Assembly (NCBI GenBank): GCA_963845565.1
Contig: CAWJSJ010000002.1
Span: 256,001-320,000, forward strand
Reading direction: 5' to 3'
From: an uncultured Methylomirabilota bacterium
GTDB taxonomy: Bacteria; Methylomirabilota; Methylomirabilia; Methylomirabilales; 2-02-FULL-66-22
DNA: 64,000 nucleotides
Shown: positions 1-64,000 of the stretch, one piece after another
How positions within the stretch are numbered: position 1 is the first letter of the stretch
Layout of the letters: every line of letters starts with the position of its first letter
Notes under the pieces: generated by a model
The model's database searches: none
Seen by the model: the letters and a program-made list of their open reading frames with translations, nothing else
Told to the model about the DNA's origin: nothing
Made by a program: the position numbers and the translations under genes

Positions 1-279
1 CTCGGAAGAACGATCCTTGCGAATTTCCTGAAGTCCCTGGTGGCGAACCCCCTCCGCCCCGACAAGATCGTGTGCTGGAATGCCGGCGTCAAGCTCCTCG
101 CCGCCGATTCGCCGACGGTGGGTGTCCTCCAGGACCTGGAGGGGATCGGGGTCGAGATCCTCGTCTGCAAGACCTGCGTCGAGCATTTCGGGCTGCAAGG
201 GTCCCTCCGGGCGGGAGAAGTCGCGACCATGCCCATCATCAGCGACCTCTTACTGCGAAGCGACGTCCTGACCGTCTAG
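1..279 (+). CDS. YedF/DsrE-like sulfurtransferase domain protein, 5'-partial
   Basis: Frame is open from the window start. LGRTILANFL..IVCWNAGVKL..VEILVCKTCVEHFGL..GEVATM matches the YedF/DsrE pattern. Confidence 0.7.
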   Translation, partial: LGRTILANFLKSLVANPLRPDKIVCWNAGVKLLAADSPTVGVLQDLEGIGVEILVCKTCVEHFGLQGSLRAGEVATMPIISDLLLRSDVLTV

Positions 280-319
280 TCCGGATCATTCACGAAGGAT
301 TCGTGAAAAATCCGGGCTT
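277..319. repeat. Short inverted-repeat element (collapsed MITE/IS-end-like hairpin)
   Basis: tccggatcattcacgaa-gga-ttcgtgaaaaatccgg; it begins at the TAG stop of the upstream gene. Confidence 0.6.
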
Positions 320-464
320 ACCTGACGAGCAGCTATTCTCGCCTGCGCGGGAAGATACCTGGTGGCGGGCGGACCGGGTACCCATCCGCCAGTATGGGTG
401 CGGTGTCACCATGCACCGGCGACGTCTGATCCGTTCCGGACCCCCGACCACACGGGTTTCTATT

Positions 465-509
465 TAACCCTCATTGTTCGCGAGCGGCGTTCGCGAATAA
501 TGCGGGTTA
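465..509. repeat. Short inverted-repeat element related to 277-319
   Basis: taaccctcattgttcgcga...tcgcgaataatgcgggtta; arm sequence resembles the 277-319 arm. Confidence 0.6.
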
Positions 510-646
510 GGCTCATCACCCACCTTCCGTCCTCACCGCGACGCCAACCGCATTCACGGGCTGGACGCGGTCCATACAGTATGATATCAACCCTTCCACA
601 ATCGCTTCACGGTATACCATTTCACCGTTGGAGGGAGGAGGACGCT

Positions 647-2293
647 ATGAACGGGCGCGATGCGATCGACAGCAGGTTGCGCGGTCTGACGGAGCGGTTC
701 CGGTCCGGGATTCTGAGCCGACGCGAGTTCGTCGAGGCGGCAGGCGTCTTCCTCGGCGGGACCACCCTCGCGTCCCTGATTGCGGCAGGCGGCCCCCTCC
801 AGGCAGCCCACGCGGCGGCGGCCTCTGCGGGCCCTCCCAAGAAAGGCGGGACCCTGAAGGTCGGCTTCTGGTCCGAACCTGGCGTCTTGGACCCCGTGTT
901 CACCACGCGCTACCAGACGCTCGACGTCGTCTGCAACTTCTTCGAGGGGCTGTTCGCCGACAGCGCCAAGTACAGCCCCAAGCCGATGCTCGCGGCGAGC
1001 TACGAGACGAGCCGGGACGGAAAGTTGGTCACCATCGGGCTCCGCAAGGGGGTGACCTTCCACAACGGCAAAGAGATGACCTCGGCCGACGTGCTCGCTT
1101 CGCTGAAACGGTGGCAGGCGATTGGCGCGAACGGCAGCATGGTGGCAAAACGCATCGACGAGATCAGGGCCAAGGATAAGTACACCATCGCCGTCGCCTT
1201 CAACAAGGCCACAGGCCTGTTCCCCACGTACCTTTCGCTGCCCGACTCGACCATCGTGCCAGAAGAGGTTGCCAACGCCGCGGGCAAGCAGGCGATGAAG
1301 GATCTGGTCGGGACGGGCCCCTTTAAATTCGTGGAGCATCTCCCGGACCGGCACATTCGCGCGGTGCGCTTCGACAACTACGCTGCGCGGACCGACGAGT
1401 CGGACGGCATGGCCGGGCGCAAGACGGCCTACTTTGACGAGGTCCGGTGGCTGGTCGCCAATGAGGCCGCCGTGCGGGCTGACGGGCTGACCACTGGCGA
1501 GTACGACTTCGCGGGCATTCTGAGCTGGAGCTCGTATGAGCGCCTCAAGACGGACCCGAACCTCGCGCTGCACCTCACCAAGCCGTACGAGTGGCTGGCC
1601 ATCCACCTGAACAAGAAGCAGGGGATGTTCACCGACCTCAAGATGCGCCGGGCGATCCAGAAGATCGCCAACCTCGAACCGGCTAACCGCGCCGCCTTCC
1701 GGTCACCCGAATTCTACCGCCTCGACCCCGGGATCACCAGCCGCGAGACCGCCCTGTACTCCGATGTCGGCAAGGAGCTGTTTAACCGGCCAAACCTGGA
1801 CGAAGCTAAAGCTCTGCTGAAGGAGGCTGGGTACCAGGGTGCGCCGGTCGTCTGGATGACGAACAAGGAGTCCCAGGCCAACTACGACCTCGCCCTCACG
1901 TTCAAGGGCCAGCTGGAGGCGGCCGGGATGACCGTGGACCTCCAGGTGATGGACAGCGCGACGCTCAGGGCGCGCCGGGAGAAGCCGGAGCTGTGGAATG
2001 CGTTCATCACCGGCCACCCGGCCCAGCTTCACCCGGTCATGCATGTGTTCCTCAACGCCCGGTGGCCCGGCTGGTGGGAGAACGAGAAGAAAGACACACT
2101 CGTGGACGCCATCCTGTCCGAGGCGGACCCGAAGAAGGCCTACGGACTGGTCGAGGACCTGCAGCGGCTGGTCTACGAGGACGCGGCCCTCGTCAAGACC
2201 GGGGAGTACTTCATCCTCCACGGGGCGCGGAAAGGCCTGAAGGGCTACGCCAGCATGCTGCGACCCTTCTTCTTCAACGTCTGGCTGGAGTAG
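647..2293 (+). CDS. ABC transporter substrate-binding protein, family 5 (peptide/nickel), Tat-type signal
   Basis: GGAGG RBS before ATG 647; SRREF twin-arginine motif; LRKGVTFHNG and GTGPFK motifs. Confidence 0.92.
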   Translation: MNGRDAIDSRLRGLTERFRSGILSRREFVEAAGVFLGGTTLASLIAAGGPLQAAHAAAASAGPPKKGGTLKVGFWSEPGVLDPVFTTRYQTLDVVCNFFEGLFADSAKYSPKPMLAASYETSRDGKLVTIGLRKGVTFHNGKEMTSADVLASLKRWQAIGANGSMVAKRIDEIRAKDKYTIAVAFNKATGLFPTYLSLPDSTIVPEEVANAAGKQAMKDLVGTGPFKFVEHLPDRHIRAVRFDNYAARTDESDGMAGRKTAYFDEVRWLVANEAAVRADGLTTGEYDFAGILSWSSYERLKTDPNLALHLTKPYEWLAIHLNKKQGMFTDLKMRRAIQKIANLEPANRAAFRSPEFYRLDPGITSRETALYSDVGKELFNRPNLDEAKALLKEAGYQGAPVVWMTNKESQANYDLALTFKGQLEAAGMTVDLQVMDSATLRARREKPELWNAFITGHPAQLHPVMHVFLNARWPGWWENEKKDTLVDAILSEADPKKAYGLVEDLQRLVYEDAALVKTGEYFILHGARKGLKGYASMLRPFFFNVWLE

Positions 2294-2387
2294 CGTCGGA
2301 GCCGAAGCGAGCGACGCCGGGCGCCGGGGGGCCAACCCCTCGGCGCCCAAGCGCGACCACCCCGCACGGTCCCGGAGGCGAGAGTCG

Positions 2388-3347
2388 GTGTACGCCTACA
2401 TTGCGCGACGCTTCTTGCAGGCGATCCCGGTCATGGTGCTGGTGGCCACGGCGGTGTTTTTGCTGCTCCGCCTGACGCCCGGGGATCCAACCGACATCCT
2501 GCTGGGACCCGAGGCGACGCCGGAGCGGGCGGCCGAGCTCCGGCGGGACCTTGGGCTCGACAAACCCCTCCCCGTGCAGTGGGCGGTCTGGTTCAGCCAC
2601 GTGCTCCGCGGAGACTTGGGCGAATCGATCTTCTTGCGTCGTCCCGTCACCCAGGCCATCTGGGAGCGGGCGGAGCCGACGCTCATGCTGACGTTCTTGT
2701 CGCTCATCATTGCGGTGATGTTGGGCCTGAGCCTCGGCATCGCGGCCGCGGTGCGGCAGGGATCGTGGGCGGACATCGCGGCCATGTTGGTCTCCCTCGC
2801 CGGGATATCCATGCCCACCTTTTGGATCGGCCTCAACCTGATCCTGGTCTTTGCCGTCATCCTGGGCCTGCTGCCGGTCGCCGGCTACAAGCCGCTGAGC
2901 GAGGGCCTCTGGGAGAACGTGCGCTACCTCGTGCTTCCGGCCGTCACGTTGGGGTTCTACGACGCCGCGCTGCTGGCCCGCATGACCCGGTCGATGATGC
3001 TCGGGGTGCTCAAGGAGCACTACGTCCGGACCGCGCGTTCCATCGGGGTGTCCGAGCGCCGCGTCGTGCTCCGGCACGCCCTGCGCAACGCCCTGATCCC
3101 CCTGCTGACGATCGTGGGTCTGATGTTCGCCGGACTCATGGGCGGTGCGCTGGTCACCGAGACCGTCTTCAACATTCCTGGAGTGGGGCGGCTGCTGATC
3201 CAGGCGGTCTTGCGCCGGGATTACGCGCTGGTGCAAGGGATCGTGCTGCTGATCGCTGGCGCGTATGTGTTCATCAATCTCTGCGTGGACATCCTGTACG
3301 GGGTACTCGACCCGCGGATCAGCCGGTCCACATCCCCGGCGAGGTAA
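2388..3347 (+). CDS. Peptide ABC transporter permease (DppB/OppB-like)
   Basis: PGDP, GDLGES, YVRTARSIG, ETVFNIPGVG and DPRI motifs. Confidence 0.93.
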   Translation: MYAYIARRFLQAIPVMVLVATAVFLLLRLTPGDPTDILLGPEATPERAAELRRDLGLDKPLPVQWAVWFSHVLRGDLGESIFLRRPVTQAIWERAEPTLMLTFLSLIIAVMLGLSLGIAAAVRQGSWADIAAMLVSLAGISMPTFWIGLNLILVFAVILGLLPVAGYKPLSEGLWENVRYLVLPAVTLGFYDAALLARMTRSMMLGVLKEHYVRTARSIGVSERRVVLRHALRNALIPLLTIVGLMFAGLMGGALVTETVFNIPGVGRLLIQAVLRRDYALVQGIVLLIAGAYVFINLCVDILYGVLDPRISRSTSPAR

Positions 3348-3358
3348 GGCCGAAGCGC

Positions 3359-4285
3359 ATGGAGCAGCCGACCGCCGTGCCCGAGGGACCGACGAAACCG
3401 TTGCAGGCAGCCAACGCCGACGTGCCGCGCCGCCCCTGGTACGCGGGCGCGCTCCAGCGCTGGTCCATTATGATCGGGGGCGCGCTCCTCTTGGCCGTCC
3501 TGGCGGTGACCGCGCTCGCGCCCATCATCACGCCGTTCGACCCGAACCTCGTGCGGCCGGAGATCCAGTTCATCCGCCCGAACTCGGTGCACCTGTTCGG
3601 CACGGACAACTTCGGTCGCGATCTCTTCAGCCGCACGGTTTATGGCGCGCGAAACTCGCTCCTCATCGGGTCGTCCGTCGTGCTGATGAGCTGCCTGCTC
3701 GGCACCATAGGCGGACTCCTCGCCGGGTTCTATCGACGCCTCGACACGGTGCTGATGGGGGCCATGGACAGCCTGATGGCGTTCCCGGGGATCGTCTTGG
3801 CCGTCGCCATCATGGCGGCGATCGGCCCCCGACTACAGAACGTGATCATCGCCTTGGGCATCGTACAGATCCCGCGGGTGACCCGGCTGGTCCGCAGCGT
3901 GGTGTTCACCATCGTGCACACACAGTACATCGAAGCCGGCCGTGCCCTCGGGATGAGCGACATCCGCATCCTTCTCCGACACATCCTGCCGAACTGCGTC
4001 TCCCCCCTGATCGTGCAGGCGACGTTCATCTTCGGCCTCGCGGTGCTGGGTGAGGCCTCCCTCTCGTTCCTCGGCGTGGGCGCCCCGCCGTATATCCCCA
4101 GTTGGGGGAACATCCTCGGCGAGGCCAGGGTGTACGTTCGCGATGCCCCGTACATGATGCTCTTACCCGGGTTGGCGCTCTCGATCACCATCCTCGGGCT
4201 GAATCTCATCGGTGATGGGATCCGCGACTGGCTCGATCCCATGTCCGTGGCGCGGCGCCTGGAGGCGCATCAGCGCGCGCAATAA
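3359..4285 (+). CDS. Peptide ABC transporter permease (DppC/OppC-like)
   Basis: HLFGTDNFGRD, EAA loop (YIEAGRALG), EASLSFLG and GDGIRDWLDP motifs. Confidence 0.93.
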   Translation: MEQPTAVPEGPTKPLQAANADVPRRPWYAGALQRWSIMIGGALLLAVLAVTALAPIITPFDPNLVRPEIQFIRPNSVHLFGTDNFGRDLFSRTVYGARNSLLIGSSVVLMSCLLGTIGGLLAGFYRRLDTVLMGAMDSLMAFPGIVLAVAIMAAIGPRLQNVIIALGIVQIPRVTRLVRSVVFTIVHTQYIEAGRALGMSDIRILLRHILPNCVSPLIVQATFIFGLAVLGEASLSFLGVGAPPYIPSWGNILGEARVYVRDAPYMMLLPGLALSITILGLNLIGDGIRDWLDPMSVARRLEAHQRAQ

Positions 4286-4312
4286 TCGATCCGGCTCCCG
4301 AAAGGATAGAGC

Positions 4313-5341
4313 ATGGACTACCGAGAACTGCACCGGAAAGCGCTGGTTATCGACTCCCACAATGACACCATTGTAGCCCACATCCGACGCGGGAATTACA
4401 GCCTAGAAGTGGGACCGGCGGGGGCGGCCGAGCGCAGCTCCGGCGTGATCGCTTTCTTGCGCGGGCCGGAGGAGCCGCGCCCCGGCGCCGACAGTATTCA
4501 GATCAACCTCCCGAAGATGCGGGAGGCGGGCATCGACGCCGGATTCTTCGCAATCGACGTGACGCTGGCCCTCAAGAACCATCTCGGGTACGCGTTGGAT
4601 GGCCTCGGTTATCTACGGAACGACCTGGATCAATGCCGAGCGCCCGCGGTGATCGTGCGTCGCACGAGCGACCTCTTCGACGCCAAGGCGGCCGGCAAAG
4701 TCGGGATCGTCCTCGCGATCGAGCACGCCGATTGCACCGAGGGCAGCCTCCACGTCCTCCGGATGCTCTACGAACTGGGGGTGCGATCGATCGGGTTCAC
4801 GCACAATGTGAGCAGCTGCGCGGCAGACGGGTGCCTCGAACCCCGCGAGGGCGTCGGCCTCACCCACTTCGGGAGGGACCTGGTTCGGGAGATGAACCGG
4901 CTGGGCATGTTGGTAGACCTTGCGCACATCAGCCCCGCCGGCTTCTTTGACGCGCTGGAGGTCACCACGAAGCCCGTGATCTTCTCGCATGGCAACGCCA
5001 AGGCGCTGTGCGGTCATTTCCGCAATCTGGCCGACGACCAGCTGAAGGCCTTGGCGGAGAATCGCGGGGTCATCGGCCTGAGCTACGTCCCATTCTTCGT
5101 GGACGAGCAGGCCCCGACGCTCGAACGCCTGCTCGATCACGTCGACCACGTCGCCTCGTTGGTTGGGATCGACACCGTGGGGCTTGGCTCCGACTTCGAC
5201 GGCGGAGGCACCCTGCTGAAGGATGCGACCGAGGTTCCGCGAATCGTCGAGGGGCTGATCCGGCGCGGATACAGTGAAAGCGACATCCGCAAAGTCCTGG
5301 GCGAGAACACCCTCCGCGTGCTCAGGGAAACCATCGGATAG
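4313..5341 (+). CDS. Membrane dipeptidase family (peptidase M19)
   Basis: IDSHND, EMNRLGMLVDLAH, FSH, GSDFDG and LGEN motifs. Confidence 0.93.
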   Translation: MDYRELHRKALVIDSHNDTIVAHIRRGNYSLEVGPAGAAERSSGVIAFLRGPEEPRPGADSIQINLPKMREAGIDAGFFAIDVTLALKNHLGYALDGLGYLRNDLDQCRAPAVIVRRTSDLFDAKAAGKVGIVLAIEHADCTEGSLHVLRMLYELGVRSIGFTHNVSSCAADGCLEPREGVGLTHFGRDLVREMNRLGMLVDLAHISPAGFFDALEVTTKPVIFSHGNAKALCGHFRNLADDQLKALAENRGVIGLSYVPFFVDEQAPTLERLLDHVDHVASLVGIDTVGLGSDFDGGGTLLKDATEVPRIVEGLIRRGYSESDIRKVLGENTLRVLRETIG

Positions 5342-5352
5342 CCTCGACCGAA

Positions 5353-5406
5353 GGCCGGGAGGGTCCGGTAGCAGGCCCAGAAGGCGGGCGAGGCGTGGTG
5401 CGTCAC
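5353..5406 (-). pseudogene. N-terminal remnant of a RelE/ParE-like toxin
   Basis: A GTG overlapping the antitoxin stop gives MTHHASPAFWACYRTLP, which then runs into the antisense of the dipeptidase. Confidence 0.55.
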
Positions 5407-5603
5407 AGGGGCGTAGAGCGTTCCGCTGCGTGATCCCGGAGCGCCTGCGCGGCCAGCCACTCCAGCTTACCCGCCGTCACGTCCGCCTCAAAGTCCCGGT
5501 CCCAGGCCTCGGCGTCAAAGGCGGCGAACCACTGCCGGAGGGTGGCCAGCTCGTCGGCGGACAGTCCCTTGATCTGGCGTTCGAGATCCTTAACCTTGCT
5601 CAT
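5403..5603 (-). CDS. Putative type II antitoxin (66 aa)
   Basis: RBS GAAGGAGAGG; MSKVKDLERQIKGLS..WFAAFDAEAWDRDFEADVTAGKL is typical of antitoxins upstream of RelE/ParE-like toxins. Confidence 0.7.
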   Translation of the reverse strand: MSKVKDLERQIKGLSADELATLRQWFAAFDAEAWDRDFEADVTAGKLEWLAAQALRDHAAERSTPL

Positions 5604-6048
5604 CCTCTCCTTCATGCCCCACGTCTCATCCGCGCCAAGCCTACCGAATGGGCTCCGGGGTATCAACGCAACGCCCTGGGCAGATCGCTGGGCCTGGACG
5701 CGGGAAACGGCCGGGTCCAAAATTCGAGGAGGAAATGTACGCCCTTTCGGCCCGCGCCATCCGTCCCGACGCCATCGGACAACACAGGAGAGTGGCTCTA
5801 AAGATCCTCGCATGGGACGCCCCGGTGTCGTTTTCGGCCGGCGCGGAAGGTGACGAAAGTGGAAACGCATTTCGGGAGCGACCGTCTGCCTCATATCTCC
5901 AATGAGGGTTCTGTGAGGCTCGCCGCGGGCTGCGCTGGGCCGACGAGTGGCGCATGAGGAGGGCGCACGGAATTCGACTCGGGGATTTACCTCATGGCCG
6001 GCCGATGCTTACTTGCTTGGGGACGTCTTTGGGCGGGGCTAACGGTCG

Positions 6049-6166
6049 CAGGTAGAGGCGGTGGTCTCTAGGCATAGACGACTTCCTGCGCGATGATCGG
6101 CTGCAGGCGCGGTTTGACGCAGTCAGCCAGGACCAGGTCCACGGGGGCGCCCAGGAGGTCCTCCAG
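6049..6166 (-). pseudogene. MNT (nucleotidyltransferase) C-terminal remnant plus HEPN/DUF86 N-terminal remnant
   Basis: LEDLLGAPVDLVLADCVKPRLQPIIAQEVVYA* overlaps ATG-PRDHRLYL. Confidence 0.65.
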
Positions 6167-6194
6167 CCTGACGCTGCACGTCTCGCCCGCACTC

Positions 6195-6452
6195 GAGGCG
6201 CACCCGCTGCGGGCCATGCTTGCCGCGGGCTTGTGTGTAACAATCAACTCCGATGACCCGGCCTACTTCGGCGGGTATATCAGCGAGAATTTGCTCCGAT
6301 GCCAGCGTAGCTTAGGGTTGTCCATGGAAGACATTGCGACGCTGGCGCGCAACAGTTTTTCTGCGGCCTTTGTTCCAGCCGCCGACGCAGCCCAAGGGAT
6401 TTCCTCGGTAAATGCGTATTGCGACGCATTTCGGAAGATCCCCACGGCATAA
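6195..6452 (+). pseudogene. Adenosine/adenine deaminase C-terminal fragment
   Basis: HPLRAMLAAGLCVTINSDDPAYFGGY..LARNSF; the N-terminal HxH-containing two thirds is absent. Confidence 0.8.
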
Positions 6453-6597
6453 TCCCCCGACCAGTCGACAGTTGGCTGCCTGCCAGAGGGGTCCCGAGCC
6501 ACGTATCCATGAGTGGTATTCGACCGGCGACTCGAACCCGTGGTGCACGACCGATATGGAGAACGCTCGCTGGCGGACGATCCCCGCCGACTCTCTC

Positions 6598-7161
6598 TCA
6601 GTTCCCCGGGATCGAGTGGCCGCTCTCCTCGGGGGGCTTGGCCTTGGACCCCACTGCCCAGTCCTTGTCGGGGTCCTCCATCTCCAGCTTGCGAATCCCG
6701 CCCTGGAACCGCTGCTGCAGTTTTTCGTACTCGTGCCACACATCCGTGTCCGGGTGTTTCCAGTCGTGCAGGTAGAACACGGATTTCACCTTGGCCTGCA
6801 AGAGCTCCTTGGTGCAGCCGAAGCAGGGGCGCATGGTCGTGTACAGGATCGCCCCCTGGACCGGGATACCGAACCGGGCCGCCGACAGCAGCGCATTCTG
6901 CTCCGCGTGGACGCAGATGCAGAGATCATAGCCCTTGCCCGCGCCGTACTTCTCCCGGTTGGCGCACCGGTCGCAGCCGCCATCCTCGCAGTTCACCATG
7001 TCCGAGGGAGTCCCGTTGTAGCCCGTGGAAACCACGTGGCCGTCCAGGACGAGGATCGCCCCCACGTGATTCCCCCGGCAGTTGGCCCGGGCCCGCACGG
7101 CCATCGCGATCCCCATGAAATACCGATCCCGGTCCAAGCGCGCCTTGCTCTCGGGAGCCAT
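6598..7161 (-). CDS. dCMP deaminase / ComEB family
   Basis: TGYNG, HAEQNA and PCFGC zinc motifs. Confidence 0.9.
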   Translation of the reverse strand: MAPESKARLDRDRYFMGIAMAVRARANCRGNHVGAILVLDGHVVSTGYNGTPSDMVNCEDGGCDRCANREKYGAGKGYDLCICVHAEQNALLSAARFGIPVQGAILYTTMRPCFGCTKELLQAKVKSVFYLHDWKHPDTDVWHEYEKLQQRFQGGIRKLEMEDPDKDWAVGSKAKPPEESGHSIPGN

Positions 7162-7331
7162 GGACACCTCCATGAGGTCAGGTACAGTCCCGCGATGGCC
7201 GGCCGCGGATCCGCAACGAGGCCCACCCCGGCGATCCGCCGATCACCGCATCGGGTTCAATCTCCGCGGGGATCTCCGGCGCGAACACACCTCGCACCGT
7301 ACGAGCAGACCCGCACGCCGACTGGCACCCG

Positions 7332-7799
7332 TCACCCCAGTTGCTCCACCAGGTAGTTCTGGATCCCCATTTGCTTGATCTGATCGAGCTGCGCCTCGAG
7401 CCAGTCGATGTGGGCCTCCTCGTCCTTCAGGATGTGCTCCAGGAGTTCGCGCGTGCCGTTGTCCCCGACCTGGACGGCCAGGTTGATGCTCTCGTTGTAC
7501 GCCTGGATCGCCCCCTGCTCGGACTTGGAGTCGTTCTTGTGCTGGGCTTCCACGTCGGCGCCGATGTTGATCTTGTTCAACTTGCTGACAATGGGCGTCC
7601 CTTCCAAGAACAAAACGCGGGCGATGAGCTTCTCCGCATGCTTCATCTCATCGACGGCCCGCTTCTCCATCGCCTTGTGCAGCTTCTCATACCCCCAGTT
7701 GTCGCACATCTCCGACTGTACCATGTACTGGTTGATGGCGGTGAGCTCGTCGGCCAGCAGGTCATTCAGGCGGGCGATGATCCGGTCGTTGCCTTTCAT
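7332..7799 (-). CDS. bfr: Bacterioferritin
   Basis: MKG start; ELTAINQY, DEMKHA and EEAHIDWLE motifs. Confidence 0.95.
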   Translation of the reverse strand: MKGNDRIIARLNDLLADELTAINQYMVQSEMCDNWGYEKLHKAMEKRAVDEMKHAEKLIARVLFLEGTPIVSKLNKINIGADVEAQHKNDSKSEQGAIQAYNESINLAVQVGDNGTRELLEHILKDEEAHIDWLEAQLDQIKQMGIQNYLVEQLG

Positions 7800-7880
7800 G
7801 CTGCGCTCCTTTCCCACATGCGAAGTTAGTCGTGCAGCCCGCAGGCCGAGCGGGCCACGCGGACCGCGGTTGCCGTTCGG

Positions 7881-8225
7881 TTACGGCTCGCGGACGAAAT
7901 GCGGCATCTCCCCGGGGATTTCCAGGGCCAGCTCGATGAACCCGCGATACTGGCCGTCCTGGTACCAGGGCGCCTGGTAAATCAGCTTCTTCTGCCCGCG
8001 CTTCTCGATGGTATATACGTTCGTCCGCCGCGAGTCCAGCAACTCCCGCGTCTTCGTCCGCGCAGGTTCGGGATGGCAGTCAAGCATGTTGGTGCCGATC
8101 AGCGCCGCGCCGCCTTGGTCCTGGTATCCCCGCACCGACTTGTCGTTCATTTCCAGAATGATGCCGTCGGGATCGCAGATCGTGATCGCACCCCCGAACC
8201 CCTGAACCCACGAATGCTCTGCCAT
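7881..8225 (-). CDS. Stand-alone PAS-domain protein
   Basis: AITICDPDGIILEMN..LIGTNMLDCHP..YTIEKRGQKKLIYQAPW. Confidence 0.75.
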   Translation of the reverse strand: MAEHSWVQGFGGAITICDPDGIILEMNDKSVRGYQDQGGAALIGTNMLDCHPEPARTKTRELLDSRRTNVYTIEKRGQKKLIYQAPWYQDGQYRGFIELALEIPGEMPHFVREP

Positions 8226-8297
8226 CAAATCCTCCAACGCTGCAAGTCTGTTGTCTGTGTATCCACTTTTCGCAGAGGCCGCAAAACGCCCTTTCCC

Positions 8298-8424
8298 GCA
8301 GGCCGCTCAAAACGGTCCAGATGCAAGGCGACGCGCAAAGGGCCGAGTGAGGCGTACTCCACGTACGCCGCAGCGAGCGCCCGAGCAAGCCAACGCAGCA
8401 GATGGGCCGTTTTCAGCGGCCTGC
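8298..8424. mobile_element. MITE family 1, copy A
   Basis: 22-bp terminal inverted repeats with 2 mismatches (gcaggccgctcaaaacggtcca); interior matches 13113-13235 in reverse orientation. Confidence 0.75.
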
Positions 8425-9648
8425 CAGGTGGTACGCCACCTTCCCGATCCCGTGCGCCATCTCCGCAATATCCGTCTCGGTGTAGTGCTCGTAGATGTTC
8501 ATGGTGATCCAGCGATCGAAGGCCGCCTCGGCGACGGGGCAGTCGCCGCGCCGGTAGGTCCGACCCACCAGGGGCCATTCGGACCCGGGGAAGGCCGACC
8601 GGTTCTGGAAGATGCGGTACAGGTACACGGGCATGCCGCCCGTGATCAAGTGCGCCTTGCTCGGGATCCCCTCGGCGTTCAGCGCGTCCGCAAACTCCTG
8701 CGTGGTGCAGCGGAGCACCCGCGGGTCCAGTTTGAACAGATACAGGAAATAGCCGTGCCGGCAACCCGCCGGCGTCGCCTGCGGCGACACGCCGGGAAAA
8801 CCTGCGAGGTGATTGTCCAGTTGCACGCCGAGCCGATTCCGCCCCGCGACGATGGACTCGACGTTCTCCACTTGGGCCAAGGCCACCGCCCCCTGCAGTT
8901 CGGTCATCTGGTAGTTGGGGGCCAGGAAGAAGGGGTTCCGGATCCCTTCGTCCCGCTGGTAGCACTTGTCCAGGAAGATCGAGGCGTGATACCGCAGCCG
9001 ATCGTCGTTGGTGAGGATCATCCCCCCCGACCCGCAGGTGATGTGCTTGAAGTGGTTCAGTGAGAAGGAGTTGATGGCGCCCATGGTCCCGCCCAGCTTG
9101 CCGTGGTAGTAGCAGCAATAGGCTTGCGCGCAGTCCTCCACGATGGGGATACCCGTTTCCCGGCCCAGGGCCAAGAAGCCATCCATGTCCGCCGCCAGGC
9201 CGCTGTGGTGGACGACGACGATGGCCTTCGTCTTGTCGGTGAGCCGCTGCCGGACCGTGGCCGGGGTCATGTTGAGCGTATCCGGGTCGATGTCCGCGAA
9301 GACGGGCACCAGGCCCTGGTAGAGAATACCCGTCAGCGATCCCATGTCGGTGATCGCCGAGGTGATCACCTCGCTGCCGACCGGCAACTCGAGCGCCGCC
9401 ACGGCCATGTGCACCGCCGCCGTCCCGCTGCTGCACGCAATGCAGTGCTTCATCCCGTACATCTCCGCGAACCGCTTCTCGAGGGCGCGCACCTTGGTGC
9501 CCATGTAGAAGAAGAGCATGTCGGAATCGATGACCTCGTTGAGGTACTTCTTCTCCAGATCCCCGTGGCGCTTGCCCTTCGGGAACGGCGCGCGCTTGGC
9601 TTTCGGCCCGCCATGCATCGCCAGTGTCTCGGAAACCTCGAAGCTCAT
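8413..9648 (-). CDS. DegT/DnrJ/EryC1/StrS PLP-dependent aminotransferase
   Basis: SSGTAA, EDCAQA and FSLNHFKHITCGSGG (PLP lysine) motifs. Confidence 0.92.
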   Translation of the reverse strand: MSFEVSETLAMHGGPKAKRAPFPKGKRHGDLEKKYLNEVIDSDMLFFYMGTKVRALEKRFAEMYGMKHCIACSSGTAAVHMAVAALELPVGSEVITSAITDMGSLTGILYQGLVPVFADIDPDTLNMTPATVRQRLTDKTKAIVVVHHSGLAADMDGFLALGRETGIPIVEDCAQAYCCYYHGKLGGTMGAINSFSLNHFKHITCGSGGMILTNDDRLRYHASIFLDKCYQRDEGIRNPFFLAPNYQMTELQGAVALAQVENVESIVAGRNRLGVQLDNHLAGFPGVSPQATPAGCRHGYFLYLFKLDPRVLRCTTQEFADALNAEGIPSKAHLITGGMPVYLYRIFQNRSAFPGSEWPLVGRTYRRGDCPVAEAAFDRWITMNIYEHYTETDIAEMAHGIGKVAYHLAGR

Positions 9649-9789
9649 GACGTCCCCCTATCCGTGATGGCGAAACTCGCTCCCGCAGTGCCTGCCTGAC
9701 CGTGGCGGCCATCATATCACCTTCCTGCCGTCATCTTCAACGCAGGCGACCGTCCGCCCCGGCGGGCGAGTCGACGAGTGGGTTTCGTC

Positions 9790-9817
9790 TTGACACCGAC
9801 AGCGGTGATGATAGGTT
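9790..9817 (+). promoter_or_regulatory. Putative sigma70 promoter for the SDR gene
   Basis: TTGACA-N16-TAGGTT about 70 bp upstream of the ATG. Confidence 0.45.
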
Positions 9818-9883
9818 TCCTGTCGGCCGGGGGTTCGGGGACCCACGGCCCGGGCTCATTCCCCCTCGCGATAGGAGACAACC

Positions 9884-10645
9884 ATGAAATCGCTCGAAGG
9901 AAAAGTTTCATTGGTGACTGGGGCAGCCGTCGGGATCGGTCGCGCCATCGCCGTCGCCTACGGCCGGGAAGGCGCCAAGGTCGTCGTGAACTACTCCAAG
10001 TCCCGGCACGAGGCCGAGGAGACGGCCCGACTCGTCGCACAGGCAGGCGGCGAGGCGACGCTGATCCAGGCGGACGTCGCCCAGGACCGGCAGGTCCGGG
10101 CGATGGTCGCCCAGACGCTGGAGAAGCTCGGTCGCCTCGACATCCTGGTGAACAACGCCGGGATCACGGCCTTCGTGGACTTCCCCGATCTGGAGGGGCT
10201 CACCGATGACGTCTGGGATCGCCTGTACCAGGTCAACGTCAAGGGGACCTTCTTCTGCTGCCGCGCTGCGACGGCGCCGATGAAGAAGCAGGGGCACGGC
10301 CGCATCATCAATCTGGCCTCGGTGGCCGGCCTCTGGCCCCAGGGCAGCTCCATCGCGTACTGCTGTTCCAAGGCGGCCGTGATCCAGCTCAGCAAGTGCC
10401 TGGCCCGGACCCTTGGCCCCGAGATCCAGGTGAACGTCATCGCGCCGGGCTTTATCGCCGAAACGCGCTGGAACGTGGGGCGCCCCAATCTGGAACCCAC
10501 CATCGCCAAGGCGGCCCAGGTGGCCCCGCTCAAGCGGGTCGGAACGGCTGAAGATATCGCCGACGCGGCGCTGTTCCTGGCAACCCGCGGCGACTTCATG
10601 ACGGGAGACGTGATGGTCGTGGACGGCGGCCGGTTGGTCGCATAA
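9884..10645 (+). CDS. Short-chain dehydrogenase/reductase (FabG-like)
   Basis: TGAAVGIG, NNAG and YCCSK motifs. Confidence 0.93.
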   Translation: MKSLEGKVSLVTGAAVGIGRAIAVAYGREGAKVVVNYSKSRHEAEETARLVAQAGGEATLIQADVAQDRQVRAMVAQTLEKLGRLDILVNNAGITAFVDFPDLEGLTDDVWDRLYQVNVKGTFFCCRAATAPMKKQGHGRIINLASVAGLWPQGSSIAYCCSKAAVIQLSKCLARTLGPEIQVNVIAPGFIAETRWNVGRPNLEPTIAKAAQVAPLKRVGTAEDIADAALFLATRGDFMTGDVMVVDGGRLVA

Positions 10646-10892
10646 GTCTCGTGCGGCGCGTCTTGCCGCCGGCGGAGGGGTGTCCTGCGAGGCGTCCGCG
10701 GGTGCGGATGTCGGGCTCCTCTTCTCTTTGAGACAACTGGCATTCTGATCTCGCATCGGAGACCCTGGAATGGTAACGTATCGTCCGCAAGGAATCCTGT
10801 AGGCATAGCGATGGCCTTCGCGTCCGGCCCCCGTTCCGATTTCGTTCAGCGCGCGTGACCCCCTTTCCGAGTCCACTGGGAGGACTGTGCTC

Positions 10893-13096
10893 ATGGAACC
10901 GATCGCGGAGCAGCAGGGTCAAGACGTCCTGCGCACCTTGCCGGGAGACGACGTCCGGCAGATCCTGTGGCGGTTTGCCGACCGGTACGACCTGCAGATG
11001 CTGGTCCAATCCTCGCGAGCCGTGGCCCGCGGCCCGGTGGCCCGGCTGGTGGCGGAGGGAGCACGAAACTCCCACGAATGGACCGACCAGAAGGCCCAGC
11101 TCCTGAAGGCCTTCGACGAGTCCGGGATCACGGCGCTCTTCATGGATCCGGCGCAGGGAGGGTTTGTCGAGGGTCCCAAGAATCTGGCGATGGCGCTGAT
11201 CGCCTTCGAGCTGTCCTGGGTGGACGCGGGCGCCGCCACCTGCAGTCTGGCGGGGAATTTGGGCCTCGCCCCCATCCACGAGCGCGGCACGCCGGAGCAA
11301 CGGGACACGTACATGCGGCACGCCGTCCCACCCCAGCCCGGCGAGGATCGCGAGATCTGGCGCGGCGCCTTCAGCCTCACCGAACCCCTGCCCTACGTCG
11401 GCGTCGAGACGGGCCTGCTGGGGGGCAAGGTTCGCGTGGCCGAATGGGAGGACGGGAAGGAGCCGATGCTCCAGGTGGACAAGCGCGGGCGGTTCATCAC
11501 CAACATGGGTTTCGCCAACTTCGTGACCGCCGCCGTGGACTCTGCCGACCCGCGGATCAAGGGCAGTTGCATGGTGATCTTGGAGCAGACCGACGCCGGG
11601 GTGTTCGACCGGGGGGCGCCCACCAAGAAGTTGGTCCACCAGCTCTCCTCGACGTGCGACCCGGTCTTCAGCCTGCGCGTGCCCGCCAGCCGGATCATCG
11701 GTGGGTACACCGTGAAGGACGGCGTGATCGTCCCCCGCTACAACCACGGCGACATCATCGAGGCGGTCTTCCGTCGCACGCGCGTGACCGTCGGACTGAT
11801 GACGGCGGCCAAGCTTCTCTCCGCGGTGGAGCCGGTGATCCGCTACCAGCGCGGCCGCTTCCGGGGAGGCGAGAGTATCGCCCCGGGCTCCCCGCGGTAC
11901 GAGCTCGGTCTGCAGCAGAAGGAAGACGCCCTGCACCGGTTGGTGGATATCTGGGCCACGGGAGAGGCCGCGGCCTCGCTCGGTTTTGCGGCGGCGCGCC
12001 TGTTCGACGAGCTGGACCCGCTGGAACGCCGGAAGGACGAGCTCTTCGCCGCACAGGGGATCAGCGGCGGGACCGCCCAGCTTCGCGCCTTTCGCCGGGT
12101 GCAGAAAGACGCCCTGGAATTCCTCGCCCTCGACGGAAAACCCCCGGCTGCGCGGGATGTCCAGCGGCATCAAGCGCTCCAGGGCGACATCTTGGCGCAG
12201 TTCCTTATCCAGGACGCCCTGGCGAGCGTGCTCTGTCCTGCCTGTAAGCTGTGGAACACCGGCCACGGCGCGAACATGATGCGGGAGGCGGTCAGCCTGA
12301 TGGGCGGGTACGGCATCACGGAAGACTGCCCGGGCTTCCTGGGTCACAAATGGATGGACGCCCAGCTGGAGGCGACCTACGAGGGCCCCGAGGCCGTCCA
12401 GCGTCGCCAGCTCTCCGTGACCATGGCGAGCGAGCTGTTTCTGGCCCAGTTCGAGGGCTGGATCGCCGAGATGCGCGGCATCGCCTCCCGACGACCCGGA
12501 ACCGGCGCCTGTACGCTCGCCACGGCCATGCAGCTCTGGCTCTGGACGCTGCATCACCTCCAGGCGGCCACCGACGCCGACGGCGGCAAGCTCTATCACG
12601 GGAATCGCCAGGGGGTGACGTTCCCGCTGGCCGACGCGCTCTGCTGGCTGCTGGCCAGTCGGTGCCAGATCCTCGACCTCCTGGAGCTGGAAGCCAAGGG
12701 GCCGGGGAGCGCGGTCCCGGCCGAGGGGCTGCCAGGCGTCGTGGGCTTCCTGACCGATCTGTGCCACGTCCACGCCGCTCGGGCCGCCGGCGAGGTGGGC
12801 CGCGTCTGCGCCGAACTCGTGTACGGTTACAATCGCCACGCGGCGTGGGACGGCGCCGCCGGGTGCGGACCGGACGCCTGCGACCCGCTGGCGACCCTTG
12901 GTGTCGATGCCTCGGGGGGACGATGCCGGCCGGCCCCAAGGCCGGCCCGTGCGTCCGGTTCGACGGCATGGAAGCCTTTGTCCGGCTGCGGCTGAAGTTG
13001 GACGGGTGCCTCACCGGTGTGCGTCTGGCCAAGGATCGGGCGGCGGCGGCGCTCACCAAGGTCATGATTCCCGAGGCGCTGGACTATCCGGCGTGA
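10893..13096 (+). CDS. Long acyl-CoA dehydrogenase family protein, apparent frameshift near 12915
   Basis: FSLTEP, FITN, MGGYG and TYEG motifs. The plausible C-terminus (..CVRFDGMEAF..VMIPEALDYPA*) lies in another frame after a G6 run. Confidence 0.85.
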
Positions 13097-13112
13097 AGCA
13101 GGGCGGATCAGT

Positions 13113-13235
13113 AGGCTGCTCAAAAAGGCCCATCTGCGGCGTTGGCCGGCCTTGGCACTCGCTGCGGCGTACCTCCAGTACGCCTCGCTCGGCCTTCGGC
13201 CCGCCGCCTTGCATCTGGGCCTTTTTGAGCAGCCT
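13113..13235. mobile_element. MITE family 1, copy B
   Basis: Perfect 20-bp inverted repeat aggctgctcaaaaaggccca; homologous to 8298-8424. Confidence 0.78.
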
Positions 13236-13263
13236 GGGCGAAAACGGGTTTCAGTATCCTGTT

Positions 13264-13302
13264 AGCCGTTACGAAATAACCAGTTGTTCGTTGACAACGG
13301 CT
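13264..13302. mobile_element. MITE family 2, short copy
   Basis: agccgttacgaaataac...ttgacaacggct. Confidence 0.65.
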
Positions 13303-13349
13303 CACGGCACGATGTGGTCGACCGACGTGATCGATATGCGAGTTGCGAG

Positions 13350-15215
13350 ATGACTGACACGGCGGCCTCCGCGGCCGAGCGCCAGGCGATGGATGTGGAT
13401 ATCGTCTGCGTGGGATTTGGGCCGGCCACCGGCGGATTCCTCACAAGGCTGGCTGCCGGGCTCACGAATCCGGACGGCACGCCGGCCGTCGAGAGCCGTG
13501 CGATGCCGGGGATGCCGCCCCAGGTGATCTGCTACGAGCGGGCGGACGACATCGCCTTCGGCGTCTCCGGCATCGTGACGGGCGCCCGCGGGATCCGTGC
13601 AACCTTCCCGAATCTCAACCCGTCCGAGATCCCGATGGCCGCGCCGGTGCGCGAAGAGCGCGTCGTCTATCTGCTCGATCCCGTCGGGGCCAGCCGGCGC
13701 TCGGCTGTGCTGCGGCTCGCCGACCGCGTGATCCGTCTGCTGAAGCGTTTCCTTCCCGTCGATAGCGATGCGCTGCGCCTCCCCTACATCCCCCCCTTCC
13801 TGCGCAAGGACGGCGGCCTGCTGCTCTCCATGGGCCAGTTCACCCAATGGGTGGGCGCCCAGGTGATGGGAACAGGCCTGGTGCAGATCTGGCCGGGCAC
13901 ACCGGTGGCTCGGCCGCTGATCGAGGACGGCCGCGTGGCCGGCGTCCGGCTCCTGGACCAGGGCACCGACCGCGCCGGGCGCCCCGACGCGGGCTTCCTG
14001 CCCGGCATGGATGTGCGCGCCTCGCTCACCGTCGTCGGGGATGGGCCGGTTGGGCCGGTCGGCCGGCAGCTCGACGAGCATTTCGGGCTCCCGGCGGGCC
14101 ACCACCGGCGCGAGTGGGCCGTCGGGATGAAGATGGTGGTCGAGTTGCCCGAAGGTTGCCTCCTCGAGCCGGGAACCGTCGTCCACACCTTCGGCTACCC
14201 CGAACCCGAGATCTTCGGCTTTCTCTACGTGTATCCGGACCGGCTTGCCTCGCTCGGCATCTTCGTCCCGTCCTGGCTTGACAGCCCGGTCCGAACGGCG
14301 TATCGATACCTCCAGCATTGGATGCTCCACCCCTACCTGTGGCGACACCTCCGGGGGGCGAGACTCCGCTCCTGGGGCGCCAAGACGCTCCAGGAGTCCG
14401 GTCGGCGGGGTGAGCCGCACCTGGCGGGGCACGGCTACATCCGGATCGGCGAGGGCTCGGGCAGCACCAACGTCCTGACCGGCTCCGGCGTGGACGAGGC
14501 GTGGACGACGGGCGTGCTGGCGGCCGATGGTGTGCTGGAGTTGTTGCGGGCCGGCCAGCCGTTCACCCAGAAGAACCTCGAGCGGGCCTACGTCGCGCGG
14601 CGCCGCGTGAGCTGGGTCGAGGCGGAGGGGCGCGTCGCCGAACGCGCGCGGGACGGGTTCCTGCGCGGCGTCGTGTCGGGCCTTTTGGGGATGGCCCTGG
14701 CCGGTGTCACGGGCGGGCGGTTGGCCCTCACCGGTCCGTCACTGCCTCCCGCCCGGCGGATCCCGCCCTTGGACGCGTTCTACGCCGGGCGGATCCCGGC
14801 GGCCGAGATCGTCCGGATTCGCGAGGACTGCGCGAAACGCGCCGTCTCGGTCCACGACGCACTGATGGAGCGCGCCGGGTGGCCCGCCATACCCTACGAT
14901 GGGCAGCTTCTGGTCACGCATCAGGACGCCTTGCTCATGGGCGGGAAGGTTCAGGCGCCGGCAGGGTATGCGGACCACGTCCTGTTCTTGTACCCGAACC
15001 TGTGCGAGACGTGCGGGAGCAAGGTCTGCATCGAAATGTGCTCGGGGCAGGCCATCGGCCAGGGCGACGGCGGCGTCCCGGCCTTTGATCGCGAGAAATG
15101 CGTCCACTGCGGCGCCTGCCTGTGGAACTGCGCCGCGCCGCATCCCGAGGACCCGGAGCGCACCAACATCGAGTTTCGGACCGGGACGGGCGGTCTGCAT
15201 TCGGCGGAGAACTGA
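13350..15215 (+). CDS. ETF:quinone oxidoreductase-like (FixC-FixX fusion) flavoprotein with C-terminal Fe-S domain
   Basis: VCVGFGPA FAD motif; C-terminal CETC..C..C and CVHCGAC; sits in an operon with etf genes. Confidence 0.85.
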   Translation: MTDTAASAAERQAMDVDIVCVGFGPATGGFLTRLAAGLTNPDGTPAVESRAMPGMPPQVICYERADDIAFGVSGIVTGARGIRATFPNLNPSEIPMAAPVREERVVYLLDPVGASRRSAVLRLADRVIRLLKRFLPVDSDALRLPYIPPFLRKDGGLLLSMGQFTQWVGAQVMGTGLVQIWPGTPVARPLIEDGRVAGVRLLDQGTDRAGRPDAGFLPGMDVRASLTVVGDGPVGPVGRQLDEHFGLPAGHHRREWAVGMKMVVELPEGCLLEPGTVVHTFGYPEPEIFGFLYVYPDRLASLGIFVPSWLDSPVRTAYRYLQHWMLHPYLWRHLRGARLRSWGAKTLQESGRRGEPHLAGHGYIRIGEGSGSTNVLTGSGVDEAWTTGVLAADGVLELLRAGQPFTQKNLERAYVARRRVSWVEAEGRVAERARDGFLRGVVSGLLGMALAGVTGGRLALTGPSLPPARRIPPLDAFYAGRIPAAEIVRIREDCAKRAVSVHDALMERAGWPAIPYDGQLLVTHQDALLMGGKVQAPAGYADHVLFLYPNLCETCGSKVCIEMCSGQAIGQGDGGVPAFDREKCVHCGACLWNCAAPHPEDPERTNIEFRTGTGGLHSAEN

Positions 15216-15220
15216 GCCAC

Positions 15221-15290
15221 CGGTTCGACCGTTCGGCAGTTCGGCGGTTCGACGGTTCCCGAACAGCCGAACCGCAGTACCGTCGAACCG
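15221..15290. repeat. Inverted array of 8-mer tandem repeats
   Basis: gttcgacc/gttcggca/gttcggcg/gttcgacg followed by complementary cgaacagc/cgaaccgc/../cgaaccg. Confidence 0.65.
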
Positions 15291-15317
15291 TATACACTCA
15301 CACGGAGCGAGGTGCAC

Positions 15318-16130
15318 ATGAGTGCGTTGTTCCACATCGTCGTGTGCGGCGGGATCGTTCCGGATCCCTTGCAGACTCTGGAGCCCGTCGGAAGTCCGAC
15401 CGGCCCAAGTCTGAAGAACGAGCTGATGCTCCCTGCGGTATTGGACCCGTGGGCCGCCCACGCCCTCTACGAGGCGGCCCATCTGGCCAAGGCGGCGCCG
15501 GGGAGCAAGGTGTGGCTGGTCAGCCTTGGCCCCAAGGCCAAACTCCAGCAGGTGATGATGACCATCGCCCAGAAGGTCCCCTTCGAGCTCGTGCCGCTGG
15601 ATGGACCGGGCGGCGGCTTCACCGAGTCGGCGGAGGTCGGTGCCGTCCTGGCCGACGCCATCCAGGCCATCCCGGGCCTGGACCGGTCCCGCCTCTTGGT
15701 GTTCGGCGGGTGGGAATCGGCCTCCCGGGGCGCCGGGAGCACCCTGCAGCAGGTCGGCGAGCGCTTGGGGATCGTGGATCAGTTCCAGGGCGTGGACTAT
15801 CTCGGCGTCGGACCCGACGGTGTTCTCCAGATCCTGGAGCGGGTGGAGGGCGGGAAACACCAGGCCTCGACGTGCGCCGGGCCGCCGGCCCTGCTGGGTT
15901 GGGCCACCGGGAGTCTTCCCGAGCCCCCCAACAATCCGCAAATCGGCATGGTCAACATGCGGACCGTCATGCCGGCGCTGCAGCGGGCCAAACCGGCCAA
16001 GGTCGGCATCGAGGCCGCCGGCTTCTTGCGGGTGGCGCTGCCCGCCCAGCGACGCGAGACGCGGATCGTGAAGGACCTCCCCGTCGACGACATCGCGCAG
16101 GAGATCGTGGACTGGATCGGAACGAAGTAA
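15318..16130 (+). CDS. etfB: Electron transfer flavoprotein beta subunit (divergent)
   Basis: IVVC..VPDP, LDPW..ALYEA and SLGP motifs; operon context. Confidence 0.8.
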   Translation: MSALFHIVVCGGIVPDPLQTLEPVGSPTGPSLKNELMLPAVLDPWAAHALYEAAHLAKAAPGSKVWLVSLGPKAKLQQVMMTIAQKVPFELVPLDGPGGGFTESAEVGAVLADAIQAIPGLDRSRLLVFGGWESASRGAGSTLQQVGERLGIVDQFQGVDYLGVGPDGVLQILERVEGGKHQASTCAGPPALLGWATGSLPEPPNNPQIGMVNMRTVMPALQRAKPAKVGIEAAGFLRVALPAQRRETRIVKDLPVDDIAQEIVDWIGTK

Positions 16131-16160
16131 GCCGTTGTCAAAGAATTTCGTAACGGCTCC
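16130..16160. mobile_element. MITE family 2, minimal copy
   Basis: agccgttgtcaaagaatttcgtaacggctcc, directly at the etfB TAA. Confidence 0.65.
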
Positions 16161-16184
16161 CAAGACGGAGGTCGAGAGCACGCC

Positions 16185-17228
16185 ATGGAGACCATCCTGG
16201 TTCTGGCCCATACGGAGATGGACGGATCGCTCGGCCGGCCGGCCCGTGAGGCCGTGACCGGCGCCCGGTCGCTGCAGTCCCGGCTGGACGGGTCGATTCT
16301 GATCGTCGGACTGGTTGGAGCGGACGTGAAAGCGGCCGCCGACGCGGCCGCGGGCTGCGGCGCCGACCGGTTCCTGGGGGTCTCCGGGGCGGCCTTTGCG
16401 CAGTCCCGCTATGCGACCGACGCCCTCGCCGCGGAGGCCCTCTGCCGTGCGGCCGGCGCGACGCTGATCCTGGCGCCGGGCACCTCGCGCTGGTGCCGGA
16501 CGCTCCCCGGCGTGGCCCACCGCGTGGGCGGCCGCACGGATACGCACGCCACGGACCTCTCGGTCGCGGACGACGCCGTCTCCATCGTTCGGTGGTATTA
16601 TCGCCAGCGGATGGAGGCCACCTTCCGGCGGACGCAGCGCCCCTGGGTCATCCTGGTGGACCCGGGGTGCCTCTCGCCGTGGGACGGCGCCGCCGGGACC
16701 GCTTCGCTCCACGCCGTGCCGGTGGAGATTCCGGCCGCATGCCTCCGCACGGCGGTCACCGGGCTGCAAGCCCCCGCCGCGGATGCGCAGACGATCCGGC
16801 CGGACGCGGATCTGCTCTTCGTGGCCGGCGCCGGCTGGACAAAGACGCAGCCCGACGGCAAGGCCCACACCGCCGATGCTGCAAAGCTGATCTTGGGGTT
16901 TCTGCGAAAGAGCCAGGCCTCTCTGGGGGGAAGCAAGTCGCTGGTGGATCTGTCCGGCGAGGGGCAGGCGGTGCTGCCCTTCATGACGCACCTGAACCAG
17001 ATCGGTCAGACCGGCGCCACGCCGAGACATCCCAAGGGGCTGGCGACGTGCTGCCATGGGGAAGAGCCGCACGCCGTGGGATGGCGGTTCATCAGCGAGC
17101 GGCGGGCGGTGAATCTGGATCCGAACTGCGGCTGGGCCCGTGGGAAGGCGGACGTTCTCTACGTCGCCGACGCCTTCGCCGTGATGGCGAAGGTCAATGC
17201 CCTGCTCGCCGAGACGACACCTGCGTAG
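16185..17228 (+). CDS. etfA: Electron transfer flavoprotein alpha subunit (divergent)
   Basis: VAGAG, QIGQTG and AVNLDP..ADVLYVADA motifs. Confidence 0.82.
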   Translation: METILVLAHTEMDGSLGRPAREAVTGARSLQSRLDGSILIVGLVGADVKAAADAAAGCGADRFLGVSGAAFAQSRYATDALAAEALCRAAGATLILAPGTSRWCRTLPGVAHRVGGRTDTHATDLSVADDAVSIVRWYYRQRMEATFRRTQRPWVILVDPGCLSPWDGAAGTASLHAVPVEIPAACLRTAVTGLQAPAADAQTIRPDADLLFVAGAGWTKTQPDGKAHTADAAKLILGFLRKSQASLGGSKSLVDLSGEGQAVLPFMTHLNQIGQTGATPRHPKGLATCCHGEEPHAVGWRFISERRAVNLDPNCGWARGKADVLYVADAFAVMAKVNALLAETTPA

Positions 17229-18216
17229 CCGCGGCCAGCTGTCGCAGGCAACCGCGCACCGCCTCCAAGGCCGCTTCGGCCTCGTTCCGGGTCAACGGGG
17301 CAGCCGCGCGGGACGACCGTGCGGAGCGCACCAGCGCCGGGAACGCTGCCAGGGCCGAGCCGATCTTCAGGCTGCCGTCGGCGAGTAAACGCCCCTTAGT
17401 CGCGGCGACTACGAGGGGTGTCAGCGATGCTCTGCCGCGTCCGGTGCCGACTCCTGCCCGCTTGAGCGCGTCGGCCAGCAACGCCTCCAGGATACCCCCG
17501 CAGAGAACCACGCAGCTCTTCCACCCCAGGACGTGACAGACATCCTGGGCCTCGTGCCAGTCCGAGGCCAACCGCTCGCGGAGCCGTGCGTCCTCCACGA
17601 ACCAGAAGGCGCCGCCCGAGGCCCCGTTTTCGGCCGGAGCGGCGCGTGCCTGCGCCGCCACCGGAAAGTGGCGCAGGACGTGCTCTCGCAGGTACCGCGA
17701 GAGATCCGCCTCCGCCAGAAGCTCGTCCACGTCAATGGGCACACCCACGGTCCATTCCCGGTCGCCGAAGGCGCTGCCGCCGCCCCACCAGTGACTCAGC
17801 CGGATGAGTCGCTGCAGCAGGCGCGACTGGTCCGCCCCGAGATGCAGGACCGCCTCCACGTCCTGACTTCCGACCCACTCCACGGTCGGATCGGCGCGGT
17901 ACCGGTCGCGCACATATTCCAGGTACCGGACCAGCAACGTTTCCGACTCCTCGCCCTGCCCAGCCAGCAGTACGCCCAGGAACGTCAAGCGGTAGTAGGG
18001 TTTCCCCGCCTCGCGATACGTCTGCACCACCCCATCGCCCAGGCTGACCAGGTGGGCCTGCGCGGCGGCCGCCCCGAGGTGCTGATGGAGAAGGCGGGCC
18101 GGAACCCACCGGTTGTGATCGCAATAAAACGTCCACAGGGTGTCCAGGAAGGCCCGCTCCGGCGGCGTGAGCCGGCGGCGGAGGACGTCCAGGTCTGCGG
18201 CGGGTGACTGACCCAT
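17194..18216 (-). CDS. Hypothetical protein with a possible degenerate HEPN-like C-terminal helical domain
   Basis: Coding-like ORF; EAQDVCHVLGWKSCVVLCGGILEALL resembles the N-terminal helices of HEPN/DUF4145 domains. Confidence 0.55.
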   Translation of the reverse strand: MGQSPAADLDVLRRRLTPPERAFLDTLWTFYCDHNRWVPARLLHQHLGAAAAQAHLVSLGDGVVQTYREAGKPYYRLTFLGVLLAGQGEESETLLVRYLEYVRDRYRADPTVEWVGSQDVEAVLHLGADQSRLLQRLIRLSHWWGGGSAFGDREWTVGVPIDVDELLAEADLSRYLREHVLRHFPVAAQARAAPAENGASGGAFWFVEDARLRERLASDWHEAQDVCHVLGWKSCVVLCGGILEALLADALKRAGVGTGRGRASLTPLVVAATKGRLLADGSLKIGSALAAFPALVRSARSSRAAAPLTRNEAEAALEAVRGCLRQLAAATQVSSRRAGH

Positions 18217-18270
18217 CGTCGAAATCTCCGGAACGCTGCCTCCCGGACGCAAGGCGACGCGGGATTCGCG

Positions 18271-18654
18271 TTACAGGACGAGGCGCCCGTGCCCCAAAGG
18301 GTCGCCGGGGGCGAGCCGGCCCAGCACGGTTTCCAGCGCAGCCTGCTGGTCGACGGTAAGCTCGCCGAAGGCTACACCGCTCTCGTACCGGAGCAGCCGC
18401 TCGCCGTTGGGGCTCACCTCGGTGCCCACGATGGCGCTCCGGACGACGCGTGCGGGCAGGATCAGCGTGCCCAATGTTGCGGGCAGCTCGATGGTGCAGG
18501 TGAAGCCCGGCCGCAACAGGTTGTGGTGCTCGATGCGGGCCCCGGTGGTGCTGAGGTCCAGCAGGCGGGCGCTCAGCGTGGCGCGTATCCGTCCGCCGGG
18601 GCGCTCCGGGAGTTTCACGCGACGCCCTTTCCGACGCTCTCCGAGTTCGGCCAT
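18271..18654 (-). CDS. PilZ domain protein
   Basis: ERRKGRR (RxxxR) and DLSTTG (DxSxxG) motifs. Confidence 0.85.
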   Translation of the reverse strand: MAELGERRKGRRVKLPERPGGRIRATLSARLLDLSTTGARIEHHNLLRPGFTCTIELPATLGTLILPARVVRSAIVGTEVSPNGERLLRYESGVAFGELTVDQQAALETVLGRLAPGDPLGHGRLVL

Positions 18655-18869
18655 GGGACCTCCGTCTCCAGCGATGGTGAGGTACCGCCGTGCCCCGCCG
18701 GCACTCTCGGGTCTCTCGGACACCTTCGGCCGGTCACCGCAAGCTTATGCGGCCGGTGGGACCCGTGTCAAGGCCTCGTCTGGCTCCGGCTTTTCCAACA
18801 GGACGATGACGGCCATGGGCGGCCGGGGGTGCAAAGCGGAGTGGCCGGTCTCGCCCGGCCAACCGGCAT

Positions 18870-19397
18870 TCAGGCCGGCCAACCGACGTACTGGCCGTCC
18901 TCCCAGAGCTGGACCATGCGCGTCAGGATGGCCACAGAGCGCTCGAACCGCTCCGCCTGGGTCGCACCGGAGAGCGAGCCTGGCACCGCGCCGATCCGCG
19001 GTCGCTCCCGCTCGGCAAGCCGGTAATAGGCGCCGCGCAGCCGCTCCAGGGTGCCGTGGTTGCAGACGTCGAGGTTGGACGCGGGGGCGATGAGCGGGCG
19101 TGGACTATCGTGCAGCGGTCCCCAGTGGACGCAGTCGCGCAGATTGATGCCGAGGAGCCTCCGGGCGACCCGCGCGAATCCCATGAACCAGTCGGTCGTT
19201 CCGCCGCAGACGAGGCATCCGTCACACCCATCGTGGACGACGACCGCCCGGTACGCGGTGACCATCGGCCCGTCGCCCGTCATCCAGTAGACGTGCTTGT
19301 AGTGGCGCAGGCGGAGCGGGGGTGGAGCGGGGGGAACGCTGTGGGTGCGATGGGTGACGGCGATGCGGCGAACGGGAAGCAGTTTCTTCGTGCTCAT
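18870..19397 (-). CDS. Hypothetical protein with a Cys cluster
   Basis: Coding-like ORF containing CDGCLVC, CVHW and CNH. Confidence 0.5.
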   Translation of the reverse strand: MSTKKLLPVRRIAVTHRTHSVPPAPPPLRLRHYKHVYWMTGDGPMVTAYRAVVVHDGCDGCLVCGGTTDWFMGFARVARRLLGINLRDCVHWGPLHDSPRPLIAPASNLDVCNHGTLERLRGAYYRLAERERPRIGAVPGSLSGATQAERFERSVAILTRMVQLWEDGQYVGWPA

Positions 19398-19410
19398 GAC
19401 CGACTGCAGT

Positions 19411-20199
19411 CTAGCCGACCGGCGCGACACCGGGCAAGCGAAAAGCCGATGACCGCGTCGCCGGCACACCGCGACGGCGGTCCGCCTCGGCGAGCAGCGG
19501 CCGGAGTGCCGCGGTCATCCGGTCCGCGACGAGCCGGTGCCCCTTGGCGTTCGGATGGATCGCATCAACCCGCATGTCGGAACCGGCCAGGATCCCGCGC
19601 ATCACGTCGGCGATCAGCAACGCGCCGTGCCGGTCCGCCACGGCCTGGTACCCCGCGAGGTAGGGGTCCCCGCCCAGCCCCACGTTGATCTCCGCGATCG
19701 CGACCATCACTCCGCCCCGAACGAGGGTGGCGACGATGGCCTCCAGATGCCTGAGGGTTTCCTCGACGGGGACCCGACGCAGAAAATCGTTCCCGCCGAA
19801 CTCGACGACCACCAGGCGGGGGCCGTGCGGCAAGACGTCCCGCTCCATCCTGGCCAGACCGGCCCCCATCGTGTCCCCGGCCACGCCGGCGTTGGCGAAC
19901 GGAACGCCGAGCGCCTGGGCGACCAGCGCAGGAAAGCTTTCCTCGGGCCGGACGCCATAGCCCTGGGTGATGCTGTCGCCGAAAAAGACGATCAGGTCGC
20001 CCGGCGCCGCGAGGTTCGCGATCCGCCGGACGTCAAGCCGCGGCCCCGACCAGAACTGCCACAGCATGACAGCGACCACGGCAAGTAGGAGGCTGACCAC
20101 CGCTGCCCACAGCCAGTGCGGCGCCGGCCGCCCTCGCCGGCCGGATCCACCGCCGCGCCCCCGCGACCCCTCGGTCACCCCCGTCGTTGTCCGCCGCAC
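19411..20199 (-). CDS. GDSL/SGNH arylesterase (TesA-like) with N-terminal membrane anchor
   Basis: FGDSIT, NAGVAG, GGNDFL and DAIHP motifs; start inferred from GGAG-GTG. Confidence 0.88.
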   Translation of the reverse strand: MRRTTTGVTEGSRGRGGGSGRRGRPAPHWLWAAVVSLLLAVVAVMLWQFWSGPRLDVRRIANLAAPGDLIVFFGDSITQGYGVRPEESFPALVAQALGVPFANAGVAGDTMGAGLARMERDVLPHGPRLVVVEFGGNDFLRRVPVEETLRHLEAIVATLVRGGVMVAIAEINVGLGGDPYLAGYQAVADRHGALLIADVMRGILAGSDMRVDAIHPNAKGHRLVADRMTAALRPLLAEADRRRGVPATRSSAFRLPGVAPVG

Positions 20200-20222
20200 G
20201 ATCTTCTCCGATATGTCGCAAG

Positions 20223-22247
20223 CTACGGCCTGATCTCCGCCAGCGCGGCCTCCAGTCGGACGCTCAGTTCTTCCCATTTGCTGTAGAGCGAACCGACACG
20301 CTCCTCCATGTCCTTCCGCTCGCGCGCCACCTCCCGCGCCCGCTCGCCGTCCTTGTAGAGGTCCGGGTTGGCCATCTGGTCGGTGAGTTCGCGCACGCGG
20401 GCCTCGATCCGAGCGATCTCGGCTTCGGTCTCTTTCAATCGCGCCCGGAGCGGCGCGACCTCTCGGCTCTTGCGCTGGCGCGCCTCGGCGTCGGCGCGCT
20501 TGGCCTCCCGCGTCCGTGACTTCGGCGCCTCTGCCGCGCCCGGCTCGCGGCTGGCGGCTGGCGGCTCGGCCGGCGCCGTGATCTTTCGGCCGTTCGGCGC
20601 GCGGTTCCCGGCCTGTGCGGGCGGCGGCGCGGCGACCGCCGCCGCCTGCTCTTCCTCCCGTTTCTCCAGATAGTAGTCGTAATCCCCCGCGTACTCCGCC
20701 AGGCGCCCGTCTCGGACCTCGACCACCTTGGTCGCGATCCGATTGATGAAGTAGCGGTCGTGGGAGATGAAGAGCATGGTGCCATCGAACTGGTCCAGCG
20801 CCTCCTCGAGAATCTCTCGGGCGGTGACGTCCAGGTGGTTGGTCGGCTCGTCCAGGCAGAGGAGGTTCGCCGGACGAAGCAGCATCTTGGCGAGCGCCAG
20901 CCGCCCCTTCTCACCGCCGGACAGGACCGCCACCGGCTTCTCCACGTCGTCACCCGAAAACAGGAAGGCGCCCAGGATCCCCCGCAGACGCGGTTGCATC
21001 GCCAGGTCGGCGACCGAGGCCAGCTCCTCGAGCACCGAGTGCTGGGGATTCAGGGCATCCAGCTGATGTTGCGCATAGTAGTGGACCGACGCGTTGTGCC
21101 CCAGGACGCGGTCCCCCTTCTCGAACGACAGGACCCCGGCCACGATCTTGAGGAGCGTGCTCTTGCCGGCGCCGTTGGGGCCGACCAGCGCCACCCGGTC
21201 TCCCCGGAGCAGGCGGAAATCCACGCCGCGATAGACCGCCGTGTCGCCGTAGGCCTTGTGGATCTTCTTGAGTTCGCTCACCACGGCACCGCTTCGCCCC
21301 GGCTGGGGGAACCGGAAGTGGATGCGCTTGGGGGCGCGGATGGTCTCCACCCGCTCGACCTTGTCCAGCTGTTTGATCCGGCTCTGGACCTGGCGCGCCT
21401 TGGTCGACTTGTACCGGAACTTGCGGATGAACCGCTCCATCTTCTCGATCTGCTCGGCCTGGCTCCGCTGGGCGGCCTCGAGCTGCTCCTGCCGGAGAAG
21501 CTTCTGGGCCTGGTAATCGTCGTAGTCGCCCACGTACAAGCTGAAGCGCCCCTGCTCCAGCTCCGCGATCCGGTCCACCACGCGGTTGAGAAAGTACCGG
21601 TCGTGGGAGATGATCACCACCGTCCCCTCGTAGGCCGCCAGGAAATCTTCGATCCACTGGAGGGACTCGAGGTCCAGGTGGTTGGTCGGTTCGTCCAGCA
21701 GGAGAAGGTCCGGCGACTGGAGCAGGAGGCGGCCCAGGGCGACTCGCATCCGCCAGCCGCCCGACAGCGTGGCCAGCGGGGCGTGGAATGCGTCCGCCGA
21801 GAAGCCCAGACCGTCCAGGATCGCCTTGGCGCGCGCTTCCAGGCCGTACCCGCCCAGGGCCTCGTACCGGTGCTGGAGATCGCCGTAGCGGTGCATGAGC
21901 TCGTGGGAGGTTCCGTTCTCCGCCTCGGCCATCTCGCTGGCCAGGAACTCCAGCTCGCTTTCCAGGCGCTGGATGTCCGGATATCCGGCCAGCACGTGTC
22001 CCAGGGCCGTGCCATCCCCGGCGGGCGCGATCTCCTGGGGCAGATAGCCGATCGTGGTGGTCTTGGCCCGGCGCACCTGGCCCGCGTCCACTTCCATGTC
22101 GCCCATGAGGATCCGGCAGACGGTGGTCTTGCCGGCGCCGTTGGGCCCCACCAGGCCGACCCGCTGACCGCGAGTGATGTGCCAGGTGAGATCCCGGAAG
22201 ACGGTCTGGGCCCCGAAGAATTTGCTGGCCTCTTCGATCTGAATCAT
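20223..22247 (-). CDS. ABC-F family ATPase (YheS/Uup-like)
   Basis: Two GPNGAGK Walker A motifs; LSGG and DEPTNHLD twice; no transmembrane segments; C-terminal coiled coil. Confidence 0.95.
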   Translation of the reverse strand: MIQIEEASKFFGAQTVFRDLTWHITRGQRVGLVGPNGAGKTTVCRILMGDMEVDAGQVRRAKTTTIGYLPQEIAPAGDGTALGHVLAGYPDIQRLESELEFLASEMAEAENGTSHELMHRYGDLQHRYEALGGYGLEARAKAILDGLGFSADAFHAPLATLSGGWRMRVALGRLLLQSPDLLLLDEPTNHLDLESLQWIEDFLAAYEGTVVIISHDRYFLNRVVDRIAELEQGRFSLYVGDYDDYQAQKLLRQEQLEAAQRSQAEQIEKMERFIRKFRYKSTKARQVQSRIKQLDKVERVETIRAPKRIHFRFPQPGRSGAVVSELKKIHKAYGDTAVYRGVDFRLLRGDRVALVGPNGAGKSTLLKIVAGVLSFEKGDRVLGHNASVHYYAQHQLDALNPQHSVLEELASVADLAMQPRLRGILGAFLFSGDDVEKPVAVLSGGEKGRLALAKMLLRPANLLCLDEPTNHLDVTAREILEEALDQFDGTMLFISHDRYFINRIATKVVEVRDGRLAEYAGDYDYYLEKREEEQAAAVAAPPPAQAGNRAPNGRKITAPAEPPAASREPGAAEAPKSRTREAKRADAEARQRKSREVAPLRARLKETEAEIARIEARVRELTDQMANPDLYKDGERAREVARERKDMEERVGSLYSKWEELSVRLEAALAEIRP

Positions 22248-22324
22248 GGCTCCCGTTCGCGCATGGACGCTCCCGGCCGGGTGACTCCGCCCGATGCGGG
22301 CGCCGCCTCACCGGCCGCTCGGCG

Positions 22325-24358
22325 TCAGGAAAACTCCTGGTAGCTGACGGGCGCCATGCGCCAGACGCTCCGGTTGTACTGGGCGACCATCCGGGAGGTG
22401 TTGAAGAAGCTGGCCACTTCGATGCAGTGGATCATGCGGTCGATCCACCGGGACGCGTGCGCGCCCTCGCGGTCGGCCCGCTCGACCTCGCAGTAGTCCC
22501 GCACCATCAGCTCCAGTTTGTCGCACAGCGAGTCGGAGTCCTCGCGGAGCCGGAGATCCATCTCGCGCCCGATCTCCCCGTTCGTCGGGCGGTGGCCGAA
22601 GATTTCGCCGATCTCGTTGTCCGCCGCCTCCACCACCCACCCGTCCATGGTGCTGAGCTGCAGGACGCCGTTCAAGACGGCCTTCATGCCGGACGTGCCG
22701 GACGCCTCGAAGGGCGGCAAGGGGTTGTTGAGCCACACGTCCACGCCGCTGATCAGGAGCTTGGCAACGTAGGTGTCGTAGTTTTCGAGGAAGACCGCCC
22801 GCAGGTGATGCCGGTGCTCCTCCAGCGAGTCGATGATGTTCAGGATCTCCTTGATGTTATCGGTACCGACATGGTCCTCCGGATGGGCTTTGCCGGCGAA
22901 CAGGATCTGCAATCCGCCGTACCGCGTGGCGATGTCCACCAGCCGGTCCGGGCGCTGCAGGATCAGGCTCGGGCGCTTGTACGGCGCGGCGCGGCGCGCC
23001 CAGGCAATCGTGAAGACGTCCTCGCGCACCATCCACGGCCGGAGCAATTCCACGAGCTGCGCCTTGTTCTGCTTGTGGGCCTTCCAGAGTTTCTCCCGAA
23101 ACGCACGGTCGTGGATCAGCTCGCCGACCCGATGCAGGCTGTCGGGGCTGTCCTTCCAGTTCTCGAACACCCGCGGGTACTCGTTGAACAGCTGCTCAAA
23201 GGGCCGGCTGATCCAGGTGGGAATGTGAATCCCGTTGGTGATTCCTCGGATCTTCTCCTCGTGGCTGGGGAACTGGATCTTGGTCACCTCTTCATGTTTC
23301 TTGGCGACCGCGTTCACGTGCTTGCTGGCATTCATCGCCAGGATCGTCAGGTTGACTCGGGCCGAATGGTCATCCTGACCGAAGCGTCGTGCGATCTCGA
23401 GCTCCTCTTCGGTGAGCACCTTGGCCAGCTCGTCGATCGGCAACCGGTCGTGCCCGGCCTCGACCGGGGTGTGGCAGGTGTACGCGAACCGGTCGGTCAG
23501 CGCGGCGACCTCCGCCGGGCTCTTCCCCTTCGCCATCTCCACGAAGGCGAAGGCGGCGTGCCCCTCGTTCAGATGATGGATGTCGATCGCATAGCCGAGC
23601 GCTTGGAGGGCGCGCATCCCCCCGATCCCCAAGACCTTCCGCTGGACGATCTTCCACCAGCTGCTGGAGCTCTGATAGAGCTGGCCGGTCAGCTCCCGCG
23701 CCCAATCCGGATTGTCGGGATGGTTCGAGTCGAGCAGAATCAGCGGGACCACGTGCTGCTTGTCGAAACTGGGAACGTAGTATTTCCAGAGGTGGAACCT
23801 GACCGGGTCCCGGCCGATCTGAAGCTCCACGCCCACGGTCAGTTTGACCAGGCCCGGATAGCTCTGGGGGTCCCAGTCGAATTCCCCTGGGAGCTGGCCG
23901 TAATGGATGCAGAACTGCTGGTCGAAGTACCCCTTGTTCCAGAGGATCCCGACGCCCAGCAGCGGGAGCTTCAGGTCCGCGGCCGATTTCAGGGTGTCGC
24001 CCGCCAAAACCCCCAGGCCACCGCTGTAGATGGGGATGTCCACCAGGGTGTCGATGTGGATGGTGTGGTAGTAGTCCATCTGCCGCAGGTTGGAGAAGAT
24101 CTCGAAGTCCCGCTTCGCGTTCCGGGGTGAGAGCGGCGCCGTGGTCTGGTAGGGATGATAGACGCTGGGGGCGAGCCCGAACTCCATCGAGAAATAGGCG
24201 ACGCTCTTGACCGACGGCTTGACGAGGGCCTCTTCCGCACGCTGGATGACGGCGCACGGAATACCGTAGAATGACACGTCGTTGATGTCGCGCGCGTCAA
24301 AGGCGAAGCCTGCGGTGTCCAGGTTCAGACGTGCGACGATCTCGGGCATACCGGTCAT
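22325..24358 (-). CDS. glgP: Alpha-glucan (glycogen/maltodextrin) phosphorylase
   Basis: YSGGLGVLAGD, HLNEGH, ARRAAPYKR and EASGTSGMK motifs. Confidence 0.93.
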   Translation of the reverse strand: MTGMPEIVARLNLDTAGFAFDARDINDVSFYGIPCAVIQRAEEALVKPSVKSVAYFSMEFGLAPSVYHPYQTTAPLSPRNAKRDFEIFSNLRQMDYYHTIHIDTLVDIPIYSGGLGVLAGDTLKSAADLKLPLLGVGILWNKGYFDQQFCIHYGQLPGEFDWDPQSYPGLVKLTVGVELQIGRDPVRFHLWKYYVPSFDKQHVVPLILLDSNHPDNPDWARELTGQLYQSSSSWWKIVQRKVLGIGGMRALQALGYAIDIHHLNEGHAAFAFVEMAKGKSPAEVAALTDRFAYTCHTPVEAGHDRLPIDELAKVLTEEELEIARRFGQDDHSARVNLTILAMNASKHVNAVAKKHEEVTKIQFPSHEEKIRGITNGIHIPTWISRPFEQLFNEYPRVFENWKDSPDSLHRVGELIHDRAFREKLWKAHKQNKAQLVELLRPWMVREDVFTIAWARRAAPYKRPSLILQRPDRLVDIATRYGGLQILFAGKAHPEDHVGTDNIKEILNIIDSLEEHRHHLRAVFLENYDTYVAKLLISGVDVWLNNPLPPFEASGTSGMKAVLNGVLQLSTMDGWVVEAADNEIGEIFGHRPTNGEIGREMDLRLREDSDSLCDKLELMVRDYCEVERADREGAHASRWIDRMIHCIEVASFFNTSRMVAQYNRSVWRMAPVSYQEFS

Positions 24359-24535
24359 GTGGAGACGCCTTTCGATGGCTGTCGGGATCCATCTCGGTCA
24401 CTGGAGTCGACACGCGAACCACGCCGCGAGCGCTGTCAGGTGGGGACGATACCCGCGAGGATCCTCGGCCAGAGCGAGGCGAGAATGCCCCAGGGACGGA
24501 AACGTGTCAAGCCCAAACCGGCGAAGCCCCCGGGT

Positions 24536-25864
24536 TCAGGACTGCGCCAGCCCCTCTTCGAGGTCCCGGATGATGTCTTCGGCTTTTTCCAGCCCGAACG
24601 ACAGCCGGATGCCGTTCGGTGCGATGCGACCCCGCTTCTGGGCCTCGGGCGGCAGGGCGGCGTGCGTCATGATGCCGGGCGCCTCGATCAGGGTGCGGAT
24701 GTTGCCGAGCGAAACCGCCAGGGTGATGCAGTACGAATGCGTGGCCGCCCAGTTGATCAGCCGCCGGGCCCGCAGGGGCTCCGCCCCGTCCTCGCGCGTT
24801 TCGAAGTACAGGAGCGTCCCGGGCGCGAAGGTGCCGAGCGTGCTCCGCATCTGCTTTTCCGCCAGTAGATACTGCGGGTGGCTGGGGAGGCCCGGATAGT
24901 ACACCCTGCCGATCTTGGGGTGCCGCTCCAGGAACTCGGCGACCTTGAAGGCGGTGTCGATCTGCCGCTTGACCCGCAGCGTCAGCGTCGACAGGCCGTA
25001 GACCAGGATCGCCCACGCCGATTTCGGGGACAGCACCCCCCCGAAATCCTTCCGATACATGAACAACTCTTCCTCGTAACGCTTCGCGCCGATGACCGCG
25101 CCGCCCATGTCGGTGCCGAACCCGCAGATATTCTTGGTCAGCGATTCGATCGAGAGGTCCACGCCCCACTCCAGCGGTCGCTGACAATAGGGCGATGCGA
25201 AGGTGTTGTCGATCAGCACATGGATCTTCCGATCGTCGGGACGGGTGGCGTTGATCTCGTCCCGCAACCCGCACAGCGCGCCGAGGTCCACGATCTCCAT
25301 CGTCGGGTTCGCCGGCGTCTCGGCGTAGAGCACCCGGGTCTCGGGACGGATCGCCGCCCGCACGCTCTCCAGCGCCGTGAAGTCGCAGAAGGTGGTGGCG
25401 ATCTGCTGCCGGGACAGCCATCGGGTCAACAAGGAATAGGTGCACCCGTAGATCGTCCCGAACGCGACGATGTGCTCCCCGGGTTTCAGCAGGATGCCGA
25501 GCGCGGCGGAGATCGCAGCCATCCCGGTGGCGAAGGTGCAGCAGATCTCGCCGCCTTCCGCCCGCGCCAGATCGTCCTCGAGGATACTGCGCGTCGGCTC
25601 GTCCAGCCGGTCGTAGATGTAAACCGGTTCGGCATCCCCCTCGCGGCCGCGGCCGAACTGCAGGAAGCCGCGCCCGCCGCGCTCCGCGGAGTCCAGTCGG
25701 TAGGTGACCGACGACGAGAGCGGCGGCACCGTGTGATGGCTGAAGTCCCAGCGGGCGGTCTGCGCCGTGCCGTGAATCAGGAACGTTGACATCCCGACTC
25801 GCCGACTGTCGCCCGGGCTGCTGGTCGTGGAATACGCGTCCTGGTCCATCTTCTCGTCGGCCAT
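24536..25864 (-). CDS. PLP-dependent Cys/Met metabolism enzyme (methionine gamma-lyase-like)
   Basis: TGMAAI, ETPANP, DNTFASP, SLTK and AVSLG motifs. Confidence 0.9.
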   Translation of the reverse strand: MADEKMDQDAYSTTSSPGDSRRVGMSTFLIHGTAQTARWDFSHHTVPPLSSSVTYRLDSAERGGRGFLQFGRGREGDAEPVYIYDRLDEPTRSILEDDLARAEGGEICCTFATGMAAISAALGILLKPGEHIVAFGTIYGCTYSLLTRWLSRQQIATTFCDFTALESVRAAIRPETRVLYAETPANPTMEIVDLGALCGLRDEINATRPDDRKIHVLIDNTFASPYCQRPLEWGVDLSIESLTKNICGFGTDMGGAVIGAKRYEEELFMYRKDFGGVLSPKSAWAILVYGLSTLTLRVKRQIDTAFKVAEFLERHPKIGRVYYPGLPSHPQYLLAEKQMRSTLGTFAPGTLLYFETREDGAEPLRARRLINWAATHSYCITLAVSLGNIRTLIEAPGIMTHAALPPEAQKRGRIAPNGIRLSFGLEKAEDIIRDLEEGLAQS

Positions 25865-25894
25865 GGGCTCACCTCCACCGCTCTGCAAAAGAGC

Positions 25895-25977
25895 GGACGT
25901 CGAACGACGGACCACCGACGATGGCCATCCCTGTTCGTCGGCCACCGTCGAGGGCTGCGGTCCGTCGTCTGCGGTCA
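25895..25977. repeat. Inverted array of degenerate 7-mer repeats
   Basis: gacgtcg/aacgacg/gaccacc/gacgatg ... cggtccgtcgtctgcggtc. Confidence 0.45.
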
Positions 25978-26166
25978 AGGATAACCCAAACCCGTCCCGA
26001 ATACCACTCCCCCGGGGATGGATGAACGGCAGGGATCGGACGCCTGGCAGTCGTGGGGGCAGGGCGGCGCGCCTCGGGAGAGGCCGTCGAAGGGAACGAC
26101 GCGAGCAGAACGCCCCTCGCGGCCCGAGCGTCTCGGCGGCCGGCCGCGAGGGGCACGATGTCGTGG

Positions 26167-26574
26167 CTATGCCGCGGACGGCACCAGCCGCCCCGACCTC
26201 GGCGGCCGGGCCGGTCGGACCTTGCTCTCCTTGGAGGCCGGCCAGCGCAGGGCGGCTGCGCGCTCCGCGGCAATCTCCTCCCGCGTCCGACGTTTGCGCT
26301 CGCCCGTGCCGAGGTTCATCTCCGCCAGCGCCAGCCGGACCTGCCGGCCCGCATCCAGCATGGCGATCAGGCTGGGAGCGTAGAAACACCGGACCGTGTA
26401 CCCGCAGACGGTGCATCGTTTGTAATGGAACCGCCACATGCCCTCGATGGCGTTGTGACCGACCGGCGCCATGCTGACGAGGCAGCACGGCGAGGGGGCG
26501 ACGGGCGACACGATTCTCTGCGGATAATCGTTGGCGGGCGGGACGTTGTTTCGATATTCAACGATGTTTTCCAT
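26167..26574 (-). CDS. Hypothetical zinc-ribbon-like protein
   Basis: GGAGG RBS; PCC...CTVCGY; basic C-terminal tail. Confidence 0.6.
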   Translation of the reverse strand: MENIVEYRNNVPPANDYPQRIVSPVAPSPCCLVSMAPVGHNAIEGMWRFHYKRCTVCGYTVRCFYAPSLIAMLDAGRQVRLALAEMNLGTGERKRRTREEIAAERAAALRWPASKESKVRPARPPRSGRLVPSAA

Positions 26575-26746
26575 CGGGAGTCCTCCGGAGGGAGGCGGAG
26601 TCGCGTCGGGTGACCAAGAACACGACCCCGCTTCCCCTTTTCGTTCCCCGCAGCCGCGTCCTGGTTTCGGCGCACCCAATCTCGCGCTTGGGTGTCCGAG
26701 CAGCCATGGGGCCCGGTAGATGGAGGGTGCGTCGCCGCTGGGTCGG

Positions 26747-28273
26747 CTACTTCCCCTCCAGGGCGGCAAACAGGCTGGCCTCTCCCCGCTTGAGCAGAAG
26801 GAGAAGCGGCCCGCCGTTTTCCTGCTTCCGTGCTTCGGCCTGAACCGCGGCAACCGAGGTCGCCGGCCGACGATTGATTTCGAGGATGATGTCGCCCGTG
26901 CGGACGCCGGCCTTCTCCGCGGCACTCCCGGGCTGAACCCCGGCTACCAACACCCCGTCGCCCGGGGCAACGCCGGTCCGCTGAGCCATCCGGGCGTCCA
27001 GATCGCGCAGCGCCAACCCCCATTTCCCCTGGGCCGTCTCGGCTTGACTGTCCGGCTCGGCCTCGGCGCGCTCGCCGGGCATCCGGCCGACCTTGACGGA
27101 CAGGATCTGCTCTGATCCGTTGCGCACCACCTTCAGCGGTGCGCTCTTGTCGATGGGCGCCGCTGCCACCAGAGCCGGCAGGTTGCCCACCTCGGCGACC
27201 TCTTTTCCGTCGAAGCCCACGATAACGTCGCCGCGCTTGACGCCGGCCGCCTCGGCCGGGCTCCCCTTGGTGACGTCCGCCACCAGGGCGCCCTTGGTTT
27301 CCTTGAGATTTAGACTCTTGGCCAGCTCGGGCGTGATCGCCTGGACGCTCACCCCCAGATAGCCGCGGGTGACCGCCCCCTTGGTCTCGAGCTGGGGCAG
27401 GAGATTCTTGGCCAGATTGGACGCCACCGCAAAGCCTATCCCCTGGCCGTTCGGGATGATCGCCGTGTTGATCCCGACCACTTCGCCCTTCAGGTTGAAG
27501 AGTGGCCCGCCTGAGTTGCCCGGATTGATTGGGGCGTCCGTCTGGATGAAGTCGTCATAGGGACCCGCGCCGATGACCCGCTTCTTGGCGCTGACGATCC
27601 CGGCCGTGACCGTGTTGCTCAACCCGAACGGGTTCCCCACGGCCACAACCCAATCCCCGACCCGCAATCGGTCCGAGTCGCCCAGGGTCACCGCGACGAG
27701 TGTCCCTTTGGGCTCGATCTTCACCACCGCGAGGTCCGTCTTCGGATCCCGTCCGATAATCTTGGCCGGGTATTCCTGCTTGTCGGCCAGCGTCACGGTG
27801 AGTTCCTTGGCGCCCTCCACCACGTGGTTATTGGTCACGATCAGCCCATCTTTGCTGATGATGAACCCGCTGCCGGCCCCTTGCTGGCGGTGCTCCCGCG
27901 GCATCTGCGGCATCTGGCCGCCGAAGAACTTCTCCATGAAATCGCCGAACGGAGAGTCCTTGCCGAGTCCCTCTGGTCCCATGAAATTCGGACCGCCCAC
28001 CTTCTCGACCTTGGTCACCTTGATGTTCACGACGCTGGGACCCACATGCTCCACCAGGTCCGCGAAGCTGCCGGGCGCCCCCGCTGGCGGCGCAAACGCC
28101 GGGATCACCGTCTCGGCGCCCACCGTCATGGGGTGCACCTTCCCGCCGGCCAGACCGAATCCCAAGCCGCTCCCGACCAACAGCGCTGCTGCCGTTATGA
28201 CCAGCACGCCCTTTCGGGCTATTGCCCACTGTTTTCCCATCTGCCACATACGAACCATCCTTTCGTGTTCCAT
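26747..28273 (-). CDS. DegQ/DegP (HtrA) serine endoprotease with two PDZ domains
   Basis: TNNHV, DLAV and GNSGG catalytic motifs; exact start uncertain. Confidence 0.95.
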   Translation of the reverse strand: MEHERMVRMWQMGKQWAIARKGVLVITAAALLVGSGLGFGLAGGKVHPMTVGAETVIPAFAPPAGAPGSFADLVEHVGPSVVNIKVTKVEKVGGPNFMGPEGLGKDSPFGDFMEKFFGGQMPQMPREHRQQGAGSGFIISKDGLIVTNNHVVEGAKELTVTLADKQEYPAKIIGRDPKTDLAVVKIEPKGTLVAVTLGDSDRLRVGDWVVAVGNPFGLSNTVTAGIVSAKKRVIGAGPYDDFIQTDAPINPGNSGGPLFNLKGEVVGINTAIIPNGQGIGFAVASNLAKNLLPQLETKGAVTRGYLGVSVQAITPELAKSLNLKETKGALVADVTKGSPAEAAGVKRGDVIVGFDGKEVAEVGNLPALVAAAPIDKSAPLKVVRNGSEQILSVKVGRMPGERAEAEPDSQAETAQGKWGLALRDLDARMAQRTGVAPGDGVLVAGVQPGSAAEKAGVRTGDIILEINRRPATSVAAVQAEARKQENGGPLLLLLKRGEASLFAALEGK

Positions 28274-28764
28274 GGGGACCGAACAGATCTCCCCTGCTCT
28301 TGTCTATAAAGATAGTCTGGATTCATGTGAGCCATATTAACCATGCATGAGAATCTCCTAATCTTGGCCCCCCTCCCTGTATTCTCGAACAGCATAGACC
28401 AGACACCCCGTTCCTCCGCTCCGTCGCAACGCCGCCCCCTCCGTGCGTTGACCTGGCGCTGAGGCACCTCCCCACCACCCGATGTCAAGGAGGGTAGCGC
28501 AGAAATGTGTGAGGGGAATTAAGACCGAATGAGTATTTCTTAATCTTTTCGAGGCGGGCGGGCATCGCCGCCTGAGAATAGGGCACTCGGTGCCCCTGAC
28601 GGATCGTCCGGTTGGAGGGAGAGCCTCTCTGCGGAGAGCGCCGAGGAATCGCTGTTGACGGAGGAACGTTTTTGCGGCAGCGTAGGGTCCGCGCCAGCCC
28701 CACGTGCGGACACGCCGTCACTCTGAAATGTCGAGGAGCCCACGTCCGAGGAGGCGAGCAGCCG

Positions 28765-31460
<2,696 letters not shown>

Positions 31461-31652
31461 CGGGCTGGACGACGACCGGCCTCGTGTCGTCTGGAGGACG
31501 ATTTGGCAGCGCGGACACACGGCGACACATCCGCCCGAGCGCCATCCCGACGGCGGCCGGCCCGAGATCCGTGCAACCGCGGAATGGCGGATACTGCGAT
31601 CCCCCATTAAACGGGACAATCTTCGCCTCGATCGCCGCAGACGGGGGCCCGG

Positions 31653-31677
31653 AATGACGCCGACGACTATCCGCCCC
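31653..31677 (+). repeat. 25-bp direct repeat, copy 1 (att-like)
   Basis: aatgacgccgacgactatccgcccc, identical to 36180-36204. Confidence 0.85.
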
Positions 31678-31861
31678 GCGGCGGAGTGTGGAATTCCGGA
31701 GACCGGAGGAGCGGCGAGGGTGTATGGTAGAACGCATGGCAGCACGGGACGAGGTGTGCCCGCGTCCGACTGGCGACGGGCGGGCGCGGCGCGCGCGAGG
31801 CGTGAGCGCGGGCATGGCGTGCGGGCGCAGAGCCGGAGACCAGACGTCTGTGAGGCGGAGC

Positions 31862-32614
31862 ATGGACCAGCCGAGTGATCAGATCAGAGCGCTCATCGAG
31901 CTCCACCGGGGCCTGGAGCGGCAGGGGCCGGGCGATGCGGTTTTTTCCAAGCATATCCTATCGATGATCCCGGGGCTGCCGAGGAGCCCGCGCATCGCCG
32001 ATCTCGGGAGTGGCGCAGGGGCCGGAGCGCTGGTGCTGGCCGAGTGGTTCAATGCGCCGGTGACGGCGGTGGACTTCTCGCGCACATTCCTCGGCGAGCT
32101 GGTGCGCCGCGCCAAGGCGCGGGGGCTGGGGCATCTCGTTCGGACGGTTGAGGCCGACTTCGGGGCGCTGGACTGGCCCGCAGGATCGATCGACCTCTTG
32201 TGGTCGGAAGGGGCCGCCTACACCCTGACCTTCGCCGGCGCCTTGACGGCCTGGCGGCCGCTCCTGGCACCGGGCGGGGTGGCGGCCATCTCGGAGCTGA
32301 GCTGGTTCATGGACGACCCCCCGGAGCCCGTCAGGGAGTACTGGCAAAACGCCTACCCGGCAATCGGGAGCGAGAGCGAGAACGCCGCGCGGGGGCGAGC
32401 TGCCGGCTTCGAGGTGCTCGGCGTGCATCGCCTGCCGGAGCAGGCATGGTGGGCCAACTACTACGACCCGCTCATGGCGCGCATGGATGTGCTGCGGCCG
32501 CATGCCGACAGCGCCATGCAGGCGGCGATCCGGGAGACCGAAGCCGAGATGGAGCTGTTCCGGGCCTTCGGGGATGCCTACGGGTACGCCTTTTACGTGT
32601 TGCGGGCGGCCTGA
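31862..32614 (+). CDS. Class I SAM-dependent methyltransferase
   Basis: [13 protein letters not shown] and DLLWSEGA motifs. Confidence 0.88.
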
Positions 32615-32658
32615 GTCCGCGTGCATCGTCGTCCGGTCAACGTGGAGAGGGGCGCGCC

Positions 32659-34014
32659 ATGAATGCCGACAGCCTGTACACTAGCCTTCGGGACGAGATC
32701 CGGCAGATCCGGCTGGTGGATGCCCACAACCACCTGCCCACCGAGGCGGAGTGGCTCGAGCGGCCGGAGACGTTCGGCTACGCCCGCGACTTCACCGCCT
32801 TTCTCGGCTATGCGCGCGGCGACCTGGCCAAGGCGGGCATGCCGCTGGATGCCCTGGCCGGCTCGCTCACGGCCCCCGAGAAATGGGCGCGCATCCGTCC
32901 CCACTGGCCCTACATCCGCTACACGGGCCCCGGGGCGGTCTGCCGTCGGGCGCTCGGGATGTTCTGCGGCGTGGACGACCTGACCGACGAGACGATCCCC
33001 GTCATCGGGGAGCGCGTGCAGGCCCTGTGGCAGCGGGGTGCGTACCGGCGCCTGTTCGCCGAGCAGGCCCGCATCGAGGTCATCGTCAATACCCGGAACG
33101 TCGAGCCCGTCACCGAGACGTATGCCGATTCATTCATGGCGCCTCTGTTGTACAGCGACCTCTTCACGCTGACCCAGAGCCGCCGGGACATCGAGCGGCT
33201 GGAGGTCGCCTCGGGACAGGCGATCTACTCGCTGCAGACGTTCCTGCGGGCGGTGGATACCGTGCTCGAGCAGGGCATCACGCGGCGCGGGTGGGTCGGC
33301 ATCAAGTGGCACAAGGTGCCGTACCTGCGCCCGCCCGACTACGGTCCCCCGGACGCCCGGGCCGCCGAGGAGCGGCTGGTCCGCATCCTGCGCATGCCCG
33401 CCAAGGGAGGGCACGGCTGGGATACCCCCGTCGGATTGGACGAGATGCGGCCGTTCCAAGACTTTCTCCAGCACCACCTGGTGCAGCAGGCCATCGAGTG
33501 GGACGTGGCGATCCAGATCCACACCGGCCAGCTCGGCAGCAGCCAGGGGGCGCAGATTTCCCACACGAAGCCGAGCCACCTGGTGGATCTCTTCCTGCAA
33601 TACCCTCGCGCCCGGTTCGACCTCTTGCACGGCAGCTTCCCGTACTCGGACGAGCTGGGGGCGCTGGCGCAGCTGTTCGCCAACGTTTTCATCAACATGG
33701 CCTGGATGGAGGTCGTCTCCCCGGATGCGGCGAGACGGTATCTGGGTGAGTGGCTCACCTCGATACCATCCAACAAGATCTTTGCCTTCGGCGGCGACCA
33801 GAAGAGCCCGTTCCTGGTCTGTGCTTCAGCCGAGATCGTGCGGGACAACCTGGCCGAGGCCCTGGCGGCGAAGGTGGCCCGCGGCGAGATCTCGCGGACA
33901 CACGCCATCGACATCGCTCGCTGGTACCTGCACGACAACGCCTGGAACCACTTCCAGCTCGAGAAACGGTGGGCCAACATGCTTCGAGGTGTTGAAAGGG
34001 AGGGGAGCCGTTAG
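32659..34014 (+). CDS. Amidohydrolase family protein
   Basis: VDAHNH, IQIHTG, LLHGSFP and FGGD motifs. Confidence 0.85.
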   Translation: MNADSLYTSLRDEIRQIRLVDAHNHLPTEAEWLERPETFGYARDFTAFLGYARGDLAKAGMPLDALAGSLTAPEKWARIRPHWPYIRYTGPGAVCRRALGMFCGVDDLTDETIPVIGERVQALWQRGAYRRLFAEQARIEVIVNTRNVEPVTETYADSFMAPLLYSDLFTLTQSRRDIERLEVASGQAIYSLQTFLRAVDTVLEQGITRRGWVGIKWHKVPYLRPPDYGPPDARAAEERLVRILRMPAKGGHGWDTPVGLDEMRPFQDFLQHHLVQQAIEWDVAIQIHTGQLGSSQGAQISHTKPSHLVDLFLQYPRARFDLLHGSFPYSDELGALAQLFANVFINMAWMEVVSPDAARRYLGEWLTSIPSNKIFAFGGDQKSPFLVCASAEIVRDNLAEALAAKVARGEISRTHAIDIARWYLHDNAWNHFQLEKRWANMLRGVEREGSR

Positions 34015-34573
34015 GCGATGGGCTCCGCCCGTGCTCCAGATCACGATCCGTGCCGATGGGCCTTCATTAACAGATTATGCTACGTACTTCGACGTCCCAT
34101 ATTACGGGGTCTGGCCTACGCGCGTGCATCGCCCACCCGTACCATCTCTTGTCGCCTAATCTCTTCACCCTCCCAGGGAGAAGATCGGCCGCTGAGGCAG
34201 ACGCCGCTTCATGGGAGTGAGGCCGGTGCCGGCGATCGCCCAGGACCGGTCCGGGACCGCCCCTCTTCCGCCCATCTTTCGCCTTGACAGCCGGCGGCAG
34301 CGTGCGGGAGACTCCCATCCGATCGTGACGACCCCCCGAAGGCGGGCCACGCGCAACACCGGCGGGCCCTCGGGGGGTGCGTGGGCTGGCCGGCACCCGG
34401 ATCCCGGTGCGGCCCCCAAAAGCAAGTCCCTATCACCCCCTGGTCCCGCCGATCCTGTGTGGGGCTGACCTCGCCCTGGCAAACTCGGGCTGGCTGGCCA
34501 CCACCGGGGCCCTGCTCGCGATCCTGCCGGTGCTGGCGCTGATCCTGGGGTGAGGGCAGGGAGAAGGGGCGCC

Positions 34574-35548
34574 ATGGAGTATCGTCGTCTCGGCCGCTCG
34601 GGCCTTCGCGTCTCGTGCCTTGCTCTCGGCACCATGAACTTCGGCGACGCCACGACGTCGTCCGATGCCGACCGGATCGTCCGGACCGCCGTCGAGCGGG
34701 GGATCAACCTGCTCGACAGCGCCGATGTCTACGCCGGGGGTGAGAGCCAGCGCGTGGTCGGGGGCATCCTCGCGGAGGCCGGCCTGCGCGACCGGGTGCT
34801 GCTCACCTCGAAGGCGTGCATGCCCGTCGGTGAGGGACCCAACGACCGAGGCCTGACGCGCCGCCACGTCGTGGACTCCTGCGAGGCGAGCTTGCGCAGC
34901 CTGCGGACGGATCGCCTCGACGTGTTTTTCCTCCACCGGCACGACCCCGGGGTTCCCGCCGACGAGGTGCTCGCGACGCTCGACCTCCTTCTGCGGCAGG
35001 GGAAGATCCTCCACGCCGCGTGTTCCACCTTCCCGCCCTGGCGCACGGTCGAGGCCGTGATGCTCGCCGAATGGCACGGCTGGCCCCGGTTCACCTGCGA
35101 GCAGCCGCCCTACAACCTCGTCGATCGGCGGGCCGAAGTCGAGATCCTGCCGATGTGCCAGGCGCTCGATCTCGGCGTGCTGGCCTGGAGCCCGCTCGCG
35201 CAGGGCGTGCTGGCCGGCCGGTACGCGCGCGGAGCCGGTTTCCCGGCGGGCAGCCGCGCGACCCGGAAGCCGGTCTTCGCCGACCGGGTGAGCGACGCGG
35301 CGATCGAGACGGCGGAGCGGCTCGCTGCGCGCCTCGCGCAGTTCGCCGTCGCCTTCGTGCTCGCCCGGCCCGAGGTCACCGCCGCGACCATCGGGCCGCG
35401 CACCCCCGAGCAGTTCGAAGAGCTGCTCGGAGCGGCCGACCTGCGGCTCGGCGCGGACGAGATGGCGTTCTGCGGCTCGCTCGTAGCGCCGGGGCGGAAC
35501 GTCTCAAACCACTTCAACACCGCCTCATGGATGAACGAAGGAGGCTGA
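34574..35548 (+). CDS. Aldo/keto reductase
   Basis: LGTMNFG, DSADVY, EQPPYN and WSPLAQG motifs. Confidence 0.92.
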   Translation: MEYRRLGRSGLRVSCLALGTMNFGDATTSSDADRIVRTAVERGINLLDSADVYAGGESQRVVGGILAEAGLRDRVLLTSKACMPVGEGPNDRGLTRRHVVDSCEASLRSLRTDRLDVFFLHRHDPGVPADEVLATLDLLLRQGKILHAACSTFPPWRTVEAVMLAEWHGWPRFTCEQPPYNLVDRRAEVEILPMCQALDLGVLAWSPLAQGVLAGRYARGAGFPAGSRATRKPVFADRVSDAAIETAERLAARLAQFAVAFVLARPEVTAATIGPRTPEQFEELLGAADLRLGADEMAFCGSLVAPGRNVSNHFNTASWMNEGG

Positions 35549-35595
35549 ATGAAGGACGGCTATTTCCACCGTTACGGGGGGGGACCGGGCCACAT

Positions 35596-35830
35596 TCAGC
35601 ACGGTGAGAGGATCCGCTGCCAGGTGGCGGCCGCGGCCGCACCTTGGGCTGCCGCACGGTAGACGTTCTGGGGGCGGATTCCCAGCGGCGCGGCCAGCGG
35701 GCGCCCGGCGTGGCCCAGGACCGTCACCCAGAGGTAGGCGATCCCCGCCCGGGCCCGACTGACCCGGGCCGTCCGGCCCCCCGAGACCAGGGCCGCCGGT
35801 GCAATCCCCAGGGACGCGCAGCCGGGTCTC
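35596..35830 (-). pseudogene. Probable C-terminal HTH remnant of a REP-associated (Y1) transposase
   Basis: VSRARAGIAYLWVTVLGHAGRPLAAPLGIRPQNVYRAA; no upstream catalytic part is present. Confidence 0.45.
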
Positions 35831-35840
35831 GTAATACGTA

Positions 35841-36030
35841 TACGTAGGCCACCAGCGCGGGATCGGCGACGAGCCCCATGCTCGCCTCGACCTTCTTGGC
35901 CTCCTCGGCACCCAACTCGCTCTCTTTGTCCGCCGAGAGCATCGCCGCTTCCGACCGGCCGCTCAAAGGATTGACGGCACACCCGGCGGCCATGGTTGCC
36001 ACGCACACGACCAGTAGACCCCCCACCACC
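35841..36030 (-). pseudogene. M48 (BepA/YfgC-like) lipoprotein peptidase N-terminal fragment
   Basis: AAGCAVNPLSGRSE..E.ELG....DPALVAYV, then truncated before HExxH. Confidence 0.65.
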
Positions 36031-36179
36031 ATCGCGGCAGTTGGCAGAGCAAGAATTGGAGCGTCATATATCGCCGATCCGTTCGCCTCTGGCCACGGCC
36101 CCGGTATCACGTATCCGGTATCCGGCTCCCCCTGTCCATGATCCCGCATTTCGGCAGGGGCAGCGTGGGCGCATTGCCA

Positions 36180-36204
36180 AATGACGCCGACGACTATCCG
36201 CCCC
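36180..36204 (+). repeat. 25-bp direct repeat, copy 2 (spans the stop codon of ORF 36194-36475)
   Basis: Identical to 31653-31677. Confidence 0.85.
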
Positions 36205-36475
36205 CGCGCAGGAAGCCGCGGTGGAAGCGCTCCATGAAAGCCTCCGCTTCCGCCTCCGAGCATCCCGCCAGGACGATCTCGACGCGGTGACGGGGAAAGA
36301 CCACGGCGCCCATTCGACGGTCCGCCAGGGGCACCAGACGGATGGTCCAGTCCCGATCCCCGCCGGACCGCCGGACCGTGTCCCCGTTCACCACGAATGG
36401 TCCGATGACCGCGAGCAGAAGGCGGAAGAACTCCTCCCGGTTGAGGCTCATCTCCAGGCTTCGGTGGAAATCCAT
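36194..36475 (-). CDS. Small protein at the end of the AOR operon (AorE-like position)
   Basis: Abuts the MoaD-like gene; ends FLRGGG. Confidence 0.7.
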   Translation of the reverse strand: MDFHRSLEMSLNREEFFRLLLAVIGPFVVNGDTVRRSGGDRDWTIRLVPLADRRMGAVVFPRHRVEIVLAGCSEAEAEAFMERFHRGFLRGGG

Positions 36476-36730
36476 TCAGCCTCCGGCGATGGGGGGCCAG
36501 ACTGCCAACGCCTGGCCGTCCGACATCGCACGCGTCGCGCGGTCCGGCCGGGCCACCCACACGCCATCGATCAGCACGATGGCGCACAGCGCCTCGGGAA
36601 CGCCCTGGCGCCGGATCACGTCGAGGACCGTGGTGCCCGGGTCGACCTCGAGCTCGACCTGGTGGCTCGACCGCGCCTCGGCCGGGAGGTGACTGGCGAG
36701 GGAGGCGAACAGCTTGAGCGTGATCTTCAT
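36476..36730 (-). CDS. MoaD/ThiS sulfur carrier (AorD-like)
   Basis: MKITLKLFASL...PPIAGG with C-terminal GG. Confidence 0.9.
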   Translation of the reverse strand: MKITLKLFASLASHLPAEARSSHQVELEVDPGTTVLDVIRRQGVPEALCAIVLIDGVWVARPDRATRAMSDGQALAVWPPIAGG

Positions 36731-37971
36731 ACCGCGTCGTAGGCAGCCGAGAGGTAGGCCTTCATGATCTGTGCGGGCTCGTTCAGCAGCCGCTGCTTCC
36801 AGGCCCCCAGCCGGAGCCGTCCCTCGATGAGCCCCCGGAGTGCGCCGACGTGCTCGGAGAAGCCCACGCAGTTGGCGCCAATCAGGCGGTCGCCGTCGAA
36901 CTGCAGGTTCAGGTAGCGGTACCGGGACTCGTCCAGCACTTCGGCGGATTCTCCGCCCGGCACGCCCTGCCACTCCCCGAACGACGAGGAGACCAGGCCA
37001 AGGGTCGTGAGCACGTTGAAGACGAAGCTGCCCTTGAAGCGTGCCGGCCGGCCGGCCATATTCAGCGCCGCGATCCGGCCCTGCTCCACCGCATTTGGCT
37101 GGATGGCGTTCAGTTGCCGCTTCCCGGTCAGACAGTCGGTGGATTCAGCCACGTCGCCGGCCGCGTAGACGCCGGGAATGCTGGTTTGCAGATGGGCATC
37201 GACCAGAATGCCCTGGCCGATCTCGATGCCGCTGTCCGCCAGGAAGTCCAGGTTCGGATCAACGCCGACGACGCTGAGGTACACATCGGCGGGAAGAGCC
37301 CGGCCCCCGCCCAGGTCCACCCGCAGCGCGCCCCCATTCACGCTGAGCGCCTTGGGCTGGGTCCGGGTGAGGACCTTCACGCCCTTGGCTTCGCACCACC
37401 GCTGGATCAGCGCGCTGGCCGTGGGGTTCATCATCCGGCGCACCATGTACCCGCTGCGGACGAGGATCGTGAGGTCCACGCCGCGTGAGAGCAGGCCCTC
37501 CATGATGATGCAGCCCACGAACCCCGCTCCCATTTGCACGATGTGGCTGCCCGGCCGGGCCCTGGCGATGATGGTCCGGGCGTCCTGAAGAGTCCAGCAG
37601 GCTTGGACGCCCGGGAAATCGATGCCTGGAATCCGCTCCCGGCTCGGCCGGGAGCCCGTGGCGATGAGCAGGCGATCGTAGGGAAGGCTGCGACCGTTGC
37701 CGACGTCCACGGCGCGACCGGCCGTGTCGATGGCCTGCGCTCGGGCCTGCACCAGCGTGATGCGCAGCCGGTCGTAGTGGTTCGCATCCTTGCGGATGTG
37801 GGTTCCCGCCTCGTCTATCTCCCCCTTCAGCAGGTAGGGGATCGCCATGCGGGAATACGGCGGCTCGCCTTCGCCGCAGAGCAGTGTGATCTCCGCGGCA
37901 GGGTCGGCCTTCCGCAGGGTCTCCCCCGCGACCACGCCCGCGGGACCGCTTCCGATGATGACGTGCCTCAT
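36727..37971 (-). CDS. FAD/NAD(P)-dependent oxidoreductase (AorC-like)
   Basis: IIGSGPAG, ATGS, GAGFVG and YAAGD motifs. Confidence 0.9.
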   Translation of the reverse strand: MRHVIIGSGPAGVVAGETLRKADPAAEITLLCGEGEPPYSRMAIPYLLKGEIDEAGTHIRKDANHYDRLRITLVQARAQAIDTAGRAVDVGNGRSLPYDRLLIATGSRPSRERIPGIDFPGVQACWTLQDARTIIARARPGSHIVQMGAGFVGCIIMEGLLSRGVDLTILVRSGYMVRRMMNPTASALIQRWCEAKGVKVLTRTQPKALSVNGGALRVDLGGGRALPADVYLSVVGVDPNLDFLADSGIEIGQGILVDAHLQTSIPGVYAAGDVAESTDCLTGKRQLNAIQPNAVEQGRIAALNMAGRPARFKGSFVFNVLTTLGLVSSSFGEWQGVPGGESAEVLDESRYRYLNLQFDGDRLIGANCVGFSEHVGALRGLIEGRLRLGAWKQRLLNEPAQIMKAYLSAAYDAV

Positions 37972-37988
37972 GGGAGGCCCCGTGCCTT

Positions 37989-39839
37989 TCACACGCCGAG
38001 TCGCGCGCGCGTCTCGGTGGTGGGCACACCCTCAGGACTCCACCCCCGCACCCGGTAGTACTCCGGCAGCATGGTATTGAGTTTCGACGTCGCGCCTTTC
38101 TGCGAGCCCGTCCGGGCGGCCTCATTCATCAGGCGCGGCGGCAGGTTGTCGTCCTTGCAGGTGAGCCCGGCGGCGAGATTGAATTCGCGCTCCATGTTCC
38201 AGATGCGCTCGCCGACGAGGAGCAGCCGCTCCGCGGACCAGTCACCCTCGCAGGCCGCTTGGATTTGCGGCTGGATGTCCGGGAGACCCCAGGCGAAGGT
38301 GGTGAACAGGCAGAGGCCGGAGGAATCCACCGCGGCGGTGAGGTCCTGGAAGGCCTTCAGCATGGCGGCCTTCCCCTCGGTGGCCTGGGGCTCCATCTTC
38401 ACCGGGAGGCCGAGTACTTCGGGCGACACCATGTAGCCGCGCAGATGACAGGCTCCCCGGTTGCTGGTGGCGTAGGCCAGACCCATGCCCTGCAGGACTC
38501 GGCCATCGTAGGCAGGGAACTCCTGGCTCTTGACGGTCATCGAGAGCTCGGGCCTGCCGTACTTCGCACAGAGGCGTCTCGATCCAAGTCCGATCGCCTT
38601 GCCGAACCCCTCGCCCTTCGCCGTCATTTCCGCGAGCTTCACCAGGGCCTCGGCGGATCCGAAGGGCAGCTCGAAGCCGACCTCCGCTTTCGTGAGAATA
38701 CCCAGCTCATAGAGCTCCATGGCCGCGCCCACGGTGGCGCCGAACGAGATGGGGTCGAAACCATCCTCGTTGCAGAGGAAGTTGGCGTAGGTGAGGGCCT
38801 CCAGATCCGACACGCCGGTGGCGGCGCCCAGAGCCCAGGCGGCCTCGTATTCCAAGCCGCCGGAGGCGCCCTGATACTGGGGCTTGTCCTTGACGCTGAA
38901 GTGCCCGGGGTCCATGCGGGAGATGCGGCCGCACGCGATGGTGCAGCCGAAGCAGGCGCCTTTGGTGACAAGGTTCGCCTTCCCGTCCGTGGGCCGCTTC
39001 TGGTGCATGGCCTCGGCCGAAATGGCCGGCGCCCCTTCGAATTGCACGTCGCGATGGTTGCGGGTCGGCAGCGCCCCCAGCTCGTTGATGACGTTCATCA
39101 GCACCTGCGTGCCGTAGGTGGGAAGTCCCTGCCCCGTCACACCATTCGCCGCCAGCACCTTCTTGCCGGCCTCGGTGGCCGCGAAGAACGCCTCCGGGTT
39201 CGCAAGCTGGTAGGCGTCAGTCCGGGTGCCGCGCACGGCCACGGCCTTCAGGTTCTTGGAACCCATCACCGCACCCACGCCCGACCGGCCGGCCGCCCGG
39301 TGCAGGTCGTTCACGATGGCGGCGTAGAAGACGCGGTTCTCTCCCGCCCGTCCGATGGCCGCCACCCGGATCTGCGGGTCCTGGTGGAATTTCTTGATCT
39401 GCTCCTCGGTCTCCCAGACGGTCTTGCCCCACAGATGGCCGGCGTCCACCAGTTCGGCCTGCCCGTCCGTGATGAGCAGGTAGACCGGTTTCGCGGAGGC
39501 GCCCTCGACGATCACCATGTCCCAGCCCGCGAACTTCAGCTCGGCGCCGAAGTAGCCGCCGGAGTTCGAGCAGGCGATGGCGCCCGTGAGCGGCCCCTTG
39601 GTGACGACGGAATAGCGCCCGCCGGTGGCGGCCATGGTGCCTGTAAGCGGCCCGGTCACGAAGATGAGTTTGTTGTCCGGCGAAAATGGATCGACCTTCG
39701 GATCGATCTCCGAGACGAGGTACTTGGTGGCGAGGCCGCGCTGGCCGAGGTAGTCATAGGCCCACGCCATGTTCAGCGGCTCGGTGGTGCAGGTGCCGGC
39801 CTCGAGGTTCACGCGAAGGACGTTCTTGGTCCATGCCAT
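37989..39839 (-). CDS. Tungsten aldehyde:ferredoxin oxidoreductase catalytic subunit (AorB-like)
   Basis: AAGRSGVGAVMGSKNLKA, CFGCTIAC, EYE, NRGACH and DSSGLC motifs. Confidence 0.95.
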   Translation of the reverse strand: MAWTKNVLRVNLEAGTCTTEPLNMAWAYDYLGQRGLATKYLVSEIDPKVDPFSPDNKLIFVTGPLTGTMAATGGRYSVVTKGPLTGAIACSNSGGYFGAELKFAGWDMVIVEGASAKPVYLLITDGQAELVDAGHLWGKTVWETEEQIKKFHQDPQIRVAAIGRAGENRVFYAAIVNDLHRAAGRSGVGAVMGSKNLKAVAVRGTRTDAYQLANPEAFFAATEAGKKVLAANGVTGQGLPTYGTQVLMNVINELGALPTRNHRDVQFEGAPAISAEAMHQKRPTDGKANLVTKGACFGCTIACGRISRMDPGHFSVKDKPQYQGASGGLEYEAAWALGAATGVSDLEALTYANFLCNEDGFDPISFGATVGAAMELYELGILTKAEVGFELPFGSAEALVKLAEMTAKGEGFGKAIGLGSRRLCAKYGRPELSMTVKSQEFPAYDGRVLQGMGLAYATSNRGACHLRGYMVSPEVLGLPVKMEPQATEGKAAMLKAFQDLTAAVDSSGLCLFTTFAWGLPDIQPQIQAACEGDWSAERLLLVGERIWNMEREFNLAAGLTCKDDNLPPRLMNEAARTGSQKGATSKLNTMLPEYYRVRGWSPEGVPTTETRARLGV

Positions 39840-39851
39840 GGCAGTCGCTCC

Positions 39852-40328
39852 TTACACCGCCGCCGCGGTCGTGTCGGTCCTGCCGGCCCACTGGCGCATC
39901 TTGCCGAGGCCGGTCCAGTCCGCGTCCACGTAGGTGATGGCGCCCGTGGGGCACGCCTTGGCGCACGCCGGCGCTCCGCCGCAGAGATCGCACTTCTGCA
40001 CCTTGCCCGTCTGGGCCACGTAATTGATGGTGCCGAAGGGGCAGGCGATCGTGCAGACCTTGCAGCCGACGCAGGTGGGCTCCAGCACGATCTTCGCGCC
40101 GGTCGCGGCGTCTCGCCGGATGGCATCCACCGGACAGGCCGTCATGCACCAGGCCTCGTCGCACTGCGTACAGGTGTAGGGGACGAAGCGCCCCTCGTGG
40201 TGGAAGGTGAACACCTTGATGCACGATTTCGCGGTCGTGAAGCTCCGGTAGTTCTCCCAGGTGCACGCCATCTCGCACTGGAGGCAGCCCGTGCACTTGT
40301 TGGGATCGAGGTGGAGGGATCTCTGCAT
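39852..40328 (-). CDS. 4Fe-4S polyferredoxin subunit (AorA-like)
   Basis: Four Cys clusters: CTGCLQC, CTQC..C, CVGCKVC and CDLC..C. Confidence 0.93.
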   Translation of the reverse strand: MQRSLHLDPNKCTGCLQCEMACTWENYRSFTTAKSCIKVFTFHHEGRFVPYTCTQCDEAWCMTACPVDAIRRDAATGAKIVLEPTCVGCKVCTIACPFGTINYVAQTGKVQKCDLCGGAPACAKACPTGAITYVDADWTGLGKMRQWAGRTDTTAAAV

Positions 40329-40424
40329 GGCGGGACCTCCTGTGGGGGCTGTCTGGAACCGGCGGCCGTGAACAGGTGGTAGGAATTTGCGTTTGAGGGC
40401 CCGGCGCGACGATCGGGACGCCGG

Positions 40425-40585
40425 GGCTCCCCCGAGGCCGCCGGCGCGCCGGTCTGCGCCTCGCGGGAGGTGACCAGCCGCTGGGTGGGAGTATCGGGCG
40501 CACTTGACCCGGATGTCAAGGGCAAACGGGGATCACCCGGTTGCCGGGGGGCCCACGCCCGGACCGGGGCAGGCCGCTTCGACCA
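40425..40585 (-). promoter_or_regulatory. Repeated promoter plus hairpin leader element, copy 1 (upstream of aor operon)
   Basis: Minus strand TTGACA-N18-GATACT followed by the stem ctcccgcgaggc...gcctcgggggag; homologous to 43149-43410 and 46715-46915. Confidence 0.6.
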
Positions 40586-40667
40586 GTGCAGGGCGGAGCA
40601 CAGGGCCAGGTGGCGGAGAATCGTCTCGATTACGGCCGGCTGTCATATTTGGGGTCAGTGAATGGGG

Positions 40668-41612
40668 TCAGGCTTCGATAATTTGCTTTTGGCCGGACGG
40701 CAGTGCTGCCAGGATGGTCGTCACGACGAGCAGGCCCCAGATGCCGACGGCCGCCGCGACGTACATCCCGCCGAGAAGCATGTTGAATCCCAGCGCATGC
40801 ATGACGAGGCCGACGGTCGCTTCCGCCAGGACCAGGAGGCCCGCCCCCGTCGCGGCCCCGAGGATCGCGGCGTGTCCGCGGCGTGTCCGCCAGGCGTGGA
40901 TGACCAGGGCGGCGATCAGGACGGCGGCCACGCCTCCGAGCACGCGGCGCGCCGGCGCGAGCGCGCCGGAGACCTCGGCCGCCTCCGCGACGAGGCCGTA
41001 CAGCGGCCACCCCAGACATCGAGCGATGGAGCCGACGTCCGCGACGAGCACCCCGCTCACCAGCACGAGGAACGTCGCGACGAGGGCACCGAGGGCCAAC
41101 CTGGCGAAGGGGTCGCGGAACGAGAGCCGGTCGGGCAGTCCGGGATCGTGGCGACGAGCCCCGGCCACCGCCCACGCCGCCAGCACGAGGGCGAGCACCA
41201 TCAGCGCCGAGCCGACATCGACCGCCGCGATCGCTGGAGGCAGACCGGTCAGGACCGCGAAGGCCCCGAACACGACCACTGCCAGCACCAGCCCCATGGC
41301 AATCGCCGGGGGCCGGCTCAGCCAGGTGATGGCGCGATACCTGCGTACGCCCACGATCGCCGCCGCCAGGATGAGCGGGGACGTCAGCACGGCGAAGAAC
41401 CGGTGCGTCGTCTCGATGATTGCGCCCACATTGGCGGGCGGGATGATCTGCCCGTAGCACCGGGGCCAGTCGGGACACCCCTGGCCCGATCCCGTCACGC
41501 ACACGATCCCCCCCATCACGATCAGGAGGTACGTCATCGCGGAGGCAGCCGAGAGCAGAGCGTAGAAGCCTCTGCGGACGACGGTCCCGCCCATCGCTGC
41601 GTCAGTGGTCAT
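40668..41612 (-). CDS. COX15/CtaA heme A synthase-like membrane protein (His-degenerate)
   Basis: GCPDWPRC and IETTHR motifs; about 8 hydrophobic helices. Confidence 0.8.
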   Translation of the reverse strand: MTTDAAMGGTVVRRGFYALLSAASAMTYLLIVMGGIVCVTGSGQGCPDWPRCYGQIIPPANVGAIIETTHRFFAVLTSPLILAAAIVGVRRYRAITWLSRPPAIAMGLVLAVVVFGAFAVLTGLPPAIAAVDVGSALMVLALVLAAWAVAGARRHDPGLPDRLSFRDPFARLALGALVATFLVLVSGVLVADVGSIARCLGWPLYGLVAEAAEVSGALAPARRVLGGVAAVLIAALVIHAWRTRRGHAAILGAATGAGLLVLAEATVGLVMHALGFNMLLGGMYVAAAVGIWGLLVVTTILAALPSGQKQIIEA

Positions 41613-42087
41613 GGCGCCCTCCCCAGAAGGTCCGTCCCCCAAGTCAACGGGTACCCACGCGCAGCAGGCGGGCCGCGAGGCCCGGCGAAACCTCGATAGC
41701 CCCCTGGGGGCACATCTCCTGGCAGCAGAAGCAGGCGATGCAGCGTTCGCAGTCGATGTCCGGCGCAGCGTGACGCCCCCGCGCGCGTGGGGTGTCTGGC
41801 GCATCCAAGCGGGCCGGGCCGCGCGATGGCGACAGCCATCGCGAGCATCACGTGTTTTACTTGGCCGGGTAGTATTTCCTGACCGAGTTTACGGCCGCTT
41901 TTGATACCTTCCCGAGTGAGGTCCTGGCGCTGTTCGGCCAGGCGGCCAGGCCGGCCAAGCCGACCTCCAGGGTGAAAGCCAAGACGCGGAGCGTGGCGTG
42001 GGCGAGGCCGATCCCCCGGGGCAAGGCGACGGCCGCCAAGTCCGTGCGCTCTTGGCGACCTTCGCGGCTCAGCCGTGCCATTCAGAC

Positions 42088-42900
42088 TCAAACGGGGCCG
42101 CCGATTCCCTTCAGGAGCGCCCCCACGGCGTAGGCCACGCCGGCGGCGAGGCCGCCGACCAGCAGCATCTCCAGGCCGCTTCGCAGGGCGCTCATCTGGG
42201 TCACCAGGACCTTGGTGGCCCCCAAGCCGAAGAGAGCCAATGCCGACAGGAAGAAGGAGGCGGGGAAGAGGACCGAGGCAGGGATGGCCACCGCCATGGC
42301 CAGGAGGTAGACCAGGAGGGGCACGCTCCCGGCGACGACGAAGGCGACGACGGTGGCCAGGCCGCTCAGCAGCGGGTTCTTTTCCTCCTTCAGCATCCCC
42401 AGCTCCTCCAACATCATGCTGTCGACCCAGCGCTCCCGGTCGTGCGTCTTGATGGCGACCAGTTGACGGGCCTCCTCCTCCGAGTAGCCCTGCCTCCGGT
42501 ACAGGTCGAACAGTTCGGCCCGCTCCCCCTCGGGAAAACGGTCCACCTCCCACGCCTCCCGCGCCCGCTCCCGCTCGTAGTATTCCCGCTCGCTCTTGGC
42601 CGACAAGTACGCCCCGATGCCCATGGAGAAGCCGTCGGCCAGGAGGTTCGCCAGGCCCAGGATCAGGATCACGTTGATGCCGAGCTGGGCCCCCGCCACG
42701 CCACTCACCACGGCGAAGGTGGTGATGATGCCGTCGAGGCCGCCGTATACCATTTCGCCGAGGTACTGGCTTCCGGCCCCGCCGTGCTCCTCCCGGCTGG
42801 CATGGGCAATCCGGCCGGGATCGTGGGCCCTGGCGGACGCCGATGCGTCGCCGCGGGAAAAGGCCTGGCGTGCCTCCTCGAGTCGGCGTGAAAGACCCAT
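42088..42900 (-). CDS. VIT1/CCC1 family iron/manganese transporter
   Basis: VYGGLDGIITTFAVV and ADGFSMG motifs; Glu-rich cytoplasmic domain. Confidence 0.93.
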   Translation of the reverse strand: MGLSRRLEEARQAFSRGDASASARAHDPGRIAHASREEHGGAGSQYLGEMVYGGLDGIITTFAVVSGVAGAQLGINVILILGLANLLADGFSMGIGAYLSAKSEREYYERERAREAWEVDRFPEGERAELFDLYRRQGYSEEEARQLVAIKTHDRERWVDSMMLEELGMLKEEKNPLLSGLATVVAFVVAGSVPLLVYLLAMAVAIPASVLFPASFFLSALALFGLGATKVLVTQMSALRSGLEMLLVGGLAAGVAYAVGALLKGIGGPV

Positions 42901-43148
42901 GGCGCTCCTCTTCTCTCGCTCGGGGGTTGCCAGGCAGGCTTCGCTCTCCCTGGTCGAAGGCGGCCAGGGCGGCCGGCTGCCGGAAGCTCAGCGTGTTGAG
43001 CCGGTTCAGATGCAGCGCCCGCCTCTCGGTGGAGTAGATGGCCTTGGTCTTGGCCAGATCGGGCTGCGTATCCTGGTTTGGCGTCTTCGCGATGGGTGAT
43101 GGTGATAGTTATTTGCTATTGGGTCCGGCGCGAGGATCCTGGCGACGG

Positions 43149-43410
43149 GGTTCCCCCGAGGCCACCGGGGCCATCGCTCCGCGCCTCGCGGGAGGTGGCC
43201 AGCCGCTGGGCGGGAGTATCGAGCGCCCGGGACAGGGGTGTCAAGGGCAAACGCGACTCACCCGGGCGCCAGGGAGGGGACACGCCAGGCCGAGGACGGT
43301 GCCGACCGAGTACCCCGGCAGAACGACCTCAGTACGCGGCGCGCGCGACCCGTTGCAGGGAATACGGCAACGGGTACCCCGCCGGTGGCCTATGCGCCGG
43401 GGCGGGCAAC
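43149..43410 (-). promoter_or_regulatory. Repeated promoter plus hairpin leader element, copy 2
   Basis: TTGACA-N18-GATACT with the same stem as copy 1 and a different loop. Confidence 0.6.
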
Positions 43411-43556
43411 GGGACCAGGTGGCGGAGCGCCTTTTCGATCACAGTGCGCTGTTGAATGAACTGCCTCGAGGCAAGTCGTGAGGCGGTTGATTGCGGCAGA
43501 GCCACGTTCTCGTTTTGTGCAGCTCGCGTTCGCGCGCGGAACCTCCGCAATTTGTC

Positions 43557-43584
43557 TTGACTCTGTAAATCCGTACGCTAGATT
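43557..43584 (+). promoter_or_regulatory. Putative sigma70 promoter of the radical SAM cassette
   Basis: TTGACT-N16-TAGATT. Confidence 0.5.
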
Positions 43585-44061
43585 GTGCCTGCGAGGAAGG
43601 CCAACGCGCAGCGCCGCGAGGTCGCGCTCGCTGTCGGTAACACGGGCGCATTGGATGCGGTCCCGGCCCCTGGGGAACCAGGGTGCGTTGAAACCGGGCC
43701 TACAAAGACAGGTGTAACGCTCTCTTTCACCTCGGTCCACCTCGAGCCCCTAACGTGCTCACACCCCACCTAATGGTCGTGCCTTCCCGGGCTGCCCGCA
43801 ACGCCAATTCACCTCTCGAGGACACGCCCGAACACCAGGCGCGCCGGAGGTGACCGCTCCGTCCCCGGCGACGAAAACAGTCCGTGATGATGCCACACAC
43901 CCTCGACCCCTCGGCGGCACGCCGGACCGTCCAAAACACTCCGGGGGCGCGCCTTTCCATCGCGGCCCGCTGGGTTTGCGCTCACATGGCGGAAGACCGG
44001 CACCCTGTACACCTGGCGGCGGGAGACGGGACAGCATCCAAGCTGCACATCCGGAGGGCGC

Positions 44062-45930
44062 ATGGCGCGACATGTAGATCTGATTCTCCCCCTGGGTGAA
44101 GAGCATGGCCAGGCGTTGATCGCCGGGCAGCAGCCACGCCACACCCAAGACGGCATTGCCGCCGATGCGCTGGCGACGCGATCCGATCTCTACGCATGGT
44201 TGATGCAGCGCCAGATCGGCCGCATCTTACGCCTCGTGACCTTGGAAGCCTCCGGTGAGCCGGTGCAGGCCGACGCGTTCGATGTGGGAGGCCGCCCATT
44301 GTCGCGAACGCGTGGGGTCCGCGTTTCCTATGAAACGCTGGCAAGCTACACGAGGCATGACCCCGTTGTTGGTTATATAGCGGACCGCTTGAAGCGGGCC
44401 CTGCGCACCGGGCGTTTCTCGCGACGAGGCGCGCCCATTGTTGTTGACGGCTTTCGGCTACGCGACCTGGCGCAGTGGTCCACGTATCCCACCGAGTCCC
44501 TCAGCGACAACATCGGCTCAATCTCGAGCTACTGCAACTGCGATTGCGAGTTCTGCTTCGAGAAGAACACGGCGAGTACTGAACTGTCATTGGGCCGGGC
44601 GCAGTTGAGCCGCCTTGAGGTGGAAACCCGCATACGCCATTACCATCCGACGCGCCGTACTGGACTGATTCCTTCGGCACGCTTTTCGCTCGAGCCATTC
44701 GCAAATCCGCACTGCCTGGCGATCCTCGAGCGCGTTCATGCGGTCGCTCCGAACGAGGTCATCTGTTTCACGACCAATGGCTCGTTCCTCACCGAGGACG
44801 TCGTCGTTCGGCTGGCGCGCCTCCAGCCCCTACTTGTCGTGGTCTCCTTGAATTCGGGAACGGTGGAGACGCGGCGGCGCACGATGCGCGACCACCATCT
44901 CGGTGGCGACGAAACCGCCTTCGCCGCCCTGCGCTTGCTCAAATGCCACGAGATTCCATACCTCGTGAGCTACGTCCCGTGGCCGTCGCGCCCGTTGTCT
45001 GACATGGAGGAGATGGTTCGCCTGGTCGATGAGAACGACGGGCTCTTCGCGCGCATTTGTCTACCTTCGTGGACGCGCGCCTCGGCGGCCGCTCCACCGT
45101 TCGATACGGAAACGTATTGGGCAGAGATCCGACAGGTGGTGGACGAGCTCCGCGGCCAAGTCAGCCTCCCCATCCACGTCATGCCAGCCATGTACGAATT
45201 GCCGACGATGCGCCCCGTTATCCACGGCGCCATCAAGAACTCCCCGGCAGCGCGGGCCGGTCTCCAGTACGGTGACCTGATCCTGGGGGTTGACGGAAGC
45301 CCGGTCCACACTCGTGCGGAGCTGAGCGGCCTGCTGGGGATGCGTTACGATGATTTGGAGATTATATCCACCCGCTTCACCGTGCAGCGCGCCGATCGCG
45401 TGATGGAGGTCGAGGTCCCGATGGTGCGGGATCGATCACAGCTCGCGTATCCCTACCGCGCGGTCGTCCACGCCACGGCGAAGCGCTGGGGCAGCAGTCT
45501 CGGCATCCACATGGGCGACGGGATTCCGCTGCGGAGCTTTGTTGACCTCAGAAGCATCGCGGACGAGTACACCGGCAAGACCGTGCTGTTCTACATCTCG
45601 CCGCTCGCGGGCACCAGCTTCTCGGAAGGAATCACCATGCTCGGCGCCGAGGCCGGGTTCCTGGGGCGCAAAGGATTTCACGTGGAGACCCTGGCGCCTC
45701 GGTACTGGGGTGGCAATGTGGTCGTCGGCGACCTGTGGACCTTTCACGATCTGGTCGAGCAGACGCGCCGTTGGATTGCGCATCATGGCATACGGCCCGA
45801 CGTAGTGGTTGCGCCGGGGACGTTTATGGGAACCGGCGGCCGCGATCTCATGGGCACCTGCTACCTGGACTTCGAGCGCGCGCTGGGTATTGAATTCCGC
45901 GCGCTCTCCTGCCCGCGCATCGGGATCTGA
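44062..45930 (+). CDS. Radical SAM protein with PDZ and DUF512-like C-terminal domain
   Basis: CNCDCEFC (CxxxCxxC) and TTNG; PDZ-like NSPAARAGLQYGDLILGVDG; C-terminal YWGGNVVVGDL..D and VVVAPGTF...GRDLMG; GGAGG RBS. Confidence 0.85.
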   Translation: MARHVDLILPLGEEHGQALIAGQQPRHTQDGIAADALATRSDLYAWLMQRQIGRILRLVTLEASGEPVQADAFDVGGRPLSRTRGVRVSYETLASYTRHDPVVGYIADRLKRALRTGRFSRRGAPIVVDGFRLRDLAQWSTYPTESLSDNIGSISSYCNCDCEFCFEKNTASTELSLGRAQLSRLEVETRIRHYHPTRRTGLIPSARFSLEPFANPHCLAILERVHAVAPNEVICFTTNGSFLTEDVVVRLARLQPLLVVVSLNSGTVETRRRTMRDHHLGGDETAFAALRLLKCHEIPYLVSYVPWPSRPLSDMEEMVRLVDENDGLFARICLPSWTRASAAAPPFDTETYWAEIRQVVDELRGQVSLPIHVMPAMYELPTMRPVIHGAIKNSPAARAGLQYGDLILGVDGSPVHTRAELSGLLGMRYDDLEIISTRFTVQRADRVMEVEVPMVRDRSQLAYPYRAVVHATAKRWGSSLGIHMGDGIPLRSFVDLRSIADEYTGKTVLFYISPLAGTSFSEGITMLGAEAGFLGRKGFHVETLAPRYWGGNVVVGDLWTFHDLVEQTRRWIAHHGIRPDVVVAPGTFMGTGGRDLMGTCYLDFERALGIEFRALSCPRIGI

Positions 45931-45953
45931 GCGCGGTCAAGGGGAAGGAGGTG

Positions 45954-46007
45954 ATGGCCTCCGTTTTCTGCCATTGGAGTTGCACGTCGAGTCACGACAA
46001 CCCGTAA
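45954..46007 (+). CDS. Candidate 17-aa peptide MASVFCHWSCTSSHDNP
   Basis: Purine-rich SD-like run AAGGGGAAGGAGG before GTG-ATG; the TAA abuts the next gene's RBS. Confidence 0.3.
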   Translation: MASVFCHWSCTSSHDNP

Positions 46008-46019
46008 AGGAGGAAAGGC

Positions 46020-46346
46020 ATGGAAGAGAAGGTGTCTGCCCCAGAGACGAAGATGGACGAGACCCCCGAGACCGAGGACTCCCGGCGCGAGGTGATCGGA
46101 AAGGTGTTTGCCGCGCTCGGTGCGGCGACTGTTGGAAGTTTGATCGCGTCCGTGGGCGAGGCCGCACAGCAGATGCCTCCCCAGGCGATGCCCGCCCCCG
46201 CGGGAGTTGCCCTGCGTTCGGGGAAGCTGCAGAGCGGCGGCTTCGCGCTCTCGCTGGGAGGAAAGGACATCGCGACGGCACTCGCTCGCGAAGGCCTGAA
46301 CTCGAAGCTGGGCGAGAGAAGCTCGGTCACGCTGACTTGGGAATAG
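46020..46346 (+). CDS. Small protein with twin-arginine (Tat-like) signal
   Basis: AAGGAGG RBS; SRREVIGK, hydrophobic h-region, GEA cleavage-like site. Confidence 0.75.
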   Translation: MEEKVSAPETKMDETPETEDSRREVIGKVFAALGAATVGSLIASVGEAAQQMPPQAMPAPAGVALRSGKLQSGGFALSLGGKDIATALAREGLNSKLGERSSVTLTWE

Positions 46347-46365
46347 AACGCCTGTCCTGAACCTG

Positions 46366-46398
46366 CTCACCGTCCCGTCGTACCGGCGGGACGGTGAG
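46366..46398 (+). terminator. Strong stem-loop after the Tat-signal gene (terminator or stabiliser)
   Basis: ctcaccgtcccgtcg-tac-cggcgggacggtgag; only a short U tail. Confidence 0.6.
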
Positions 46399-46421
46399 TT
46401 CAACATCCGTAGGAGGGCAGC

Positions 46422-46703
46422 ATGCCCGACGATGAGCGCCTCCCGTTCGAGGCGCCGGCGGTAGAGATCGAGCCCGCAGGAGAGAACGAGTTCGTCTTCC
46501 GTTTTCACCTGGACCCTGATATGCAGGATCCTGACGCCCACCCGGACCCCCTCGTCGAATTGGTACGCGGCCAGTTGGCCGATCTCCTCCGCTGCGCCGT
46601 TCTGACCTGCGGCGGGCGGCGCGTGCGTGCAGATGGCTTTCGGCTGCTGCGCGACCCAGATACCCAGTACGCCATCTTCCCCTCGGGCGGAACCGGATCT
46701 TAA
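46422..46703 (+). CDS. Small protein similar to the N-terminal repeats of the radical SAM enzyme
   Basis: AGGAGG RBS; DPLVELVRGQLADLLR...RADGFRLLRD versus the rSAM segment DPVVGYIADRLKRALR...VVDGFRLRD. Confidence 0.7.
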   Translation: MPDDERLPFEAPAVEIEPAGENEFVFRFHLDPDMQDPDAHPDPLVELVRGQLADLLRCAVLTCGGRRVRADGFRLLRDPDTQYAIFPSGGTGS

Positions 46704-46714
46704 GATGAGAAGGC

Positions 46715-46915
46715 TGGAAGCGGCCAACCGCTGGACGGGGGACTTCGGGTCCACAGGACGAGGATGTCAAGAGCAAACAGGGGTCGCCTGGGTACCGGGG
46801 ACACACGTCCTCGCCGAGCGCGGCGCCGACTGAGTGCGCCGACGCGGAAGGACAATCCTCAATTCGTGACGAGCGAGGCGACGGCCGGGCTATGCGCCGG
46901 GGCAGGCCGCTTCCG
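46715..46915 (-). repeat. Degenerate copy 3 of the promoter/leader repeat
   Basis: ccaaccgctgg..gatgtcaagagcaaac..gccgactgagt..ctatgcgccggggc aligns with 43190-43410. Confidence 0.6.
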
Positions 46916-46942
46916 GACGGTTCGGATCGCCCGCGTCCAGCA

Positions 46943-47046
46943 AGCCGTTGTCAAAGAATCAGTTGAGCGGAGACATTCCGAAACGGCATAAGGAGCCGTA
47001 ACGAAATAGAAAGAGATGTATAGGTTATTTCGTAACGGCTCCTAAG
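46943..47046. mobile_element. MITE family 2, long copy
   Basis: agccgttgtcaaagaat...ggagccgtaacgaaatag...ttatttcgtaacggctcctaag. Confidence 0.75.
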
Positions 47047-47600
47047 AGCGTCGCCAGGCCCCGGCTCACCGACCGGATCGCCCGGCGAACTGCGGGCGAG
47101 ATGCCGGCGCCGAGCGACGTGTCCTGGACCTGGATGCCGATCAAGGCCACCTCGCAGGAGAGCTCGCCGACGAGGTACCGCGCCACCATGGAGGCCGGGA
47201 GGGAATGCGTGGAGGTGTTGAGGCCGGCGGCCTCGCGCCAGTCGAGCCAGCGGACCGTGCCGGGCGGGTCGCCCATCTCGGCCGCATCCACCAGGATGAC
47301 GAGGTCCGGGGCGAATCGGCGGATCGCGCCCGTGCAGTTCTCCGGCGCGTGTGCGGCCTCGACCACCAGGAGGGAAAATGGAAGCGGGCCGGGGAGCGTC
47401 GCTCGACCCGGCCCGCTGTCTGTTTCACGAGCGCCTGCGCGACCATCACGCCGGCGGCGTCGTCGCCGTTGAGTCTCCTGGCCCACGCCCACCACGGCCA
47501 CGCGCAGCGGCCGGGACGTCAGGCCGTCCGCCTCACTCCGGGGCGCTGGTTGCAGCCGGCTCAGCGCTTGGCTTGCCGTACGTCGCCACGATGTGCGCAA
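47025..47600 (-). CDS. Hydrogenase maturation endopeptidase (HycI-like) with compensating frameshifts
   Basis: VAVVGVG, APEN, VDAA and STH motifs; the LNGDDAAG motif lies in a shifted frame. Confidence 0.8.
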   Translation of the reverse strand: MRTSWRRTASQALSRLQPAPRSEADGLTSRPLRVAVVGVGQETQRRRRRRRDGRAGARETDSGPGRATLPGPLPFSLLVVEAAHAPENCTGAIRRFAPDLVILVDAAEMGDPPGTVRWLDWREAAGLNTSTHSLPASMVARYLVGELSCEVALIGIQVQDTSLGAGISPAVRRAIRSVSRGLATLLGAVTK

Positions 47601-47967
47601 CGTCTGCGTCGCTCCCGTAGTTGACCACGAAGTCCTGGCGCTTCAGCGCGGCGCTCTCCCACTGGTCGTGGGCCATCCCCAGACACTCGAGCCGGCAGTT
47701 CTGCACGCACTGCGCGCAGTAGGTGCAGCGATCGGCATGATAGCGCATGACGAACTGTTTGGCCTTCTTGTCGATGGTGATCAGCTCGATGGCATTCGCC
47801 GGGCAGTCCTTCATGCACAGACAGCAGCCGTTGCACTTCCCCGCGGTCCAGACCAGCTTCCCGCGATACTGGTCGGGGGCCTCCAGCCGCTCGAACGGGT
47901 AGCGTTGCGTGACCGGTTTCTTGAAAAACGACTGCCAGATATCGCCCAACATCGTGCCGAATTTCAT
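47533..47967 (-). CDS. NuoI-like 2x[4Fe-4S] subunit of membrane-bound hydrogenase
   Basis: CNGCCLCMKDCP and CTYCAQCVQNC motifs. Confidence 0.9.
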   Translation of the reverse strand: MKFGTMLGDIWQSFFKKPVTQRYPFERLEAPDQYRGKLVWTAGKCNGCCLCMKDCPANAIELITIDKKAKQFVMRYHADRCTYCAQCVQNCRLECLGMAHDQWESAALKRQDFVVNYGSDADVAHIVATYGKPSAEPAATSAPE

Positions 47968-48878
47968 GCCACGATCCCCTTCCATGCGATCAGGGCCAGC
48001 CACTGCAGCAGAACCGCCACCGCGCCGTATCGCCACCACAGGCCGACCGTCTGGTCGATCCGGAGGCGTGTCAGGATCGCGTGGAGGCTCGACAGGATTC
48101 CCAGGAGCAGGATGGTCTTCCCGAAGAACTCCAGCGGGTTGGCAATGCCGCCCATGTAGAGCGCGCCGATCAGCGTCAGGCCGACGACCAGCTCGATCTC
48201 CTTGCCCAGGTGAAACAGCCCCAGACCCCGACCACTATATTCCGTCAAGGCCCCGGCCACAATCTCCGTCTTGGCCTTGGGCGCGTCGAAGGGGGGCATC
48301 TCCAGCTTCCCCATCAAACCGATCAGGGCCACCACGAATCCGAACGGCTGGGTCAACAGGATCCACGGCCCTTGGTTCTTCGACACGATCTCGCCGATCT
48401 GCCAGCTCTGGGCGACGATCGCCGGCCCCAGGAGCGCCAGCATGAAGGGCGCTTCGTAGGAGAAGAGCTGCGTCAGCGCCCGGGTCGCCCCCATCATGGT
48501 GAACCGGCTGGTGCTGTTCCAGCCGGCCATGCCGATGGACATCGTGAGCAAGCTCAGGAGGTAGAGCGTCACGATCAGGTCGCCGGGGAAGCTCATGGCG
48601 GGTCGGAATCCCAGCAGCGGGACATAGAGGGCCGCCGTGAGGGCGCCGGCCATGGCCACCACCGGCAGGACCCCGAACAGGATCGGATGGGCGGTCGCGG
48701 GCGTGATCTCCTCCTTGACCAGGAGCTTCACGATGTCCGCCACCGTCTGGAACCAGCGCGGTCCGATCCGGTTCTGGAATCGGGCGAGCAGCTTCCGGTC
48801 GACCCACTCGTAGGTCAGGGCCAGGACGATCAGGAAGAGGCCGCCCGGGAAGAACAGCAGGTTGATCAGCGCACGCAT
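47964..48878 (-). CDS. NuoH-like membrane subunit
   Basis: RKLLARFQNRIGP, KLLVKE, PFD and EYSG motifs. Confidence 0.92.
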   Translation of the reverse strand: MRALINLLFFPGGLFLIVLALTYEWVDRKLLARFQNRIGPRWFQTVADIVKLLVKEEITPATAHPILFGVLPVVAMAGALTAALYVPLLGFRPAMSFPGDLIVTLYLLSLLTMSIGMAGWNSTSRFTMMGATRALTQLFSYEAPFMLALLGPAIVAQSWQIGEIVSKNQGPWILLTQPFGFVVALIGLMGKLEMPPFDAPKAKTEIVAGALTEYSGRGLGLFHLGKEIELVVGLTLIGALYMGGIANPLEFFGKTILLLGILSSLHAILTRLRIDQTVGLWWRYGAVAVLLQWLALIAWKGIVA

Positions 48879-48883
48879 AGTGT

Positions 48884-50548
48884 TCACCGCCGAGTCTGGG
48901 TGCTGGCGTGCCGGCGCAGATCCTCCCGCGTCCAGATCCGGCGGTCGCCACCACGTCGGTTGACGACGATCATGCGATCGTTGCACGAGAAGCACGGGTC
49001 GATGCCGGCCAAAAGCGGCGGCACGTCGGCCATCTGCGAGCCGACCGCCTTCGTCAGGACGTAGATCCAGTTGCAGATGCTGGGAGTCCGGATCTTGACC
49101 CGCTCCGGCTTGTCGGTGCCGTTGCTCTTGATGTAGTAGAACAGCTCGCCGCGGGGCGCTTCGAACCGGCTGATCGTCTCCCCGGCGGGGATCTTCCGCG
49201 GGAACTTGACCGTCAGGTCGCCTTCGGGGAGGCCATCCAGGATGGCGCGAATCACCCGCACGCTTTCCAGCGTCTCCAGCATCCGGACCTTGAACCGCGC
49301 CGCCAGATCCCCCGCCGAGTCCACCGATGCGGTGACCGGGAACTGCTTGTAGCTGCCATACGGCGCGTCCACGCGGACGTCCCGCGTCACTCCGGCGGCC
49401 CGCAGCGTCGGCCCGAGCAGGCCAAGGGTGTCGGCCTCTTCCTTGCTGGTCACGCCGATTCCCTGCGCGCGGGCCAGGAAAGAGGTGTCGGTCGTCACGA
49501 CGTGAAGGTAGTGCTTCGCCCGCTCCTCGATCGTGCCCACCGCCCGGCGGATGGCCGCGGCGTGGGCGGCGGTCACGTCGTACTTCACGCCCCCCAGAAC
49601 GCTGGCGCTGTAGTTCACCCGGTTCCCGGTCATCTGCTCCAGGACTTCCATCACCACTTCCCGGTCGCGCCAGCTGTACATCAGCAGGGTCTCGAACCCC
49701 GCCTCGTAGGCCGCCACGCCGAGCCACAGGAAGTGGCTGTGGATCCGCTCCAGACAGGCGACGAGCTGTCGGATGGCCTGGGCCCGCGGGGGCGCCAAGA
49801 CCTTGGCCAGCTGCTCGACGCCGTTCACGAAGGCGTTGGCGTGGCTGTGGGAGCAGATGCCGCACACCCGCTCCGTCAGGTAGAGGTTCTGGGTGTAGCT
49901 CTGCTGCTCGCAGGCCCGCTCGATCCCCCGATGGACGTACCCCAGGCGCACCGTGGCGCCCGTCACCAACTCGCCGTCCACGGCGAACTCGAAGTGGCCG
50001 GGCTCTTTCAAGGCGGGGTGCTGCGGCCCGACGGGGACGATGAACCGATCCCCTTGCCGCCCCATCTCCGGCGGCTCGCTCCCCATCGTCTTCGCCGCCG
50101 CCGCCTGCACGTCGGTGTCCTTGAGGAGCGGGTACGTCGCGTCCGGCCAGCCGTCGGGCAGGAACAGGTGCGAGGTGTCCGCCAGGCCGGTCACCGTCAC
50201 GCCGAACATCTCCATGAGTTCGCGCTCGAAGAACATGGCGTTCGGGTACAGGGCTTGAACGCTCGGAACCGCCCCGCCGGCACGGGGCACCGTGACCCGC
50301 AGCGTGGCGATGGCATCCCCTTCACAGACGTGGTACAGGGCCTCGATCTGATTGGCGTCCTTGCCCAGATCGACGCCTGTCAGCGCCGCCAGGTAGCCCC
50401 AGCGGGCCCCGCGCAGCGCCGTGGTGGCGGCCACCAGATCCGACGGCTGAATGACGACATCCAGCCGGTTCGGCTCGGGCTTGGCCGTCCCCTTGGCGAG
50501 GCCGGCCAGCAGCGATTCCGCCTTCTGCAGCATCACCTCCGTGCTCAT
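48884..50548 (-). CDS. Group 4 [NiFe]-hydrogenase large subunit (NuoC-NuoD-like fusion)
   Basis: L1 ERVCGICSHSH and L2 DPCFSCNDR plus a C-terminal extension; N-terminal NuoC-like ERELMEMFG. Confidence 0.93.
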   Translation of the reverse strand: MSTEVMLQKAESLLAGLAKGTAKPEPNRLDVVIQPSDLVAATTALRGARWGYLAALTGVDLGKDANQIEALYHVCEGDAIATLRVTVPRAGGAVPSVQALYPNAMFFERELMEMFGVTVTGLADTSHLFLPDGWPDATYPLLKDTDVQAAAAKTMGSEPPEMGRQGDRFIVPVGPQHPALKEPGHFEFAVDGELVTGATVRLGYVHRGIERACEQQSYTQNLYLTERVCGICSHSHANAFVNGVEQLAKVLAPPRAQAIRQLVACLERIHSHFLWLGVAAYEAGFETLLMYSWRDREVVMEVLEQMTGNRVNYSASVLGGVKYDVTAAHAAAIRRAVGTIEERAKHYLHVVTTDTSFLARAQGIGVTSKEEADTLGLLGPTLRAAGVTRDVRVDAPYGSYKQFPVTASVDSAGDLAARFKVRMLETLESVRVIRAILDGLPEGDLTVKFPRKIPAGETISRFEAPRGELFYYIKSNGTDKPERVKIRTPSICNWIYVLTKAVGSQMADVPPLLAGIDPCFSCNDRMIVVNRRGGDRRIWTREDLRRHASTQTRR

Positions 50549-51042
50549 GCCTGCCCCTCCTTCGTCTCCGCCTTGACCGGCGCCGGCGCCTGCAGGCTGG
50601 TCAACAGCTTCACGACGCCGTCGATGATCGCCTCGGGCCGCGGCGGGCAGCCGGGGATGTAGGCATTCACGGGGATGACCTCGTCGATGTGGCCGACGAC
50701 GCTATAGCACCCCTGGAACGCCCCGCCCGACGTGGCGCAGGACCCCACGGCCACGACGAACTTCGGGTCGGGCATCTGCTCGTAGATGCGCTTGAGGCGA
50801 TCTCGGGACTGCAGCGTCACGGGCCCGGTGCAGATCAAGACGTCGGCGTGTCGCGGGCTCCCCTGGAGCTTGATCCCGAACCGCTCCACGTCGTAGCGCG
50901 GCGTCAGCGTGGCCACGATCTCGATGTCGCAGCCGTTGCACGACCCGCTGTTGTAGTGGATCGCCCAGGGCGAGTTGACCCGCGCCCAGGTCTTGATCTT
51001 CTCGAGGGCCCCGCCCCAGAGACTGTCGGTTTGTACGCTCAT
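50545..51042 (-). CDS. Group 4 hydrogenase small subunit (NuoB-like)
   Basis: SCNGCDIE, SPRHAD, GSCA and PGCPPRP motifs. Confidence 0.93.
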   Translation of the reverse strand: MSVQTDSLWGGALEKIKTWARVNSPWAIHYNSGSCNGCDIEIVATLTPRYDVERFGIKLQGSPRHADVLICTGPVTLQSRDRLKRIYEQMPDPKFVVAVGSCATSGGAFQGCYSVVGHIDEVIPVNAYIPGCPPRPEAIIDGVVKLLTSLQAPAPVKAETKEGQA

Positions 51043-51057
51043 CGGTGTTCGCTCCCC

Positions 51058-51162
51058 CTTAGGAGCCGTTACGAAATAACCGAACCGCCTGTTTCTATTT
51101 CGTTACGGCTCCTTATGCCGTTCCCGGAATTCCTCCGGTCAACTCATTCTTTGACGACGGCT
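51058..51162. mobile_element. MITE family 2, long copy (inverted relative to 46943)
   Basis: cttaggagccgttacgaaataac...ttctttgacgacggct, at the TGA of the nuoA-like gene. Confidence 0.75.
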
Positions 51163-51479
51163 CACCCCAGAATCAAGGCCACCAGGGCCAGGATCAGGCC
51201 CACGATGTAAGCCGCGGTGACCAGCGTCAGCCCGCTGCTGCCGGCAAGCAGCATCCCCAGGTGCAGCACGGCGAAGAACAGCGCCACCACGAAGAACTGC
51301 CGGTAGCCGGGAGCGGCCTGATACGTCTCGCCGACTTCGCCGCTGGCGTAGGCGCTGGACTTGGTGGCGTCCGCATGGCTGTGGGCCGGAACGGCCAGCA
51401 CACGCCCCGCCCCGGACAGCACCCCCACCAGAACCAGGTAGATGACGAACGCGATCGGCGGAAACAGCAGGACCTCCAT
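51162..51479 (-). CDS. NuoA-like membrane subunit
   Basis: Three hydrophobic segments with a KSSAYASGE loop. Confidence 0.75.
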   Translation of the reverse strand: MEVLLFPPIAFVIYLVLVGVLSGAGRVLAVPAHSHADATKSSAYASGEVGETYQAAPGYRQFFVVALFFAVLHLGMLLAGSSGLTLVTAAYIVGLILALVALILG

Positions 51480-51492
51480 CCTGGCTCCTTTC

Positions 51493-53001
51493 TCAGCCCC
51501 GCAGGGCCTTCATCAGGGCGGCGCCGGCCGGCTCGGTCAGCCAGTTCATCAGGCTGGGCCAGAGCCCCAGCACGACCACCGCCAGGGACAGGAGGACGAG
51601 CGGCAGCAGCATGCTGCCCGGCAGGGCCGCGCCGCGCTGCACCACCGCCGAGGGCTCCTTGCGGTAACAGGCGTTCACCAGGGGGGCGTAGTACGCCAGC
51701 GACAGGACGCTGTTCAGCGCGGCGAAGATCACCAGGCCCGCGATCAGCATGTTGTGCGTGGCGAACCCGGCCACGAAGATCTGCCACTTGGACATGAAAC
51801 CGGCCAGCGGGGGCAGGCCCCCCAGGGCCAGCAGGGCGAGGCTCAACGCCAGGGCCGCCAGCGGGTAGCGCGAGGCCGCGCCGTCCAGATCGCGAATGGT
51901 CAGGGCGGCGTGGCTGCCGGCGGCCAGGTGCAGCGAATACAGCAGGGCGCCCGCGGCCAGGAAGGCCAGCCCCTTCATCAGGCCGTGGTTGAACAGGTGG
52001 AAGAACGCCCCCTGGGCGCCGGCCGCTTGGCCCACGTGCAGGCTGATTCCGAGCCCCAGGAGCATGTAGCCCACATGGCTCAGGCTGGAGAACGCCAGCA
52101 GCCGCTTGACCTGCTCCTGGCGCAGCGCCAGGAGGTTCCCGTACAGCATGTTGAGCGCGCCGAAGCCCATCAGCAGGATGCCCCAGGAGGGGGTCACCCC
52201 GGCCAGCGGCATCAGGGAGCGGAGCAGGGCGACCAGGCCCGCCTCGATCACCACCCCGGACAGCATGGCGCTGATCCCGCTGGGGGCCTGGGAGTGGGCG
52301 TCGGGCAGCCAGGTGTGCATGGGTACCATGGCGATCTTCACGCCGAAGCCGATCACGAACAGCGCCCCGGCCGCCAGCATCGCCGGCGAGCCGACCTGCG
52401 TGGCCATCCGGATCTTGTCCAGGTTGAGCGTGCCGGTCTGGGCCAGGACCAGGGCGATCCCCAGCAGGACCAGGACCGATCCCAGCGCGCTCTGGACCAG
52501 ATACTTCATGCCCGCTTCCAGCGAGGCGGCCTGCTCGCGGTAAAATGCCACCAGCAGGTACGACGACACCGCCATGGCCTCGAACCAGACCCACAGATTG
52601 AAGAGGTCGCCCGCGCACCCCAGCCCGATCATCACGCCCATCATGGCCAGGAGCATGGCGTAATATTTTTCTTCTCCCACCTCGCCGGCCATGTACGCCC
52701 CCGAGTGGAGCGCCACCGCCGTGCCGACGGCCAGCACGGTGGCCGCCAGGACCAGGCTGATCCCGTCCATCTGCAGCAGGATGGCTTCGACGCTGAACGT
52801 GCTGCGGCCCCGCGCCCCGACCTCTTGCGCGGCCAGCCCGAAGGGGATCCAGGTGGCGAGCAAGACCAGGAACGTGAGCCAGCGGACCACCGCCGGCGCG
52901 CGGCCGTCGGGATCCCGGTTCGCCCCCACGCGCCCGATGATGTAGACGAGCGGCGAGGCGGCAAGCGGCAGCGTCACCAGCCAGAAGAAGGCAGTGTTCA
53001 T
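51493..53001 (-). CDS. Mrp/NuoM-N-like proton-translocating subunit
   Basis: DLFNLWVWFE, HTWLPDAH and GLPPLAGFMSK motifs. Confidence 0.9.
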   Translation of the reverse strand: MNTAFFWLVTLPLAASPLVYIIGRVGANRDPDGRAPAVVRWLTFLVLLATWIPFGLAAQEVGARGRSTFSVEAILLQMDGISLVLAATVLAVGTAVALHSGAYMAGEVGEEKYYAMLLAMMGVMIGLGCAGDLFNLWVWFEAMAVSSYLLVAFYREQAASLEAGMKYLVQSALGSVLVLLGIALVLAQTGTLNLDKIRMATQVGSPAMLAAGALFVIGFGVKIAMVPMHTWLPDAHSQAPSGISAMLSGVVIEAGLVALLRSLMPLAGVTPSWGILLMGFGALNMLYGNLLALRQEQVKRLLAFSSLSHVGYMLLGLGISLHVGQAAGAQGAFFHLFNHGLMKGLAFLAAGALLYSLHLAAGSHAALTIRDLDGAASRYPLAALALSLALLALGGLPPLAGFMSKWQIFVAGFATHNMLIAGLVIFAALNSVLSLAYYAPLVNACYRKEPSAVVQRGAALPGSMLLPLVLLSLAVVVLGLWPSLMNWLTEPAGAALMKALRG

Positions 53002-53002
53002 C

Positions 53003-54754
53003 TCATGCGCCCCATGTCAGAAGGATCAGGACGGCCACCAACCCCCCGATGATCCCCACCAGGTTCCAGCTCAGGTGGCCGGGTTGGGTGACGCGCAACG
53101 CGTTGGCGGTGGCCTGCGTCGCGGCCACCACCTGCTCATTGATCCGCTCGAACCCGAAGCTCTTCGAGGCCGCCACGCCCAGCCACCCGAATCCGTCCGT
53201 GAGGAAGGTCAGGCGATCCCGCCCCACCCAGGCCAGGAGCCCCAGACCGACCACGCCGATGGCGAGCCAGGTGAACGGCGCGGCCAGGATCTCGTGCGTC
53301 AGCTCGCCCAGGCTGAGGGCGTGCAGCTTGTGGTGCGGCATGGTGGATTCCAGCAGATGGAAGAACGGTCCGGCGGCCAGCCAGCTCGTCAGCGTTCCGA
53401 TCGCCAGAAGGCCCAGGGAGACGCGCATCGCCGGCGTGGCGTCGTGGCCGTGCAGGTGGCTGCGCGCTTCACCGAAGAAGACCATCCAGACCATCCGGAA
53501 CGTGTAGCAGGCGGTGAGCCCCGCGCCGATCAGCATCGCGACCAGGGCCCAGGTCGGCCCGCCGGTGAGTCCCGCCTCCAGCACCAGCTCCTTGCTCCAG
53601 AAGCCGTTGAAGACCGGCGGGATGCCCGCCAGCGAAAGCGCCCCGAGGACGAAGACGGTGCAGGCGATGGGCATCTGCTTGGCCAGCCCGCCCATCTTCC
53701 ACATGTCGCGGGTCCCCACGGCGTGGATCACGGCGCCCGCGGCCAGGAAGAGCAGCGCCTTGAAGATGGAGTGGCTGAACAGGTGGAAGGAGCAGGCGGC
53801 AATCCCGCCCACGCCGATCGCATAGACCATGTACCCGAGCTGGCTCACCGTCGAGTAGGCCAGCGCCCGCTTGAGATCGGGCGCGAACAGCGCCATGCAG
53901 GCCGTGAGGAGCGCCGAGATCACACCGACGGCCACCACCGCCGTCTTCCAGCCGGGGACCGGGGCGAACGCCGGGTAAAAACGGGCCAGGAGGTAGACAC
54001 CCGCGTTCACCATGGTGGCCGCATGGATCAAGGCCGAGATCGGCGACGGGGCCTCCATGGCATCGGGCAGCCAGGTCTGGAACGGGAACTGGGCCGACTT
54101 GGCCGCCGCGGCGATCAGGAATCCGAAGGCCATCCAGGCGAGCGGGGTCGGCCCCAGCGTGGCGGCGTTCTGCAGGAAGGCGTCGATCTCGTAGCTCCCG
54201 AACAGGGCGTAGACCACCAGGGCGCCGCCCAGGAGCCCCACGCCGCCGATCTGCGTCATCACCAGGGCCTCGATGCCGGCCGAGACCGCCTTGGGATCGT
54301 CGTTGTAGTAGGAGATCAGCGCGTACGAGCAGAGCGCCGTGATCTCCCAGAAGAAGAACAGGAACAGCATGCTGTTGGTGAGGACCAGCCCCACCATGGC
54401 CCCGATGAAGAGCAGGACCAGGGAGTAGTACCGGCCGAGCTGGGGGTCGCCGTGCATGTAGGAGACCGAGAAGATGACCGCCAAGCTGCCGACGACCGTG
54501 GCGACCGCGGCCAGGAACACCCCCAGCCCGTCCGCCACGAAGGTCATGTCGCCGAACAGGCCGCCGAGGGGCAGCCGGAGCGCGACGCCGCTCCCCGCGT
54601 AGGGAATCAGCGCCAGGGACGCCAGGCCGGCGGCCACGCTGAAGCCGACCGCCAGGACGTGCTGGGTGCGCTCCTGCTCGTTCCGCGTGAGCCAGGTGGC
54701 GACGGCTCCCAGCCAGGGCAAACCGATGCTGAGGAGAATCAGCGACTGTGCCAT
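53003..54754 (-). CDS. NuoL/MrpA-like proton-translocating subunit
   Basis: KSAQFPFQTWLPDAMEAP, HAATMV and FKALLFL motifs. Confidence 0.92.
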   Translation of the reverse strand: MAQSLILLSIGLPWLGAVATWLTRNEQERTQHVLAVGFSVAAGLASLALIPYAGSGVALRLPLGGLFGDMTFVADGLGVFLAAVATVVGSLAVIFSVSYMHGDPQLGRYYSLVLLFIGAMVGLVLTNSMLFLFFFWEITALCSYALISYYNDDPKAVSAGIEALVMTQIGGVGLLGGALVVYALFGSYEIDAFLQNAATLGPTPLAWMAFGFLIAAAAKSAQFPFQTWLPDAMEAPSPISALIHAATMVNAGVYLLARFYPAFAPVPGWKTAVVAVGVISALLTACMALFAPDLKRALAYSTVSQLGYMVYAIGVGGIAACSFHLFSHSIFKALLFLAAGAVIHAVGTRDMWKMGGLAKQMPIACTVFVLGALSLAGIPPVFNGFWSKELVLEAGLTGGPTWALVAMLIGAGLTACYTFRMVWMVFFGEARSHLHGHDATPAMRVSLGLLAIGTLTSWLAAGPFFHLLESTMPHHKLHALSLGELTHEILAAPFTWLAIGVVGLGLLAWVGRDRLTFLTDGFGWLGVAASKSFGFERINEQVVAATQATANALRVTQPGHLSWNLVGIIGGLVAVLILLTWGA

Positions 54755-54757
54755 GCG

Positions 54758-55063
54758 CTATCCTCGAAGTGTGGAGATTGCCGAGACGTCAACCGAGCCG
54801 ACCCGCCGCCGGACCTGGACCGCCAGGGCCAGACCCACCACGGCAACCATGGTGTCGGCGACGATCACGGTGGCCGCCAGGCTCTGGCCCAGGCCCGCCT
54901 GGCCGCCGGCCTGACCTGCCAGGACCAAGGCCAGGACGACCGCCTTGACGAGAATCTGGAGGACGATGACGACCTTGATCAGGTTCCGCGTGATCAGCAG
55001 CCCGTAGCAGCCGACGCCGAGCAGGCCGATCACCCCGAGCAAACCAATCTGGAGCGGCGTCAT
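54758..55063 (-). CDS. NuoK/MnhC-like subunit
   Basis: YGLLITRNLIK..QSLAATVIV..LRG. Confidence 0.85.
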   Translation of the reverse strand: MTPLQIGLLGVIGLLGVGCYGLLITRNLIKVVIVLQILVKAVVLALVLAGQAGGQAGLGQSLAATVIVADTMVAVVGLALAVQVRRRVGSVDVSAISTLRG

Positions 55064-55680
55064 ACGTGCACCTCTTCCTTGTTCGCAGAGCCGTGCGCGC
55101 CCCGCGGATCGAGAGGCGCACACCCGCAGGCGGTCGGCGGAATCACCTTGACGGTCCGGTGGCCATTCCCCGCGGCCTCGTGAGCCTTCGCGCGGGCGGT
55201 CTTCCCCTCGGCGAGCAGGCCCAGGATACCCAGGACGCCGGCGAAGATCAGGACCATCTGGATCCAGACATCCAGGACGCGCTGCTCCCACAGCGCCCGG
55301 ATGAGCGGAGGCACGCGGCCCGTCAACGCCTTGCTGGGCAGAGAATAGGCCATGTACCCGAGCATCACGGCGGTGAGCAGGGCCAGCCCGACAGCCACGG
55401 GCCGGGGGATGACGGGCCCCGGATCGGAGGCGTCGTCCCCGACCACGCTGATGGCGTAGACCAAGAGAACGGTCACCAGTCCCGCGCCGACGCTGAGCTC
55501 GATAACCGCGACCTGATAGGCCCCCAGCAGGTACAGCATCATCGCCACTGCCGCGCTGACACACGCCAGGTAGATCGTCGAGGACAAGATCCTGGGCGAG
55601 GTCATGGCGCGGTAGGCACAGATAAGTGCGCCGACAACGAGGATTGAGTAGATTGCGCTATCACCCATGAGCGTATTCAT
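55060..55680 (-). CDS. NuoJ-like (DUF4040/MnhB-like) membrane subunit
   Basis: ELSVGAGLVTVL and LWEQRVLD motifs; first gene of the operon. Confidence 0.75.
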   Translation of the reverse strand: MNTLMGDSAIYSILVVGALICAYRAMTSPRILSSTIYLACVSAAVAMMLYLLGAYQVAVIELSVGAGLVTVLLVYAISVVGDDASDPGPVIPRPVAVGLALLTAVMLGYMAYSLPSKALTGRVPPLIRALWEQRVLDVWIQMVLIFAGVLGILGLLAEGKTARAKAHEAAGNGHRTVKVIPPTACGCAPLDPRGAHGSANKEEVHV

Positions 55681-55903
55681 CCTCCCTGGCGTCCATGAAG
55701 GGCAGCCATCCCAGGAGTAAGCCGAACGGTCTCTTTGTCTTGGTCAAGCCGACGAACCGAGGGGCCCACGACGAGGACGTGTCACGCGATATTAATGGTC
55801 AGCTGGTCAGACCGGTCCCCTCTCACTTTGGGGGAATTGCAAATGCGGGACCACGAACACAGAGGCATCCAACATCCTTCCGATAAAGGGGTTTGTTCGT
55901 GCG

Positions 55904-55921
55904 GGGTGAATCCATTCACAA
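55904..55921. promoter_or_regulatory. Rex-like operator upstream of the hydrogenase operon
   Basis: ggGTGAA-tcca-TTCACAA versus TTGTGAA-N4-TTCACAA (12/14 matches). Confidence 0.5.
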
Positions 55922-56007
55922 TGTTTTGCCTTCCACAAGGGACACCTTGTCTCACCTATAACCGTATTCGCTCACTTCGATGGCATATCCGATCTGTTCA
56001 CTCCAAA

Positions 56008-57168
56008 TTATTCGCGGATCACAGCATCGGGATCGCCGGACGCGGGGCGGTAGGCAGCAAGGAGTGTCCCGGACGCCGGGAGCATGATGGTGGACGCGGC
56101 GATGGCCGCGAGGAGGGGGATGTCCAGGCTCGGCACGAGATGAAGATTTGGAGCAAGCACGGCCCACCCTCGCAACACGGGGGAAAATAACACCGCGCCT
56201 CCCGGATAGACGTGGACGTAGGCGGCGAACATCCCGACGAGTACCGCAACGATCGACACCGCCAGCGACTCCCAGGTCTTCGCGGCCAACACGTCCATCT
56301 TGCTCCACCCGAGAGCCCGCAGCGTCCCGATCTCCTTCTGCTCCTCGACGCCCAGCGCGGAGGGTTTGTCGGCCGCCAGGATCACGAGGGCCAGCGCCAT
56401 CGCCAGGACGACGACTCCGGGGAGGCCGCCGCGCCAGTCAAGGAACGAGGCGGCCGTCTCCAGCATCTCTTGCCGGGTGACGACGCGAGCCCCGGGCAGC
56501 GCGCGCAGCGCCTGCTGTCGCACGCTGGTCGGATCGGCGCCGGGCGCCAGGTACACCGCGATGTCGTTCACGACGTTCGCCGGCAAGGCGAATAGGGTGC
56601 GAAAGTCGCGCTCGGAGACGACCACGAGATCCCCGGAAATCATCTCCGACCGCTCCGGCAAGACGGCTTTGACGGTCAACAGGACCGCCGTGCCGCCGTA
56701 GGAGCGGAACGCCAGCACATCCCTGCTGTACCCTTCCCGGCTGCGCGAGACGCCGGCACCGATGGCCGTCTCGCCGTCGGCCGGAGGCGCGACCTGCGGC
56801 ACGACGACGGTGTAGTTGGCCCCTCCGGAGGAATCGTAGTAGTAGCCCCAGAGGCGACCCTGCGCACGGTCCACGCCGGGGATGGACCGCAGGGCGGTAA
56901 CCGCGCTCTGCGGAATCAGCTCCTGCCGGCCCGCCACGAGGCGCTGCACGACGAGATCCGGCGAGTCGCGCAGCAAGGCCGACACCTCGAAGCGCACGGA
57001 CGACCGGAGAAACGCGAGCGACGCCAGCAGGAAGACGATCAGCGTCAACACGGCGCCCAGTACGGCCGTCTTGCCGCGGTGGCGGAGCAGGGATGCCAGC
57101 GCGAATTCGAGCAACGCGCCCTGCCGCCGGAGCCATCCCACCGATATGAGCAAGCCCTTTTCAGACAT
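56008..57168 (-). CDS. ABC transporter permease, FtsX/MacB/LolE type
   Basis: EIGTLRALGW motif; N-terminal TM, periplasmic domain, C-terminal TMs. Confidence 0.85.
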   Translation of the reverse strand: MSEKGLLISVGWLRRQGALLEFALASLLRHRGKTAVLGAVLTLIVFLLASLAFLRSSVRFEVSALLRDSPDLVVQRLVAGRQELIPQSAVTALRSIPGVDRAQGRLWGYYYDSSGGANYTVVVPQVAPPADGETAIGAGVSRSREGYSRDVLAFRSYGGTAVLLTVKAVLPERSEMISGDLVVVSERDFRTLFALPANVVNDIAVYLAPGADPTSVRQQALRALPGARVVTRQEMLETAASFLDWRGGLPGVVVLAMALALVILAADKPSALGVEEQKEIGTLRALGWSKMDVLAAKTWESLAVSIVAVLVGMFAAYVHVYPGGAVLFSPVLRGWAVLAPNLHLVPSLDIPLLAAIAASTIMLPASGTLLAAYRPASGDPDAVIRE

Positions 57169-57215
57169 TTTCGAGCCCGAATATTGGTTCGTGCGCGCTC
57201 AGCGCAAGAACCAGG

Positions 57216-57788
57216 TCACAGCAGCCCCGAGAGAACTCGCCGCAGTCCGTCGCGGTCGATTTCACCCAACACCTTGACCGCCACCGAGCCCGTCCGGTCC
57301 AGGACAAACGTCGTGGGCAGGCCGACGACACCGTAAAGTCTCGAGGTTGCCGACTCGGGGTCGAGCAGGATCGGGTAGGTCACCTTCCGGTGGCCCAGGG
57401 AATCCGTCACCACGGCCGGTGTCTCGCCCACGTTGACCGAGACCGGGGCAAAGCCGCGCTCGCGGTACTCCCCGAACAGCGACTCCAGCGCGTCGATCTC
57501 CCGGAGGCACGGGGGGCACCAGCTCGCCCAGAAATGGACGACGACCACCCTACCGCGAAAGGCATCGGGGAGGGTGACCTGCGGTCCACTCAGGGCCCTG
57601 AGGGTAACGGGCTTCGGCCGATCCCCGGGCTTCAACGCAGGTTCGGCGATCGCGCGGAGCCCGAGCGTCGCAACCGCTGCCGCGAGTGCGCCTCGGAGGA
57701 CATGGCGTCGGGTGGGCGGTGTCGGCCCCGTGCAGCCAGGCGATGGCCAGGTTGCGTGTGGCGACTGGAGGCGCTGCCGGATGTTCAC
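57216..57788 (-). CDS. TlpA/ResA-like thioredoxin
   Basis: FWASWCPPC and GLPTT motifs; possible RR signal; start uncertain. Confidence 0.88.
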   Translation of the reverse strand: MNIRQRLQSPHATWPSPGCTGPTPPTRRHVLRGALAAAVATLGLRAIAEPALKPGDRPKPVTLRALSGPQVTLPDAFRGRVVVVHFWASWCPPCLREIDALESLFGEYRERGFAPVSVNVGETPAVVTDSLGHRKVTYPILLDPESATSRLYGVVGLPTTFVLDRTGSVAVKVLGEIDRDGLRRVLSGLL

Positions 57789-57805
57789 CTGGATCCTCGA
57801 TTGGC

Positions 57806-58809
57806 TCAATACCCGTCCAGCGTGAAGGGGGTGGCCACCATGACGTAGGTTGAGATCGCCGCGAAGAGACCGAAGCACGCCATCGCGACGAGCGCCAAGC
57901 GCCTGGTGAGCGACGGCAAGACCGACGCCAAGCTCGGCGTCTGCCGCTGGTGATACAGCAGGCCGAGGCCGAGGCCGGCGATGACACCGATGAACAACAG
58001 GGCGTACATGGGATATCCGACGAAATGGTACTCCCGCTGGAGGATGCAGAACGGACAGTGATGCGTCGGCAGTTCGTAGATATAGAGCGAGATGAAGGAG
58101 ATGATGGCGGCGATCGAGACGACGAAAGCCAGGACGCTGAGCCCCGAGACGACGTACCCGCCCACGGCGCGACGCCTGAACCAACTGCCCGCCAGCGACG
58201 AGGGCGGCGATCGTCGGCGTAGAAGGCGATCCGCGTCGGGCTGCTGGGCAGCGCCGCCAGCTCCGATGCGACGCCGGAGGACGCGGAACTGAAGAGGCTG
58301 CCGCAGCACGAGGTGATCACGTCGGCCTTGAGGCCGCCGAAATACGCCGCCTGGGCCGCCGTCTCGATCAGGACGATCGGGGCGAGGACGAGGAGGAAGC
58401 CGTACTTCAGGCGGATGAGCGGGTAGTCCCGCCCGCGGTTGTCCGCGTAATTCACGATCAGCCACGCGCCCGCCAGGATGGCGCCCACGACCTTCAGCAG
58501 CAGCGTCGGGTATCCGTACGGATTCGCGTAGAGCGTGCCGGCCGCGCACATCGCCCCCACGAACAGCGGGGCAAGATCGTCGGCCGTGTATACGAAGAGG
58601 AACAGCGAGACCACTTGAAAGGCGCAGGCGTAGCTCATCGCCGTCGAGACCAGGTACGTGCGGCGCTCCAGCGCGAGCTGCGCCTCGCTGCCGCTGGACA
58701 GGTCCCAGACGCGCAGGATCCGGACCGCGGTCCCCGACGCGAGGAGCAGCAGAAAGCTGGCGAGCAGCGCGCCCACCAGCAGGGCGATGATCGGCGGATG
58801 CAGGATCAC
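57806..58809 (-). CDS. Cys/His-rich integral membrane protein, frameshift near 58215
   Basis: GAMCAAG and ITSCCGS in one frame; YIYELPTHHCPFC in another. Confidence 0.75.
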
Positions 58810-59492
58810 GACTGCTCCCCCGCGTCCAGCACGCGTCCATCCCGCATGCGGACGATCCGCTCGATCAGATCCGATTCGTACACCAGGGGGTCGTGGCTCG
58901 CGAAGATGAGCGTGCGGCCCTCATCCCGGAGGCCCCGCATGATCTCCATGAAATCCTTCGACAGAACGGTGTCCAGGTGCGCCGTCGGCTCGTCGGCCAC
59001 GACCACCGAGGGATTGTTGATCAACGCGCGGGCGATCGCCACCCGCTGCGCCTCGCCGCCCGACAGCCACTCCACCCGGACGTCGGCTTTGGAGGCGAGC
59101 CCCAGCCGGCCGAGGAGACGCGCCGCTTCGCGGCGGATCCGCGCCAGCGGCACCCCGGTCGGATACGCCGGCAGCATCACATTCTCCCGCGCCGAGAGGC
59201 CGCGGATCAGGTTGAACTGCTGGAAGATGAAGCCGAAGGCGCGCCGCCGGATCTCGGTGAGAAAGCGCTCGGGCAGGCTGGAGATCGTCTCGCCGTCGAC
59301 CGTGATGCGGCCGGAGGTCGGCCGGGCCATGCAGGCGATCAGGCTCAACAGCGTCGTCTTGCCCGACCCGCTCGGCCCGGTGATCGCCACGGCCCCGCGG
59401 CCGTCGAGCGTCAGGCTGACGTCCCGTACGGCGGCGAACTCGTTCGGGTGGCCGGCGTTAAAAATCTTGGTCACGTCGCGAAGTTCGATCAC
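58806..59492 (-). CDS. ABC transporter ATP-binding protein (LolD-like)
   Basis: GPSGSGKT, LSGGE and ADEPT motifs. Confidence 0.93.
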   Translation of the reverse strand: MIELRDVTKIFNAGHPNEFAAVRDVSLTLDGRGAVAITGPSGSGKTTLLSLIACMARPTSGRITVDGETISSLPERFLTEIRRRAFGFIFQQFNLIRGLSARENVMLPAYPTGVPLARIRREAARLLGRLGLASKADVRVEWLSGGEAQRVAIARALINNPSVVVADEPTAHLDTVLSKDFMEIMRGLRDEGRTLIFASHDPLVYESDLIERIVRMRDGRVLDAGEQS

Positions 59493-60629
59493 CTAGCCCC
59501 TCATGACCAGATCGGGATCCGTCGTCCCCGCGCGCCACGCCGGCACGACGGTGGCAACGAGGTAGGGAAACACGGTCAGGAAGAACAGGGTCGCCACCTG
59601 GTAGGCGCCGAGGGCGAGCGCCGGCCGGAAGGCCGGGTACAGCGTCGACCAGCCGAGCAGCACCGGCAGCACGGCGGGCGGGCGGGGCAATACCAGAACC
59701 GCGATGGCGAGGCCCGCCCCCAGGACGAACGCCGCCAGCGAGACCGCAGCCGCCTCGTAGCATTTCAGCAGGATCACATCCGCGGTCTCCCATCCGACGG
59801 CCTTCAGAATCCCGATCTCGCGCCGCTCGTCGGGGCTCAGGCCCGCCGCCTTGTCCCAGGCGAAGAGGATGAAGGCCAGGACGGGTACCAGCAGGGCGGC
59901 GACGATGACGCCCGATCGCCAATTGAACAGGGCGGTGTAGGTGCGGACCAGATCGTCTCGGATGATCGGGCGGGCGGCCGGGTGGCTCTCGCCGATCTTG
60001 GCGGCGATGGTCGGCAACTCTCGCCGGTTGCGCACGCGCAGCGCCAGGTCCATGGCCTGGCCGTCTGGCATCCCGCTGAGCACGCGAAAAGCGGGCTCGG
60101 CGACGGTGATCAGGGCCGCGGACTCCAGCTGGGTCGAAGTCGCGGCCACGCCGGTGATGGTAAGTGCGACCGGCTCGCCCGCGGCGGCGCGCAACGAAAG
60201 CGTCCCGCCGACCGCGAGGCCGCGGCGGCGCAGAACCTCCGCGCCGGCCGTAGCCTCGTGTTCACGCAGACGGCCGCCCTCGGCTACCCGGAGCAGCAGC
60301 GTCTCGCCGGTGGCCGGATCGGTGAGATAGGCCCAGCGGCGCGGCACGACTGCCCCCACTCCGGCGATCTGCGTCAGGGCCCCGGCGTCGGTGACGGGCG
60401 AGAGCCCGTGCCGGCCGGCGCTCAAACGCTGCACCATGATCTCCGGGGACGACTGGAGCGAGGCCACCGACTCCTGCGTCAGCGACTGGGTGAGAAAGAC
60501 GACCGAGGCCAGCGTGAAGATCACCAGTCCATAGACGCCCACCACGGCCGCGTTCTTTCGCCAGCGGCGGCGCAGGGAACCGATCGTATATCGGGCGACG
60601 CGCAGTTGTCGGTTCAGTCCGTGGCTCAT
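59493..60629 (-). CDS. ABC transporter permease, FtsX/MacB/LolE type
   Basis: EIGILKAVGW motif; paralog of 56008-57168. Confidence 0.85.
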   Translation of the reverse strand: MSHGLNRQLRVARYTIGSLRRRWRKNAAVVGVYGLVIFTLASVVFLTQSLTQESVASLQSSPEIMVQRLSAGRHGLSPVTDAGALTQIAGVGAVVPRRWAYLTDPATGETLLLRVAEGGRLREHEATAGAEVLRRRGLAVGGTLSLRAAAGEPVALTITGVAATSTQLESAALITVAEPAFRVLSGMPDGQAMDLALRVRNRRELPTIAAKIGESHPAARPIIRDDLVRTYTALFNWRSGVIVAALLVPVLAFILFAWDKAAGLSPDERREIGILKAVGWETADVILLKCYEAAAVSLAAFVLGAGLAIAVLVLPRPPAVLPVLLGWSTLYPAFRPALALGAYQVATLFFLTVFPYLVATVVPAWRAGTTDPDLVMRG

Positions 60630-60668
60630 TGGTTGACCTGCGGCCTCACAGCCAACGGAAAATGTAAG

Positions 60669-60737
60669 GCCGACAACCGAGAACCGACCAACGGTTTCTC
60701 CGATGGTGCATTGTCAGTTGTCAGTTGTCGGTTTTTC
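60669..60737. repeat. Inverted array of 7-mer repeats
   Basis: ccgacaa/ccgagaa/ccgacca ... ttgtcag/ttgtcag/ttgtcgg. Confidence 0.6.
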
Positions 60738-61071
60738 ATTGGCTGGTCCTCGGCCTTTGAACGCCGCGCTGGTCGGCCGAGCCGAGATGTGCGGGCGGGA
60801 GCACCAGCGAACCCGAGGGGAAGTGCTCCAAGGCGAGCGGGTAGTCCTGGAAGGCGCTGTGGCGGTCCGCAAGGGACGGGTGCCGTGTGTAGCGCGCGTC
60901 GGTGAACAGGGCCGGATCGGTGAACATGACCCAGCGGGCCAGCGCCCGGTTTGCGGCGAAGCGGGCCTCCGCGCTCGAGTGCCGTCGCGCGGCATCCAGT
61001 CCGGCGAGCAGGCCCAGCCCCGCCAGCATGGCGACCAGCAACCCGAAGGCCGCACTCCGACGCAGCCGCAT
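60736..61071 (-). CDS. Hypothetical membrane-anchored protein of the NosL cluster
   Basis: N-terminal TM; TDPALFTDARYTRHPS; start overlaps the NosL stop. Confidence 0.65.
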   Translation of the reverse strand: MRLRRSAAFGLLVAMLAGLGLLAGLDAARRHSSAEARFAANRALARWVMFTDPALFTDARYTRHPSLADRHSAFQDYPLALEHFPSGSLVLPPAHLGSADQRGVQRPRTSQ

Positions 61072-61595
61072 CAGTCCAGCCCCTTCAGGACGTCCGCCGT
61101 GACCTCCGCGAAGCGCAGCAGCCGCTTCCCCTTGTGATCGATCATGAACTGCCGCGCCTCCTTCTCGGCGGCAAGAGGAATCAGTTCCCGGCCCATCGGG
61201 CCCAGGACGTCGCTGCCGATGACATACCACGCTGTCCGGCCGTCAATGAGGGTCAGCGAGTAGTAGTCGGTCACGTAGAGGCGCGCGACATCGGCGGCTG
61301 TCCGCCCCGGCGCGTAGGTCCGCAGGTTGAACAGGTACTTGAACATGTCCTTGGCCCCGTCGAACACCGCGTAGGAGCCGTCAGGGTAAATCGCCTGCGC
61401 CACCCAGTCGGGGTACTTGGTCACGAACATCCCACAGACGGGACACTTGTCTGTGGGCTTCGGTTTGACCGGACCGGCTTCCCCGCCCTCCCCGGCGCTC
61501 GCCAGGAGCGCGAGGAGGACGGGGGGGAGGACGGACAGCGAGAGCAGCGCCTGCCGTCGCCCCGGATGACCGCAAGGAGCGGTACCGGGAATCAT
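61071..61595 (-). CDS. NosL family copper-binding protein
   Basis: CPVCGM, FD and YVIGSDVLGPMG motifs. Confidence 0.88.
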   Translation of the reverse strand: MIPGTAPCGHPGRRQALLSLSVLPPVLLALLASAGEGGEAGPVKPKPTDKCPVCGMFVTKYPDWVAQAIYPDGSYAVFDGAKDMFKYLFNLRTYAPGRTAADVARLYVTDYYSLTLIDGRTAWYVIGSDVLGPMGRELIPLAAEKEARQFMIDHKGKRLLRFAEVTADVLKGLD

Positions 61596-62218
61596 TTCTT
61601 GTGGTCCATCGACATTTTCTTGCGGCGCTCCTCGCGCATCTTGCGGATCATGGTTACGTCCTGTGCCATGTCCGCATGGGCGGCCAGCAGAGCCTGGTCG
61701 AACTTCATCAGCTCGCCGCCGTGGGCGGCCTGGGCCGCCTTGGCCGCGGCCTCCGAGCCGTAGGCAACCTTGCTGCGCTTGGTCATCACCCCCGGCAGAG
61801 AGCTCCCCACCAAGAAGGTGGCCTGGGCGACCTCGATCAGGGCCTTCTGGTCGCCCTGAGTCGCAAAGTCGGCGACGTAGATCGCCTTGGGTCCGCGATC
61901 GACGTTCAGGGACAGGCTGATGGCCGCGCAGTGGAGCGAGCACGTGCCGTCGGGCAGGTCGTCGCTGTAGTGCACCAGCATCCGCGAATGGTGGAACTGG
62001 CCGCGGCTCATCCCGCAGTAGGGGCACGCCGGGTACTTGGCAATGTCGTTCTGCATCGGCGTCGGATCGGCCGGCTTCTTGGGGACGAACTGCATCGGCG
62101 TCCCGTCGGCGGGGCAGGTCGCCGGCTGGGCGTGCCCCCCATGCTGGGCGTGCGACGCCGTGGCGGCCAACACGCCGGCTCCTGCCAGGGCCAATCTCAG
62201 AATGTCTCGTCGCTGCAT
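61592..62218 (-). CDS. NosL family protein with Tat signal
   Basis: MQRRDIL signal; CPYCGM, CSLHC and GSSLPGVM; Met-rich tail. Confidence 0.85.
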   Translation of the reverse strand: MQRRDILRLALAGAGVLAATASHAQHGGHAQPATCPADGTPMQFVPKKPADPTPMQNDIAKYPACPYCGMSRGQFHHSRMLVHYSDDLPDGTCSLHCAAISLSLNVDRGPKAIYVADFATQGDQKALIEVAQATFLVGSSLPGVMTKRSKVAYGSEAAAKAAQAAHGGELMKFDQALLAAHADMAQDVTMIRKMREERRKKMSMDHKK

Positions 62219-62274
62219 GGTTTACGCTCCTTCCGTGTGTGTTGATGGCCGTCGGCCCCTCGGTTCCTCCCTCA

Positions 62275-64000
62275 TCAAGGGCTCGGTCCGATCTGTCTTT
62301 TCACCTCGCGCCATTTCCAGACCTGGTAGATCGGCGGGTAGACCACCAGCTCCAGCACGAACGACGTGAAGATGCCGCCGATCATCGGCGCGGCGATCCG
62401 CTTCATCACGTCGGCGCCGGCCCCGATGGACCACATGATCGGGACCAGCCCCAGGAACATCGTGGCCACCGTCATGAACTTGGGCCGGAGCCGCTTGACC
62501 GCGCCGTCCAGGATCGCCGTCCTGCAGGTCGGCCAGGCTGCGCAGGCGCCCCTCCCGCTTCGCCTGCTCGTACGCCAGGTCCAGGTAGAGCAGCATGAAG
62601 ACGCCGGTCTCGGCGTCCACGCCCAGCAGCGCGATCAGGCCCACCCAGACGCCGATGCTCATGTTGTAGCCGAGCAGGTACAGGAACCAGATCGCGCCGA
62701 CCGCGGAGAACGGCACGGCCAGCACGATGATGCAGGTCTTCGTCACCGACCGCGTGTTCAGGTAGAGCAGGAGGAAGATGAGGAACAGCGTCAGGGGAAT
62801 CACCACCTCCAGCCGTGCCTTGACCCGCTGCATGGCCTCGTACTGGCCGCTCCAGGCGACGGCGTAGCCCGGCGGGAGCTTCACCTTGTCCCGCAGCAGG
62901 CGCTCGGCCTCCTCGACGTAGCTGCCCGGATCGCGGCCGGCCACGTCCACGTACACGTAGCCGGTGAGCAGCCCGTCCTCGTTGCGGATCATGGACGGCC
63001 CGCTGGCCACCTTGATGGTGGCGAGTTGGGACAGCGGGATCTGCCGCTGCCCGCCCGAGGCGGGCACCAGGACGCGGCCCAACGCGCCGAGGTCGCTGCG
63101 GAAGTCGCGCATGTAGCGGACGTTGACCGGGTAGCGCTCGCGGCCCTCGATCGTGGTGGTCACGTTCTCGCCGCCGATGGCGTTGGCGACCACCGCCTGG
63201 GCCTCGTCGATGCTCAGGCCGTAGCGGGCCAGCTCCTCGCGGTTCCACTCGAAGTCCAGGAAGTAGCCGCCGCCGGTCCGCTCGGCGAAGACGCTGCGGG
63301 TGCCCGGCACCTGCGGCAGGAGCGCCTCGATCTGGGCGCCGATCTCCTCGATGGCCTTCAGGTCGGCGCCGGAGATCTTGAGGCCCACCGGCGTCCGGAC
63401 TCCCGTGGTCAGCATGTCGATGCGGCCCTTGATCGGCATGGTCCAGGCGTTGGAGACGCCGGGGATCTGCAGCGCCTCGTTCATCCGGCTCGACCAGCTG
63501 CTCGGTGGGAGATGTGGTCCGGCGTGATGTGCCGGAAGACCGCCTTGGCCCACTCCGGCGCCCACGCCGAGTACCAGGTGTCGACCTTGCGCCACTCGGA
63601 CTTGGGCTTGAGGATGATGACCGTCTCCAGCATGGAGAGCGGCGCGGGATCGGTGGACGTCTCGGCCCGGCCCGCCTTGCCCAGGACCCGGTCCACCTCG
63701 GGGAACTGCTTGATGATCCGGTCGGTGACCTGGAGCAGCTTCTGCGCCTCGGCGATGGAGATGCCCGGCATGGTGGAGGGCATGTAGAGCAGCGCGCCCT
63801 CGTCCAGCGGCGGCATGAACTCGGAGCCGAGCCGCTGGTAGACCGGAATCGTGACCAGGACCAGGGCGCAGCGCCCGCCGATCACCACCCACTTCCAGCG
63901 GAGCGCCCATGCGCCACGGGCTCGTACAGCCGGATCAGGACGCGGCTGACGGGATGCCGCTCTTCGGAGTGGATCGTCCCCACCAGCACGGCGTTGGCGG
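62275..64000 (-). CDS. cusA: CusA/CzcA heavy-metal efflux RND transporter, 5'-partial, frameshifted near 62517 and 63505
   Basis: GSEFMPPLDEG, TMPIKGRIDML, GVDAETGV and MKRIAAPMIGG motifs. Confidence 0.9.

Follow-up and report, generated by a model that had tools for sequence, protein, structure and literature searches.

Organization and conservation of the cassette

In the window, by which we mean the whole 64,000-nucleotide stretch of DNA analysed, three plus-strand open reading frames (ORFs) encode proteins of 622, 108 and 93 amino acids, and long minus-strand ORFs flank them on both sides. The upstream flanking gene belongs to the VIT1 family and the downstream one encodes a hydrogenase maturation protease. 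The features of the locus, with the evidence used for each protein, are as follows.

43387..43407, plus strand: direct repeat, left copy, 21 nt (repeat family D3), bracketing the cassette
43557-43584, plus strand: possible sigma-70-like promoter, weak (a single 9/12 consensus match)
44062..45930, plus strand: 622-aa enzyme (Pfam, AF2 model, fold searches, profile alignment, conservation)
Enzyme residues about 30-145: N-terminal region with two helix-hairpin repeats
Enzyme residues 154-322: Radical_SAM Pfam match, marking the radical SAM domain with C158/C162/C165
Enzyme residues about 381-487: internal PDZ (Pfam PDZ match 389-452, above cut-off)
Enzyme residues about 488-618: C-terminal DUF512/Mmp10-like predicted cobalamin-binding fold
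45954-46007: 17-codon ORF (putative fourth gene), GGAGG just 2 nt before its ATG
46020..46346, plus strand: mini-protein, 108 aa (39-row alignment, TIGR01409, motif counts)
Mini-protein signal: RR at residues 22-23, hydrophobic stretch, putative cleavage near 47-49
Mini-protein C-terminal part: variable linker, then a conserved domain of ~45 aa with invariant E91
46363..46401, plus strand: long, GC-rich stem-loop lacking a U-tract, in the spacer from the mini-protein gene to the X gene
46422..46703, plus strand: accessory protein X, 93 aa (hhalign, fusions, cluster count)
46887..46907, plus strand: direct repeat, right copy, 21 nt (repeat family D3), bracketing the cassette

The cassette is a real three-gene unit, rare yet conserved, whose genes travel together. 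The gene for the twin-arginine (Tat) protein lay downstream of the enzyme gene in 39 of 42 close loci with at least 500 nt of downstream sequence, and the X gene was present in 25 of the 29 with at least 1000 nt; two close relatives (L045 and L049) had no downstream Tat gene. These counts are not independent events, because the loci share ancestry, with some near-duplicates among them. They leave out eight loci (L018-L025) with a radical SAM domain match only, at 25-30%, and the quick tree that we built serves grouping only. An earlier note on this DNA had proposed surveying homologs for a conserved Tat protein and small protein as neighbours, and had named their loss as grounds for abandoning the idea; the locus survey found both recurring at homologous loci. 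No other neighbour gene recurred in more than 5 of 22 close loci, and no dedicated protease or exporter was conserved among those 22. Literature searches returned no published description of the cassette, in line with that note, whose reader had recognised no pathway with such a gene set.

The only PADLOC match was a generic radical SAM one, to viperin, which we rejected. Rfam gave 0 matches at E<=1 across 42800-47200. The 21-nt repeat has three matches genome-wide at one mismatch or fewer, two of them the copies flanking the cassette, and the direct repeats may be an insertion scar. Eight loci of same-genus genomes align with the window only from 46944 on and so define no empty insertion site.

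Spacers and transcription

The cassette had been credited with its own promoter, a proposal that we retain because of gene orientation and not because of the consensus match, which is weak; the promoter scan found 2 sites against 0.7 +/- 0.7 expected. The strong hairpin claimed behind the 108-aa gene was confirmed: with arms at 46366-46380 and 46384-46398, it folds at -42 kcal/mol (z -4.56), and 0 of 200 shuffles equalled it. It has no T-run and is absent from the terminator-like sites. The spacer behind the partner gene had z<-2 in 19 of 29 loci, versus 2 of 28 for the upstream spacer, and the hairpin is likely a transcript stabiliser or attenuator. Contigs covered the mini-protein gene in 4/4 RNA runs and did not cover the enzyme body or the X gene; such contigs cannot rank genes.

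The 17-codon ORF had been counted as a possible fourth gene and offered as a substrate for the enzyme. The remaining 28 of the 29 spacers examined showed no ORF like it, and we therefore rejected it as a conserved part of the cassette. Its role as substrate is likewise unsupported, and the three to four co-oriented plus-strand genes described amid minus-strand operons come down to three.

The enzyme resembles class 2 cobalamin-type radical SAM proteins

PF04055 matched the enzyme at 38.6 bits (cut-off 29.5). The CxxxCxxC motif occupies residues 158-165, its three Cys invariant in 60/60 homologues; the PDZ carries an invariant G481 in a Leu-Gly-Ile loop; and the C-terminal region holds GG-x-V-x-VGDL..D at 550-563 and PGTF..GRDL at 585-596. 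The cluster motif, PDZ-like segment and C-terminal motifs read earlier from the sequence were thus all located, with Radical_SAM and PDZ passing Pfam.

The AF2 model had a pLDDT of 88.6. Fold searches with residues 140-622 of this predicted model, to which these Z scores refer, retrieved as their best matches 9CG2 (Z 20.5, rmsd 3.4, 314 aligned), Mmp10 7QBS (Z 16.1, rmsd 3.5, 319 aligned) and 9CG1 (Z 15.3, rmsd 3.8, 323 aligned), and Foldseek placed 9CG2 and 9CG1 as its top two. These two are the solved DUF512 radical SAM proteins of Pyrococcus furiosus (9CG2) and Clostridium sporogenes (9CG1) (PMC11659888). They were also the best two of 8 PDB matches to the C-terminal profile (9CG1, E 4.7e-4; 9CG2, E 0.036); single-sequence and whole-profile PDB searches were dominated by PDZ matches. 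Pfam DUF512 (PF04459; gathering cut-off 25 bits) had no match to the window's enzyme at E<=1, nor to its C-terminal domain alone at E<=0.1. The same model matched 27 of 41 homologous C-terminal domains at E<=0.1 (best 9.1e-10), and one distant family member scored 25.1 bits. The DUF512 resemblance suggested earlier therefore stands for the Mmp10/DUF512-like fold, by model and profile, and fails as a Pfam match of the window's own enzyme; the predicted model does contain the cobalamin-binding type of fold whose absence had been named as decisive. The genome also encodes a separate canonical DUF512 gene and has 13 B12-binding domains above cut-off.

Several cofactor-site residues are conserved. 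L558 aligns with axial Leu366/Leu286 of the solved DUF512 proteins (the 9CG2 chain has one additional N-terminal residue) and is Leu in 56/60 homologues. Position 166, just past the cluster motif, is F/Y in 59/60, with counterparts F95/Y47/Y23. Both an axial Leu and a cluster-side aromatic have been linked to radical methylation (PMC11659888, PMC12931638). S513, a candidate for the Thr/Ser that bonds the dimethylbenzimidazole tail, is S/T in 60/60; the HMMER alignment to 9CG1 begins three residues past Thr323. An extra Cys, C160, lies inside the cluster motif in 56/60, and D557, invariant in 60/60, stands where both solved proteins have a Gly before the axial Leu; the cobalamin site of this family therefore differs from theirs. 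No SPASM/twitch domain was matched by Pfam, and no DDD motif follows the cluster motif. As part of a whole explanation to which we give about half of our confidence, the modelled enzyme would be a divergent class 2 radical SAM protein (C-terminal cobalamin domain, Mmp10/DUF512-type) that may bind cobalamin.

X is related to the N-terminal module of the enzyme

By profile comparison (hhalign probability 90.8, E 1.2e-6), X is homologous to the N-terminal module of the enzyme itself, of which it is a free-standing copy; the earlier note does not have this homology. The X family comprises 377 clusters at 50% identity. The homology to the enzyme N-terminus, together with fusion of X to the enzyme at 13 of 31 distant loci, makes X a probable small subunit. 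HxsB, HxsC and HxsD gave no match in the X family, and no RRE/PqqD-like family was among the Pfam and NCBIfam matches of the enzyme or X. A fold search with the X model (pTM 0.52) returned 7 chains at Z>=2, the best at 2.5, which is not evidence of a new fold; an Atlas search with X gave no usable match.

The mini-protein belongs to a family with Tat signals

Among 49 partner proteins, RR was present in 47, RRxF in 40, an AxA-type site in 46 and E91 in all 49; the mean hydropathy was 1.7, and TIGR01409 matched 35/39 mini-protein homologues at E<=1. In the window's mini-protein the signal has RREVI in place of RRxFL (nearest relatives, RREMI), and it matched none of the Tat models. The twin-arginine signal proposed for this protein is therefore upheld because its homologues carry one, and not by its own sequence. 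The host genome encodes TatC (E 1.4e-68). No nitrile-hydratase-like or Nif11 leader matched the mini-protein, its alignment has no HxS repeats, and Atlas searches with its domain gave no usable match, which is not evidence of a new fold.

Past the signal, the partners share only one invariant residue. The mini-protein ends in an alternating-hydrophobic segment with Trp as the last residue; across the partners the last residue is of 11 different kinds, a poor fit to a canonical PDZ ligand. An aromatic residue lies among the last four positions in 41/49. Because 47/49 partners have no Cys, thioether crosslinking, one form of the crosslinking suggested earlier, is unlikely. Complex prediction with enzyme (30-622), X (18-90) and mini-protein (18-108) reached 0.14 against a mark of 0.32 with no controls folded, a result that we weigh neither for nor against binding.

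Alternatively, the reaction between this enzyme and this substrate might not be a methylation: cobalamin could serve another purpose, and the mini-protein could be epimerised, cleaved, cyclised or given a C-C crosslink, the C-terminal Trp being one conceivable site for the latter two. D557 beside the axial Leu, the additional C160 and the frequent aromatic near the partner terminus would suit such a reaction, and non-methylating cobalamin radical SAM enzymes such as OxsB exist (PMC11659888). We consider it unlikely, given that the axial position has stayed hydrophobic and the one beside the cluster aromatic, that SPASM/twitch is not matched and that Cys is so rarely present in the partners.

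Distant relatives appear to use other partners

The enzymes fused to X form a clade of 12 tree rows with support 100. No small partner gene was seen in the 12 X-fused distant loci with ORFs listed (13 fused in all), and 8 X-fused loci adjoin a gene that we take, by a motif, to encode an acyl-CoA-mutase-type B12 subunit. Because the fused loci show no small partner and many are mutase-linked, a small protein encoded alongside is not the target of this enzyme family in every case. At most distant loci a Tat gene is absent. Small ORFs beside distant enzymes weakly matched the mini-protein domain (6 of 8 matches among 5064 segments, best E 0.022), and these distant homologues carry no signal. Distant loci also adjoin HxsC-like or YydG-like radical SAM genes (best matches, below cut-off); in one distant Tat-type locus tested, the enzyme gene stands beside a YydG-like epimerase gene (below cut-off), and locus L075 has a subtilisin-like protease gene (best match, below cut-off). 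Judged by their neighbours, distant relatives seem to use other partners, some beside peptide-maturase-like genes and others inside mutase operons.

The absence of a visible partner from the X-fused clade, often in mutase operons, fits an enzyme-X pair that acts on a host protein, a cofactor or a small molecule, leaving the exported protein as a co-regulated sensor, carrier or immunity factor; so does the partner's resemblance to a small folded domain with a single invariant residue past the signal. Near-constant adjacency in the close clade, where no other gene is conserved, argues against this, as do the related signal-less ORFs beside distant enzymes, which fit a cytoplasmic interaction with the mini-protein domain. 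We therefore regard a non-substrate role as a minority possibility.

Those signal-less homologues, one of them at a locus with the subtilisin-like protease gene, could also mean that the twin-arginine segment does not work in export but serves as a membrane anchor or as a leader of the RiPP type. The product would then remain in the cell or membrane-bound, or be cut further until a short C-terminal peptide is left. The RREVI and RREMI motifs would agree with this. A full tripartite signal, AxA-type site included, in 46/49, TatC in the genome and close loci with no conserved protease or transporter make it improbable.

MelC1 carries tyrosinase out piggyback, and by analogy the mini-protein might be a Tat carrier for the enzyme. 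A small Tat protein does adjoin a signal-less enzyme described as cofactor-loaded (predicted), but radical SAM turnover requires SAM and low-potential electrons, both cytoplasmic, and the Tat gene is missing from most distant loci. Export of Tat heterodimers, which would favour such a carrier, is noted in PMC10924467; we nevertheless consider this role very improbable.

Proposed mechanism and relation to known systems

Our preferred explanation, which we put at roughly even chances, is that the mini-protein is C-methylated by the enzyme before it leaves the cytoplasm through Tat. What we observed in favour of this is which genes are present, how often they co-occur, the order of the domains, the predicted fold, the conservation of cofactor-site residues and a Tat motif across the family. 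Enzyme and X, as small subunit, would form a self-contained protein-maturation unit that binds the 108-aa protein in the cytoplasm via the conserved C-terminal domain of the latter, with the PDZ possibly capturing its terminal strand. A first SAM would methylate cobalamin and a second would yield the 5'-deoxyadenosyl radical, so that one or more methyl groups could be placed on unactivated carbons; the R90-E91-G92 motif and the terminal strand are the first candidate sites. The folded product would leave through the host Tat, and signal peptidase would trim it to ~60 aa, the simplest route given that close loci share neither a conserved protease nor a conserved transporter.

The solved DUF512 proteins share with the enzyme a radical SAM domain ahead of a cobalamin-type fold at the C-terminus, the aligned axial Leu and the post-cluster aromatic, and 9CG1 (csDUF512) also has a PDZ with a hydrophobic-Gly-hydrophobic loop. 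In 9CG1, however, the PDZ is N-terminal and DDD stands on the cluster loop, whereas the PDZ of the enzyme lies between the catalytic domains and DDD is missing. The enzyme further differs from both in its added N-terminal repeat module and in Asp, not Gly, before the axial Leu; identity is 9-13%, and the enzyme falls below the Pfam cut-off. Neither solved protein has a known substrate, whereas the cassette has a candidate one and a probable small subunit next door. Mmp10 (7QBS), the arginine C5-methyltransferase of methyl-coenzyme M reductase, is built on the same class 2 plan (319 residues matched at Z 16.1) and acts on a protein, as the cassette enzyme is proposed to do; it differs in having an iron loop, no PDZ and a large cytoplasmic enzyme as target, at 11-14% identity.

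The His-Xaa-Ser (HXS) anti-phage system HxsABCD (PMC13128918) is an analogue of the cassette, not a homologue. In HXS, as proposed for the cassette, one or more radical SAM maturases in the cytoplasm work with a small accessory protein on a target that carries a signal peptide and is exported only after modification; unlike HXS, the cassette has one cobalamin-type enzyme and a target with neither HxS repeats nor a peptidoglycan-binding domain. HxsB, HxsC and HxsD gave no match to the window's three proteins. In proteusin maturation, PoyC is a B12 methyltransferase and PoyD an epimerase; cobalamin radical C-methylation of a ribosomal precursor is what we propose for the cassette, but the cobalamin domain of PoyC is N-terminal, and the cassette product would be exported by Tat.

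More tentatively, and at well below even chances, the cassette could represent a new class of modified exported mini-proteins. A class 2 cobalamin radical SAM enzyme of two subunits, one of them X, an accessory module outside the catalogued families, would grip the end of the substrate with its inserted PDZ and C-methylate a folded domain of ~60 aa, which Tat would export as a periplasmic or secreted effector in defence or competition, by analogy with HXS; across the family, the same enzyme scaffold would be re-aimed at several kinds of partner.

The cassette is a divergent branch of the DUF512/Mmp10-type class with a novel domain order, and results obtained on it may not transfer to canonical DUF512 proteins. 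The reactions of this class are mostly unknown, and here a small, expressible candidate substrate and a probable subunit are encoded beside the enzyme. If our explanation is true, Mmp10-type chemistry, so far that of one methanogen enzyme, would extend to bacterial proteins destined for export.

A three-gene cassette and its surroundings

The open reading frames (ORFs) that an earlier note had described are present on the plus strand, with minus-strand genes on either side:

44062-45930, plus strand: 622-aa enzyme
46020-46346, plus strand: 108-aa twin-arginine (Tat)-signal mini-protein, the partner
46422-46703, plus strand: 93-aa accessory protein X

The note's fourth gene is present as a 17-codon ORF at 45954-46007, though the spacing of its ribosome site is poor and no similar ORF was seen in the remaining 28 out of 29 spacers; the proposed own promoter is a weak consensus match. 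The approximately 1.1 kb separating a VIT1-family gene from the enzyme (43038-44061) contains no assignable ORF and no Rfam match. The note recognised no described pathway with these genes, and the literature searched, which leaves out most subscription papers, likewise yielded no account of them as a set.

The strong hairpin reported 3' of the second gene was borne out (z -4.56; 0 out of 200 shuffles as good), and a hairpin follows the partner gene in 19 out of 29 loci, versus 2 out of 28 for the upstream spacer. Contigs from all four RNA runs (4 studies, picked from 15), 99-100% identical, cover the mini-protein gene and end at 46354-46360, immediately 5' of the hairpin, while the DNA contig L055 continues into X. 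This weakly hints at a stable transcript ending at the hairpin, as the contigs show neither strand nor level and library synthesis could have stopped at the hairpin itself.

The cassette was likely gained by horizontal acquisition. Its GC content drops to 63-65%, compared with ~68% in the surroundings; X was not found in the 100 relatives searched, among which 20 belong to the same genus; and out of 250 further genomes from the phylum the C-terminal profile matched one, weakly. Named close loci belong to Armatimonadota, Planctomycetota, Deltaproteobacteria and Ca. Hebobacteria genomes. The lower-GC cassette is flanked by a direct repeat with one other genome match at one mismatch or fewer:

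43387-43407 and 46887-46907: 21-nt direct repeat, copies 90% alike

Separately, positions 46942-47046 hold a 105-nt REP- or MITE-like element that carries a terminal inverted repeat. It is dispersed, with 206 blastn matches in the genome, many full-length at 95-100% identity; it has no Rfam match and also occurs, with varied flanks, in the RNA-run contigs.

The enzyme resembles Mmp10 and DUF512 proteins

Searches returned 66 homologous proteins out of 8000 scored candidates, mostly covering 82-100% of the query, and we aligned 60. Radical_SAM and PDZ exceeded the Pfam cut-off in the enzyme. Its C-terminus, previously likened to DUF512 and Mmp10, resembles them in predicted fold and key residues, but the enzyme misses the Pfam DUF512 cut-off, giving no DUF512 match at all; weak matches (E<=1) appeared in 38 of the 60 aligned enzymes. 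A separate canonical DUF512 gene lies elsewhere in the genome (G000:C1:520731-521345, 209 bits).

The AF2 model (pLDDT 88.6, pTM 0.86) had as top Foldseek matches the solved DUF512 proteins 9CG2 (Pyrococcus furiosus) and 9CG1 (Clostridium sporogenes). The best among 48,161 chains were 9CG2 (Z 20.5), Mmp10 (16.1) and 9CG1 (15.3), followed by SkfB (14.7, over just 207 residues). When 41 C-terminal domains were combined into a profile, 9CG1 and 9CG2 were again the best matches, and L558 fell on the lower-axial Leu in each. Residue 166 is aromatic in 59 out of 60 enzymes. PMC11659888 ties this Leu and the post-cluster aromatic residue to radical methylation, and reports that four DUF512 proteins of unknown substrate bind cobalamin. 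Other radical chemistry on the mini-protein is unlikely beside these residues, although both solved proteins have Gly where the enzyme has invariant D557. The enzyme further differs from 9CG1 and 9CG2 by an N-terminal repeat region and, its PDZ being internal, falls outside the 9CG1-type DUF512 definition (N-terminal PDZ/DDD). The PDZ retains a Leu-Gly-Ile loop (G481 in 60 out of 60), probably equivalent to the carboxylate-binding loop of 9CG1. We also observed an extra Cys within the cluster motif (C160, 44539-44541; 56 out of 60 enzymes) and a near-invariant Cys close to the C-terminus (C617, 45910-45912).

X is a candidate small subunit

X aligns to enzyme residues 100-144 and more weakly to 42-73 (profile comparison with the N-terminal module: probability 90.8, E 1.2e-6). 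Of 31 distant loci, 17 carry X as a separate gene and 13 have it fused to the enzyme N-terminus; in one it was unseen. Because X is fused to the enzyme in some loci and homologous to its N-terminal part, these sequence relationships point to X as a small subunit. X has no NCBIfam family; its profile found 377 clusters at 50% identity, and among 15 longer matches scanned, six had Radical_SAM (five also PDZ) and nine no relevant family.

The mini-protein accompanies the enzyme

We fetched 97 loci and removed eight generic matches, leaving 58 close (at least 38% identity) and 31 distant; the counts are not of independent events, as some loci are near-duplicates and L055 is 99-100% identical to the window. 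The expectation that both small genes would be kept held: a mini-protein homologue lies 3' of the enzyme in 39 out of 42 close loci with at least 500 nt downstream, and X occurs in 25 out of 29 with at least 1000 nt. The loci without a downstream partner are L045, L049 and L061, the last flanked by another enzyme copy. Given this pairing, it is rather unlikely that the mini-protein is not the enzyme's substrate. The mini-protein is as rare as the enzyme, since its profile finds only 22 proteins. That it is a piggyback carrier seems very improbable. No further neighbour recurs in more than 5 out of 22 close loci (cassette shadow ORFs set aside). Four loci carry the partner gene in two tandem copies.

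Among 49 partners retained from 60 at 90% identity, 47 have RR, 40 RRxF, 46 an AxA-type site, 2 Cys and all 49 E91. TIGR01409 matched 35 out of 39 partners at E<=1, and gave no match to the window's own mini-protein. For export the unit would rely on the host's Tat system, and the genome encodes TatC. Signal-less partners occur elsewhere in the family; with the AxA-type site so common here, a twin-arginine segment serving as leader instead of export signal is distinctly improbable.

The mechanism we propose, with about even confidence, is C-methylation followed by export. The enzyme together with X would bind the folded mini-protein and C-methylate it through Mmp10-type chemistry; Tat and signal peptidase would then free a product of ~60 aa. 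The closest precedent in organisation is HXS (PMC13128918), non-homologous to the cassette by the profiles tested.

Related loci and the role of the family

A quick tree built from 59 enzymes places the window's enzyme on a branch with 28 members (support 100), of which 25 have a Tat partner. Four more enzymes, one of them labelled by eye, form a separate Tat group. Further branches show a tandem enzyme pair with a short peptide ending SWG, a signal-less partner with a doubled motif, or fused X.

Arrangements at related loci
L071:5174-8951; similar L072, L096, L098: enzyme, X, Tat-signal protein, ~350-400 aa gene (in L071, best NCBIfam match YydG epimerase, below cut-off)
L075:4394-10919; similar L089:4291-11071, L088, L093, L085: RiPP-like; two tandem enzymes, HxsC-like radical SAM gene, 68-86 aa peptide ending H[VL]S[FI]SWG, X (L075 additionally has a subtilisin-like protease gene)
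L077:1498-1827, L084:6613-6927, L095:7641-7955, L078: signal-less 104-109 aa partners, conserved motif twice, hydrophobic Pro-rich segment after each
L080, L082, L083, L087, L091, L094, L099, L102: enzymes with fused X next to acyl-CoA-mutase-type genes, no small partner seen

Eight of the 12 X-fused loci listed adjoin what we take, from its motif, to be a mutase-type B12 subunit gene, and none shows a small partner, which counts against maturation as the main role. The mature-domain profile weakly detects signal-less partners among 5064 segments (6 out of 8 matches, representing some three different sequences; best E 0.022). Among the genes next to these partners are a subtilisin-like protease and radical SAM genes of HxsC-like and YydG-like type, with every one of these matches below cut-off. 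This detection, together with these neighbours, speaks for the maturation of peptides or proteins as the main role of the enzyme family.
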